DNA from: Candidatus Infernicultor aquiphilus
GTDB taxonomy: Bacteria; Atribacterota; Phoenicimicrobiia; Phoenicimicrobiales; Phoenicimicrobiaceae
Length of the DNA stretch: 38,668 nucleotides
Direction: 5' to 3'
Assembly: GCA_001873345.1 (NCBI GenBank)
Contig: MNYY01000004.1
Coordinates: 1 to 38,668 of the forward strand
This document shows positions 1-38,668 of the stretch, piece by piece; position 1 is the stretch's first letter; each line of letters opens with the position of its first letter. The notes below the pieces were generated by a model. The model was not told where the DNA came from. It ran no database searches and saw only the letters and a program-made list of their open reading frames with translations. Both the position numbers and the translations under genes were made by a program.

Positions 1-112
1 ACCATTTAAAGAACCAGCTTTTGCCTTTACCAAGACTCTGGTAGATCTCCTTAGGAGATTCACCATTTTCGTATCTTTTTATAGCTTTTTCTCTTAATTC
101 TTTACTGTTCAT
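1..112 (-). CDS. 5' end of a helix-turn-helix transposase-like gene (continues off the left edge)
   Basis: Minus-strand ATG at 112-110 with GGAGG (complement of 119-123) upstream. It translates to MNSKELREKAIKRYENGESPKEIYQSLGKGKSWFFKW..., which resembles the N-terminal HTH of IS630-type and similar transposases. Only 37 codons are visible. Confidence 0.45.
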   Translation of the reverse strand, partial: MNSKELREKAIKRYENGESPKEIYQSLGKGKSWFFKW

Positions 113-160
113 AACTGACCTCCTTTTTTAAGGTCAGTATAGAACATTTTAAGTTGTATA

Positions 161-237
161 GTTCACGATGTGTTGATATAAAATACCATTAAGGTTCACG
201 ATGTGTTGATATTTTTAAGTTCACGATGTGTTGATAT
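161..237. repeat. Three perfect 19-bp direct repeats GTTCACGATGTGTTGATAT (161-179, 194-212, 219-237)
   Basis: Verified base by base. The gaps are 14 nt and 6 nt. The repeats lie between the transposase-like gene start (112) and the V-ATPase operon. Confidence 0.95.
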
Positions 238-261
238 TTGTCAGTTAGCAGATAGTAATCC

Positions 262-289
262 GTATCGAGTATCGAGTATCGCGTGAGAA
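262..289. repeat. Heptamer tandem repeat GTATCGA GTATCGA GTATCGC GTGAGAA
   Basis: Read directly from the sequence. The same GTATCGA tandem motif recurs at 37451-37536. Confidence 0.85.
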
Positions 290-381
290 AAATAAGAGTT
301 TAGGAGTAGAGACACAATTAAAAATTCAAGTAGAGAAATTTATTAGTTAAAACTAACATTAATTAGAAATAGGAGGAAAAT

Positions 382-858
382 ATGATTACACAAGGAATAG
401 TAATGGCATTTTTAGGTTCTGCAATAGCTATCGGATTAGCTTGTTCTGGCTCTGGTATGGGAGTTGGTATAGCTGGAGCTGCTGCTGAAGGAGTGTTAAC
501 TGAAGAACCAGAAAAATTTGGTCTAATGTTATTTTTGTCAGCCATCCCAGGCACTCAGGGCATTTATGGTTTATTAGTTGGGTTTTGGGTTTTAATGAAA
601 ACTGGTATTTTTGCAGGCGTACCATTACCCTTAACCTTAAATCAAGGATGGCAAATATTTTTTGCCTGTATACCTGTAGGAGTAGTAGGCTTTTTTTCTG
701 GGTGGTATCAAGGAAAAACTGCTGCTGCAGCCATAGGATTAGTTGCCAGAAATCCAGAAGAGGTTGGCAAAGCCACAGTAATGGTTGCTATGGTAGAAAC
801 CTATGCAGTATTTTCTTTATTGGCTTCATTGTTACTTTTTAATGGAATAAATTTGTAA
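382..858 (+). CDS. ntpK: V-type ATPase proteolipid subunit K (16-kDa, four-helix c-type subunit)
   Basis: AGGAGG at 371-376. The 158-aa hydrophobic Gly/Ala-rich protein aligns by eye with Enterococcus hirae NtpK, including PGTQGIYG, YQGKTAAAA and MVETYA. Confidence 0.9.
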   Translation: MITQGIVMAFLGSAIAIGLACSGSGMGVGIAGAAAEGVLTEEPEKFGLMLFLSAIPGTQGIYGLLVGFWVLMKTGIFAGVPLPLTLNQGWQIFFACIPVGVVGFFSGWYQGKTAAAAIGLVARNPEEVGKATVMVAMVETYAVFSLLASLLLFNGINL

Positions 859-873
859 AAGGAAGACTATTAT

Positions 874-1470
874 ATGACCATTAAAGATATAAACGAAAAA
901 ATTATATCTGATGCTCAGATTCAAGCAGATAAAATTATTACTCAAGCTGAAGATAAAACTAAGGAAATTATCAAAAAAGGCAAAGAAGAAGCAGATAATA
1001 TTAAAAATATAATATTGGGTAAAAACAATCAAGAAGCATCTCTAAAAAAGAATAAAATATTGACTGAGGCTAATTTAGAAGCAAGAAAAACTATTTTATT
1101 AGAAAAACAAAAAATTATGGAAGGTGCTTTTAACAAAGCTTTAGAAAGTATCTTAAAATTAGATGATAAAGATTATCACAATTTTATAAAAAAGTTAATA
1201 TTAGATAATATTGAAAAAGGCAATGAAACTATTTTTATTGCTTCTTCAGATAAAAATAAAATATCTAAAGATTTTATAGAAGATATAAATAAAACATTGG
1301 AAGTTAAAGATAAGAAGGGTGAATTAAAATTATCCACTTCTTATCTTCCGATACAAGGTGGAGTAATTATTGGTTCTGGTAAGGTAAGAAAAAATATTTC
1401 ATTGGAATTATTATTAAAAAAAGTTAGAGAAGAATCTGAAATTGAAATAGGTAAATATTTATTTGCTTAA
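874..1470 (+). CDS. ntpE: V-type ATPase subunit E
   Basis: 198 aa with a long charged N-terminal helix (KIISDAQIQADKII...EEADNI) and a globular C-terminus, in the expected position after K. AAGGAAG lies upstream. Confidence 0.85.
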   Translation: MTIKDINEKIISDAQIQADKIITQAEDKTKEIIKKGKEEADNIKNIILGKNNQEASLKKNKILTEANLEARKTILLEKQKIMEGAFNKALESILKLDDKDYHNFIKKLILDNIEKGNETIFIASSDKNKISKDFIEDINKTLEVKDKKGELKLSTSYLPIQGGVIIGSGKVRKNISLELLLKKVREESEIEIGKYLFA

Positions 1471-1520
1471 TATTTTTAAAGCAATGCTTTTTATATAATT
1501 TGAATGGGGAAGGATGATTA

Positions 1521-2576
1521 ATGTTTAAATACTTTACAGCAGATACTAACAATCAAGAAGAATATGCCTTTGCTAATGGAAGGATTAAAAAATTAGAAAA
1601 GGGATTATTAACTAAAGATTTATTAGATAGAATGATAAAATCAACTGATACTATATCTGCGATAAAAATTTTAATGGAAGGTAATTTAAATAATTATTCC
1701 TTTGACCTTAATAATCCTGAAAATTATGAAGATTCATTAAATCGAGAATTATTATCTAGTTACAATATCATAAAAGATATTTCTAAAGTTTCTACTTTTA
1801 ATTTTCTATATTTCACATTTGCTTCTAAATATGATTTTCATAATATCAAAATACTTATAAAATCGAAATATTTAAAAGAAGACGTTTCTGATAAATTAAT
1901 ATCACCAATTGGTACCATAAATATAAAAAAACTTAATTTAGCGATTATAGACGAAAAATATGAAGATCTTCCTAATTCTTTTGAATTTTTAATTAAAAAA
2001 ATATTTTTAGAATATAGTAAATTTAAAGACCCAGAGATAATAGATTTCATTCTAGATAAAGAAAGATATGTTATGATATTTAATAAAATTAAAGAGGTTG
2101 AAGTGATAGAGACAGAGGAAAATTTTTTAAAAAGGTTTATTAAAATAAATATAGATCTTAATAATATAATTAGTTCTATTAGAGCAAAAATAAGGGGAGA
2201 AGAAAAAATATTCTTAAAAAATTTTTTAATTAGCGAAGGTGATTTTAATATAAAAAACATAGTAGCAGTTTATGATTCACCGTTGTCTTCTTGGCCTGAA
2301 AAGTTAGTTTATACTGATTATAAAAATGTAATTGAATTAGGCATAAAATATTTTCAAAAAAATAATTCCTTAATGGAATTAGAAAAGTTAAGAGATAATT
2401 TTATTATTAATTTTACTAAAGTAGGAAAATTAATTACCTTTGGGATAGAACCTTTAGTAGGATTTATGGTAGCTAAAGAAAATGATATAAAAAATATTAG
2501 AATAATTTTATCAGGTAAGTTAAATAAATTACTTCCCAGTACCATTAAAGAAAGTGTTCGTGATACTTATGTATAA
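1521..2576 (+). CDS. ntpC: V-type ATPase subunit C (eukaryotic d homologue)
   Basis: 351 aa. The C-terminal LVGFMVAKENDIKNIRIILSGK is typical of the A/V-type C subunit, and the operon position fits. Confidence 0.85.
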   Translation: MFKYFTADTNNQEEYAFANGRIKKLEKGLLTKDLLDRMIKSTDTISAIKILMEGNLNNYSFDLNNPENYEDSLNRELLSSYNIIKDISKVSTFNFLYFTFASKYDFHNIKILIKSKYLKEDVSDKLISPIGTINIKKLNLAIIDEKYEDLPNSFEFLIKKIFLEYSKFKDPEIIDFILDKERYVMIFNKIKEVEVIETEENFLKRFIKINIDLNNIISSIRAKIRGEEKIFLKNFLISEGDFNIKNIVAVYDSPLSSWPEKLVYTDYKNVIELGIKYFQKNNSLMELEKLRDNFIINFTKVGKLITFGIEPLVGFMVAKENDIKNIRIILSGKLNKLLPSTIKESVRDTYV

Positions 2577-2895
2577 TATTGCTATGATAGGGAATAGAGA
2601 TTCAATTATCGGTTTTAAATTATTAGGTATCTCAATTTTCCCAGTAAGCAAAAAAGAAGAAACTATAGAAATATTAAACAAAATAGTAAAAGAGAAATAT
2701 GCAGCAGTATTTATAACTGAGGAAATAGCCATTCAAATATTTGAAAAAATAGAGGAATTACAAAAAAATAGTCTGCTCAGTTTCACTATAATTCCAAATA
2801 AGTTTGAAAAGAAAAACTTAGGATTAAAAATATTAGAAAAAAATATAGAAAAGGCAATTGGAACAGATATTTTATTTAGAAAAGAGGAAGAATAA
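2569..2895 (+). CDS. ntpG: V-type ATPase subunit F (NtpG in E. hirae nomenclature)
   Basis: [21 protein letters not shown]... is the typical F-subunit N-terminus. The ATG at 2569 overlaps the ntpC stop codon, so I prefer it to the GTG at 2554 in the ORF track. Confidence 0.8.
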
Positions 2896-4649
2896 TGGAA
2901 ACAGGAAAAATTATTAAAGTAGCAGGTCCAGTAGTTGAAGCTGAAGGTCTACGAGGCGCAAAAATGTATGATGTTGTAAAAGTAAGTAATCAAAAATTAA
3001 TCGGTGAAATAATTGAACTTGCTAAGGATTTAGTAACCATACAAGTTTATGAAGAAACCTCTGGCATTGGTCCTGGAGAACCTGTCTTTTCTACTGGTAT
3101 GCCTTTAAGTGTAGAATTAGGTCCTGGGTTAATTAAATCAATTTATGATGGAATTCAGAGACCTTTAGATTTAATTAGATTATCTAAGGGAGATTTTATT
3201 AGCCGGGGTGCTGAAGAAGATGCAATTAATAGAAAAAAGAAGTGGGATTTTGAGCCAGTTCTTAAAAAAGGAGATAAAGTAATTTCTGGAGATATTATTG
3301 GAACTGTTCAGGAAAGTAGTATTATCCAACATAAAATAATGATTCCATATGGAATCCAGGGTGAAATTGAAGAAATATATAAGGGTAAATTTACAGTTAC
3401 TGAAACAATTACCAAAATAAGAGATAGACAAGGATTACTTCAAGAAATAAAAATGTTGCAAAAATGGCCAGTAAGAAAATTGAGGCCTTATAAAGAAAAA
3501 TTACCTCCTTTTGAACCATTAATAACTGGTCAACGAGTAATTGATACGTTTTTCCCAATTGCGAAGGGAGGGACTGCTTGTATTCCAGGACCTTTTGGTA
3601 GTGGGAAAACAGTAATTCAGCATCAGCTTTCTAAGTGGTGTAACGCAGAAATTATTATTTTTATTGGATGTGGCGAGAGAGGGAATGAAATGACTGACGT
3701 TTTATTAGAATTTCCTGAATTAATTGATCCCCATACCGGAAAAAGACTAATGGAAAGAACTATCTTAATTGCTAATACTTCGAATATGCCGGTAGCAGCT
3801 CGTGAAGCTTCTGTTTATACTGGTATAACTATTGCTGAATACTATAGAGATATGGGTTATAATGTTGCACTTATGGCTGACTCGACTTCTCGTTGGGCAG
3901 AAGCAATGCGAGAAATTTCAGGTCGATTAGAAGAAATGCCAGGCGAAGAAGGTTACCCTGCTTATTTAGGGACTAGAATTTCTAGCTTTTATGAAAGATC
4001 AGGTAGAGTAAAATGTTTAAGTAATGATGATAGGGAAGCAACTTTAAGTGTCATCGGAGCTGTATCACCTCCGGGGGGAGATTTATCTGAACCAGTTACT
4101 CAAAATACCTTGCGTACAGTGCAAGTTTTTTGGAGTTTGCAAGATAAGTTAGCTTATGAAAGGCATTTTCCAGCGATTGATTGGTTAACTAGTTACTCCC
4201 TTTATTTATCTCAGTTATCTGAATTTTATGAAAAGGAAATTAATAAAGATTTTATAGAACTACGTAATAAATCTATGGGGATTCTTCAACAAGAAGCAGA
4301 ATTAGAAGAAATTGTAAGATTAGTTGGAGTTGATGCCTTATCAACTCATGAAAGATTAATATTAGAAACAGCGAGATCAATTAGAGAAGATTTTCTTCAT
4401 CAAGATGCTTTTGACGAAATAGATACCTATACTTCTGTAAAAAAACAATTTTTAATGTTAAAATTAATTATTTTATTCCATGAGACTGCAGAAAAAGTAA
4501 TTGTACAAGGTGTAAATATAGAAAAAATCAATTCCCTACCGGTTAAAAGTAATATAATAAGAGCTAAATATATTAAAGAAAATAATCTAAAAAAATTTAG
4601 TGAAATTGAAAAAGAAATAATATGTCAAATTAATTCAACAACCACTTAA
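2895..4649 (+). CDS. ntpA: V-type ATPase catalytic subunit A
   Basis: 584 aa with Walker A GPFGSGKT and a non-homologous insert region. The ATG overlaps the ntpG stop. Confidence 0.95.
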
Positions 4650-4674
4650 AGGGAAGGAGAAAATATAGAAAAAA

Positions 4675-6084
4675 ATGATTAAGGAATATTTAACCATATC
4701 TTATGTAGCTGGTCCTTTAATAATAGTTGAAAAAACAACAGATGTTAAGTATCAAGAATTAGTTGAAATAGAATTATCTTCTGGGGAAATTAGAAGAGGA
4801 CAGGTACTTGAAGTGACTGAAGATAAAGCAATTGTTCAAGTATTTGAAGGAACAACAGGTATCGATGTCTCCGATAGTAAAGTTCGCTTTTTAGGAAAAG
4901 TAATAGAGCTACCTGTTTCATTAGATATTTTGGGTAGAATATTTGATGGTTCTGGTAGGCCGATAGATAATGGACCTCAAATAATTGCAGAAAAAAAATT
5001 AGATATAAATGGTAATCCCCTTAATCCTTATGCTCGAGACTATCCCAACGATTTTATACAAACTGGGATTTCTTCTATCGATGTCTTAAATACGTTAGTT
5101 AGAGGACAGAAATTACCTATTTTTTCTGGCGCCGGGTTGCCCCATGCCAGACTTGCTTCTCAGATTGCTCGACAGTCAAAAGTATTAGGTAAGGAAGAAA
5201 AATTTGCCGTAGTTTTCGCTGCTATGGGGATAACCTTTGAAGAAGCAAGTTTTTTTATAAATGATTTTAGAAGAACCGGAGCGATAGAAAAGTGTGTTAT
5301 GTTTATTAATTTAGCGAATAACCCAGCAGTGGAGAGAATTATAACTCCCCGGATGGCTCTAACTTGTGCAGAATATTTAGCATTTGAAAAAAATATGCAT
5401 GTTTTGGTAATACTAACTGATATGACTAATTATTGTGAGGCTTTAAGGGAAGTATCAGCAGCTAGAAAAGAAGTTCCGGGAAGACGTGGTTATCCTGGTT
5501 ATTTGTATACAGATTTAGCTACACTTTATGAAAGAGCAGGGAGAATAAAAGATAAGAAAGGATCAATAACCTTAATTCCAATTTTAACTATGCCTGAAGA
5601 TGACAAAACACATCCTATCCCAGATTTAACCGGTTATATCACAGAAGGTCAGATAATATTATCCAGGGAACTTCATCATAAAGGAATTTACCCACCCATA
5701 AATGTATTACCATCTTTGTCTCGTTTAAAAGATAAAGGTATAGGGTTAAATAAAACTCGCGAAGATCACGCAAATGTAATGAATCAGCTTTTTGCTTCTT
5801 ATGCCAGAGGAAAAGAGGTTAAAGAATTAGCTGTAATCTTAGGAGAAGCTGCTCTAACTAAGATTGATAAAAAATATGTAAAATTTGCAGATAAATTTGA
5901 AGAATTATTTATTAAACAAAGTGAAGATGAAAATAGGTCTATTGAAGAGAGTTTAAATATAGGGTGGCAATTATTAACCATCCTACCAATAGAAGAACTG
6001 AAAAGAATAAAGGATGAATTTATTAAAAAGTATCTACCAAAAGATACATTAAAGGACGAAAAGATAAATGCTATTACACGTTAA
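4675..6084 (+). CDS. ntpB: V-type ATPase subunit B
   Basis: 469 aa. [19 protein letters not shown]..., [15 protein letters not shown] and [22 protein letters not shown] are all typical of subunit B. Confidence 0.95.
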
Positions 6085-6685
6085 TCCTAATCGAATGGAA
6101 TTAATAAAATTAAAAAAGAGATTGATTGTAGCAAAGCGAGGATACAAGCTTTTAAAGGACAAAAGAGACGCCTTAATTCAAAAATATATTCAATTAGTCA
6201 AAGAAGATAAAATAATTAGAGAAGAAGTCGAAGAAAAATTAATGAAAGGTTATTCAATATTTTCTAATGCCACTTCTTTAATGAGCGAAATAACACTTGA
6301 GGAAACTTTAATGTTTCCGAAAGCGAAAAGCTTTATTGAAATAGATTTTACAAATATTATGAGTGTAAATGTTCCAAAATACAAATATATAGGTGAAGGG
6401 AATTATTATACCTATAGCTTAATGGAAACAACTGCGGAATTAGACCATGCTTTGCGAAATTTTTATGAAATATTACCTTTAATGTTAAAATTAGCAGAAT
6501 TAGAAAAAGCAGTTTCCCTTCTAGCTGATGAAATTGAAAAAACTAGAAGACGAGTTAATGCATTAGAATATATATTAATACCTGATTTAGAAAATACCAT
6601 AAAATTTATTACTATGAAATTGGATGAAATAGCAAGATCTGCAATTTCAGCAATTATGAGAATTAAAGAAATTATAAGAGCTTAA
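6068..6685 (+). CDS. ntpD: V-type ATPase subunit D
   Basis: 205 aa coiled-coil protein. [32 protein letters not shown] is the typical D-subunit N-terminus, and the gene overlaps the end of ntpB. Confidence 0.9.
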
Positions 6686-6692
6686 TTTAAAT

Positions 6693-6723
6693 AAAAAAAC
6701 GGCGAGGTATGCGCCGTTTTTTT
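6693..6723 (+). terminator. Rho-independent (bidirectional-looking) terminator after the V-ATPase operon
   Basis: A7-CGGCG-aggtatg-CGCCG-T7 lies immediately after the ntpD stop codon. Confidence 0.8.
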
Positions 6724-6776
6724 ATTTATAAATCAAATAATAATATCAATGTTTTGAAAAGAAAGTCAAAATAATT

Positions 6777-7511
6777 ATGAAATTTGGAATAATATCAGAT
6801 ATTCATAGTAATTCTGAAGCATTAGATTGTGTATTAAATAATATGGAAAAAGTTGATGAATTTATTTGTTTGGGAGATATTGTTGGTTATGGGGCGGATC
6901 CTAATTATTGCGTTAAAAAGATAAAAGATTTAAACTGTAGATGTATAGGTGGAAATCATGATTTTGGAGTTATAGGAAAATTAGATATAAATTATTTTAA
7001 TGATGCGGCAAGAAAAGCAATTTTATGGACCTCTCGAAAGATAGAAGAAAATAATAAAATATTTTTATTAAACCTAAATAAAAAGATTCAAGTTATTGAA
7101 AATATATTTGCAGTTCATGGAAGTCCTCGTGAACCAATATTTGAATATATTTTAGATAAAAATAGCGCGTATGATATATTTAAGAAATATGATTTCAAAA
7201 TATATTTTATTGGACATTCCCACTTAGCAGGATGTTTTTCTTTTAATAAAAGCAATAACCAGGTAAACTACACTGATTTTATTAATGGTGGTTACATTGA
7301 AATTTTAAAAAATAAAAGGTATATTATTAATTGTGGGAGTGTCGGTCAACCACGTGATGGTAATCCAGATGCAAGTTATGGAATTTATGATACAGAATAT
7401 AAGGTAGTTAAAATTTATCGAATATCTTATCCAATTTATTTGACTCAAAAAAAAATAATTAATGCAGGGTTACCTAAAATTTTAGCCGATAGACTTAGTT
7501 GGGGTAGATAG
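6777..7511 (+). CDS. Calcineurin-like metallophosphoesterase (YfcE/MJ0936-like)
   Basis: Carries the motifs ISDIHSN, GDIVGYG, GNHD, GHSH and CGSVGQPRD. Confidence 0.8.
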
Positions 7512-7520
7512 TATATATAT

Positions 7521-7594
7521 GTGCCCGTGGCTTAATTGGATAAAGCGGCGGCCTCCGGAGCCGTAGACTGGAGGTTCAAATCCTCTCGGGCACA
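7521..7594 (+). tRNA. tRNA-Arg (anticodon CCG)
   Basis: Hand-folded cloverleaf: acceptor GTGCCCG/CGGGCAC, D stem GCTT/AAGC, anticodon stem GCGGC/GCCGT with loop CTCCGGA, T arm GGAGG-TTCAAAT-CCTCT, discriminator A. CCA is not encoded. Confidence 0.9.
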
Positions 7595-7638
7595 CTATTT
7601 AATTTTTAGATAATATATGTAAAATTAGGATAAATTAT

Positions 7639-8247
7639 ATGTTCTATTGGATAACAAGAGCTATATGTTGGTTATTATTAAAAATATTTTGGCAAATGAA
7701 AATAATAGGAATTGAGAATGTACCTAAAAGGAGAGCGTTAATAATTGCTTCGAATCATGTAAGTTACTTAGATCCAATCGTTTTAGCAACATCAATGAAG
7801 AGAAAAATTTGTTTTATTGCTAAAAAAGAAGCTTTTAATAATATTTTTGGAAATTTTATACTTAAAAAATTGAATGCCTTTCCTGTGGATAGGGGAAAAA
7901 ATGATATCCTTGCTGTAAAAAAAGCTATAAATATTTTACAAGCAGGGAAAATATTAGGTGTATTTCCTGAAGGTTCACGTTCATTAAATATTGAATTACA
8001 AGAATTAAAATTAGGTGTAATAAAAATTGCTATAAAAACAGGTGTTCCAATCGTACCAGTTGGAATTATTGGTACCCATAAGATATATCCTCGTGGAAAG
8101 ATTTTCCCTACTTTTTTTAAATATAAAATAATCGTTCATTATGGTAGCCCTATATATCTAAACAAATTAAATTTAAAAGACAAAATATATCATAAAGAAT
8201 TATTAAATATATTAAGTAATAAAATAAAACAATTAATAATAATATAA
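7639..8247 (+). CDS. plsC: 1-acyl-sn-glycerol-3-phosphate acyltransferase
   Basis: Acyltransferase motifs NHVSYLDP (HX4D) and VFPEGSRS, plus an N-terminal hydrophobic segment. Confidence 0.85.
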   Translation: MFYWITRAICWLLLKIFWQMKIIGIENVPKRRALIIASNHVSYLDPIVLATSMKRKICFIAKKEAFNNIFGNFILKKLNAFPVDRGKNDILAVKKAINILQAGKILGVFPEGSRSLNIELQELKLGVIKIAIKTGVPIVPVGIIGTHKIYPRGKIFPTFFKYKIIVHYGSPIYLNKLNLKDKIYHKELLNILSNKIKQLIII

Positions 8248-8299
8248 CATAAATGAGAATATTGATATTTAATAAAAAAATTAGAAGGTGAATAAAACT

Positions 8300-9718
8300 A
8301 TGAAAAAATATTATATATTTATTATTATAATTTTTATTATTTTATCACCTATTAATAGTATGGCAAACATTGATTATATTACTATGTTAACTTTTGGTGA
8401 ATATGGTAACAGGGCAGGTGAATTTAATTATCCGGTTTGCCTGGCACTCGATAAAGATAATAACTTATATGTATCTGATTGGGAAAATGACCGTATACAA
8501 AAATTCAGCTCTGAGGGAAGATTACTAAAGGTGATTCCGGATGGGGAAGGGGAGGATGCATTAAAACTTGATGGCCCGGTTGGCTTGGCTCTGGATAGTA
8601 ACGGAAATATAATCATAGTAGAACAATTTAACCATAGAATCCAGAAAATATCACCGGAAGGTAAATCCTTACTGATGACTGGGAAAGAAGGTAATGGCCC
8701 GGGTGAATTTTCGAATCCAAGAGGCATAGCCATAGACAAAGATGATAATATTTATGTTGTAGATACAGGAAATAGTAGGATACAAATATTTTCCCCTACT
8801 TTCGAGTATATTAAACAATTTGGGAAAGAAGGTATGGGAGACGGTGAATTTTATTACCCCAGAGGAATTACTTTTGATGAGGAAGGAAATATGTATATTG
8901 CCGATACTTTCCATGACCAGGTACAGGTATTTAGTAAAGAAGGCCTATTTTTAAGAAAATTTGGAGAAAGCGGGAGTGAGTTTGGACAATTTAGCGGCAC
9001 AAGATATATTGCTCTTGATTCAAAAAATAATATATATATCACTGATTACAAAAACGGAAAAGTAGTAAAATATGATAAAGATAATAATTCCGAATTAGAA
9101 TTTGGTAATGAGTCAGATAGAATTAATCTAAATTCCCCTGAAGGAATTGTTATAGATAACAGGGACTATATTTATGTTGCCGATGCTGGAAATAATAGAA
9201 TTGTAAAATTCTGCGTATCCCAAATAGTTATTCACAGTAATTTAGGCGATAAATATAGCGAAGAGAACAATTGGGAGAAAGCAATATTAGAATATGAACA
9301 AGTCATTTCTATAGATCCATTAAATATAACCGCCCGCGAAGGAATTGCTACTGCTTTTTATGAAAATAAACAATGGGAAGAAGCTATCGAAGCTTATAAC
9401 TACCTTTATAAAATACATCCGGATGATCAAAAAATAAAATTAAAGATCATTGATTCTCAATTCAATTTAGCTGTAAATGATGAAAAAAAATCACTTTTTA
9501 AAGAAGCATCCAGAGAATTTAAGGAAGTATTGAATTTAAATCCTAATTACCCTTCAGCCAAAAAAAGATATTATTTATCTTATGCTAAATATTTATTTTA
9601 TTCAACTTATTTTAGAGTAATATTTTTATTAATAATTATAGTGATATTTTTTATAATAGCATTACCAAAAATAAAAAAGAAAAAAACCAGTCGACATTCC
9701 AAAATAGACAAATATTAA
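8300..9718 (+). CDS. NHL-repeat (six-bladed propeller type) plus TPR protein with N-terminal signal/anchor and C-terminal TM helix
   Basis: Repeated units of the form G.G.GEF..P.GIA.D..GNIYV.D..N.RIQ.F, followed by TPR-like helices (WEKAILEYEQVISIDP..., WEEAIEAYNYLYKIHP) and a C-terminal hydrophobic stretch with KKKK. The ATG at 8300 (MKKYYIFIIII...) is preferred over the GTG at 8288. Confidence 0.8.
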   Translation: MKKYYIFIIIIFIILSPINSMANIDYITMLTFGEYGNRAGEFNYPVCLALDKDNNLYVSDWENDRIQKFSSEGRLLKVIPDGEGEDALKLDGPVGLALDSNGNIIIVEQFNHRIQKISPEGKSLLMTGKEGNGPGEFSNPRGIAIDKDDNIYVVDTGNSRIQIFSPTFEYIKQFGKEGMGDGEFYYPRGITFDEEGNMYIADTFHDQVQVFSKEGLFLRKFGESGSEFGQFSGTRYIALDSKNNIYITDYKNGKVVKYDKDNNSELEFGNESDRINLNSPEGIVIDNRDYIYVADAGNNRIVKFCVSQIVIHSNLGDKYSEENNWEKAILEYEQVISIDPLNITAREGIATAFYENKQWEEAIEAYNYLYKIHPDDQKIKLKIIDSQFNLAVNDEKKSLFKEASREFKEVLNLNPNYPSAKKRYYLSYAKYLFYSTYFRVIFLLIIIVIFFIIALPKIKKKKTSRHSKIDKY

Positions 9719-9786
9719 AATAAAATAAATAATAAAGTTTATATATTAAATCTAATAATTTTTAAAAGAGTAGGGGAGGGAATTTT

Positions 9787-10656
9787 ATGGATAAGTTAGA
9801 AGTAAGGAAACCTGCCGTTGCAGGTAGTTTCTATAATGCTAATTTAAAATCTTTAAAGAAACAGATTGAAAATTGTTTTTTACATAAAATAGGCCCAGGC
9901 AAAATTCCCACAGTAAATCTTCAAGGAGAGAAAAATATTATGGGTTTAATCAGTCCTCACGCTGGTTATATGTATTCAGGACCTGTTGCAGCTAATGGAT
10001 TTTATAAAATTGCTTTAGATGGTAAGCCTGATACAATTATTATAATAGGTCCTAACCATCGTGGTTTTGGAGAAGATATTTCTATTATGGTTGAAGGAAA
10101 CTGGGAAACACCTTTAGGTGAATTAGAAATTGATACAAATATTGCAGAAAGCATTTTAAAAAACTCTAAAATAATTAAGGTAGATAGAAAAGCCCATCAA
10201 TTTGAACATTCTATAGAAGTTCAATTACCATTTATTCAATATATTTTTGGTGAAAAGGTTAAATTTGTACCAATTTGTATGATTCATCAGGATATTAATA
10301 CAGATATAGAAATTGCTAAATCAATTTGTTCTTCAATAATTAATAAAAATGTTTTAATCATTGCTAGTTCGGACTTTACCCATTATGAACCACAAGAATA
10401 CGCTATAAACATAGATAAGCAAGCAATAAATGCTATTTTAGATTTTGATCCTAAAAAATTATATGATATGATTTACCAACAGAATTTAACTATGTGTGGC
10501 CCTGGTCCAATTACTGTAATGCTTATTGCGTGTGAAACACTAGGTGCAAAAAAAGCTGAATTGCTAAAATATGCTACTTCGGGAGATGTTTCGGGAGATG
10601 TTTCGGGAATGTTTGACCAGGTGGTTGGTTATGCTTCTATAATCATCCGAAAATGA
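9787..10656 (+). CDS. amrB: MEMO1-family protein (AmmeMemoRadiSam system protein B)
   Basis: Motifs AGSFY, ISPHAGYMYSG, IIIGPNH, SSDFTHY, MCG and VVGYASI. GGGGAGGG lies upstream of the ATG. Confidence 0.85.
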   Translation: MDKLEVRKPAVAGSFYNANLKSLKKQIENCFLHKIGPGKIPTVNLQGEKNIMGLISPHAGYMYSGPVAANGFYKIALDGKPDTIIIIGPNHRGFGEDISIMVEGNWETPLGELEIDTNIAESILKNSKIIKVDRKAHQFEHSIEVQLPFIQYIFGEKVKFVPICMIHQDINTDIEIAKSICSSIINKNVLIIASSDFTHYEPQEYAINIDKQAINAILDFDPKKLYDMIYQQNLTMCGPGPITVMLIACETLGAKKAELLKYATSGDVSGDVSGMFDQVVGYASIIIRK

Positions 10657-10701
10657 TGCATATCGATTATAATGTGAATTAGTCGATAGTGAATATTAAA
10701 A

Positions 10702-10797
10702 GTAGTAGGGGGCAGAACTTGTGTCTGCCTGTAGAAGTAGGGGTCGGATTTATCCGACCCGTTTTCATTGCGGATTCTATGAATCGAACTTCTACGG
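10702..10797 (+). repeat. REP/MITE-like cluster of GTAG-delimited hairpins
   Basis: Hairpins GGCAGA-acttgtg-TCTGCC, GGGTCGGAT-tt-ATCCGACCC and GGATTC-tat-GAATC(G). 10737-10795 is the reverse complement of the element at 20703-20755, including a 25-nt identical core. Confidence 0.85.
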
Positions 10798-10874
10798 AAA
10801 AAGGATATTCCTATACAATTAAATTATATGTTTTTTAAAAAAAATAATTATTAAATATATTGAGAAATAATAGC

Positions 10875-11216
10875 ATGATAGAAAATTATCGTTTTGGGAA
10901 AATATTAATCAACGGAAAAGAATATAATTCAGACCTTATTATCTTTAAAGATCATATTTATGATAATTGGTGGAGAAAAGAAGGGCACAATCTTTGTATT
11001 GATGATGTAAAGGAAATAATAAATAAAAAACCAGATATTTTAATTATTGGAACTGGATTTTATGGTTTAATGAAAGTATCAGAAGATTTAATAAAATACA
11101 TAAAATCAGCAGGAATTGAACAAGTAATTATTAAAAAGACAAGAGATGCATGTGAGGAGTATAATAAACTTTATAAAAATAAAAATATAATTGCTGCTTT
11201 TCATTTAACCTGCTAA
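10875..11216 (+). CDS. Mth938-like (DUF498/NDUFAF3-type) domain protein
   Basis: The pattern FGKILINGKEY..DLIIF......W.RKEGH.L..DDV..I...PDILIIGTGFYGLM.V......Y....GIE........DAC..YN......IIAAFHLTC matches this family. The ATG at 10875 is preferred over the TTG at 10860. Confidence 0.7.
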   Translation: MIENYRFGKILINGKEYNSDLIIFKDHIYDNWWRKEGHNLCIDDVKEIINKKPDILIIGTGFYGLMKVSEDLIKYIKSAGIEQVIIKKTRDACEEYNKLYKNKNIIAAFHLTC

Positions 11217-11262
11217 CCTTCCACCAACCTGCACGTACTTTTTCATTTAAATACCTCCTTAA

Positions 11263-11296
11263 CCCCGGTGTCCTCGACCACCGGGGATCATTTTTT
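11263..11296 (+). terminator. Rho-independent terminator
   Basis: CCCCGGTG-tcctcgac-CACCGGGG followed by atcaTTTTTT, 47 nt after the Mth938-like stop codon. Confidence 0.75.
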
Positions 11297-11505
11297 CTAG
11301 ATAAGTTTTTTAAAAAAGAGGGTTTTTGAAAGATTTGTAGTATAAGGAATATAGTTTAATAATTTATACTCTATCTCAAATTAATTTTTTAAATAATAAT
11401 ATAATTGAGAGGCTTAATATTATTAAAACAGAGGAAGAAATACCTTTTAAAAGTAAATGTTTTGTAATTAGTTACTCTCATAGATTAAATAAAGAAGCTT
11501 TTTCT

Positions 11506-11889
11506 TTGTTAATGAGTGAAAATGCTCCTTTTATTGTAAGTGATATTCAGGAAAGGTCTTTTTTAATTACTATAACAAATAAATCAAGTAGTTGTAATGA
11601 TATTGCACATTTTGTTGCTTTTTCAGGTGTTTGTATATCGACTTTTATAATGGCATTAAATATTGCAAGTTTAGGATACTTTACATGGGATTGGTTTGGC
11701 TTTTCAATGCGTACATATGAAGTTTACGATCCAATTAAAAAGAGCAATATTTTTCCATTTCTTTTGAAGATGGAAGGAAGAAAAGAATATTTTGAAGGAA
11801 GTATCAAAGAAATTTCAGAAAATGAAATTCGAAATACTCTAAAATATTATGGAGTTTTAGCAAAAGAAAAAAACAATATCTACAATTAG
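11506..11889 (+). CDS. Hypothetical protein with one predicted TM helix; possibly the 5' part of a frameshifted gene
   Basis: The ORF is open from 11341 but its first plausible starts are TTG 11506 or ATG 11512, with no clear SD. It has a hydrophobic stretch FVAFSGVCISTFIMALNIASLGYF. It ends just after an A7 tract (11867-11873), where the next ORF's frame opens. Confidence 0.35.
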   Translation: MLMSENAPFIVSDIQERSFLITITNKSSSCNDIAHFVAFSGVCISTFIMALNIASLGYFTWDWFGFSMRTYEVYDPIKKSNIFPFLLKMEGRKEYFEGSIKEISENEIRNTLKYYGVLAKEKNNIYN

Positions 11890-11911
11890 AGAAGAATATA
11901 TTAAAGGTATA

Positions 11912-12280
11912 TTGCACCTAAGCCTTACGTTTTTTAATATAGATTTTTATAAAGAAGCTTTTTATAATTTTTATTGGTGCTTTGAGAATATCGTAACTAA
12001 TAAGGTTCTTCAAGTTGAGAAACTAGATAAAGAAGTTAAAGATATTGAAAAAGAAATAAATAAAGTAGGTCTTAAAAATATTTTTACTAAACAATTTATT
12101 AAATCCTCCTATTTAATACGTTCAAACCAAGTGATGCATGCTCAGAAAAAACAAGTAAACATAACATTAGATGATGTATATGCGATAAAAACATGTTTAA
12201 GGGATTTTTCTCGTTCCTTAAAAGATCATTTTTATGGATCTACCATTATATTTCACCAAGACATATTGAAAGATGTTTAA
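11912..12280 (+). pseudogene. Hypothetical all-helical ORF with HEPN-like Rx5H motif, apparently 3'-truncated by an IS remnant
   Basis: The frame is open from 11861. The motif YLIRSNQVMHAQ places R at 12119 and H at 12137. From about 12184 the other frame encodes a recognisable transposase tail, so the last ~30 codons of this ORF are probably fortuitous. Confidence 0.3.
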
Positions 12281-12390
12281 AAGAATGTAATTTTAGATAT
12301 AATATCAAAAAAGGTATAGAAGAAAATAGATTTAATTTACTTTTAGGCAATTGTTATGGTAGAATTACTTATAAAGAACTTATCAGTTAA
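12175..12390 (+). mobile_element. C-terminal remnant of an IS1595-family (ISXO2-like DDE) transposase
   Basis: KNMFKGFFSFLKRSFLWIYHYISPRHIERCLKECNFRYNIKK...FNLLL....ITYKELI matches the conserved tail of the family (N..E.FWS.LKR...G.YH.VS.KHL..YL.EF.FRYN.R). No upstream catalytic domain is present. Confidence 0.65.
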
Positions 12391-12410
12391 AAAATAAGGA
12401 AGTGATTTGG

Positions 12411-12968
12411 ATGATACCATATAGAGAAGAAAAGCGTGAAAATGCTATGTGTTATTTTGCTACCGAGCATTGCAATAAAACAGGAAGATATTTATCACAA
12501 ACAATATTGTTTAAATATTTAGCTTATTTAGATTTTTTAAGTTTAAAAGATATTGGTAAACCAGCTCTTGAATTTGAATATAAAGCTATGGTAAACGGAC
12601 CCGTACCACATGAATTATATAATGAGAGGAGAAATTATAAATCAAGATTGGTAGAATTTATTTCAAGAGGCAATGGTAAATATATTATAAAAGCAAAAGA
12701 GAATGCAAACCTAGACTATTTTTCAAAATACGAGATCGAAAAAATGGATGAATTGGTTAAGAAATATGCAGATCCCAATAAAGCCGAAAAAGAAAATACG
12801 GACAAAATTTGCGATGATATTCATAAAGATGTTCGAGCCTATGATGTAGCATATAAAAAGAAGAAAAATTCAATAATAGAATATAAGGACACGTTTAAAA
12901 ATATTTTTAGCAAAAAAGAATGCGAATTATCACCAATAGAAGAAAATTTTTTATTGTATCTACATTAA
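12411..12968 (+). CDS. Panacea (DUF4065, SocA/GepA-like) domain protein, putative antitoxin
   Basis: AAGGAAG sits 8 nt upstream of the ATG at 12411. LSQTILFKYLAYLDFLSLKDIGKPALEFEYKAMVNGPVPHELYNE fits the DUF4065 core pattern (K..KLLY..D......G.P......Y.A...GPV....Y). Confidence 0.6.
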   Translation: MIPYREEKRENAMCYFATEHCNKTGRYLSQTILFKYLAYLDFLSLKDIGKPALEFEYKAMVNGPVPHELYNERRNYKSRLVEFISRGNGKYIIKAKENANLDYFSKYEIEKMDELVKKYADPNKAEKENTDKICDDIHKDVRAYDVAYKKKKNSIIEYKDTFKNIFSKKECELSPIEENFLLYLH

Positions 12969-12973
12969 TGTAA

Positions 12974-13426
12974 ATGGAAATAGGTACAGTATTCAAATGG
13001 ATAAATTATCCTGAACAAAGAGATGGAATCACAAAAGACCGCTGGTTTGTATATTTAGGTACAAGCAGTAAATTATCTACACCATTAAACGTTTTTATCT
13101 TTACAACTACAAGTAAAACAAATCTCTATAAATCCGGGAATGAAAGAGAGAATAAAAAGAATACTATAAATTTTAAAGCCGGTGAGTTCGGATTTGATGT
13201 GGATTGTATTCTTGATGTATTTTTCTTTCAAAATAATTGGACACTTGGAGAATTTGAAAAATACAAGAAATATTTTGATATTAAAGGGAAAATATCTAAT
13301 GAAAAACTTAAAATTATCTATGGGAAAATATTAAAAGAAAATAGTATACAAAAAATAATAAAAATAGATATTAAAACAAACCTTAATAATATTAGAATTT
13401 TTGGTTTAGAAAGGCCAAAGCAGTAA
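12974..13426 (+). CDS. Uncharacterised 150-aa protein, putative cognate toxin (MazF/PemK-like pattern)
   Basis: It starts 5 nt after the upstream stop codon. EIGTVFKWINYPEQRDGITKDRWFVYLG...NVFIFTTTSK...CILDVFF...KGKISNEKLKIIYGKILKE follows the order of conserved MazF/Kid features (G.i..v.f.P......K.RP.vvl ... v..P.TS ... v..dq ... G.l....l..i). The assignment is by eye only. Confidence 0.35.
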   Translation: MEIGTVFKWINYPEQRDGITKDRWFVYLGTSSKLSTPLNVFIFTTTSKTNLYKSGNERENKKNTINFKAGEFGFDVDCILDVFFFQNNWTLGEFEKYKKYFDIKGKISNEKLKIIYGKILKENSIQKIIKIDIKTNLNNIRIFGLERPKQ

Positions 13427-13990
13427 TTTTTATGGAGAAAAAAACAAATCTAAAACTTAATATGCCTTTCGAAAAAGCTCTTGAGAGATTTGCGTCTATA
13501 AATATAAACAGATATTACAGAAATTGAAGAAGTATCTAATGGCAAAAAACCGGTACTTTTTATTAAATGGATTGGTGATACATTTTTTAATTCCTAGTTA
13601 ATGAAAAAAATACTGTAAATATTTTATTTTTAAATTATGAAATAATTAAACCTTCAATTTCGTCATTTAAGGGGGGGTCTTTTATCCCCTTCACATATAA
13701 TTAATCACAAGTGACTTTTTATACAGTGTTTCTCCATAAAAATATTTTTAAAAAAGAAGGAGTTTGTGTAATCTCCATATAAGTATTATATTAAGAGTCT
13801 TTTAAAAATATAATAGGGGGTTTTGTTGTATATGTATTTGAATAATAGAATCGTAGCAAAAGATATAATAAATGATGTAAAAGAAATCACATTTAATTAT
13901 GAGGTCTTGAGAGTTTCTTTCTTTTTTTTATTATTTGATTTACTTTACATAAGATATATTATAGGACGTAGTAAAATTATAAAAAATAGG

Positions 13991-14944
13991 TTAAAGTTCC
14001 TCGAACACCCTTTTATTTTTTATCTTCGAAACTGTTTCATTATCATCATATTCATCTAAATTTATCCATTCAATATTTTTTATTTTATGATTAAACCAGG
14101 TCATTTGTCTTTTTGCATATCTACGAGTATCTCTTTTGATTAAGTTAATGGCTGTTTTTTGGTCATATTCACCATCAAGATATTTATTTATTTGTTTATA
14201 ACCTAATCCCTGCATGGAATTTAGATTTTCATTATATCCTCTTTCTCTTAACATTTTTACTTCTTCTATAAGTCCATCTTTAATCATTTTATCAACACGT
14301 GAATTTATTTTTTGATACAATTTCTCTCTATTCCTTTTTAGTCCTATAATTTGATATTTAAATTTTGCATTTTTATGGTAAGCTTTTTTCTGTAAATAAG
14401 AGATGGTTTTACCAGTAGATTGATATACTTCCAGAGCTCTAATTATTCTTTTTAAATCATTTGAATTAATTTTTAAAGCAGAAATCGGATCTATTTTAAC
14501 TAGTTTATTATATAAATACTCTTTACCGTAAATTTCTGATTCTTCTTCTAATATTTCTCTATAAACACTATCTTTATTAGGTCCTGAGAAGATTGGTTCG
14601 ATTATTGAGGAAATATAGAGCCCCGAACCACCAATTAATATTGGTATTTTGCCTCTTTTAAAGATATCTAATATTATCTTGGTAGCTAATTTGCTATATT
14701 GGATTACGTCAAAATTCTCTGCTGGATCAGCAATATCTATCATATGATGTTTTATTATTTTTAATATGTTATTATTAGGTTTAGCAGTCCCAATATCCAT
14801 ATATTTATATATTTGCATGGAATCTGCAGAAATTATTTCTAGATTAGGTAATTTTTTAGCTAATTTAATGGAAATATCTGTTTTACCTACCCCGGTTGGA
14901 CCTAATAATATTAATAAATTATTATCTTCCTTATTGCCAGTCAT
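13991..14944 (-). CDS. miaA: tRNA dimethylallyltransferase
   Basis: P-loop GPTGVGKT and the motifs IISADSMQIYKYMDIGTAKP, HHMIDI, RALEV and YAKRQMTWF. Confidence 0.95.
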   Translation of the reverse strand: MTGNKEDNNLLILLGPTGVGKTDISIKLAKKLPNLEIISADSMQIYKYMDIGTAKPNNNILKIIKHHMIDIADPAENFDVIQYSKLATKIILDIFKRGKIPILIGGSGLYISSIIEPIFSGPNKDSVYREILEEESEIYGKEYLYNKLVKIDPISALKINSNDLKRIIRALEVYQSTGKTISYLQKKAYHKNAKFKYQIIGLKRNREKLYQKINSRVDKMIKDGLIEEVKMLRERGYNENLNSMQGLGYKQINKYLDGEYDQKTAINLIKRDTRRYAKRQMTWFNHKIKNIEWINLDEYDDNETVSKIKNKRVFEEL

Positions 14945-16290
14945 TTAACTAATTCTCCATATAAGGTCCAGGTATCTGATTTAATAATTTTCACCTCAAC
15001 TAATTTGCCAACCAATTCTTGCTCACCAATAAAGACAACGGTTTTATTAGTTTTTGTTCTACCTGAAAGTTGATTGGGGATATTTTTTAGAGATTTTTTA
15101 TCCACTAAAACTTCCAATACCTCCCCTTCTAATTTTTTATTAATTTTGGTGGAGATTTCCTTTTGTAAATTAATAAGTCTCCGTAATCTTTCTTTTTTAA
15201 CTTGTAAAGGAACCTGATTAGGCATTAGAGAAGCAATGGTATTTTCTCTGTTGGAATATATAAAAGTATAGGCATCATCAAATTTTATTTCCTCAAAAGT
15301 ATTTAAAGTCTGTTGAAAATCTTCTTCTGTTTCTCCTGGAAATCCTACCATTACATCAGTAGTAATGCTTATATTATTTATATTACTTCTAATTTCTTTA
15401 ATAATACTTTTATATTGATTAACATTATATTCCCTATTCATAATTTTGAGAATTTTATTCGAACCTGACTGAATAGGTAAATGTATGTGTTCGCAAACTT
15501 TATCACCATTCTTTACCACTTTTATTAAATCAAAATTAAAATCTTTGGGATGAGAGGTCATAAATCTTATTCTTTCTATGCCATTGATATTATTTAGTAG
15601 TGTTAATAATTTGGAAAATGTTACAGATTCAGGTAGATTTTTTCCATATGAATTTACATTTTGTCCTAATAAAAATATTTCTTTATAATTTTCTTGAGCT
15701 AAATTCTCTGCTTCAGCTAATATTTCAGAAACTCCCCTGCTCTGTTCCGGTCCTCGGGTATAGGGAACGACACAATAAGAACAATAATTATTGCAACCTC
15801 TCATTATTTGGATCCAAGCAGATATTTTGCTTTCTCTTATAACTGGGATATGCTTCAATATAAATTTAGTTGAATTTTCACAAAAAATATATTTTTTATT
15901 TCCATATTTGGTAATATTAATAATTTCTTCTAAATTATTTATTTGAGAAGGATTAAATATCAAATCGACATAAGGTGCTTTTTTAAATATATTTTCCTTT
16001 TCTTTTTGAGCCATACACCCGCAAATGCCTAATATTATACTTGGAGTATTTTCTTTTATTTTTTTTATCTTACTAATAAGACTGTATATTTTTTGTTCAA
16101 CATTTTCTCTCACACAGCAGGTATTTAATAAAATTAAATCAGATTTGAAAATATCTCTTGTTCTTGAATAACCTAATTGTTCTAATTGACCAACTATATA
16201 TTCTGAGTCATTCACATTCATCTGACAGCCGAAAGTCTTGACGTAAACTTTAAGTGAATTAGTTTTGTAACTCTTTAGTTTCTCAGCCAT
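14941..16290 (-). CDS. miaB: tRNA-2-methylthio-N6-dimethylallyladenosine synthase (radical SAM methylthiotransferase)
   Basis: TFGCQMN, the radical SAM cluster motif CNNYCSYCVVP, and a C-terminal TRAM domain. There is a 4-nt overlap with miaA. Confidence 0.9.
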   Translation of the reverse strand: MAEKLKSYKTNSLKVYVKTFGCQMNVNDSEYIVGQLEQLGYSRTRDIFKSDLILLNTCCVRENVEQKIYSLISKIKKIKENTPSIILGICGCMAQKEKENIFKKAPYVDLIFNPSQINNLEEIINITKYGNKKYIFCENSTKFILKHIPVIRESKISAWIQIMRGCNNYCSYCVVPYTRGPEQSRGVSEILAEAENLAQENYKEIFLLGQNVNSYGKNLPESVTFSKLLTLLNNINGIERIRFMTSHPKDFNFDLIKVVKNGDKVCEHIHLPIQSGSNKILKIMNREYNVNQYKSIIKEIRSNINNISITTDVMVGFPGETEEDFQQTLNTFEEIKFDDAYTFIYSNRENTIASLMPNQVPLQVKKERLRRLINLQKEISTKINKKLEGEVLEVLVDKKSLKNIPNQLSGRTKTNKTVVFIGEQELVGKLVEVKIIKSDTWTLYGELVK

Positions 16291-16433
16291 TTTGATTTTT
16301 GAATCTCCTCAAAAAATATAAGATCAAAGGGAGCAAAAAATCAAAAGAAAAAATATCTTTTTGGATGCTCCCTCTCAATCCCTCTAACCTCTTGCATTGC
16401 TCGGTTAGTTTTTTGATTTTTTAAACAATATAT

Positions 16434-16706
16434 TTAATCTTTATTCCAAAAATCCTCTGCTTCTTTTTCCATCTTGGCGAGCCTGGTATAATAATCAGGA
16501 AATTCAGTAAGATGCGCTAAGGCAATTTTTCCGGTAGTTAAGGGGTCATCATTCGTAACATTTGTTGCTGGATCACGTAAACCATGTTCTAACTCTACAT
16601 CCATTCCCATTCTAAATTGTTCTAGATCAAACTTATCCCAGGTTATACCTAATTTTTTGCCAATTTTCTCTGCTTCGCTTACATTAAAGTGTTTTTTAGC
16701 TTCCAT
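16434..16706 (-). CDS. DUF5661-like small protein
   Basis: MDVELEHG......VTNDDPLTTGKIALAHLTEFPDYYTRLAKME matches this family. The ATG at 16706 has GGAGGTG immediately upstream, so it is preferred over the GTG at 16715. Confidence 0.6.
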   Translation of the reverse strand: MEAKKHFNVSEAEKIGKKLGITWDKFDLEQFRMGMDVELEHGLRDPATNVTNDDPLTTGKIALAHLTEFPDYYTRLAKMEKEAEDFWNKD

Positions 16707-16762
16707 TTTTTTCACCTCCTTCTTTATATCTTAATCTGTTACTCGAACTAATTTCTCCTATT

Positions 16763-17119
16763 TCAATTGGATATCTCTAAAACCCGCCATGAAACCCAAT
16801 CTAATGGTACTGTACCTAAATATGTATCTGCACTAGTTAAAATACGCTGAGGATTTCCTAACAAATCAAGTGGTACCCAAATTTTTATTTCCTTTAAATT
16901 ACGTTCTACTTTTATTACTCCTATAGGAAGTAGGTTGTTCTGGTCTAAAACCTGATGTTCAATTGCTCCAAACTTGATATGTAATTTAGGCATCTCTTGG
17001 AATGGCCGGTCTTGGCGATATCCAAAGATATATACTGAAACTCCTACTGCCTCTGCAATAGGACGCGATAATTTAATAGAAAATATAAGATCATTATCTT
17101 CGAGACGCACAAAACGTTC
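16763..17119 (-). pseudogene. Same-frame continuation of the PIG-L gene after a TAA stop (beta-rich C-terminal domain)
   Basis: The minus strand reads ...TTT GTG GGT TTG TAA GAA CGT TTT GTG CGT CTC GAA.... The 115-aa ORF is in the same frame as the deacetylase ORF and has no SD of its own. Confidence 0.55.
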
Positions 17120-18163
17120 TTACAAACCCACAAAAGAGGTACGCTCTTGAGCGTTTAACTGTTCTGGAAATTCAGTAAGATCTATCTTACGATCAGAGGT
17201 TAGAAATGCACCAGCACTATTTGGTTTTAAGGTAATAACCGGAAAGTCACCGAATAATTCATTAGTTCGTATAAAGGAAAGAAGATATTTAGCGTTAGAA
17301 TTGTATTGGGATTTATGTTTTTTAATAGCGTTGTACTTTAGTTTAACTTCTTCATTATTCAAGTTATTATTCTGCCAAATAATCGTTTGTTTGAAAAGTT
17401 GAGGAGGCTCTAATAGTTTATCAGGAAAATATCCTTTTGGTTTAGGCCATTTTTTATAATGTATCAAATATGGGAAAAGGGTTGCCTGTATTTCCTCATC
17501 AAGATCCCAAAGCGCAATATTAGTAAAAAGATAAAGTGCCCTATGATCAGGGTGATGGTCGCTGGGATGAGAAAGAAATATCTTGGTAGGTTTAAATTCA
17601 CGTAGTATAGTTTTTAAGTCTTGTAAGATTTCCTCACCCTTATATAGTGCCCCAGGACGAAATGCATTATCATAGGGTACAGCTTTTACTTCGGTAAGCA
17701 TACTGTCAACCGGTGGATTATCTCCCCAATGAGAATACCAGATATTTAATGTACGAAAATCAGGATAACCTAAGAAAGTTAACTGTTCTGATGAAATCCC
17801 TAACACCTTAGCAGCAGCTATTGCTTCATCGTGACGTATTAAACCCATGGTCTGCACTGCTTTTGGCATCACCACAGGACGTTTGCGATAAATCATAAAT
17901 GACCACTGGTTATTATCCCCATAAGTTAAAAAAACAATACGTACAGGCAGATTTAGCTTCACAGCCTTTTGAATAATTCCCCCGCATCCTAAAACTTCAT
18001 CATCCGGATGTGGAGCTAAAATAAGAATGCGATCTTGAGGAACAAGTATTACGTTTTGCCATGGTAATTCTTGAGCTATTTGTTTTGCTTGATTCATATA
18101 AATAAACCTATAAATAATTCCAATTATGATAATGCCTAAAATAATATTACGTATTATTTTCAT
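17120..18163 (-). CDS. PIG-L/LmbE-family deacetylase with N-terminal TM anchor (ends at an in-frame TAA)
   Basis: ILILAPHPDDEVLGCGG is the PIG-L motif, and there is a later HPDH-containing segment (HPSDHHPDHRA). The N-terminal hydrophobic helix is IILGIIIIGIIYRFI. Confidence 0.8.
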   Translation of the reverse strand: MKIIRNIILGIIIIGIIYRFIYMNQAKQIAQELPWQNVILVPQDRILILAPHPDDEVLGCGGIIQKAVKLNLPVRIVFLTYGDNNQWSFMIYRKRPVVMPKAVQTMGLIRHDEAIAAAKVLGISSEQLTFLGYPDFRTLNIWYSHWGDNPPVDSMLTEVKAVPYDNAFRPGALYKGEEILQDLKTILREFKPTKIFLSHPSDHHPDHRALYLFTNIALWDLDEEIQATLFPYLIHYKKWPKPKGYFPDKLLEPPQLFKQTIIWQNNNLNNEEVKLKYNAIKKHKSQYNSNAKYLLSFIRTNELFGDFPVITLKPNSAGAFLTSDRKIDLTEFPEQLNAQERTSFVGL

Positions 18164-18191
18164 TGCTTTCTTTCCAAATTAACTAAAATTA

Positions 18192-18845
18192 TTATTTTAA
18201 CAAATTTCCCAGAATGTAGTAAGGAATAAATTTACCCAAATAATATCGTAAATATGACAGTTTACTTCTAAATAATATATTAAAACCAAGTTTTATAAAG
18301 AATTCTTTTGCGGATTCCGAAATTACACCAAAATGAACTCCTGATACATTTTTTTCTTTTAAAAATTTTAAATAATATTCGATTAATTGTTTTCCGATAT
18401 TTTGCCTTCTAAAAGCTTTATCAATATTAATATGCAATGTGGCTGGATATTTTTTTGAAAAGTCTGGTCGAATAAATTCCCCTTTTAATAAGCTTAATAA
18501 TATATGTATTAAAAAATTCAGGGTATTTCTTTTAAAAATAATCCTTTTATTTAATGCTTTAATAATTAAAAGCGGAATAATTCGTATAAAGAATATTTTT
18601 TGCATTAATTTAACATCTGTTGTTCCGATAATGTACCCAATAATTTTATCATTTTTAACAGCAACAAAACAGGAATCTGGCTCATAATCTGTAAAATATA
18701 GAGTTAAAGCATCAGCCAATATTTCATCATCATCAAAAAAAACTTTTCTCGGTTCTTCTAGAAAAGCCGTATCACAACTTATTCTCCGAATATCTTCTCT
18801 ATCACAATTATTAAATTTTCTAATAAAAATATTATTATTTAGCAT
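18192..18845 (-). CDS. GNAT-family N-acetyltransferase with a hydrophobic insert
   Basis: KIIGYIIGT ... LHINIDKAFRRQNIGKQLIEYYLKFLKEKNVSGVHFGV.SESAKEFFIKLGFN contains the acetyl-CoA-binding R/Q-x-x-G-x-G/A-type motif. Confidence 0.7.
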   Translation of the reverse strand: MLNNNIFIRKFNNCDREDIRRISCDTAFLEEPRKVFFDDDEILADALTLYFTDYEPDSCFVAVKNDKIIGYIIGTTDVKLMQKIFFIRIIPLLIIKALNKRIIFKRNTLNFLIHILLSLLKGEFIRPDFSKKYPATLHINIDKAFRRQNIGKQLIEYYLKFLKEKNVSGVHFGVISESAKEFFIKLGFNILFRSKLSYLRYYLGKFIPYYILGNLLK

Positions 18846-18909
18846 ATATACGCTTAAAATTTAAATCTTTTAAAAAAATATCTCTTTAAGTTATGAAATA
18901 TAATGAATA

Positions 18910-18946
18910 TTTAAGGAGGTAACTTTTAAAAAATTACCTCCTTAAA
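18910..18946 (-). terminator. Stem-loop terminator downstream of rny
   Basis: A perfect 13-bp stem, TTTAAGGAGGTAA-cttttaaaaaa-TTACCTCCTTAAA, in an AT-rich context. Confidence 0.6.
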
Positions 18947-18963
18947 TATAAAGTGTACTTTAT

Positions 18964-20505
18964 TTATTTTGCATATTCTACTGAACGAGTTTCTCTAATA
19001 ACTATTACTTTAATTTGACCAGGATAATCAATATTTTTTTCTACTTTTTTGGAAATATCTCGTGACATTTTTTTTGCTACATAATCATCTATTTCTTCCG
19101 GATTAACAATTATCCTTATTTCTCTACCTGCCTGTATAGCAAATGCTTTTTCGACTCCTTCAAAAGAATTAGCAATTTCTTCTAATTTTTCAAGCCTTTT
19201 TATATAAGTTTCCAACATTTCACGTCGAGCTCCAGGTCGAGAAGCAGATATTGCATCAGCAGATTGGACTAATACAGCCTCAATAGTTTTAGGTTCAACA
19301 TCTCCATGGTGAGCGGCAATAGCATTGATTACTTCAAGGCTTTCTCCATTTTTTTTAGCTATTTCAGAACCAATTATAGCATGAGGACCTTCTATTTCAT
19401 GATCAAGCGCTTTTCCAATATCATGAAGTAAGCCAGCTCTTTTGGCTAATTGCGAGTTTACGCCTAACTCTGCGGCCATAATTTCAGAAAGATACGCAAC
19501 TTCTTTTGAATGTTGTAAAACATTTTGTCCATAACTGGTTCGATATTTTAACTTTCCTAACAGATTAGTTAGTTTTGGAGTAATATTTTTAATATTTGTA
19601 TCAAAGACTACTTGTTCGCCTTCTTCCTGGATTTTATTGTTAACAATTATTTTAGATTTTTCTATTATCTCTTCAATTCTTGCTGGTTGTATACGACCAT
19701 CAACAATCAATTTTTCTAAAGCTATACGAGCAATTTCCCTTCGTATAGGATCAAATCCAGAAATAATCACTGCATCTGGGGTATCATCTACAATTAAATC
19801 AACTCCAGTTAACATCTCAAAAGTTCTAATGTTTCTACCTTCTCTTCCAATGATTCTTCCTTTCATGTCTTCATTAGGCAAAGGTACAAAAGATGTGGTT
19901 GTCTCTATAGTATGATCAGCAGAATACCTTTGAATTGCTAATGATATTATATTCCTTGATTTTTTATCAGCTTCTATTTTTGCTTGATCTTCAATCTCTT
20001 TTATCATCTTACCGGTTTCATGAGTAAGTTCTTTTTCTAAATTTTTTAAAAGCTCATTTTTCGCTTCATCAATACTCATTTTTGAAATCTTTACTAATTC
20101 GTTTTTCTGTTCTTGGTATAAATTTTTAATTTTTTGTAGATTATTTTCTAATTCTTGTTCTTTATAATTTAGAGATCTTTCTTTTTTTTCGAGTGTTTCT
20201 ATTTTTTGAACTAAGTTATTGCTTTTTTTAATTAAATTATTTTCAAGTCCTTGCACTTCATTTCTTTTTTCTTTAATTTCAATATCAGTATCTCTCTTAA
20301 TTTTATAAGCTTCTTCTTTTGCTTGTAGTAATGCCTCTTTTTTAAGAGAATAGGCTTCTTTTTTAGCATTTTCTATAATATTCTTAGAGCTTATTTCAGC
20401 TGATGCTATTTTATTTTTAGCGATATATTTAGTAATGAAATAGCCTATTATTATACCAATAAAAATGTTTAGAATAAAAATATAGTAAACTCTAATATTA
20501 TTCAC
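18964..20505 (-). CDS. rny: Ribonuclease Y
   Basis: N-terminal TM helix, a long K/E coiled coil, a KH domain ([12 protein letters not shown]) and an HD domain (GLLHDIGK). The annotated GTG overlaps the SD, so the true start is uncertain (see findings). Confidence 0.92.
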
Positions 20506-20652
20506 CTCCTAATATTCAATTTACAAGGTACATAAGTTATGTATATTAATTTACATTTTAATTTCAATAGAGCTAAATATGTATTTTTAAATTTAGAAAC
20601 CGTAATATCTGAATAAGAGATTACAAAAAATTATAGTAAAATTACTTAAAAT

Positions 20653-20681
20653 ATTTTAACCTGTCCAGTATGAAAAGTCAA
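20653..20681 (-). promoter_or_regulatory. Sigma70-like promoter upstream of rny
   Basis: The minus strand reads TTGACT, a 17-nt spacer, then TAAAAT, about 150 nt upstream of the rny start. Confidence 0.5.
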
Positions 20682-20702
20682 ATAACCAAATATAAGTATT
20701 TA

Positions 20703-20755
20703 GTAGGGGTTCGATTCATCGAACCCGTTTCGGGTCGGATAAATCCGACCCCTAC
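20703..20755 (-). repeat. REP/MITE-like double hairpin element (inverted copy of 10737-10795)
   Basis: GTAGGGG-TTCGAT-tc-ATCGAA-CCC gtttc GGGTCGGAT-aa-ATCCGACCC-CTAC, with outer termini GTAGGGG/CCCCTAC. Confidence 0.85.
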
Positions 20756-20830
20756 ATTAAAAAAATGCTTTAGGCAAATGTGTAATAAGATTAAATTTCT
20801 GAAATTAGAAAAATAGGTAGTTATTACAGG

Positions 20831-21361
20831 TTACTTATCACTTGTTACTGTATTTTTATTGTTTAGCTCGTTGTAAATGTTTTTCGAAACTTCTCCTGAA
20901 AATCCCCTTCTTAATAAAAAATTATATATTTTTTTCGGGTCTATCTTAATATTTTTAATTTTAGATGATTCAATCTTTTTTTCTATAAGATTTCGGGCTA
21001 ATGTTATTTCATCTATTTCGTTATATGTTTTATCTATAACCTTTTGGATGATTTCCTTTTTAATCCCTTTTATTCTTAATTCCTGATTTAATCTATATTT
21101 TCCTATAGGTTTATTTTTTAATCGAAATTGAGTCCACATCTCGGCAAAGAACTCATCATTAATATAATTATTATTTTCTAACCAAAAAATAAGATTAGCA
21201 ATAATTTTTTCAGGATATCCCTTATTTTTTAATTTTCCGGATATTTCATATCTACTGTAGATTCTCCGGGATAAAAGCCTTAAAAGGTATTCTTTACCCC
21301 TTGTAGTTTTATCTTCGGAAATGATTTTTCCTATTTCTTGTTCAGATAATTCTTTACCCAC
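20831..21361 (-). CDS. recX: Recombination regulator RecX
   Basis: 176 aa of helical repeats (YLLRLLSRRIYSRYEISGKLKNKGYPEKII...), located directly downstream of recA. GTG start. Confidence 0.8.
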   Translation of the reverse strand: MGKELSEQEIGKIISEDKTTRGKEYLLRLLSRRIYSRYEISGKLKNKGYPEKIIANLIFWLENNNYINDEFFAEMWTQFRLKNKPIGKYRLNQELRIKGIKKEIIQKVIDKTYNEIDEITLARNLIEKKIESSKIKNIKIDPKKIYNFLLRRGFSGEVSKNIYNELNNKNTVTSDK

Positions 21362-21477
21362 GTAAACATCTAATAATTTAATTATCTTTTCATTTATTTT
21401 GTATCTGGTTTTATTATCTATATAAATAACTACTTGACTAATGTCTTTTTGATCATATTTTATGGAAGTAATTTTAT

Positions 21478-22521
21478 TTATTTTTCAGAATCCTCTTTAG
21501 TAATTTTTTTATTAAGTCCAACTGTGGTTAATATTTTATCTTCTATTTCTTTAGCAATTTCCGGGTGTTCTTCTAGATATATTTTACAATTTTCACGTCC
21601 TTGGCCGAATTTTATATTGTTATAAGAAATCCAAACCCCTGATTTTTGTAATATATCGTATTTACTACCTAGATCTATAATATCTCCTTCTTTGGATATC
21701 CCTTTACCAAAGATTATATCGAAAATCGTTTCTTTGAAGGGGGGGGCTAATTTATTTTTTACCACTTTTACCTTGACGGATATTCCAATGTTATTTTCAT
21801 CTTTTTTTATTGATGCCTTTCTTCTGATATCCATTCTAACGCTAGAATAAAATTTAAGCGCTCTACCACCAGGAGTAGTTTCGGGATTACCAAAAAAGAT
21901 GCCAATCTTTTCTCTAATTTGATTTACAAATACAGTAGTGGTTCTTGATTTACTAATAATAGCAGTAAGTTTTCTAAGGGCTTGAGACATTAATCTTGCT
22001 TGCAATCCCATAAAAGAATCTCCCATATCGCCTTCTATCTCTGCTTTAGGTACTAAGGCAGCAACTGAATCTATTACAACGACATCAACCGCATTACTTC
22101 TAACTAAAGATTCCACTATTTCTAAGGCTTGTTCGCCCGTGTCCGGTTGGGAGATAACTAATTCATCTATATTAACGCCAATATTTTTAGCGTAATTTGG
22201 ATCTAAAGCATGTTCCGCATCAATAAAAGCAGCAATACCATTATTCTTTTGAGCTTCAGCTATAATATGTAAAGCAAGTGTAGTCTTTCCAGAGGCTTCA
22301 GGGCCAAATATTTCTATTACTCTACCTCGCGGGACTCCGCCTATTCCAAGAGCGATATCTAAGCTCAATGAACCAGTTGAAATAATGTCACTTCCAGAAA
22401 CCTTGGGGCGATCTCCTAATTTCATTATGGAACCTTTCCCGAATCTTTGTTCAATATTTTGCATAGCTGTACTTAATGCTTTTTCTCTTTCTGGGTTATT
22501 TTGTTCTATCTTGTCAGTCAT
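21478..22521 (-). CDS. recA: Recombinase RecA
   Basis: [25 protein letters not shown], Walker [22 protein letters not shown] and the L2 loop [16 protein letters not shown]. Confidence 0.97.
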
Positions 22522-22583
22522 TTTTTGATTACTCCTTTATAATTTTTTATTTCAATAAATATTTCAGTAAAATTTATAATTTT

Positions 22584-23156
22584 CTATTGTTTTAATAAAG
22601 GGAATTTAGCCGTTATATTATATATGGGTCCATTTGGAGTTAATTTGCTTTCCATGATTTCGATACTATTAACTTTTTGGGATAAGGTTTTTATATTAAT
22701 GCTTTTTAAAAGAGGGATAAAATTGTTTTTATCTTGAATAGACTTTACTCTTCCAATGGTTATATGATTGGAAAAATCTTTATTTTCTCGTGGAAAACCT
22801 TTTTTAAATAAGTTTACTTCTATATAATTATATAACTCTTTTAATTCGTTCATACCTTCTCTAATTCCTACCCAAATTATTCGGGGCATTTTGTAATTTG
22901 GAAATACTCCAATATCTGAAGATAATTGTATTAAAAAGGGATTATATTGATTGGTTATTTCTTTTAGTCCTGCTTTTATTAGTTCTATTTGTTTTAGTGA
23001 TATGAATCCTAAAAATTTTATAGTAAGGTGCAAATTATTTTTTTCGACCCATTTTATTTTGGATTCAGGTACATTTAGGTTATTCTGAAGAGAAGTTAAA
23101 TATTTTTTTATCTCTGGATCTAAATTAATCGCAATAAAGATTCTTATTTTTTCCAA
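22584..23156 (-). CDS. thpR: RNA 2',3'-cyclic phosphodiesterase (2H phosphoesterase, LigT/ThpR)
   Basis: Two HxT motifs (HLTIKFLG and HITIGR), ~190 aa. TTG start after GAGGGAG. Confidence 0.8.
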   Translation of the reverse strand: MEKIRIFIAINLDPEIKKYLTSLQNNLNVPESKIKWVEKNNLHLTIKFLGFISLKQIELIKAGLKEITNQYNPFLIQLSSDIGVFPNYKMPRIIWVGIREGMNELKELYNYIEVNLFKKGFPRENKDFSNHITIGRVKSIQDKNNFIPLLKSINIKTLSQKVNSIEIMESKLTPNGPIYNITAKFPLLKQ

Positions 23157-23182
23157 GTTTGTTTAATTAACTCCCTCTTCTG

Positions 23183-23758
23183 CTAATTAAGAATATTAGG
23201 TTTATTTAAATACTCTCTTAATTGTAATTTATATTTTTGTCGAACTTGGTTTAAAAAATTTATATATTCATCGGTTTTATAATTAGGATAGGTATATTCA
23301 CAAGGTACAAATGATTTATTTATAAATCTAAGAGTTATTTCAGCATATATTCCATGGCTAAGGTAAATTCTGGTTGGTCCATTTTTAGTGCTTGCTAAAA
23401 TAAATTTATTTAGAGTAACATATCCTGGATCAAGGTTTATTTTTCTTTTAGGAAAGGTCATATTTTGCTTAGTATTTTCATTCATACAATTATTTTCTAA
23501 GTTATTAGTTATTCTTTTAATTTCTGGGAGCCTATTCTGCTTAATTGGGGTGAAAAAAGAAAATAACTTTTGTATTAAGTTTTTGCCAAATTCTTTTTCA
23601 TAATAATTAGTAAAAATGAAAGGTTGAACCTTGCTTTCGATATCAACTTTGCCAAACCTTTTTATCAATATCTCTTTATATAAATTAAATAAACCTATAT
23701 CTGAAGTAATTGTACTTATAATAAGTTTAGCTGGTTTTGGAAAAATTATCTTCCCCAC
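23183..23758 (-). CDS. DUF4416-family protein
   Basis: FTNYYEKEFG, RKINLDPGYV, ILASTKN...RIYL..GIYAEITL and YTYPNYK match the pattern I recall for DUF4416. Confidence 0.6.
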   Translation of the reverse strand: MGKIIFPKPAKLIISTITSDIGLFNLYKEILIKRFGKVDIESKVQPFIFTNYYEKEFGKNLIQKLFSFFTPIKQNRLPEIKRITNNLENNCMNENTKQNMTFPKRKINLDPGYVTLNKFILASTKNGPTRIYLSHGIYAEITLRFINKSFVPCEYTYPNYKTDEYINFLNQVRQKYKLQLREYLNKPNILN

Positions 23759-23808
23759 AATTACAATATATTCCTTACTGTTTTTATATTATTGATGCTT
23801 AAAAGATA

Positions 23809-24609
23809 TTAAACATTTTGGGTAGGATTAAAATTATATTTTAAAATGTAATTATTAATAACCCCTTTATTAATTTCAATTATCTTATCATTATAATATG
23901 CTTCGATTTTAGTCGGATATTCAGTTATAATTTCTAAAGCTTGGTCAGTTTTCCAGGAAAAAACTTCTCCTGTAAATAATATTCCTTCAAATATTATTTT
24001 GCCTCCAGAAAGAATTTTTATCCAAGATTTATCATTGGCTATTAATTTTAAAAAAGGTAATGTATCATTTGAAATATCCTTTTCTTTCGGATATTCTGCA
24101 ATAATAGCTTCTGTTTCTAAATTGATATTTTTCTCGATATTTATATCGGTTTCTTTTGCAATTTCAGGTGAAGGAATCGGAAAGTTCTGTGCTTCTTTAA
24201 GAGAATGACTTAAAAATAATAATCCTATACAGATTATAAGTATAAAGCTGATTAAATAAACATATTTAATAGGAAAGAAAAACTTTTTTTTCTCAAATAT
24301 AGATTTATCTCTTTTATGCTTTTTAGGTAAAATAATATTTTCCCCAGTTTCTTCCAAGTTACTTTTACTTTTTTCTAAATTCTTATAAGTTTGAATTATC
24401 TGGTTAATATTTTCTTCATCTACACCAAGATATTTACTATAATTCCTTAAATATCCTATAAGATAAGTTTTACCGGGAATTATATCTATATTGCCTTCTT
24501 CGATAGCTTGCAAGTACTTTTTACGTATCTTTAAATCTTTCTCTACCTCAATTAAAGAGACGCCTCTTGCTTCCCTTCTCTCTTTTAAAAAATTTCCAAT
24601 CTCTTTCAT
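23809..24609 (-). CDS. rodZ: RodZ-like cytoskeleton/shape protein (HTH, TM, then C-terminal DUF4115-like domain)
   Basis: GNFLKERREARGVSLIEVEKDLKIRKKYLQAIEEGNIDIIPGKTYLIGYLRNYSKYLGVD, a central TM helix (VYLISFILIICIGLLFL) and a beta-rich C-terminus. Confidence 0.75.
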   Translation of the reverse strand: MKEIGNFLKERREARGVSLIEVEKDLKIRKKYLQAIEEGNIDIIPGKTYLIGYLRNYSKYLGVDEENINQIIQTYKNLEKSKSNLEETGENIILPKKHKRDKSIFEKKKFFFPIKYVYLISFILIICIGLLFLSHSLKEAQNFPIPSPEIAKETDINIEKNINLETEAIIAEYPKEKDISNDTLPFLKLIANDKSWIKILSGGKIIFEGILFTGEVFSWKTDQALEIITEYPTKIEAYYNDKIIEINKGVINNYILKYNFNPTQNV

Positions 24610-24707
24610 TTATTTAAATTTTTCTCCTTTTTTGGAAATTATATTATTTTTTATATTATATACCCAAAACAATTCTTAGTCGAGTGGTCATAAAAGTTTT
24701 TTACTTA

Positions 24708-25652
24708 TTATCCTACTTCTTTTTCATAAGGAATTCCATCTGCTGCTGGAGGAATAGCTCGTCCAATAGCACTTACTAATACAAAAATTGCCAATAGATA
24801 GGGAACCATATTTATAAATTGAACCGGAACAGCAGTGACACTCTGTAATCTTATAGCTAAAGCTTCGCCAAAACCAAATAAAAGTGCAGCTCCTGCCGTG
24901 CCAAAAGGAGTCCATTTACCAAAAATCATAGCTGCTAAAGCAATAAAACCTCTACCTCCACTTATTTCTTTTACGAAGAAGTGAGCTTGTTCTAAGGATA
25001 AAAAAGAACCTGCCAATCCGGCAAGAGCCCCAGAGGTCATTACTGCAATGTATCTTATTTTAATAACATTAACTCCCATAGTATCAGCAGCTTGAGGATA
25101 TTCCCCTACCGATCTTAATCTTAATCCAAAAGGAGTTCTAAATATAATTAAATGGGATAGTATGAAAATTATGATGGTTAAATATACTAAGGGGGAATGA
25201 TGAGCAAATATAATGATAATACTTCTTAAAAAGCTTGAGCCTTCTCCTAGGTTTGGAATAGATAATCCCCATATAGGTAGGCTTATTTTAGCCATAATTT
25301 GTGTTTCGTTAAATAAAAGCCAAGAAAAAAATACAGTTATACCACTGGCAAATAAATTAATTGCCACACCACTTACTATTTGGTTGGCTTTAAAAGTAAT
25401 GCAGGTAATACCATGTATTAATCCTAAAAAAATACCAATTATAATAGCAGCTAAAATCCCTAACCAGGGATTTTGAATAAAATTAGTCACTGCAATTGAC
25501 GTAAAAGCTCCAGTTAACATTATACCTTCTAATCCAATATTAATAACTCCTGATCTTTCTGAAAATACCCCCCCTAAACCAGCTAAGGCTAAGGGTATAG
25601 CTATTCTGATAGAGGAAGCAATAAAATCTGCATTAAAAATACTGCCAAACAT
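24708..25652 (-). CDS. ABC transporter permease (BMP/nucleoside-type, YufQ/NupQ-like)
   Basis: 314-aa polytopic membrane protein. ERSGVINIGLEGIML is typical of BPD_transp_2 sugar/nucleoside permeases. Confidence 0.85.
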   Translation of the reverse strand: MFGSIFNADFIASSIRIAIPLALAGLGGVFSERSGVINIGLEGIMLTGAFTSIAVTNFIQNPWLGILAAIIIGIFLGLIHGITCITFKANQIVSGVAINLFASGITVFFSWLLFNETQIMAKISLPIWGLSIPNLGEGSSFLRSIIIIFAHHSPLVYLTIIIFILSHLIIFRTPFGLRLRSVGEYPQAADTMGVNVIKIRYIAVMTSGALAGLAGSFLSLEQAHFFVKEISGGRGFIALAAMIFGKWTPFGTAGAALLFGFGEALAIRLQSVTAVPVQFINMVPYLLAIFVLVSAIGRAIPPAADGIPYEKEVG

Positions 25653-26776
25653 TAGGTTAGTTTCCTCCTTTTTACAATTAATCTTTTTACTATTTCATCG
25701 CTAATTACTACAAATATTACTATTACTGCTTGTAATACCATAATAAGTTCTCGAGGTATTCTGCCTTCAGTAAAAATATTTACAATTGCTCCTCCGTAAT
25801 TTAAAATACCAAATAAAATAGCGGCCAGGACCACTCCCAAAGGGTGATTTTTGCCCAAAAGGGCAACCGCAATTCCGTTAAATCCTAATCCAGTGAAAAG
25901 TTCTTGTCTCCAGCGATATTTAAAACCCATTACTTCATTGGTTCCAACTAGTCCGGCAAAAGCTCCACTTATAACCATTGCTAATACAATATTTTTAGCT
26001 ACACTAATTCCTCCGTATTCAGCCGCTAAAGGGTTATAGCCAACTGCCCTTATTTCGTAGCCTAAATTTGTTTTCCATAAAATATAGTAAGCTAATATGG
26101 CTACCCCTATAGCAATAAAAAAGGAAACATTAACCTGATTATAAGAAGGAAAATCTATGTTGATTGATTTAAATAGATCATATAATCTTGGAAGACGAGC
26201 AGCTTGTGCAATCTCTTTAGTGTGAGGAATCATCTGTTTTACTCCTGCTGCTATCATCGTTTCAGTCTCTGGTGCTTTATACTTTAAAACAAGAAAAAAA
26301 GTTAATGAAGCAGCTATCCAATTCATCATAATAGTAACAATAACTTCATGCACCCCTTTTTTAGCCTTTAATATTCCAGGAACAGCTGCCCATAAAGCAC
26401 CACCAGCAGCTGCGGCGAGTATACATAATGGAATAAGTATAAAAGCAGGTAAACTAGTAAAAGTAAATCCAACCCAGGTGGATAAAAAAGCGCCTATATA
26501 CACTTGTCCTTCTCCACCTATATTAAATAGTCCACAGCGAAAAGCGAAGGCAACTGCTAATCCAGTAAATATTAAAGGAGTCGCTCTGAATAATACATTC
26601 CCCCAACCATCTCTATTGCTAATAGCATTGCTAAAAAGAATTTTATAGACATAAATTGGATCTTCTCCAATTATAACAATAACTATTGCACCTACTAAAA
26701 GAGCAAATATTACTGCAATCAAAGGAGTAATTTTTTCTAAAAAACTATAATAGTCTATTTTTTTAGCAGCTTTCAA
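25652..26776 (-). CDS. ABC transporter permease (BMP/nucleoside-type, YufP/NupP-like)
   Basis: 374-aa polytopic membrane protein with the motif RCGLFNIGGEGQ. It overlaps the downstream permease gene. Confidence 0.85.
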   Translation of the reverse strand: MKAAKKIDYYSFLEKITPLIAVIFALLVGAIVIVIIGEDPIYVYKILFSNAISNRDGWGNVLFRATPLIFTGLAVAFAFRCGLFNIGGEGQVYIGAFLSTWVGFTFTSLPAFILIPLCILAAAAGGALWAAVPGILKAKKGVHEVIVTIMMNWIAASLTFFLVLKYKAPETETMIAAGVKQMIPHTKEIAQAARLPRLYDLFKSINIDFPSYNQVNVSFFIAIGVAILAYYILWKTNLGYEIRAVGYNPLAAEYGGISVAKNIVLAMVISGAFAGLVGTNEVMGFKYRWRQELFTGLGFNGIAVALLGKNHPLGVVLAAILFGILNYGGAIVNIFTEGRIPRELIMVLQAVIVIFVVISDEIVKRLIVKRRKLT

Positions 26777-26798
26777 TATTTTCTTGCTCCCTAATGAT

Positions 26799-28337
26799 TT
26801 ACTTTTTTTTAGGAAATTTATTATTACGAACTGAACCAGTCATTAATAAGCCTAATTCTTTTTCATTTGTTTTTTTTGGATCTAAGATAGCTACTATTTC
26901 ACCTTCATATATTACAGCAATGAGATCAGATAGAGATAAAATCTCTTCTAAATCAGCCGAAACTAATAAAATAGCCTTTCCTTTATCTCTTTCATTTAAT
27001 ATTTGTTGATGTACAAATTCGGTAGAACCGACATCTAAACCTCGAGTTGGCTGAGCTGCTATTAGTAGTCTTGGTTCTCCGAATAATTCTCGAGCCACAA
27101 TTACTTTCTGCTGATTTCCTCCAGAAAGAGATTTTAATAAATTATTTCTATCAGAAGGTCTTATATCAAAATCTTTGATTAACTTAGCTGCATGATTATT
27201 GATGGCAGAAAAATTTAAGGTTAGACCTTTATTAAAAGGTGGACGGTAATTACTTCCTAAAATTAAATTTTCTGCCACGGAATAATTGGAAATAAATCCG
27301 CGCTGTCTTCTATCTTCTGGAATGTGGGCAATTTTTTGTTCCCTAATATCCCGAGGAGAATAATTAGTAATATCTTTATCATAAAGTTTAATTTTCCCTC
27401 CAGCAGCAAGGCGAAGTCCGCTAATAACTTCCACTAATTCAGTCTGTCCATTCCCTTCTACTCCGGCAAATCCTAAAATTTCCCCTTCTCTAACTTCAAA
27501 AGAAATTTCCTTTAAAGCAGGTAATTTTTTATTATTTAAAGCATTTAATTTATCAACTTTTAATACTGTTTTTCCAAAATTATGTTCTTTCTTATCAACT
27601 TCCAATAAAACCTTCCGACCAACCATCATACTGGCTATTTCCTCTTGGTTCGTATCTTTAGTATTTTTAACTCCTACTACTTTACCACGTCTCATTACTG
27701 TAATACGATCAGAAACAGCTTTGACTTCATTTAATTTATGAGTGATAAAGATAATTGTTTTTCCTTGCTTAATTAAAGATCTCAATATTTCAAATAGTTC
27801 TTCAACCTCTTGTGGGGTTAACACTGCTGTAGGTTCATCCATAATTAAAATTTCTGCTCCTCGATAAAGGATTTTAATTATCTCTACTCTTTGTTGAATA
27901 CCTACAGAAATATTTTCGATTTTTGCATGGGGGTCAATTTTAAAACCTATACTTTCAGATATTTCTTTGACTTTATTAGTTGCTCTTTCTAGATCTATAA
28001 AAATATTATTTTTTATAGGTTCCATACCTAAAATAATGTTTTCTGTAACACTCAAAGGTGGTACTAACATAAAATGCTGATGAACCATACCAATCTTTAA
28101 ATTGATGGCAACTTTTGGATTGGCTATATTAACTTTTTTCCCCTTTATAAATATTTGTCCAGAATCAGCTTGGTACAATCCATATAAAATACTCATTAAA
28201 GTTGTTTTTCCAGCACCATTTTCACCTACTAAAGCATGTATTTCTCCTTGGTATACAGCAAAATTAACTTTATCATTAGCAACTACCAGAGGAAATCTCT
28301 TGGTTATATCTTTCATTTCTAGGGTAATCTCAGGCAA
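26799..28337 (-). CDS. ABC transporter ATP-binding protein with two fused ABC domains
   Basis: Walker A GENGAGKTT, signature-like ISVGIQQRVEI and LSGGNQQK, and Walker B ILIMDEPT. Confidence 0.92.
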   Translation of the reverse strand: MPEITLEMKDITKRFPLVVANDKVNFAVYQGEIHALVGENGAGKTTLMSILYGLYQADSGQIFIKGKKVNIANPKVAINLKIGMVHQHFMLVPPLSVTENIILGMEPIKNNIFIDLERATNKVKEISESIGFKIDPHAKIENISVGIQQRVEIIKILYRGAEILIMDEPTAVLTPQEVEELFEILRSLIKQGKTIIFITHKLNEVKAVSDRITVMRRGKVVGVKNTKDTNQEEIASMMVGRKVLLEVDKKEHNFGKTVLKVDKLNALNNKKLPALKEISFEVREGEILGFAGVEGNGQTELVEVISGLRLAAGGKIKLYDKDITNYSPRDIREQKIAHIPEDRRQRGFISNYSVAENLILGSNYRPPFNKGLTLNFSAINNHAAKLIKDFDIRPSDRNNLLKSLSGGNQQKVIVARELFGEPRLLIAAQPTRGLDVGSTEFVHQQILNERDKGKAILLVSADLEEILSLSDLIAVIYEGEIVAILDPKKTNEKELGLLMTGSVRNNKFPKKK

Positions 28338-28363
28338 TTAATAAATCCTCCTTGAGCGATATA

Positions 28364-28414
28364 CCTCTAAATTTTTATATATTTAGAGGCATCCACTTAA
28401 TAATGAATGCCTCC
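28364..28414 (-). promoter_or_regulatory. Intercistronic overlapping stem-loops between the binding-protein and ATPase genes
   Basis: On the plus strand, CCTCTAAAT-ttttatat-ATTTAGAGG (28364-28389) and GAGGCAT-14 nt-ATGCCTC (28386-28413) share the GAGG/CCTC segment, so they are mutually exclusive. Confidence 0.5.
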
Positions 28415-28433
28415 AAATATATATTAGAATATA

Positions 28434-29486
28434 TTATTTGCTTACTTCGGTGGGAACAACAATTTCACCGCTTATGATCTTATCTTTTGCTTCTTCCACT
28501 TTAGCTTTCACTTCGGAAGTTATAAGATTTTCATTGTATTTGTCCAGGGCATAGTAAACACCATAGTATACATTATCTCCTATTTTAACACTTCTATCTA
28601 AGCCAAATACCTCCACCCCTCCTTTAAATGTTCCCTCAACTACTGATTTGATAGCTAAATATACAGAAACATCTACTTGTTTAAGCATACTGGTTAAGCC
28701 AAAACTTTCTTTTGTTTCCTCGATATAGCCCATATAATTCTGATTAGAGTCGACTCCAATTACATATCTTTTTCTCTCTTTGGCTGCTTCAAATACACCA
28801 GCTCCAGTTAGACCTGAAGCATGATAGACAACCCATGCGCCATTATCATATTGTGACAAAGCTAATTCTTTTCCTTTTACTGGATCAGCAAAGGCTTGTG
28901 GGGTATCACCGGCATAAGCGGAAAGTATTTTACATTCTGGATAGACATAATGGACACCAGCAATATAACCAGCTTCAAATCTATTAATAAGCGCTATATC
29001 CATTCCACCAACAAACCCAACCGTGTCTTTACCATCTTCTTTAGCTTTTAAACCAGCAATCATACCTACTAAAAAAGAACCATCCTGCTCACGAAAATTT
29101 AATGAAGAAACATTAGGTTTATCTGGGATAAATCCATCAACGATAGCAAATTTTGTATTAGGAAATTCATTAGCTACTGTAGAAATAGCATCGGTAAATA
29201 AAAATCCTACACCTATTATTAAATCATAACCCATCATGGCTAAGTTTCTAAGATTTACTTCTCTATCCGCATCTACTCCTGGCTCTAATTCGATACGTTT
29301 AATTCCAAAATCAGCTGCTGCCCATGATAAACCGCGGGATGCTGAATCATTAAATGATTTATCCCCTTTTCCACCAATATCAAACACCAAGCCAACCTTA
29401 AGTGGTTCTGCAGCAAAAAGTGTTGATGAAAGACATAAACCTAATATTATTACTAATATGACTACTACTGATAAATTTTTTTTCAT
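28434..29486 (-). CDS. BMP-family (PnrA/Med-like) substrate-binding lipoprotein
   Basis: Signal peptide with lipobox-like LGLCLSS. VGLVFDIGGKGDKSFNDSA and GFVGG are typical of BMP-family purine-nucleoside-binding proteins. Confidence 0.88.
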   Translation of the reverse strand: MKKNLSVVVILVIILGLCLSSTLFAAEPLKVGLVFDIGGKGDKSFNDSASRGLSWAAADFGIKRIELEPGVDADREVNLRNLAMMGYDLIIGVGFLFTDAISTVANEFPNTKFAIVDGFIPDKPNVSSLNFREQDGSFLVGMIAGLKAKEDGKDTVGFVGGMDIALINRFEAGYIAGVHYVYPECKILSAYAGDTPQAFADPVKGKELALSQYDNGAWVVYHASGLTGAGVFEAAKERKRYVIGVDSNQNYMGYIEETKESFGLTSMLKQVDVSVYLAIKSVVEGTFKGGVEVFGLDRSVKIGDNVYYGVYYALDKYNENLITSEVKAKVEEAKDKIISGEIVVPTEVSK

Positions 29487-29539
29487 TTCTGAAATCTCCT
29501 TTCATTTTTGAAAATACTTAAAATCCCAATTTTACCTTT

Positions 29540-29594
29540 ACCCTGTTAAATATTTCTATTTAATAGGGTTTATGCGGTCAAAAAAATAGTCCAT
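29540..29594 (-). promoter_or_regulatory. Candidate leader ORF (11 codons) overlapping a 13-bp hairpin upstream of the BMP ABC operon
   Basis: The minus strand reads AAGGAGGTGATAA-ATG GAC TAT TTT TTT GAC CGC ATA AAC CCT ATT AAA TAG (29594-29556). The hairpin ACCCTATTAAATA-gaaa-TATTTAACAGGGT (29569-29540) has 12 of 13 pairs, and the ORF stop codon lies in or next to its loop. Confidence 0.35.
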
Positions 29595-29715
29595 TTATCA
29601 CCTCCTTAGAAATGTATTTTCTCTTTAATTGTTTAAAATAGTTAGTTGTTTGTATCTTCTTAATATAATTAATACGACACTAGATTATTCTTTTCCTGCT
29701 TATAAATAAAAATAT

Positions 29716-31869
29716 TTATTGTTTCTCAAAATTATTAAGATATTCATCTTCAGATAGTAATATTTTTCGTGGATTTCGACCATCGTAAGGTCCAACAATT
29801 CCTCTTTCCTCCATTAAATCTATTAATCGAGCTGCTCGGGTATAACCAATTCGTAATTTTCTTTGTAAAATAGATATTGAAGCTTGTTTATTATTATTAA
29901 TAATCGATATAGCTTCATTGAACAATTCATCTTCTTCCTCTTCTTCCTCTTCTTCTGTCGCTATAAATAGATTTTTATTATTTTTAAATTCTAATACTTC
30001 TTGTTCATATTCAGGAGATTGACCATACTCTTTTAGATAGGATACTATATTTTTAATTTCTTTTTCGGTCACAAAAGCTCCTTGGGCTCTAATTGGTTTG
30101 GAAACACCAACTGGTGAAAATAACATATCACCATTACCTAATAATTTCTCAGCTCCATTAACATCTAATATAGTTCTTGAATCAACTTGAGTGGAAACCG
30201 CAAAAGCAATTCTGGAAGGAAAATTTATTTTTATTGAACCAGTAATAATATCTACAGAAGGACGTTGGGTAGCTATTATTAAATGTATCCCAGTTGCTCG
30301 AGTCATTTGAGCTAACCTACACAATACTTCTTCTGCTTTTACTGGAGAAGATAACATTAAATCAGCTAATTCATCGATTATTATTATAATATAAGGTAGA
30401 GCATTAATATCATTTTTTAGGTTTCTGGCATATTCATTATAACCTTCTAAATTTCTGACTCCAACTTCTGCAAAAATTTTAAATCTTTTTTCCATTTCGG
30501 AAATTACCCAGTTTAATACTTTAATAGCTTGATTTGTATCAGTAATAATAGGAATTAATAAATGCGGAATGCCATTGTAAATATTTAATTCCACTCTTTT
30601 TGGATCGATCATAATGAATTTTACTTTTTCCGGACTTAAATTATAGATAATACTTAATATTATATTATTGATGCATACACTTTTTCCTGAACCCGTTGCT
30701 CCCGCAATTAATAAATGAGGGAGTTCAATTAAATCTGCAATTATTGGTTTGCCTCCAATATCTATTCCCAAACCTATAAGCAATTTAAATTTACTATTTT
30801 TAAATTCATTGCTCTGCAATATTTCTTTTAAATAAACATTAATTCTTTTCTGATTAGGGACTTCAATACCTACAGCATTTTTGCCAGGAATTGGCGCTTC
30901 TATCCTTACCGAAGCTACTGCAAAAGCTAAAGCAATATCATTGCTTAAAATAGTTATTTTAGATATTTTGACTCCCGGAGCAGGATGGATTTCGTATCGA
31001 GTAACTGTTGGTCCTTGAATAACACCAACGACTTTTGCATCTATTCCAAAATTAGAAAAAGTACTTTCCAGTATTTTTATATTCTTCTCAATATTTAATT
31101 TAGTATCAATTTTTTCTTCAGAGTGCGGATCAGACAGTAAAGATAAAGGTGGAATTTGATATTTACTTATTTTTGATTCCGGGTAATCTTTATTAACAAT
31201 TATTTCCTCTTTTAATTTTAATTCATTTTCTTTTTTCTTTTCTTTAAAAATTTTTTTAGATACTTTATTTATTTTATATTCTTGATCATCAGTTACTTCT
31301 TTATATTTTGAACTTTTATAGATTTTTACTCCAATATTTTTCAGAAGATTATAAAAATTATGGGATATTATTTTTATACTTTTTATCAAATTACTAAATA
31401 TATAAAAATATGAAACTTCAGTTATAAATAAAGTAGATATTAAGCTGAGAGATATTAGAACCAGGTAAGCGCCTCTTGTTCCAAAGTAAAGGTATAATGA
31501 ATTGGCAAAATAATAACCCAATAAACCACCACCTGCTCCGTTTTTGGCTAATAGATAGGAGTGATCAAGCGATAATAACCTAAGATGAATAAAGACCAGA
31601 AATATTATAAATAAAAAACCAATACCGAAAAATTTATGATAAGGATTAGGTAGTTTAAAATCCAAAAGAATTACCATTCCCCCAAATAATAATAAGAAGG
31701 GGAAGATATAAGCACCAAGACCAATATTGCGAGTTGTGGTTTGAACCATTATTCTTCCTATAATTCCCATTTTATCGGTAAAGATAAAAGCTAAAATATA
31801 TAATAAGGAAAATGAAATAATAAATATACTTATAGTCTCATTTTTTGTATTTTTCTTTTTCATTTTCAA
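29716..31869 (-). CDS. ftsK: DNA translocase FtsK/SpoIIIE
   Basis: N-terminal TM helices, a K/E linker, Walker A GATGSGKS, Walker B IIIIDELADL and a C-terminal gamma domain (ISILQRKLRIGYTRAARLIDLME). Confidence 0.93.
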   Translation of the reverse strand: MKMKKKNTKNETISIFIISFSLLYILAFIFTDKMGIIGRIMVQTTTRNIGLGAYIFPFLLLFGGMVILLDFKLPNPYHKFFGIGFLFIIFLVFIHLRLLSLDHSYLLAKNGAGGGLLGYYFANSLYLYFGTRGAYLVLISLSLISTLFITEVSYFYIFSNLIKSIKIISHNFYNLLKNIGVKIYKSSKYKEVTDDQEYKINKVSKKIFKEKKKENELKLKEEIIVNKDYPESKISKYQIPPLSLLSDPHSEEKIDTKLNIEKNIKILESTFSNFGIDAKVVGVIQGPTVTRYEIHPAPGVKISKITILSNDIALAFAVASVRIEAPIPGKNAVGIEVPNQKRINVYLKEILQSNEFKNSKFKLLIGLGIDIGGKPIIADLIELPHLLIAGATGSGKSVCINNIILSIIYNLSPEKVKFIMIDPKRVELNIYNGIPHLLIPIITDTNQAIKVLNWVISEMEKRFKIFAEVGVRNLEGYNEYARNLKNDINALPYIIIIIDELADLMLSSPVKAEEVLCRLAQMTRATGIHLIIATQRPSVDIITGSIKINFPSRIAFAVSTQVDSRTILDVNGAEKLLGNGDMLFSPVGVSKPIRAQGAFVTEKEIKNIVSYLKEYGQSPEYEQEVLEFKNNKNLFIATEEEEEEEEDELFNEAISIINNNKQASISILQRKLRIGYTRAARLIDLMEERGIVGPYDGRNPRKILLSEDEYLNNFEKQ

Positions 31870-31873
31870 TTTA

Positions 31874-32701
31874 TTAATATCCTTTCGATAAAGTTATCCA
31901 AATTGTGAAAATAGATAAAATCCAAAGATAATATGAAAAAAAGTATAGCTTACGATTTTTTAATAACCTTATGAATACTTTCATAGCTCCATAACTGGAT
32001 ATCGATGCAACTAATCCAGATAATATTAAATTATAAAAATTTATATTCCAAGATAATAATTCTCTTACTTTAAAAATTGTAGCGCCTAAAATTATGGGTA
32101 TAGATAATATAAAGGAATATTTTGCAGCAAACTCTCGATCTAAATTACGATATAATCCAGCAAAAACAGTTAAACCAGATCTCGAAATTCCTGGGATAAT
32201 AGCAACAGCTTGAGCTAATCCTATAAAAATAGCATCTTGATAAGTAATTTTGGAAATATTTTTACTACCACCAGTATAATTTTTATTACCAATCCAAAGT
32301 ATAGCTCCGGTAATAATTAACATAAAGGAAACTATTATAGGTTTATTAAAAAGTATTTCAAAATAAGAATTAAGAGTATATCCAATAATTGCTGCTGGTA
32401 TAGTGCTAATTATTAAAAACCAGGCAAATTTTGAATAAGAATTACTTTTTAAAATACTAGACAAATTTTCTCCTTCTAATATTTTATAAATGCTGTTAAA
32501 AAAAGAAATTAATAATTCCTTTATCTCTTTTCTAAAAAGAACTATTACTGCTAACATCGTTCCAAAATGTAAAAATACTTCAAAAGCAACACCAGTTAAA
32601 TTTAATTTTAAAAAATATTTTAAGATTACTAAATGCCCAGAACTACTTACCGGAAAAAATTCAGTTAATCCTTGAATTAATCCTAACCATATTAATGACA
32701 T
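31874..32701 (-). CDS. uppP: Undecaprenyl-diphosphate phosphatase
   Basis: GLTEFFPVSSSGHL and PGISRSG motifs in a 275-aa polytopic membrane protein. Confidence 0.92.
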   Translation of the reverse strand: MSLIWLGLIQGLTEFFPVSSSGHLVILKYFLKLNLTGVAFEVFLHFGTMLAVIVLFRKEIKELLISFFNSIYKILEGENLSSILKSNSYSKFAWFLIISTIPAAIIGYTLNSYFEILFNKPIIVSFMLIITGAILWIGNKNYTGGSKNISKITYQDAIFIGLAQAVAIIPGISRSGLTVFAGLYRNLDREFAAKYSFILSIPIILGATIFKVRELLSWNINFYNLILSGLVASISSYGAMKVFIRLLKNRKLYFFSYYLWILSIFTIWITLSKGY

Positions 32702-32709
32702 ATATTCAC

Positions 32710-34323
32710 CTAATTTTTAGATAGTTCATCTATTACCATTAAACAAATATTATTAGCATGATCTCCAATTCTTTCTAAATTACTGATTACGTCTAAATAA
32801 ATAACTCCAGATTCGGGATAACAAATACCCTGATTTAACCTATTGATATGACTATCGCGAAGTCCTTTTTCTATTTTATCAATTTCATCTTCCTTTAAAG
32901 CTACTTCTCGAGCTAAATCTATATTCCTGTTTTTTAATGCAGAGATTGATATATTAAAAGAAGATTCTACTTTTGTAAACATAAATTTAAGTTCATCTAA
33001 TGCTTTTTCACTAAAAGGTAATTTTTCATTTATTTTTTCTTCAGCTAATTCAGCTAAATCTTCAGAAATATCCCCTACCCTTTCTATATTATTGGTTATA
33101 TTCATTAAGTCCTTTAAAATTTCTGATTGTTCGATACTTAGAGATTCCTGAGCTATTAATACTAAATATTTGGTAATTTCTTTTTCTAAAGTATTTACTA
33201 CTCCTTCTTTTAAATATAAATTTTTTAAGATATTGATATCATTTTGTATAAAAGATATCATTACATCACTTAACATACTTTCTACCATTTCTCCCATTCT
33301 AACTAATTCTTTAATTGCTTGACCTAAAGCTATAGATGGAGTATTTACTATATCTTTGTTTAGATAGATGGGACCTTTTTTAAGTACAATCTCTTCTCCG
33401 GGTAAAATTTTAACAATAAATCTAACAAATAAATTAATAAAGGGAAGTAAAATTATAGCGTTAAAGACATTAAAAAGTGTATGGGCATTAGCAATTTGCC
33501 TTGGAATACTTGACGAGGTTAATGATACTAAATAGGTAAATTTATTTAAAAAGAATAGAAATAAGACAACACCACCAATATTAAAAAATAGATGGGACAA
33601 CGCCACTCTTTTCCCCGTTATTGAACTTCCTATACTTGCTATTACTGCAGTAAAACAAGTTCCGATATTGGCTCCTAGTATTAATGGAATGGCCGCTTCT
33701 ATTCCAATTATGCCTTGGATAGACATAGCAATTATGAGTGCGGTAGTAGCGCTACTACTTTGAATTATAGCTGTAAAAATTAAAGCTGTTATGATCCCCA
33801 ATAGAGGGTTATTTGACATATTTTCTATCAGTTTTAAAAATGGAGTATAATTTCTTAGAGGTTTTGCAGTATCAGATATAATTGATATGCCTAAAAACAA
33901 TATTCCAAAACCAAGTAATATTTGGCCAAAATATTTATAACTTCTTCTTTTAGATAAAAAATTAAAGATAAAGCCAATACCAATTGCTGGAAGAGCATAT
34001 TTTTCTAAACGAAAAGATACAATTTGAGCAGTTATCGTAGTCCCTATATTTGCTCCTATTATTACGCTTATAGCTTGTTTTAAGCTTAATAAACCAGCAT
34101 TAACTAGTCCAATTGTTATAACACTTGTAGCACTACTACTTTGAATGATGGAAGTTATTAAAGTACCGGTTGCAACTCCTATTATGGGTTTATTGGTTAA
34201 TAATTCTAAAATTTTAGGTAACTTATCACCAGTACTTTTTTGTAAACCCTCACTGAGCAATTGCATTCCATATAAAAATAACCCCAAACCTCCAACCATA
34301 CCAAAGATTAGTTCAATGGTCAT
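32710..34323 (-). CDS. Na/Pi cotransporter family protein (NptA-type membrane domain plus PhoU-like C-terminal repeats)
   Basis: Duplicated QSSSAT motifs (IIQSSSATSV and IIQSSSATTA) and a C-terminal helical PhoU-like region with ERVGD/ERIGDH. Confidence 0.88.
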   Translation of the reverse strand: MTIELIFGMVGGLGLFLYGMQLLSEGLQKSTGDKLPKILELLTNKPIIGVATGTLITSIIQSSSATSVITIGLVNAGLLSLKQAISVIIGANIGTTITAQIVSFRLEKYALPAIGIGFIFNFLSKRRSYKYFGQILLGFGILFLGISIISDTAKPLRNYTPFLKLIENMSNNPLLGIITALIFTAIIQSSSATTALIIAMSIQGIIGIEAAIPLILGANIGTCFTAVIASIGSSITGKRVALSHLFFNIGGVVLFLFFLNKFTYLVSLTSSSIPRQIANAHTLFNVFNAIILLPFINLFVRFIVKILPGEEIVLKKGPIYLNKDIVNTPSIALGQAIKELVRMGEMVESMLSDVMISFIQNDINILKNLYLKEGVVNTLEKEITKYLVLIAQESLSIEQSEILKDLMNITNNIERVGDISEDLAELAEEKINEKLPFSEKALDELKFMFTKVESSFNISISALKNRNIDLAREVALKEDEIDKIEKGLRDSHINRLNQGICYPESGVIYLDVISNLERIGDHANNICLMVIDELSKN

Positions 34324-34352
34324 TAAATACCTCCGTTTAGATGAATAAAAAA

Positions 34353-34826
34353 TTATATTATTTTTGAATTTTTTATACCACTATGTCCAAAACCACCTTC
34401 TCCCCTTTTTGTTTTATTTAAGATTTTTACCAGTTTAAAATTTGGAAAAAATACTTTTTGGAATACTAATTGAGCTATTCTATCTCCTCGATGTATAATA
34501 AATTTTTCTTCACCTAAATTAATTAATATTACTTTTACGATACCTCTATAATCTGAATCAACAGTACCAGGGCTATTTAAAATGGTTATTCCATATTTAA
34601 GGGCTAATCCACTTCGAGGTCTTATTTGGCCTTCATAACCTTTGGGGATCATAATTTTAATTCCAGTAGAAATTAATATTATTTTACCTGGCTTTAATAC
34701 AATATCTGAAGTTTCTGCAGATACTAAATCAACACCAGATGAAAATTCACTTGTGGGGATAGGTAAAGGTATATCATCGCATCCTTTTACTTTTTTTATT
34801 TTTATTTCTATTTTATTATTTCCCAT
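34353..34826 (-). CDS. dut: dUTP diphosphatase
   Basis: Motifs GVDL, RPRSGLA, GTVDSDYRG, DRIAQL and RGEGGFGHSG. Confidence 0.93.
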   Translation of the reverse strand: MGNNKIEIKIKKVKGCDDIPLPIPTSEFSSGVDLVSAETSDIVLKPGKIILISTGIKIMIPKGYEGQIRPRSGLALKYGITILNSPGTVDSDYRGIVKVILINLGEEKFIIHRGDRIAQLVFQKVFFPNFKLVKILNKTKRGEGGFGHSGIKNSKII

Positions 34827-34865
34827 AATTGTAAATTAATTATCTTTCTATTTATCTGCAAAGTA

Positions 34866-37007
34866 TCAATCATAATTTTCATTATGATCAATACTTTCAT
34901 TTTCTATAATGCTGTTTTCCTCAATATCTACTTTTCTTAAATCAATTCTACCTTGATTATCAATTCCAATAACCTTAACTAATATATCATCATTAACTTT
35001 AACTATGTCCTCAACTTTTACTACATGTTTATGAGATAATTTAGAAATATGAACTAATCCTTCTTTACCTGGTAAAATCTCCACAAAAGCTCCAAAATTT
35101 GTAGTTCTGGTTACCTTCCCTTTATACGTATCTCCTACTTTAGCTTCTTTTGTTAGACTTTCAATCATTTTTTTAGCTTGTTTTATTGAATTTTCATTAA
35201 TTGAAGAAATATATATTTCACCATCTTCTTTAATATCAATAGTAGCCCCAGTAACTTCTATAATTTTTTTAATATTCTTTCCACTAGGACCTATCACAAT
35301 TCCTATTTTATTAGTATCTATCTTTAAAATAACTATTTTTGGAGCATAGATAGATAAGTCTTTCTTTGGTTCAGAAATTACTTCATTCATCTGGTTAAGA
35401 ATAAATAATCTGGCTTTTTTTGATTTTTGCAAAATGTCAAATAATGTATTTTTAGAAATGCCGGCAATTTTCAAATCCATCTGAATAGCAGTAATTCCCT
35501 GGCTACTCCCAGCAGCTTTAAAATCCATATCTCCATAGTGATCTTCCAAACCCAAAATATCGGTTAATATTTCTATTTTTTCATTTTCTTTTACTAGTCC
35601 CATAGCAATTCCAGCTATAGGCCTTTTTATGGGCACCCCTGCATCCATTAAAGATAAACTTCCTCCGCAAACAGTAGCCATAGAAGAAGAACCATTTGAT
35701 TCTAAAATTTCAGAAACAACACGAATAGTATAAGGAAATTCAACTTCTAAAGGTATCAAAGATTTTAAGGCTTTTTCTGCTAATGAACCATGGCCAATCT
35801 CTCTTCTTGATTGGCCTCTTCTGGGTCTTACCTCGCCAACGCTAAAGGGTGGAAAGTTGTAATGCAGATAAAATCTTTCTGAAGAATCTTCTTCTAAGGT
35901 ATCAATGAATTGTCTATCTTTAAAAGTCCCCAAAGTAGTAATAACCAGGGCTTGAGTTTGTCCTCTGGTAAATAAAGCACTTCCATGAACTCTAGGGAGT
36001 ATTCCTATTTCACAACTAATAGGTCGTATATCGTCAAATTGTCTTCCATCTACTCTTCTTTTTTCTTTAATTATTAAATTACGAATAATTTCTCTACAAA
36101 TATCATCATAAATATTCTTTAAGAAATAAATATCATCATCTTCGATAGATAATTTTTCCATAATCTTATTTAATATCTTCTTTAATAAATTATCTCTCTC
36201 TTTTTTTTCAATTATGCAAGTGGCTTCTTTAATTTCAGGTTCATAAAGGTTTTTAATTAACTTATAATATTTATCTTTTTTTTCGGTAATTTCTGAAAAA
36301 TTATACTCCTTTTTTGTATTTGATTTTCCCAAAATATTTACTAATTTTTCTTGGCTTTCTACAATTATTTTTATGGCTTCCTGAGCGATATCAATTGCTT
36401 TTAATATTATTTCTTCCGAGACTTCACAGGCCTTTCCTTCCATCATCATAATAGAATCTTTTGTTCCAGCAATAATCAAGTCTAATTCACTATTTTCTAA
36501 TTCTTGAGAAGTGGGATTTACTACCAATTCATTTTCTATTAATCCAATCCTTACTGCTCCTATGGGATGTTGAAAAGGAATATTTGATATCCATAGAGCT
36601 GCCGAAGCTCCAATAATAGCTAGAACATCCGGTAAATTTTTTTGATCATAGGAAAGAACAGTAACAATAATCTGAACATCATTCATATATTCTTTAGGAA
36701 ATAAAGGCCGTAACGGGCGATCAATGAGTCGAGAAGTTAATATGGCATTATTACTCGGTCTACCTTCTCTTTTGAAAAAGCCACCAGGTATTTTGCCAGC
36801 AGCATAAAATTTTTCCTCATAATCCACCAATAAAGGAAGGAAGTCTATTCCTTCACGCGGTTCATCAGAAGCAACTACAGTCGCCAATACTGTAGTTTCT
36901 TCGCATCTCACGACTACTGAACCTGTTGACTGTTTAGCTATTTTACCAGTTTCAATCTTAATTATCTTATTACCTAAATTTATTTCAATTTCCTTTGTTC
37001 CTAACAT
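34866..37007 (-). CDS. pnp: Polyribonucleotide nucleotidyltransferase (PNPase)
   Basis: 713 aa with two RNase PH domains, a KH domain (IGPSGKNIKKI) and an S1 domain (GDTYKGKVTRTTNFGAFVEILPGKEGLVHIS). Confidence 0.97.
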   Translation of the reverse strand: MLGTKEIEINLGNKIIKIETGKIAKQSTGSVVVRCEETTVLATVVASDEPREGIDFLPLLVDYEEKFYAAGKIPGGFFKREGRPSNNAILTSRLIDRPLRPLFPKEYMNDVQIIVTVLSYDQKNLPDVLAIIGASAALWISNIPFQHPIGAVRIGLIENELVVNPTSQELENSELDLIIAGTKDSIMMMEGKACEVSEEIILKAIDIAQEAIKIIVESQEKLVNILGKSNTKKEYNFSEITEKKDKYYKLIKNLYEPEIKEATCIIEKKERDNLLKKILNKIMEKLSIEDDDIYFLKNIYDDICREIIRNLIIKEKRRVDGRQFDDIRPISCEIGILPRVHGSALFTRGQTQALVITTLGTFKDRQFIDTLEEDSSERFYLHYNFPPFSVGEVRPRRGQSRREIGHGSLAEKALKSLIPLEVEFPYTIRVVSEILESNGSSSMATVCGGSLSLMDAGVPIKRPIAGIAMGLVKENEKIEILTDILGLEDHYGDMDFKAAGSSQGITAIQMDLKIAGISKNTLFDILQKSKKARLFILNQMNEVISEPKKDLSIYAPKIVILKIDTNKIGIVIGPSGKNIKKIIEVTGATIDIKEDGEIYISSINENSIKQAKKMIESLTKEAKVGDTYKGKVTRTTNFGAFVEILPGKEGLVHISKLSHKHVVKVEDIVKVNDDILVKVIGIDNQGRIDLRKVDIEENSIIENESIDHNENYD

Positions 37008-37076
37008 TAAAATAATTATTTCCTCCTTATTATTTGAAATTTAATATTGTTCATTATATATAAAATATTTTATTTA

Positions 37077-37346
37077 TTATTTTCTTAAATTGAGTGATTC
37101 GATAACATTTCGGTATTTATTAATATCTTTATCTTTAATATAATTTAACAATCTTCTTCTTTTACTAACCATCTTTAATAAACCTTGCTTGGAATGAAAA
37201 TCTTTTTTGTTCTTTATTAAATGTTCGGTAAGATCATTTATATTTTTGGTCAATAAAGCAATTTGAACTTCGGGTGACCCGGTATCAGTAGTATGGTGCT
37301 GATATTTTTTTATTATTTCTTCCTTTTCTTCTTTAACGAAAACCAT
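37077..37346 (-). CDS. rpsO: 30S ribosomal protein S15
   Basis: 89 aa with [16 protein letters not shown]........D.HS..GLL.MV..RR.LL.YL. Confidence 0.95.
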
Positions 37347-37411
37347 GTCATTATCTCCTTTTTATTTTTTATTCAAGTATAATCTTATTGGTAAATATTA
37401 TATCTTAATAT

Positions 37412-37440
37412 ATTTTATCATAAACAATTAGACCCTTCAA
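37412..37440 (-). promoter_or_regulatory. Sigma70-like promoter upstream of rpsO
   Basis: The minus strand reads TTGAAG (complement of 37435-37440), a 17-nt spacer, then TAAAAT (complement of 37412-37417), about 65 nt upstream of the rpsO ATG. Confidence 0.45.
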
Positions 37441-37450
37441 CTTAAAATTA

Positions 37451-37536
37451 GTATCGAGTGAAAATATTATCAAGTATATAGTATCGAGTATCGAGTATAA
37501 ATACAGTAACAAGTAATGAGTAATAAGTGATAAGAT
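37451..37536. repeat. Heptad-periodic repeat tract (GTATCGA units grading into GTAAYRA units)
   Basis: GTATCGA GTGAAAA ... GTATATA GTATCGA GTATCGA GTATAAA taca GTAACAA GTAATGA GTAATAA GTGATAA. It shares GTATCGA-GTATCGA and GTATCG(A/C)-GTGA(A/G)AA with 262-289. Confidence 0.8.
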
Positions 37537-37569
37537 TAAATTTCCGAAATCACAAAAACACATTACTTA

Positions 37570-38502
37570 TTACATGTTATTTATCATTTTGTGGGCTGTT
37601 AAAATATCATCTTCTATCTGTTTCTTTAATAAACCTGGATGGTTAAAGTATTTTTCATTTCTTATTTTTTGTAATATATTAATATTAACTACTTGGTTAT
37701 AAATACTTTTATTAAAATTTATAATATGAACTTCTACTGTCTTATTTTTTTCTTTAAAAGTAGGTTTAATACCTATATTCATTAAACCATAATATTTTTG
37801 ATTATCAATATTGATTTCAACTAAATATACTCCGTTAGCAGGAAGTATTTTTTCTAATGGTATCTCAATATTAGCTGTAGCAAAATTTAATAATTTTTTT
37901 CCTCTTCCCTTTCCAGAGATCACTCTTCCTGAAATTATCACATTATGCCCCAATAATTTTTTCGCTTTTTTAGTATCTCCCAATCTAATATATTCTTTAA
38001 TTATAGTGCTACTAATGATGGTTTTATTTATAACTTCTGGTTTTAATATACTGGTTTTAAATTTATAAATTTTACCATATTCTTTTAAACAATCTACATT
38101 TCCTTTTCCTTGAAAACCAAATTTATAATTAAAACCTACAAAAAGTTCTTTTACTTGTAAACTATTGACTAAAATTTTAACTATAAAATCTTTAGGTGAC
38201 ATTTTACTCAAAATTTTGCTAAATTTAATAATAAGAAAAATATCTACCTCTAAATCTCTAATTAAGTTTATTCTTTCTTTTAGAGTAGTTAACAAAAAAA
38301 CATTATTTTCTGGAATAATTATTCGGTCAGGATGAGGATCGAAAGTTACCACAATACTTATCCCCTTATTTTTTTTAGCTTTATTAACTGTTAATTTAAT
38401 TAATTTTCGATGACCTAAGTGTACACCATCAAATACACCTAAAGCTATATAGCGGCTTTTTTTAGGCAACTTTATATTTCTTGAGTACCTTACAATTTTC
38501 AT
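37570..38502 (-). CDS. ribF: Bifunctional riboflavin kinase / FMN adenylyltransferase
   Basis: GVFDGVHLGHRKLI in the adenylyltransferase domain. The kinase domain carries GRVISGKGRGKKLLNFATANI, PANGVY, MNIGIKPTF and VEVHI. Confidence 0.93.
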   Translation of the reverse strand: MKIVRYSRNIKLPKKSRYIALGVFDGVHLGHRKLIKLTVNKAKKNKGISIVVTFDPHPDRIIIPENNVFLLTTLKERINLIRDLEVDIFLIIKFSKILSKMSPKDFIVKILVNSLQVKELFVGFNYKFGFQGKGNVDCLKEYGKIYKFKTSILKPEVINKTIISSTIIKEYIRLGDTKKAKKLLGHNVIISGRVISGKGRGKKLLNFATANIEIPLEKILPANGVYLVEINIDNQKYYGLMNIGIKPTFKEKNKTVEVHIINFNKSIYNQVVNINILQKIRNEKYFNHPGLLKKQIEDDILTAHKMINNM

Positions 38503-38532
38503 AATTAATTATTGTGGTTTGAATTAAAATAA

Positions 38533-38668
38533 TTAAAGATTTCTAAAAACTTTTATTGGTTTAAATATTAGATCTTTTTCATTTTTTTTAATTGGAATAC
38601 CGATAGATAATAAATTATTTTCGAGATCATATATTTTTATAAATTTGCTTCTTCCTATTTTAGATATT
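38533..38668 (-). CDS. truB: 3' end of tRNA pseudouridine(55) synthase (partial, runs off the right edge)
   Basis: The minus strand translates to ...ISKIGRSKFIKIYDLENNLLSIGIPIKKNEKDLIFKPIKVFRNL*, a TruB-like C-terminal segment. This also fits the conserved truB-ribF-rpsO-pnp order. Confidence 0.6.
   Translation of the reverse strand, partial: ISKIGRSKFIKIYDLENNLLSIGIPIKKNEKDLIFKPIKVFRNL

What the first reader, a model, noticed from the sequence alone, without database searches (positions are those of the whole stretch)
12396..13426. Intact two-gene module: Panacea/DUF4065-like antitoxin coupled to an unassigned 150-aa partner with a MazF/PemK-like pattern
These are the only two intact accessory genes in the window, and they sit in a bed of decayed mobile DNA.
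- **Arrangement:** the two genes are separated by 5 nt. The first has a good SD (AAGGAAG, 8 nt from the ATG at 12411) and the second has none, which is the usual translationally coupled antitoxin-toxin layout.
- **Upstream protein:** it carries the DUF4065 core (LFKYLAYLDF...GKPALEFEYKAMVNGPVPHELY). Panacea-domain antitoxins (PanA) are known to pair promiscuously with many unrelated toxin domains, so an unfamiliar partner here is a candidate new PanT toxin.
- **Downstream protein:** I cannot place it in a named family. It follows the order of MazF/Kid hallmarks (G-hydrophobic-x-hydrophobic-x-aromatic-P ... K-x-R-x-hydrophobic ... TTTSK ... ILD ... KGKIS..KL..I) but is about 35 aa longer, with a K/N-rich insert and tail.
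Basis: partly seen in the sequence, partly recalled or inferred. Interest (0 to 1): 0.7.

Follow-up and report, generated by a model that had tools for sequence, protein, structure and literature searches.

The report
PanA antitoxin with MazF-like toxin
This is an intact two-gene toxin-antitoxin cassette: a Panacea-domain antitoxin followed by a very divergent, unannotated MazF-type RNA-cutting toxin, a pairing already described in the literature, so it is a sound but fairly ordinary find.

Summary
Both ORFs exist as described: panA 12411-12968 and a 150-aa gene 12974-13426, 5 nt apart.

**Antitoxin.** The first protein hits Pfam PF13274 (SocA_Panacea) at 43 bits, above the 25.7-bit cutoff.

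**Toxin.**
- It has no hit in Pfam, NCBIfam, PHROGs or PADLOC.
- Its AlphaFold2 model (pLDDT 84.7) matches MazF in 49 of the top 50 PDB hits, and PemK-like proteins or an endoribonuclease in the top 9 viral hits.
- A profile-profile alignment to MazF (E 1.9e-4) places the family's conserved Arg23 and Thr46 on the residues I recall as the B. subtilis MazF catalytic pair (Arg25, Thr48).
- An exhaustive search finds about 216 clusters (50% identity), seen only in metagenomes and MAGs among those checked.

**Synteny and mobility.**
- All 15 distinct genomic contexts examined have a PanA gene directly upstream, with gaps of -25 to +7 nt.
- Both genes are under purifying selection (dN/dS 0.09-0.43).
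- Neighbours include IS1595 transposons, integrases, a serine recombinase and a phage.
- Long DNA homology to close relatives covers only the cassette (about 12356-13427).

**Verdict.** However, PanA paired with "hypothetical" MazF-fold toxins was published and tested by Kurata et al. 2022. This is a new sequence family of a known kind. Toxicity and neutralisation are untested.

The parts
12178..12390 (+). C-terminal remnant (about 70 codons) of an IS1595-family (ISXO2-like) DDE transposase. It lies directly upstream of panA and is context, not part of the functional module.
   Evidence: Pfam PF12762 matches at 25.6 bits (E 1.3e-5), just under the gathering cutoff of 27. tblastn gives 32% identity to residues 234-301 of the intact IS1595 transposases of L001 and L007, E 5e-8.
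12336..12365 (+). Putative cassette promoter (inferred, not shown): -35-like TTTACT (12336-12341), 18-nt spacer, extended -10 TGgTAGAAT (12357-12365).
   Evidence: A consensus scan flags this site. The -10 region lies at the 5' edge of the DNA block shared with relatives, where homology starts at 12356-12371.
12396..12402 (+). Shine-Dalgarno sequence AAGGAAG of panA, 8 nt before the ATG.
   Evidence: It is read directly from the sequence. GGAAGTGATTT is shared by the four closest relatives (window, L009, L030, L033) and diverges in L014, L007 and L001.
12411..12968 (+). panA: a 185-aa Panacea-domain antitoxin. Residues 33-123 form the Panacea domain, and a conserved 62-aa C-terminal extension ends in EENFLLY.
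   Evidence: PF13274 matches at 43 bits against a cutoff of 25.7. All 11 orthologues tested also hit PF13274. Residues H138, A143, N153, F162, K168, L173 and E177 in the C-terminal extension are invariant. dN/dS is 0.09-0.21.
12968..12973 (+). ATG-TAA mini-ORF that bridges the panA stop and the toxin start. It is a likely translational-coupling junction.
   Evidence: The sequence here is TAATGTAAATG. L014, L007 and L001 have the simpler TAATG overlap instead.
12974..13426 (+). panT: a 150-aa divergent MazF/PemK-fold putative endoribonuclease toxin. Predicted catalytic residues are Arg23 and Thr46. It has a family-specific insert (about 50-62) and an extra C-terminal helix and tail (about 121-150).
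   Evidence: It has no Pfam, NCBIfam, PHROG or PADLOC hit. The AF2 model has pLDDT 84.7 and pTM 0.80. In Foldseek PDB, 49 of the top 50 hits are MazF/EndoA/MoxT chains. The top 9 BFVD hits are PemK-like proteins or an endoribonuclease. hhalign against MazF gives E 1.9e-4 and pairs R23 with R25 and T46 with T48. R23 is conserved in 67/75 members and T46 in 74/75. dN/dS is 0.15-0.43.
13428..13640 (.). Window-specific segment of about 215 nt. It sits where close relatives (L009, L030, L033) have a hairpin plus T-run terminator straight after the toxin stop.
   Evidence: This is seen in the DNA alignment of the regions downstream of the toxin.
13641..13701 (.). Short conserved downstream element (AAACCTTCAATTT...GGGGGGTCTTTTATCCCC...TATAAT) shared with L033 and L030. 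Its function is unknown.
   Evidence: blastn gives 82% identity over 61 nt to L033 3957-4015. The alignment is, and the element occurs once in the window.

Best explanation
**What it is.** The two genes form a self-contained, horizontally mobile type II toxin-antitoxin cassette of the PanA-PanT kind. They are probably transcribed from their own promoter about 50 nt upstream. Translation is probably coupled across a 5-nt junction containing an ATG-TAA mini-ORF.

**The toxin.** The 150-aa product is a highly divergent member of the MazF/PemK fold. When free, it most likely cuts single-stranded RNA (mRNA, rRNA or tRNA), using Arg23 and Thr46, which align with the MazF catalytic Arg/Thr pair. This would stop translation and growth.

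**The antitoxin.** The 185-aa PanA protein binds the toxin and keeps it inactive. Binding could be through its Panacea domain or its conserved 62-aa C-terminal extension.

**Likely role.** The cassette most likely stabilises the mobile elements that carry it, or acts in abortive-infection defence.

**Shown here**
- both ORFs are intact and under purifying selection
- the Panacea domain is present
- the predicted fold is MazF-like
- the aligned Arg/Thr pair is conserved
- the pair is strictly syntenic
- the cassette has sharp boundaries and sits in mobile contexts

**Inferred**
- RNase activity and its target
- toxicity
- direct neutralisation by PanA
- the promoter
- the biological role
For: **Panacea domain.** The window PanA scores 43 bits against a 25.7-bit cutoff. 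All 11 orthologues tested also hit PF13274.

**Toxin structure.**
- The AF2 model has pLDDT 84.7 and pTM 0.80.
- In Foldseek PDB, 49 of the top 50 hits are MazF/EndoA/MoxT chains. Probability is about 1.0, target TM-score 0.55-0.74 and identity 10-16%. No CcdB appears in the list.
- An independent viral library gives PemK-like proteins or an endoribonuclease as its top 9 hits.

**Sequence-level link to MazF.**
- hhalign of the 75-member family profile against a 14-member MazF/PemK/Kid alignment gives E 1.9e-4 over 102 columns.
- It pairs G4 with G6, P13 with P15, R23 with R25 and T46 with T48 (B. subtilis MazF numbering). It also aligns the G-F-x-x-D-(C/S) motif.
- Across the family, K21 is kept in 74/75 members, R23 in 67/75, T46 in 74/75 and R58 in 65/75.

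**Synteny.**
- PanA lies directly upstream in all 15 distinct contexts, with toxin identity ranging from 100% down to 26%.
- Gaps between the two genes range from -25 to +7 nt.
- The two proteins diverge in parallel.

**Selection.** dN/dS is 0.09-0.43 for both genes.

**Cassette boundaries.** The long DNA homology (about 89-90% identity) to L009, L030 and L033 covers only window 12356/12371-13427.

**Mobile contexts.**
- inside IS1595 transposons bounded by inverted repeats
- next to tyrosine integrases
- next to a large serine recombinase
- next to a type I restriction-modification system
- in a phage-like region with a terminase

**Toxin-first decay.** In L016 the toxin carries an in-frame stop while PanA is intact, as expected for a decaying toxin-antitoxin pair.

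**Precedent.** PanA pairs with MazF-fold toxins that have no domain hit. Those tested are toxic, are neutralised by PanA and inhibit translation. Complex formation was shown for the P. moraviensis pair (Kurata et al. 2022, PMC8832971).
Against: - No sequence-level membership in PF02452: 0 of 75 family members hit it.
- The family profile finds PDB MazF chains only at E about 0.9.
- hhalign probability is only 47%, so homology rests mainly on a predicted structure.
- R23 is replaced in 8 of 75 members.
- No complex model could be made.
- Some MazF-like or mRNase-like PanT candidates were not toxic in E. coli in Kurata's screen. One PanA partnered with a MazF-like toxin was itself toxic when overexpressed.
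- No experiment exists on this family.
Confidence: 0.75

Rival explanations
1. The 150-aa protein is a CcdB-like poison of DNA gyrase, or another non-RNase toxin built on the shared CcdB/MazF fold. It would still be neutralised by PanA.
For: CcdB and MazF share one fold, from established structural knowledge. In Kurata's HHpred output for a MazF-like PanT cluster, CcdB also scores 98%. Sequence identity to MazF here is only 10-16%.
Against: No CcdB chain appears in the 50 PDB matches listed. The residues that align with the MazF catalytic Arg and Thr are among the most conserved in the family. MazF-fold PanTs that have been tested inhibit translation.
Confidence: 0.05
2. The pair is not a growth-arresting toxin-antitoxin system. 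The MazF-fold protein would be a non-toxic RNA- or DNA-binding accessory or regulatory factor of mobile elements (for example IS1595 transposons) that works together with the Panacea protein.
For: The pair is the terminal cargo inside inverted-repeat-bounded IS1595 elements in two lineages, and it abuts an IS1595 remnant in the window. Several predicted PanT candidates, including a MazF-like one, were not toxic in E. coli. No toxicity data exist for this family.
Against: The pair also occurs with integrases, a serine recombinase, a restriction-modification system and a phage, with no IS1595 nearby. The catalytic-type Arg/Thr pair is conserved. A toxin-only pseudogene with an intact antitoxin exists.
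Confidence: 0.1
3. The molecular parts are the same, but the main role is anti-phage abortive infection. PanA would act as a sensor that releases or activates the RNase on infection, rather than serving as an addiction module. This rival concerns the role, not the mechanism.
For: Relatives sit in defence-island-like neighbourhoods. One has an AAA_15/AAA_21 ATPase and a trypsin-like protease. Another has a type I restriction-modification system. Others sit beside further toxin-antitoxin-like pairs. Ernits et al. 2023 (PMC10440598) propose a sensory role for Panacea.
Against: There is no PADLOC model hit. Many contexts are transposons or integrative elements, where stabilisation is an equally good explanation. 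One copy is phage-borne. No phage-challenge data exist.
Confidence: 0.3

Closest known systems
PanA-PanT systems with MazF-fold PanT toxins: clusters T5 and T6, and the tested PanT of Pseudomonas moraviensis and Bifidobacterium ruminantium (Kurata et al. 2022, PNAS, PMC8832971)
   Same: - The gene order is antitoxin then toxin.
- PanA has no extra N-terminal domain.
- Gaps or overlaps are tiny (-20 to +11 nt for most T5 pairs, -1 or -4 for the T6 pairs seen, versus -25 to +7 nt here).
- The toxin is annotated 'hypothetical protein', has no CDD or Pfam hit and is predicted to have the EndoA/PemK/MazF fold.
- The two tested examples are toxic, are neutralised by PanA and selectively inhibit translation; complex formation was shown for the P. 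moraviensis pair.
   Different: - T5 and T6 come from cultured Proteobacteria, Bacteroidetes, Cyanobacteria and others.
- This family was seen only in metagenomes and MAGs among the hits and the 20 clusters checked (Latescibacteria, Riflebacteria, Ozemobacteraceae, Planctomycetota, Actinomycetota, Syntrophales).
- It has no tblastn match in plasmid or phage records.
- I could not retrieve T5 or T6 sequences, so whether they are the same sequence family is untested.
Canonical MazF/PemK/Kid/EndoA endoribonuclease toxins (Pfam PF02452; e.g. B. subtilis MazF, PDB 4MDX)
   Same: - The predicted fold is the same, with the same order of strands and a C-terminal helix.
- The aligned motifs are G-x-V/I-aromatic...P, an R-containing strand (KxRWF against GVRPV), T-x-Q (TTTSQ against AITAQ) and GFxxD(C/S)vIL.
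- The catalytic-equivalent Arg and Thr are conserved.
   Different: - Identity is 10-16%, and PF02452 does not hit any of 75 members.
- The protein is about 35 aa longer. It has a conserved Y-x-x-G-G-x-R-x-x-H insert after the Thr strand, a second C-terminal helix and a GIxGLKxP tail.
- The partner is a Panacea protein, not a MazE/AbrB or RHH antitoxin.
Kurata cluster T1 PanT ('mRNase', e.g. Salmonella phage vB_SemP_Emek orf161 with PanA orf149)
   Same: PanA lies upstream (PF13274, 88 bits) of an unannotated toxin candidate of about 160 aa.
   Different: - The toxin is unrelated: hhalign of the family profile against Emek orf161 gives probability 0.07%.
- The Emek PanA (149 aa) lacks the 62-aa C-terminal extension.
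- T1 representatives were not toxic in E. coli.
SocA-SocB (type VI toxin-antitoxin system, Caulobacter)
   Same: The antitoxin carries the same Pfam domain (SocA_Panacea).
   Different: - The NCBIfam SocA equivalog scores 11.8 bits against a cutoff of 190.
- The partner is not SocB-like.
- SocA works as a ClpXP adaptor, whereas PanAT pairs studied so far act by direct binding.
Toxin-antitoxin modules carried as cargo of transposons (reported for Tn3-family transposons; recalled from memory, not checked here)
   Same: In L001-L006 and L007 the PanAT pair lies inside the terminal inverted repeats of an IS1595-family element, next to a second PIN-containing pair.
   Different: The transposon family is different (IS1595, a DDE insertion sequence with passenger genes). 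In the window only a transposase remnant survives, and the inverted repeat is absent.

Membership tests
Panacea-domain antitoxin (PanA; Pfam PF13274 SocA_Panacea / DUF4065) | Significant match to PF13274 above the gathering threshold. | tested here: met
   The window protein scores 43 bits against a cutoff of 25.7, E 1e-10, over residues 33-123. All 11 orthologues tested also match.
Panacea-domain antitoxin (PanA; Pfam PF13274 SocA_Panacea / DUF4065) | Conserved two-gene arrangement with an adjacent putative toxin. | tested here: met
   All 15 distinct contexts have PanA directly upstream, with gaps of -25 to +7 nt.
Panacea-domain antitoxin (PanA; Pfam PF13274 SocA_Panacea / DUF4065) | Neutralises the cognate toxin by forming a complex with it. 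| not testable with these tools
This needs co-expression and pull-down experiments.
MazF/PemK endoribonuclease toxins (Pfam PF02452) | Sequence match to PF02452. | tested here: not met
   Neither the window protein nor any of 75 family members hits it. The family profile finds PDB MazF chains only at E about 0.9.
MazF/PemK endoribonuclease toxins (Pfam PF02452) | CcdB/MazF fold: an SH3-like beta barrel with a C-terminal helix. | tested here: met
   The AF2 model has pLDDT 84.7. In Foldseek PDB, 49 of the top 50 hits are MazF/EndoA/MoxT chains, with probability about 1.0 and target TM-score 0.55-0.74. The top 9 BFVD hits are PemK-like proteins or an endoribonuclease. This rests on a predicted structure, not a solved one.
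MazF/PemK endoribonuclease toxins (Pfam PF02452) | Catalytic Arg and Thr (R25/T48 in B. subtilis MazF, R29/T52 in E. coli MazF; the catalytic roles are recalled from the literature, not re-checked here). | tested here: met
   hhalign pairs R23 with R25 and T46 with T48 (E 1.9e-4, probability 47%). R23 is conserved in 67/75 members and T46 in 74/75. The residue equivalence depends on a moderate-confidence alignment.
MazF/PemK endoribonuclease toxins (Pfam PF02452) | Sequence-specific, ribosome-independent cleavage of single-stranded RNA, and a homodimeric state. | not testable with these tools
   This needs a purified-protein RNA cleavage assay and size-exclusion chromatography or a crystal structure.
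Type II toxin-antitoxin system | Two small co-directional genes with a short gap or overlap that move together as a unit. | tested here: met
   The gap is 5 nt in the window. The long nucleotide homology to relatives is limited to 12356/12371-13427. The neighbours differ in each context.
Type II toxin-antitoxin system | The toxin arrests growth and the antitoxin protein rescues it. | not testable with these tools
   There are no experiments on this family. The precedent comes only from other PanAT pairs.
CcdB gyrase poisons | Closest structural relatives are CcdB rather than MazF. | tested here: not met
   No CcdB chain appears in the 50 PDB matches listed.
Kurata 2022 PanT cluster T1 | Detectable homology to a T1 member (phage Emek orf161). 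| tested here: not met
   hhalign probability is 0.07%.
Kurata 2022 PanT clusters T5/T6 (MazF-fold) | Detectable sequence homology to T5 or T6 members (e.g. WP_116809181.1, WP_083201923.1). | not testable with these tools
   Those sequences could not be retrieved. Indirectly, the 20 family clusters looked up contain only metagenome or MAG sequences and no isolate proteins.
SocA (type VI antitoxin equivalog, NCBIfam NF047745) | Score above the equivalog cutoff. | tested here: not met
   The score is 11.8 bits against a cutoff of 190.

The most novel reading that the evidence does not exclude
This toxin family is a distinct, so far undescribed branch of the MazF fold that always partners with PanA. 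Its conserved insert (Y-x-x-G-G-x-R-x-x-H) and extra C-terminal helix and tail could give it a new RNA target or a new neutralisation interface. The promoter-to-stop cassette may also be a dedicated addiction cargo that IS1595-family transposons pick up and exchange, which would be a transposon-stabilisation role not yet described for that IS family.
Probability: 0.15. Interest if true: 0.5.

Novelty: new member of a known kind. Interest (0 to 1): 0.3.

Why it matters
- **New family.** It adds a well-delimited, unannotated protein family to the MazF-fold toxins: about 216 clusters at 50% identity, with no Pfam, NCBIfam, PHROG or PADLOC model. It extends the catalogue of Panacea partners into uncultured lineages.
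- **Annotation.** A family model built from these alignments would let annotation pipelines name these 'hypothetical proteins'.
- **Further study.** The strict PanA partnership and the conserved C-terminal extension of this PanA make the pair a tractable case for asking how Panacea antitoxins neutralise a MazF-type RNase. The IS1595-borne copies are a lead on toxin-antitoxin cargo in insertion sequences.
- **Limits.** It does not change the current picture of toxin-antitoxin biology.

Tried and rejected
- **Sequence libraries.** The toxin has no hit in Pfam, NCBIfam, PHROGs or PADLOC, and no significant phmmer hit in the PDB. The family profile against PDB sequences gives only MazF at E about 0.9, which is not significant.
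- **Genome-collection scan.** With A1 it found only two loci, one of which duplicates L007.
- **Viral contigs.** The IMG/VR scan found no relatives.
- **Plasmids and phages.** tblastn of the toxin against plasmids and phages, and of PanA against plasmids, found no match.
- **PanA model.** The single-sequence PanA model has pLDDT 47 and is unusable.
- **PanA in the PDB.** The PanA profile found no solved relative by sequence.
- **IS1595 inverted repeat.** The terminal inverted repeat of L001/L007 is absent from the window, so the window copy is not inside that element.
- **Non-coding RNA.** Rfam, tRNA and tandem-repeat scans of the region found nothing that suggests an RNA antitoxin or other RNA feature.
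- **Wrong record.** I first fetched phage Oslo from a misremembered accession and then the right one, Emek.
- **Kurata clusters.** T1 was tested and rejected as a relative. T5 and T6 sequences could not be obtained.
- **CcdB-like reading.** It was considered and ranked low.
Full report
**1. Observation**

The first runs 12411-12968 (185 aa; an alternative GTG lies at 12402). The second runs 12974-13426 (150 aa), on the same strand.

AAGGAAG sits at 12396-12402, 8 nt before the ATG at 12411. Orthologues begin at the equivalent residue, several with GTG, so 12411 is the likely start.

The junction reads TAA-TG-TAA-ATG. The panA stop is followed by an ATG-TAA mini-ORF and then the toxin ATG. There is no Shine-Dalgarno sequence before the toxin gene. 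L014, L007 and L001 have a TAATG overlap instead, and more distant relatives overlap by 10-25 nt or leave up to 7 nt. This fits translational coupling.

**2. The first protein**

Pfam PF13274 (SocA_Panacea) matches residues 33-123 at 43 bits, above the gathering cutoff of 25.7. All 11 orthologues I extracted also hit it.

It is not a SocA equivalog: the NCBIfam score is 11.8 bits against a cutoff of 190.

It has no extra N-terminal domain. It does have a conserved 62-aa C-terminal extension with invariant H138, A143, N153, F162, K168, L173 and E177. The closer orthologues end in EENFLLY.

**3. The second protein**

*Sequence searches.*
- There is no hit in Pfam, NCBIfam, PHROGs or PADLOC, and no significant PDB sequence hit.
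- A word-indexed search found 28 close homologues at 55-100% identity, every source-given name being 'hypothetical protein'.
- An exhaustive profile search of 1.84 billion cluster representatives found 216 clusters at E <= 1e-3. Most are 141-169 aa.
- None of 75 representatives has a Pfam domain.

*Structure.*
- AlphaFold2 with the family alignment gives a confident model (pLDDT 84.7, pTM 0.80).
- The model has seven strands, two short helices, a C-terminal helix (109-120) and an extra helix (127-139).
- In Foldseek against the PDB, 49 of the top 50 hits are MazF/EndoA/MoxT chains. Probability is about 1.0, target TM-score 0.55-0.74 and identity 10-16%. No CcdB appears.
- Against the viral BFVD library, the top 9 hits are PemK-like proteins or an endoribonuclease.

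*Alignment to MazF.*
- I built a MazF/PemK/Kid alignment.
- hhalign of the family profile against it gives E 1.9e-4 (probability 47%) over 102 columns.
- It pairs G4 with G6, P13 with P15, R23 with R25 and T46 with T48. It also aligns GFxxD(C/S)xIL with GFERDSVIL.
- From my recollection of the MazF literature, R25 and T48 are the catalytic pair in B. subtilis MazF.
- In the 75-member alignment K21 is kept in 74/75 members, R23 in 67/75, T46 in 74/75 and R58 in 65/75.

*Extra length.* Relative to MazF, the extra residues are an insert after the Thr strand (consensus Y-x-x-G-G-x-R-x-x-H) plus a second C-terminal helix and a GIxGLKxP tail.

**4. Synteny, selection and mobility**

I examined 15 distinct genomic contexts, with toxin identity from 100% down to 26%.
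- Every one has a Panacea gene directly upstream.
- In L029 the gene caller reported only an 87-aa fragment, but the full GTG-initiated PanA is intact.
- PanA and toxin identities fall in parallel across the loci.
- Pairwise dN/dS is 0.09-0.21 for panA and 0.15-0.43 for the toxin.

Apart from a few short matches of 35-61 nt, nucleotide homology between the window and its closest relatives (about 89-90% identity) covers only 12356/12371-13427. The block starts at a promoter-like site with an extended -10 (TGgTAGAAT, 12357-12365) and ends at the toxin stop. The two genes therefore travel as a discrete cassette.

Neighbours differ from locus to locus:
- IS1595 transposons
- an AAA_15/21 ATPase and a trypsin-like protease
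- tyrosine integrases
- a large serine recombinase
- a type I restriction-modification system
- an SDH-type protease
- a DUF2158/DUF6953 pair
- a phage-like region with VRR_NUC and a terminase

In L016 the toxin has an in-frame stop while PanA is intact.

In the window's own organism the locus is fixed. The identical toxin protein is indexed in 140 blocks of the collection. All 8 places shown have the same neighbours.

**5. Surroundings in the window**

- Directly upstream (12178-12390) is the C-terminal 70 codons of an IS1595-family transposase. PF12762 scores 25.6 bits, just below the gathering cutoff. It is 32% identical to the intact transposases of L001 and L007.
- ORFs 11506-11889 and 11912-12280 have no significant family match.
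- Downstream, close relatives have a hairpin terminator right after the toxin stop. The window has a different 215-nt segment there (13428-13640), followed by a short shared element at 13641-13701.

**6. Mechanism**

The best reading is a type II PanA-PanT module.
- The toxin is a MazF-fold endoribonuclease that uses Arg23 and Thr46.
- PanA binds and inhibits it.
- The cassette stabilises mobile elements, acts in abortive infection, or both.

The shown and inferred steps are listed under Best explanation. I could not model the complex. Whether the Panacea core or the C-terminal extension neutralises the toxin therefore remains open. Ernits et al. 2023 show both modes exist among PanA proteins.

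**7. Comparison with what is known**

Kurata et al. 2022 (PMC8832971) already report the following:
- PanA pairs with PemK-domain toxins.
- It also pairs with 'hypothetical' toxins that lack CDD hits and that HHpred assigns to EndoA/PemK/MazF (clusters T5 and T6).
- Those pairs have antitoxin-then-toxin order, PanA without an N-terminal domain, and mostly tiny gaps or overlaps.
- The P. moraviensis and B. ruminantium PanTs are toxic, are neutralised and selectively block translation. Complex formation with PanA was shown for P. moraviensis.

The kind is therefore known.

How this family relates to those clusters:
- It is not Kurata's T1 cluster (hhalign probability 0.07% against phage Emek orf161).
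- I could not retrieve T5 or T6 sequences to test identity with them.
- Indirectly, the 20 family clusters I looked up, and all named hits, come only from metagenomes or MAGs: Latescibacteria, Riflebacteria, Ozemobacteraceae, Planctomycetota, Actinomycetota and Syntrophales.
- T5 and T6 are common in cultured Proteobacteria and Bacteroidetes.

**8. Verdict**

This is a new, unannotated sequence family belonging to an already described kind of system: a Panacea antitoxin with a MazF-fold toxin. Interest is modest at 0.3. The main value is for annotation, as a clean PanA:MazF-like pair for mechanistic work, and as a lead on toxin-antitoxin cargo in IS1595 elements.

Noticed in passing
L001 3106-6478 (same in L002-L006); L007 1-3380: In these relatives the PanA-toxin pair forms the last two genes of an IS1595-family transposon of about 3.37 kb. 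Terminal inverted repeats (core ATATACTTGACAAACCCAAAT) bound the element, and the right repeat overlaps the toxin stop in L001 and starts 4 nt after it in L007. The gene order is transposase, a 244-aa unknown protein, a PIN protein, a 49-aa protein, PanA, then the toxin. No clear target-site duplication was seen.
   Followed up: partly
L001 4100-5308 versus L007 995-2215: Between these two transposons the transposase is 86% identical and the PanA-toxin pair is also close (dN 0.10-0.13). The middle pair is far more divergent: the 244-aa protein is 31% identical and the PIN protein 41%. This suggests cassette exchange inside the element.
   Followed up: no
L016 3983-4429 (Planctomycetota MAG, VRUG01000064.1): The toxin orthologue carries a single in-frame stop at codon 95, while the upstream PanA (3420-3992) is intact. 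This is either toxin-first decay or a sequencing error.
   Followed up: partly
window 12966-12976: The junction TAATGTAAATG contains an ATG-TAA mini-ORF between the two genes. It looks like a 6-nt insertion relative to the TAATG overlap seen in L014, L007 and L001. L009 shows the same junction, and L030 and L033 have the same 5-nt gap.
   Followed up: partly
window 13428-13701: A window-specific 215-nt segment (13428-13640) replaces the hairpin plus T-run terminator that follows the toxin stop in L009, L030 and L033. A 61-nt element (13641-13701, containing GGGGGGGTCTTTTATCCCC) is shared with L033 and L030 and has no known function.
   Followed up: partly
window 11506-11889 and 11912-12280: These two ORFs (127 and 122 aa) lie between the DUF498 gene and the IS1595 remnant. 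They have no significant Pfam match and no relatives in the other loci. The second overlaps the transposase remnant in another frame. They are called as genes in public assemblies of the same organism.
   Followed up: partly
window 11263-11288: A strong GC-rich hairpin followed by a T-run (CCCCGGTG...CACCGGGG ATCATTTTTT) sits after the DUF498 gene. It is a likely intrinsic terminator that marks the end of the housekeeping operon before the accessory region.
   Followed up: no
L036 (ERR3486528 contig) 2397-3447: A distant copy of the pair (toxin 37% identical) lies in a phage-like region with VRR_NUC, PAPS_reduct and a large terminase subunit. The module is therefore also phage-borne, although the IMG/VR pattern scan found none.
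   Followed up: no
L007 3689-4303 (minus strand): A canonical PemK/MazF toxin (118 aa, PF02452) with a 79-aa upstream partner, and then a Fic-domain gene, lie just downstream of the IS1595-PanAT element. This looks like a toxin-antitoxin-rich island.
   Followed up: no
P0143/P0185 (193 aa): One family member matches only the N-terminal half of the toxin profile (residues 1-82) within a 193-aa protein. It is either a fusion or a frameshift and was not examined further.
   Followed up: no
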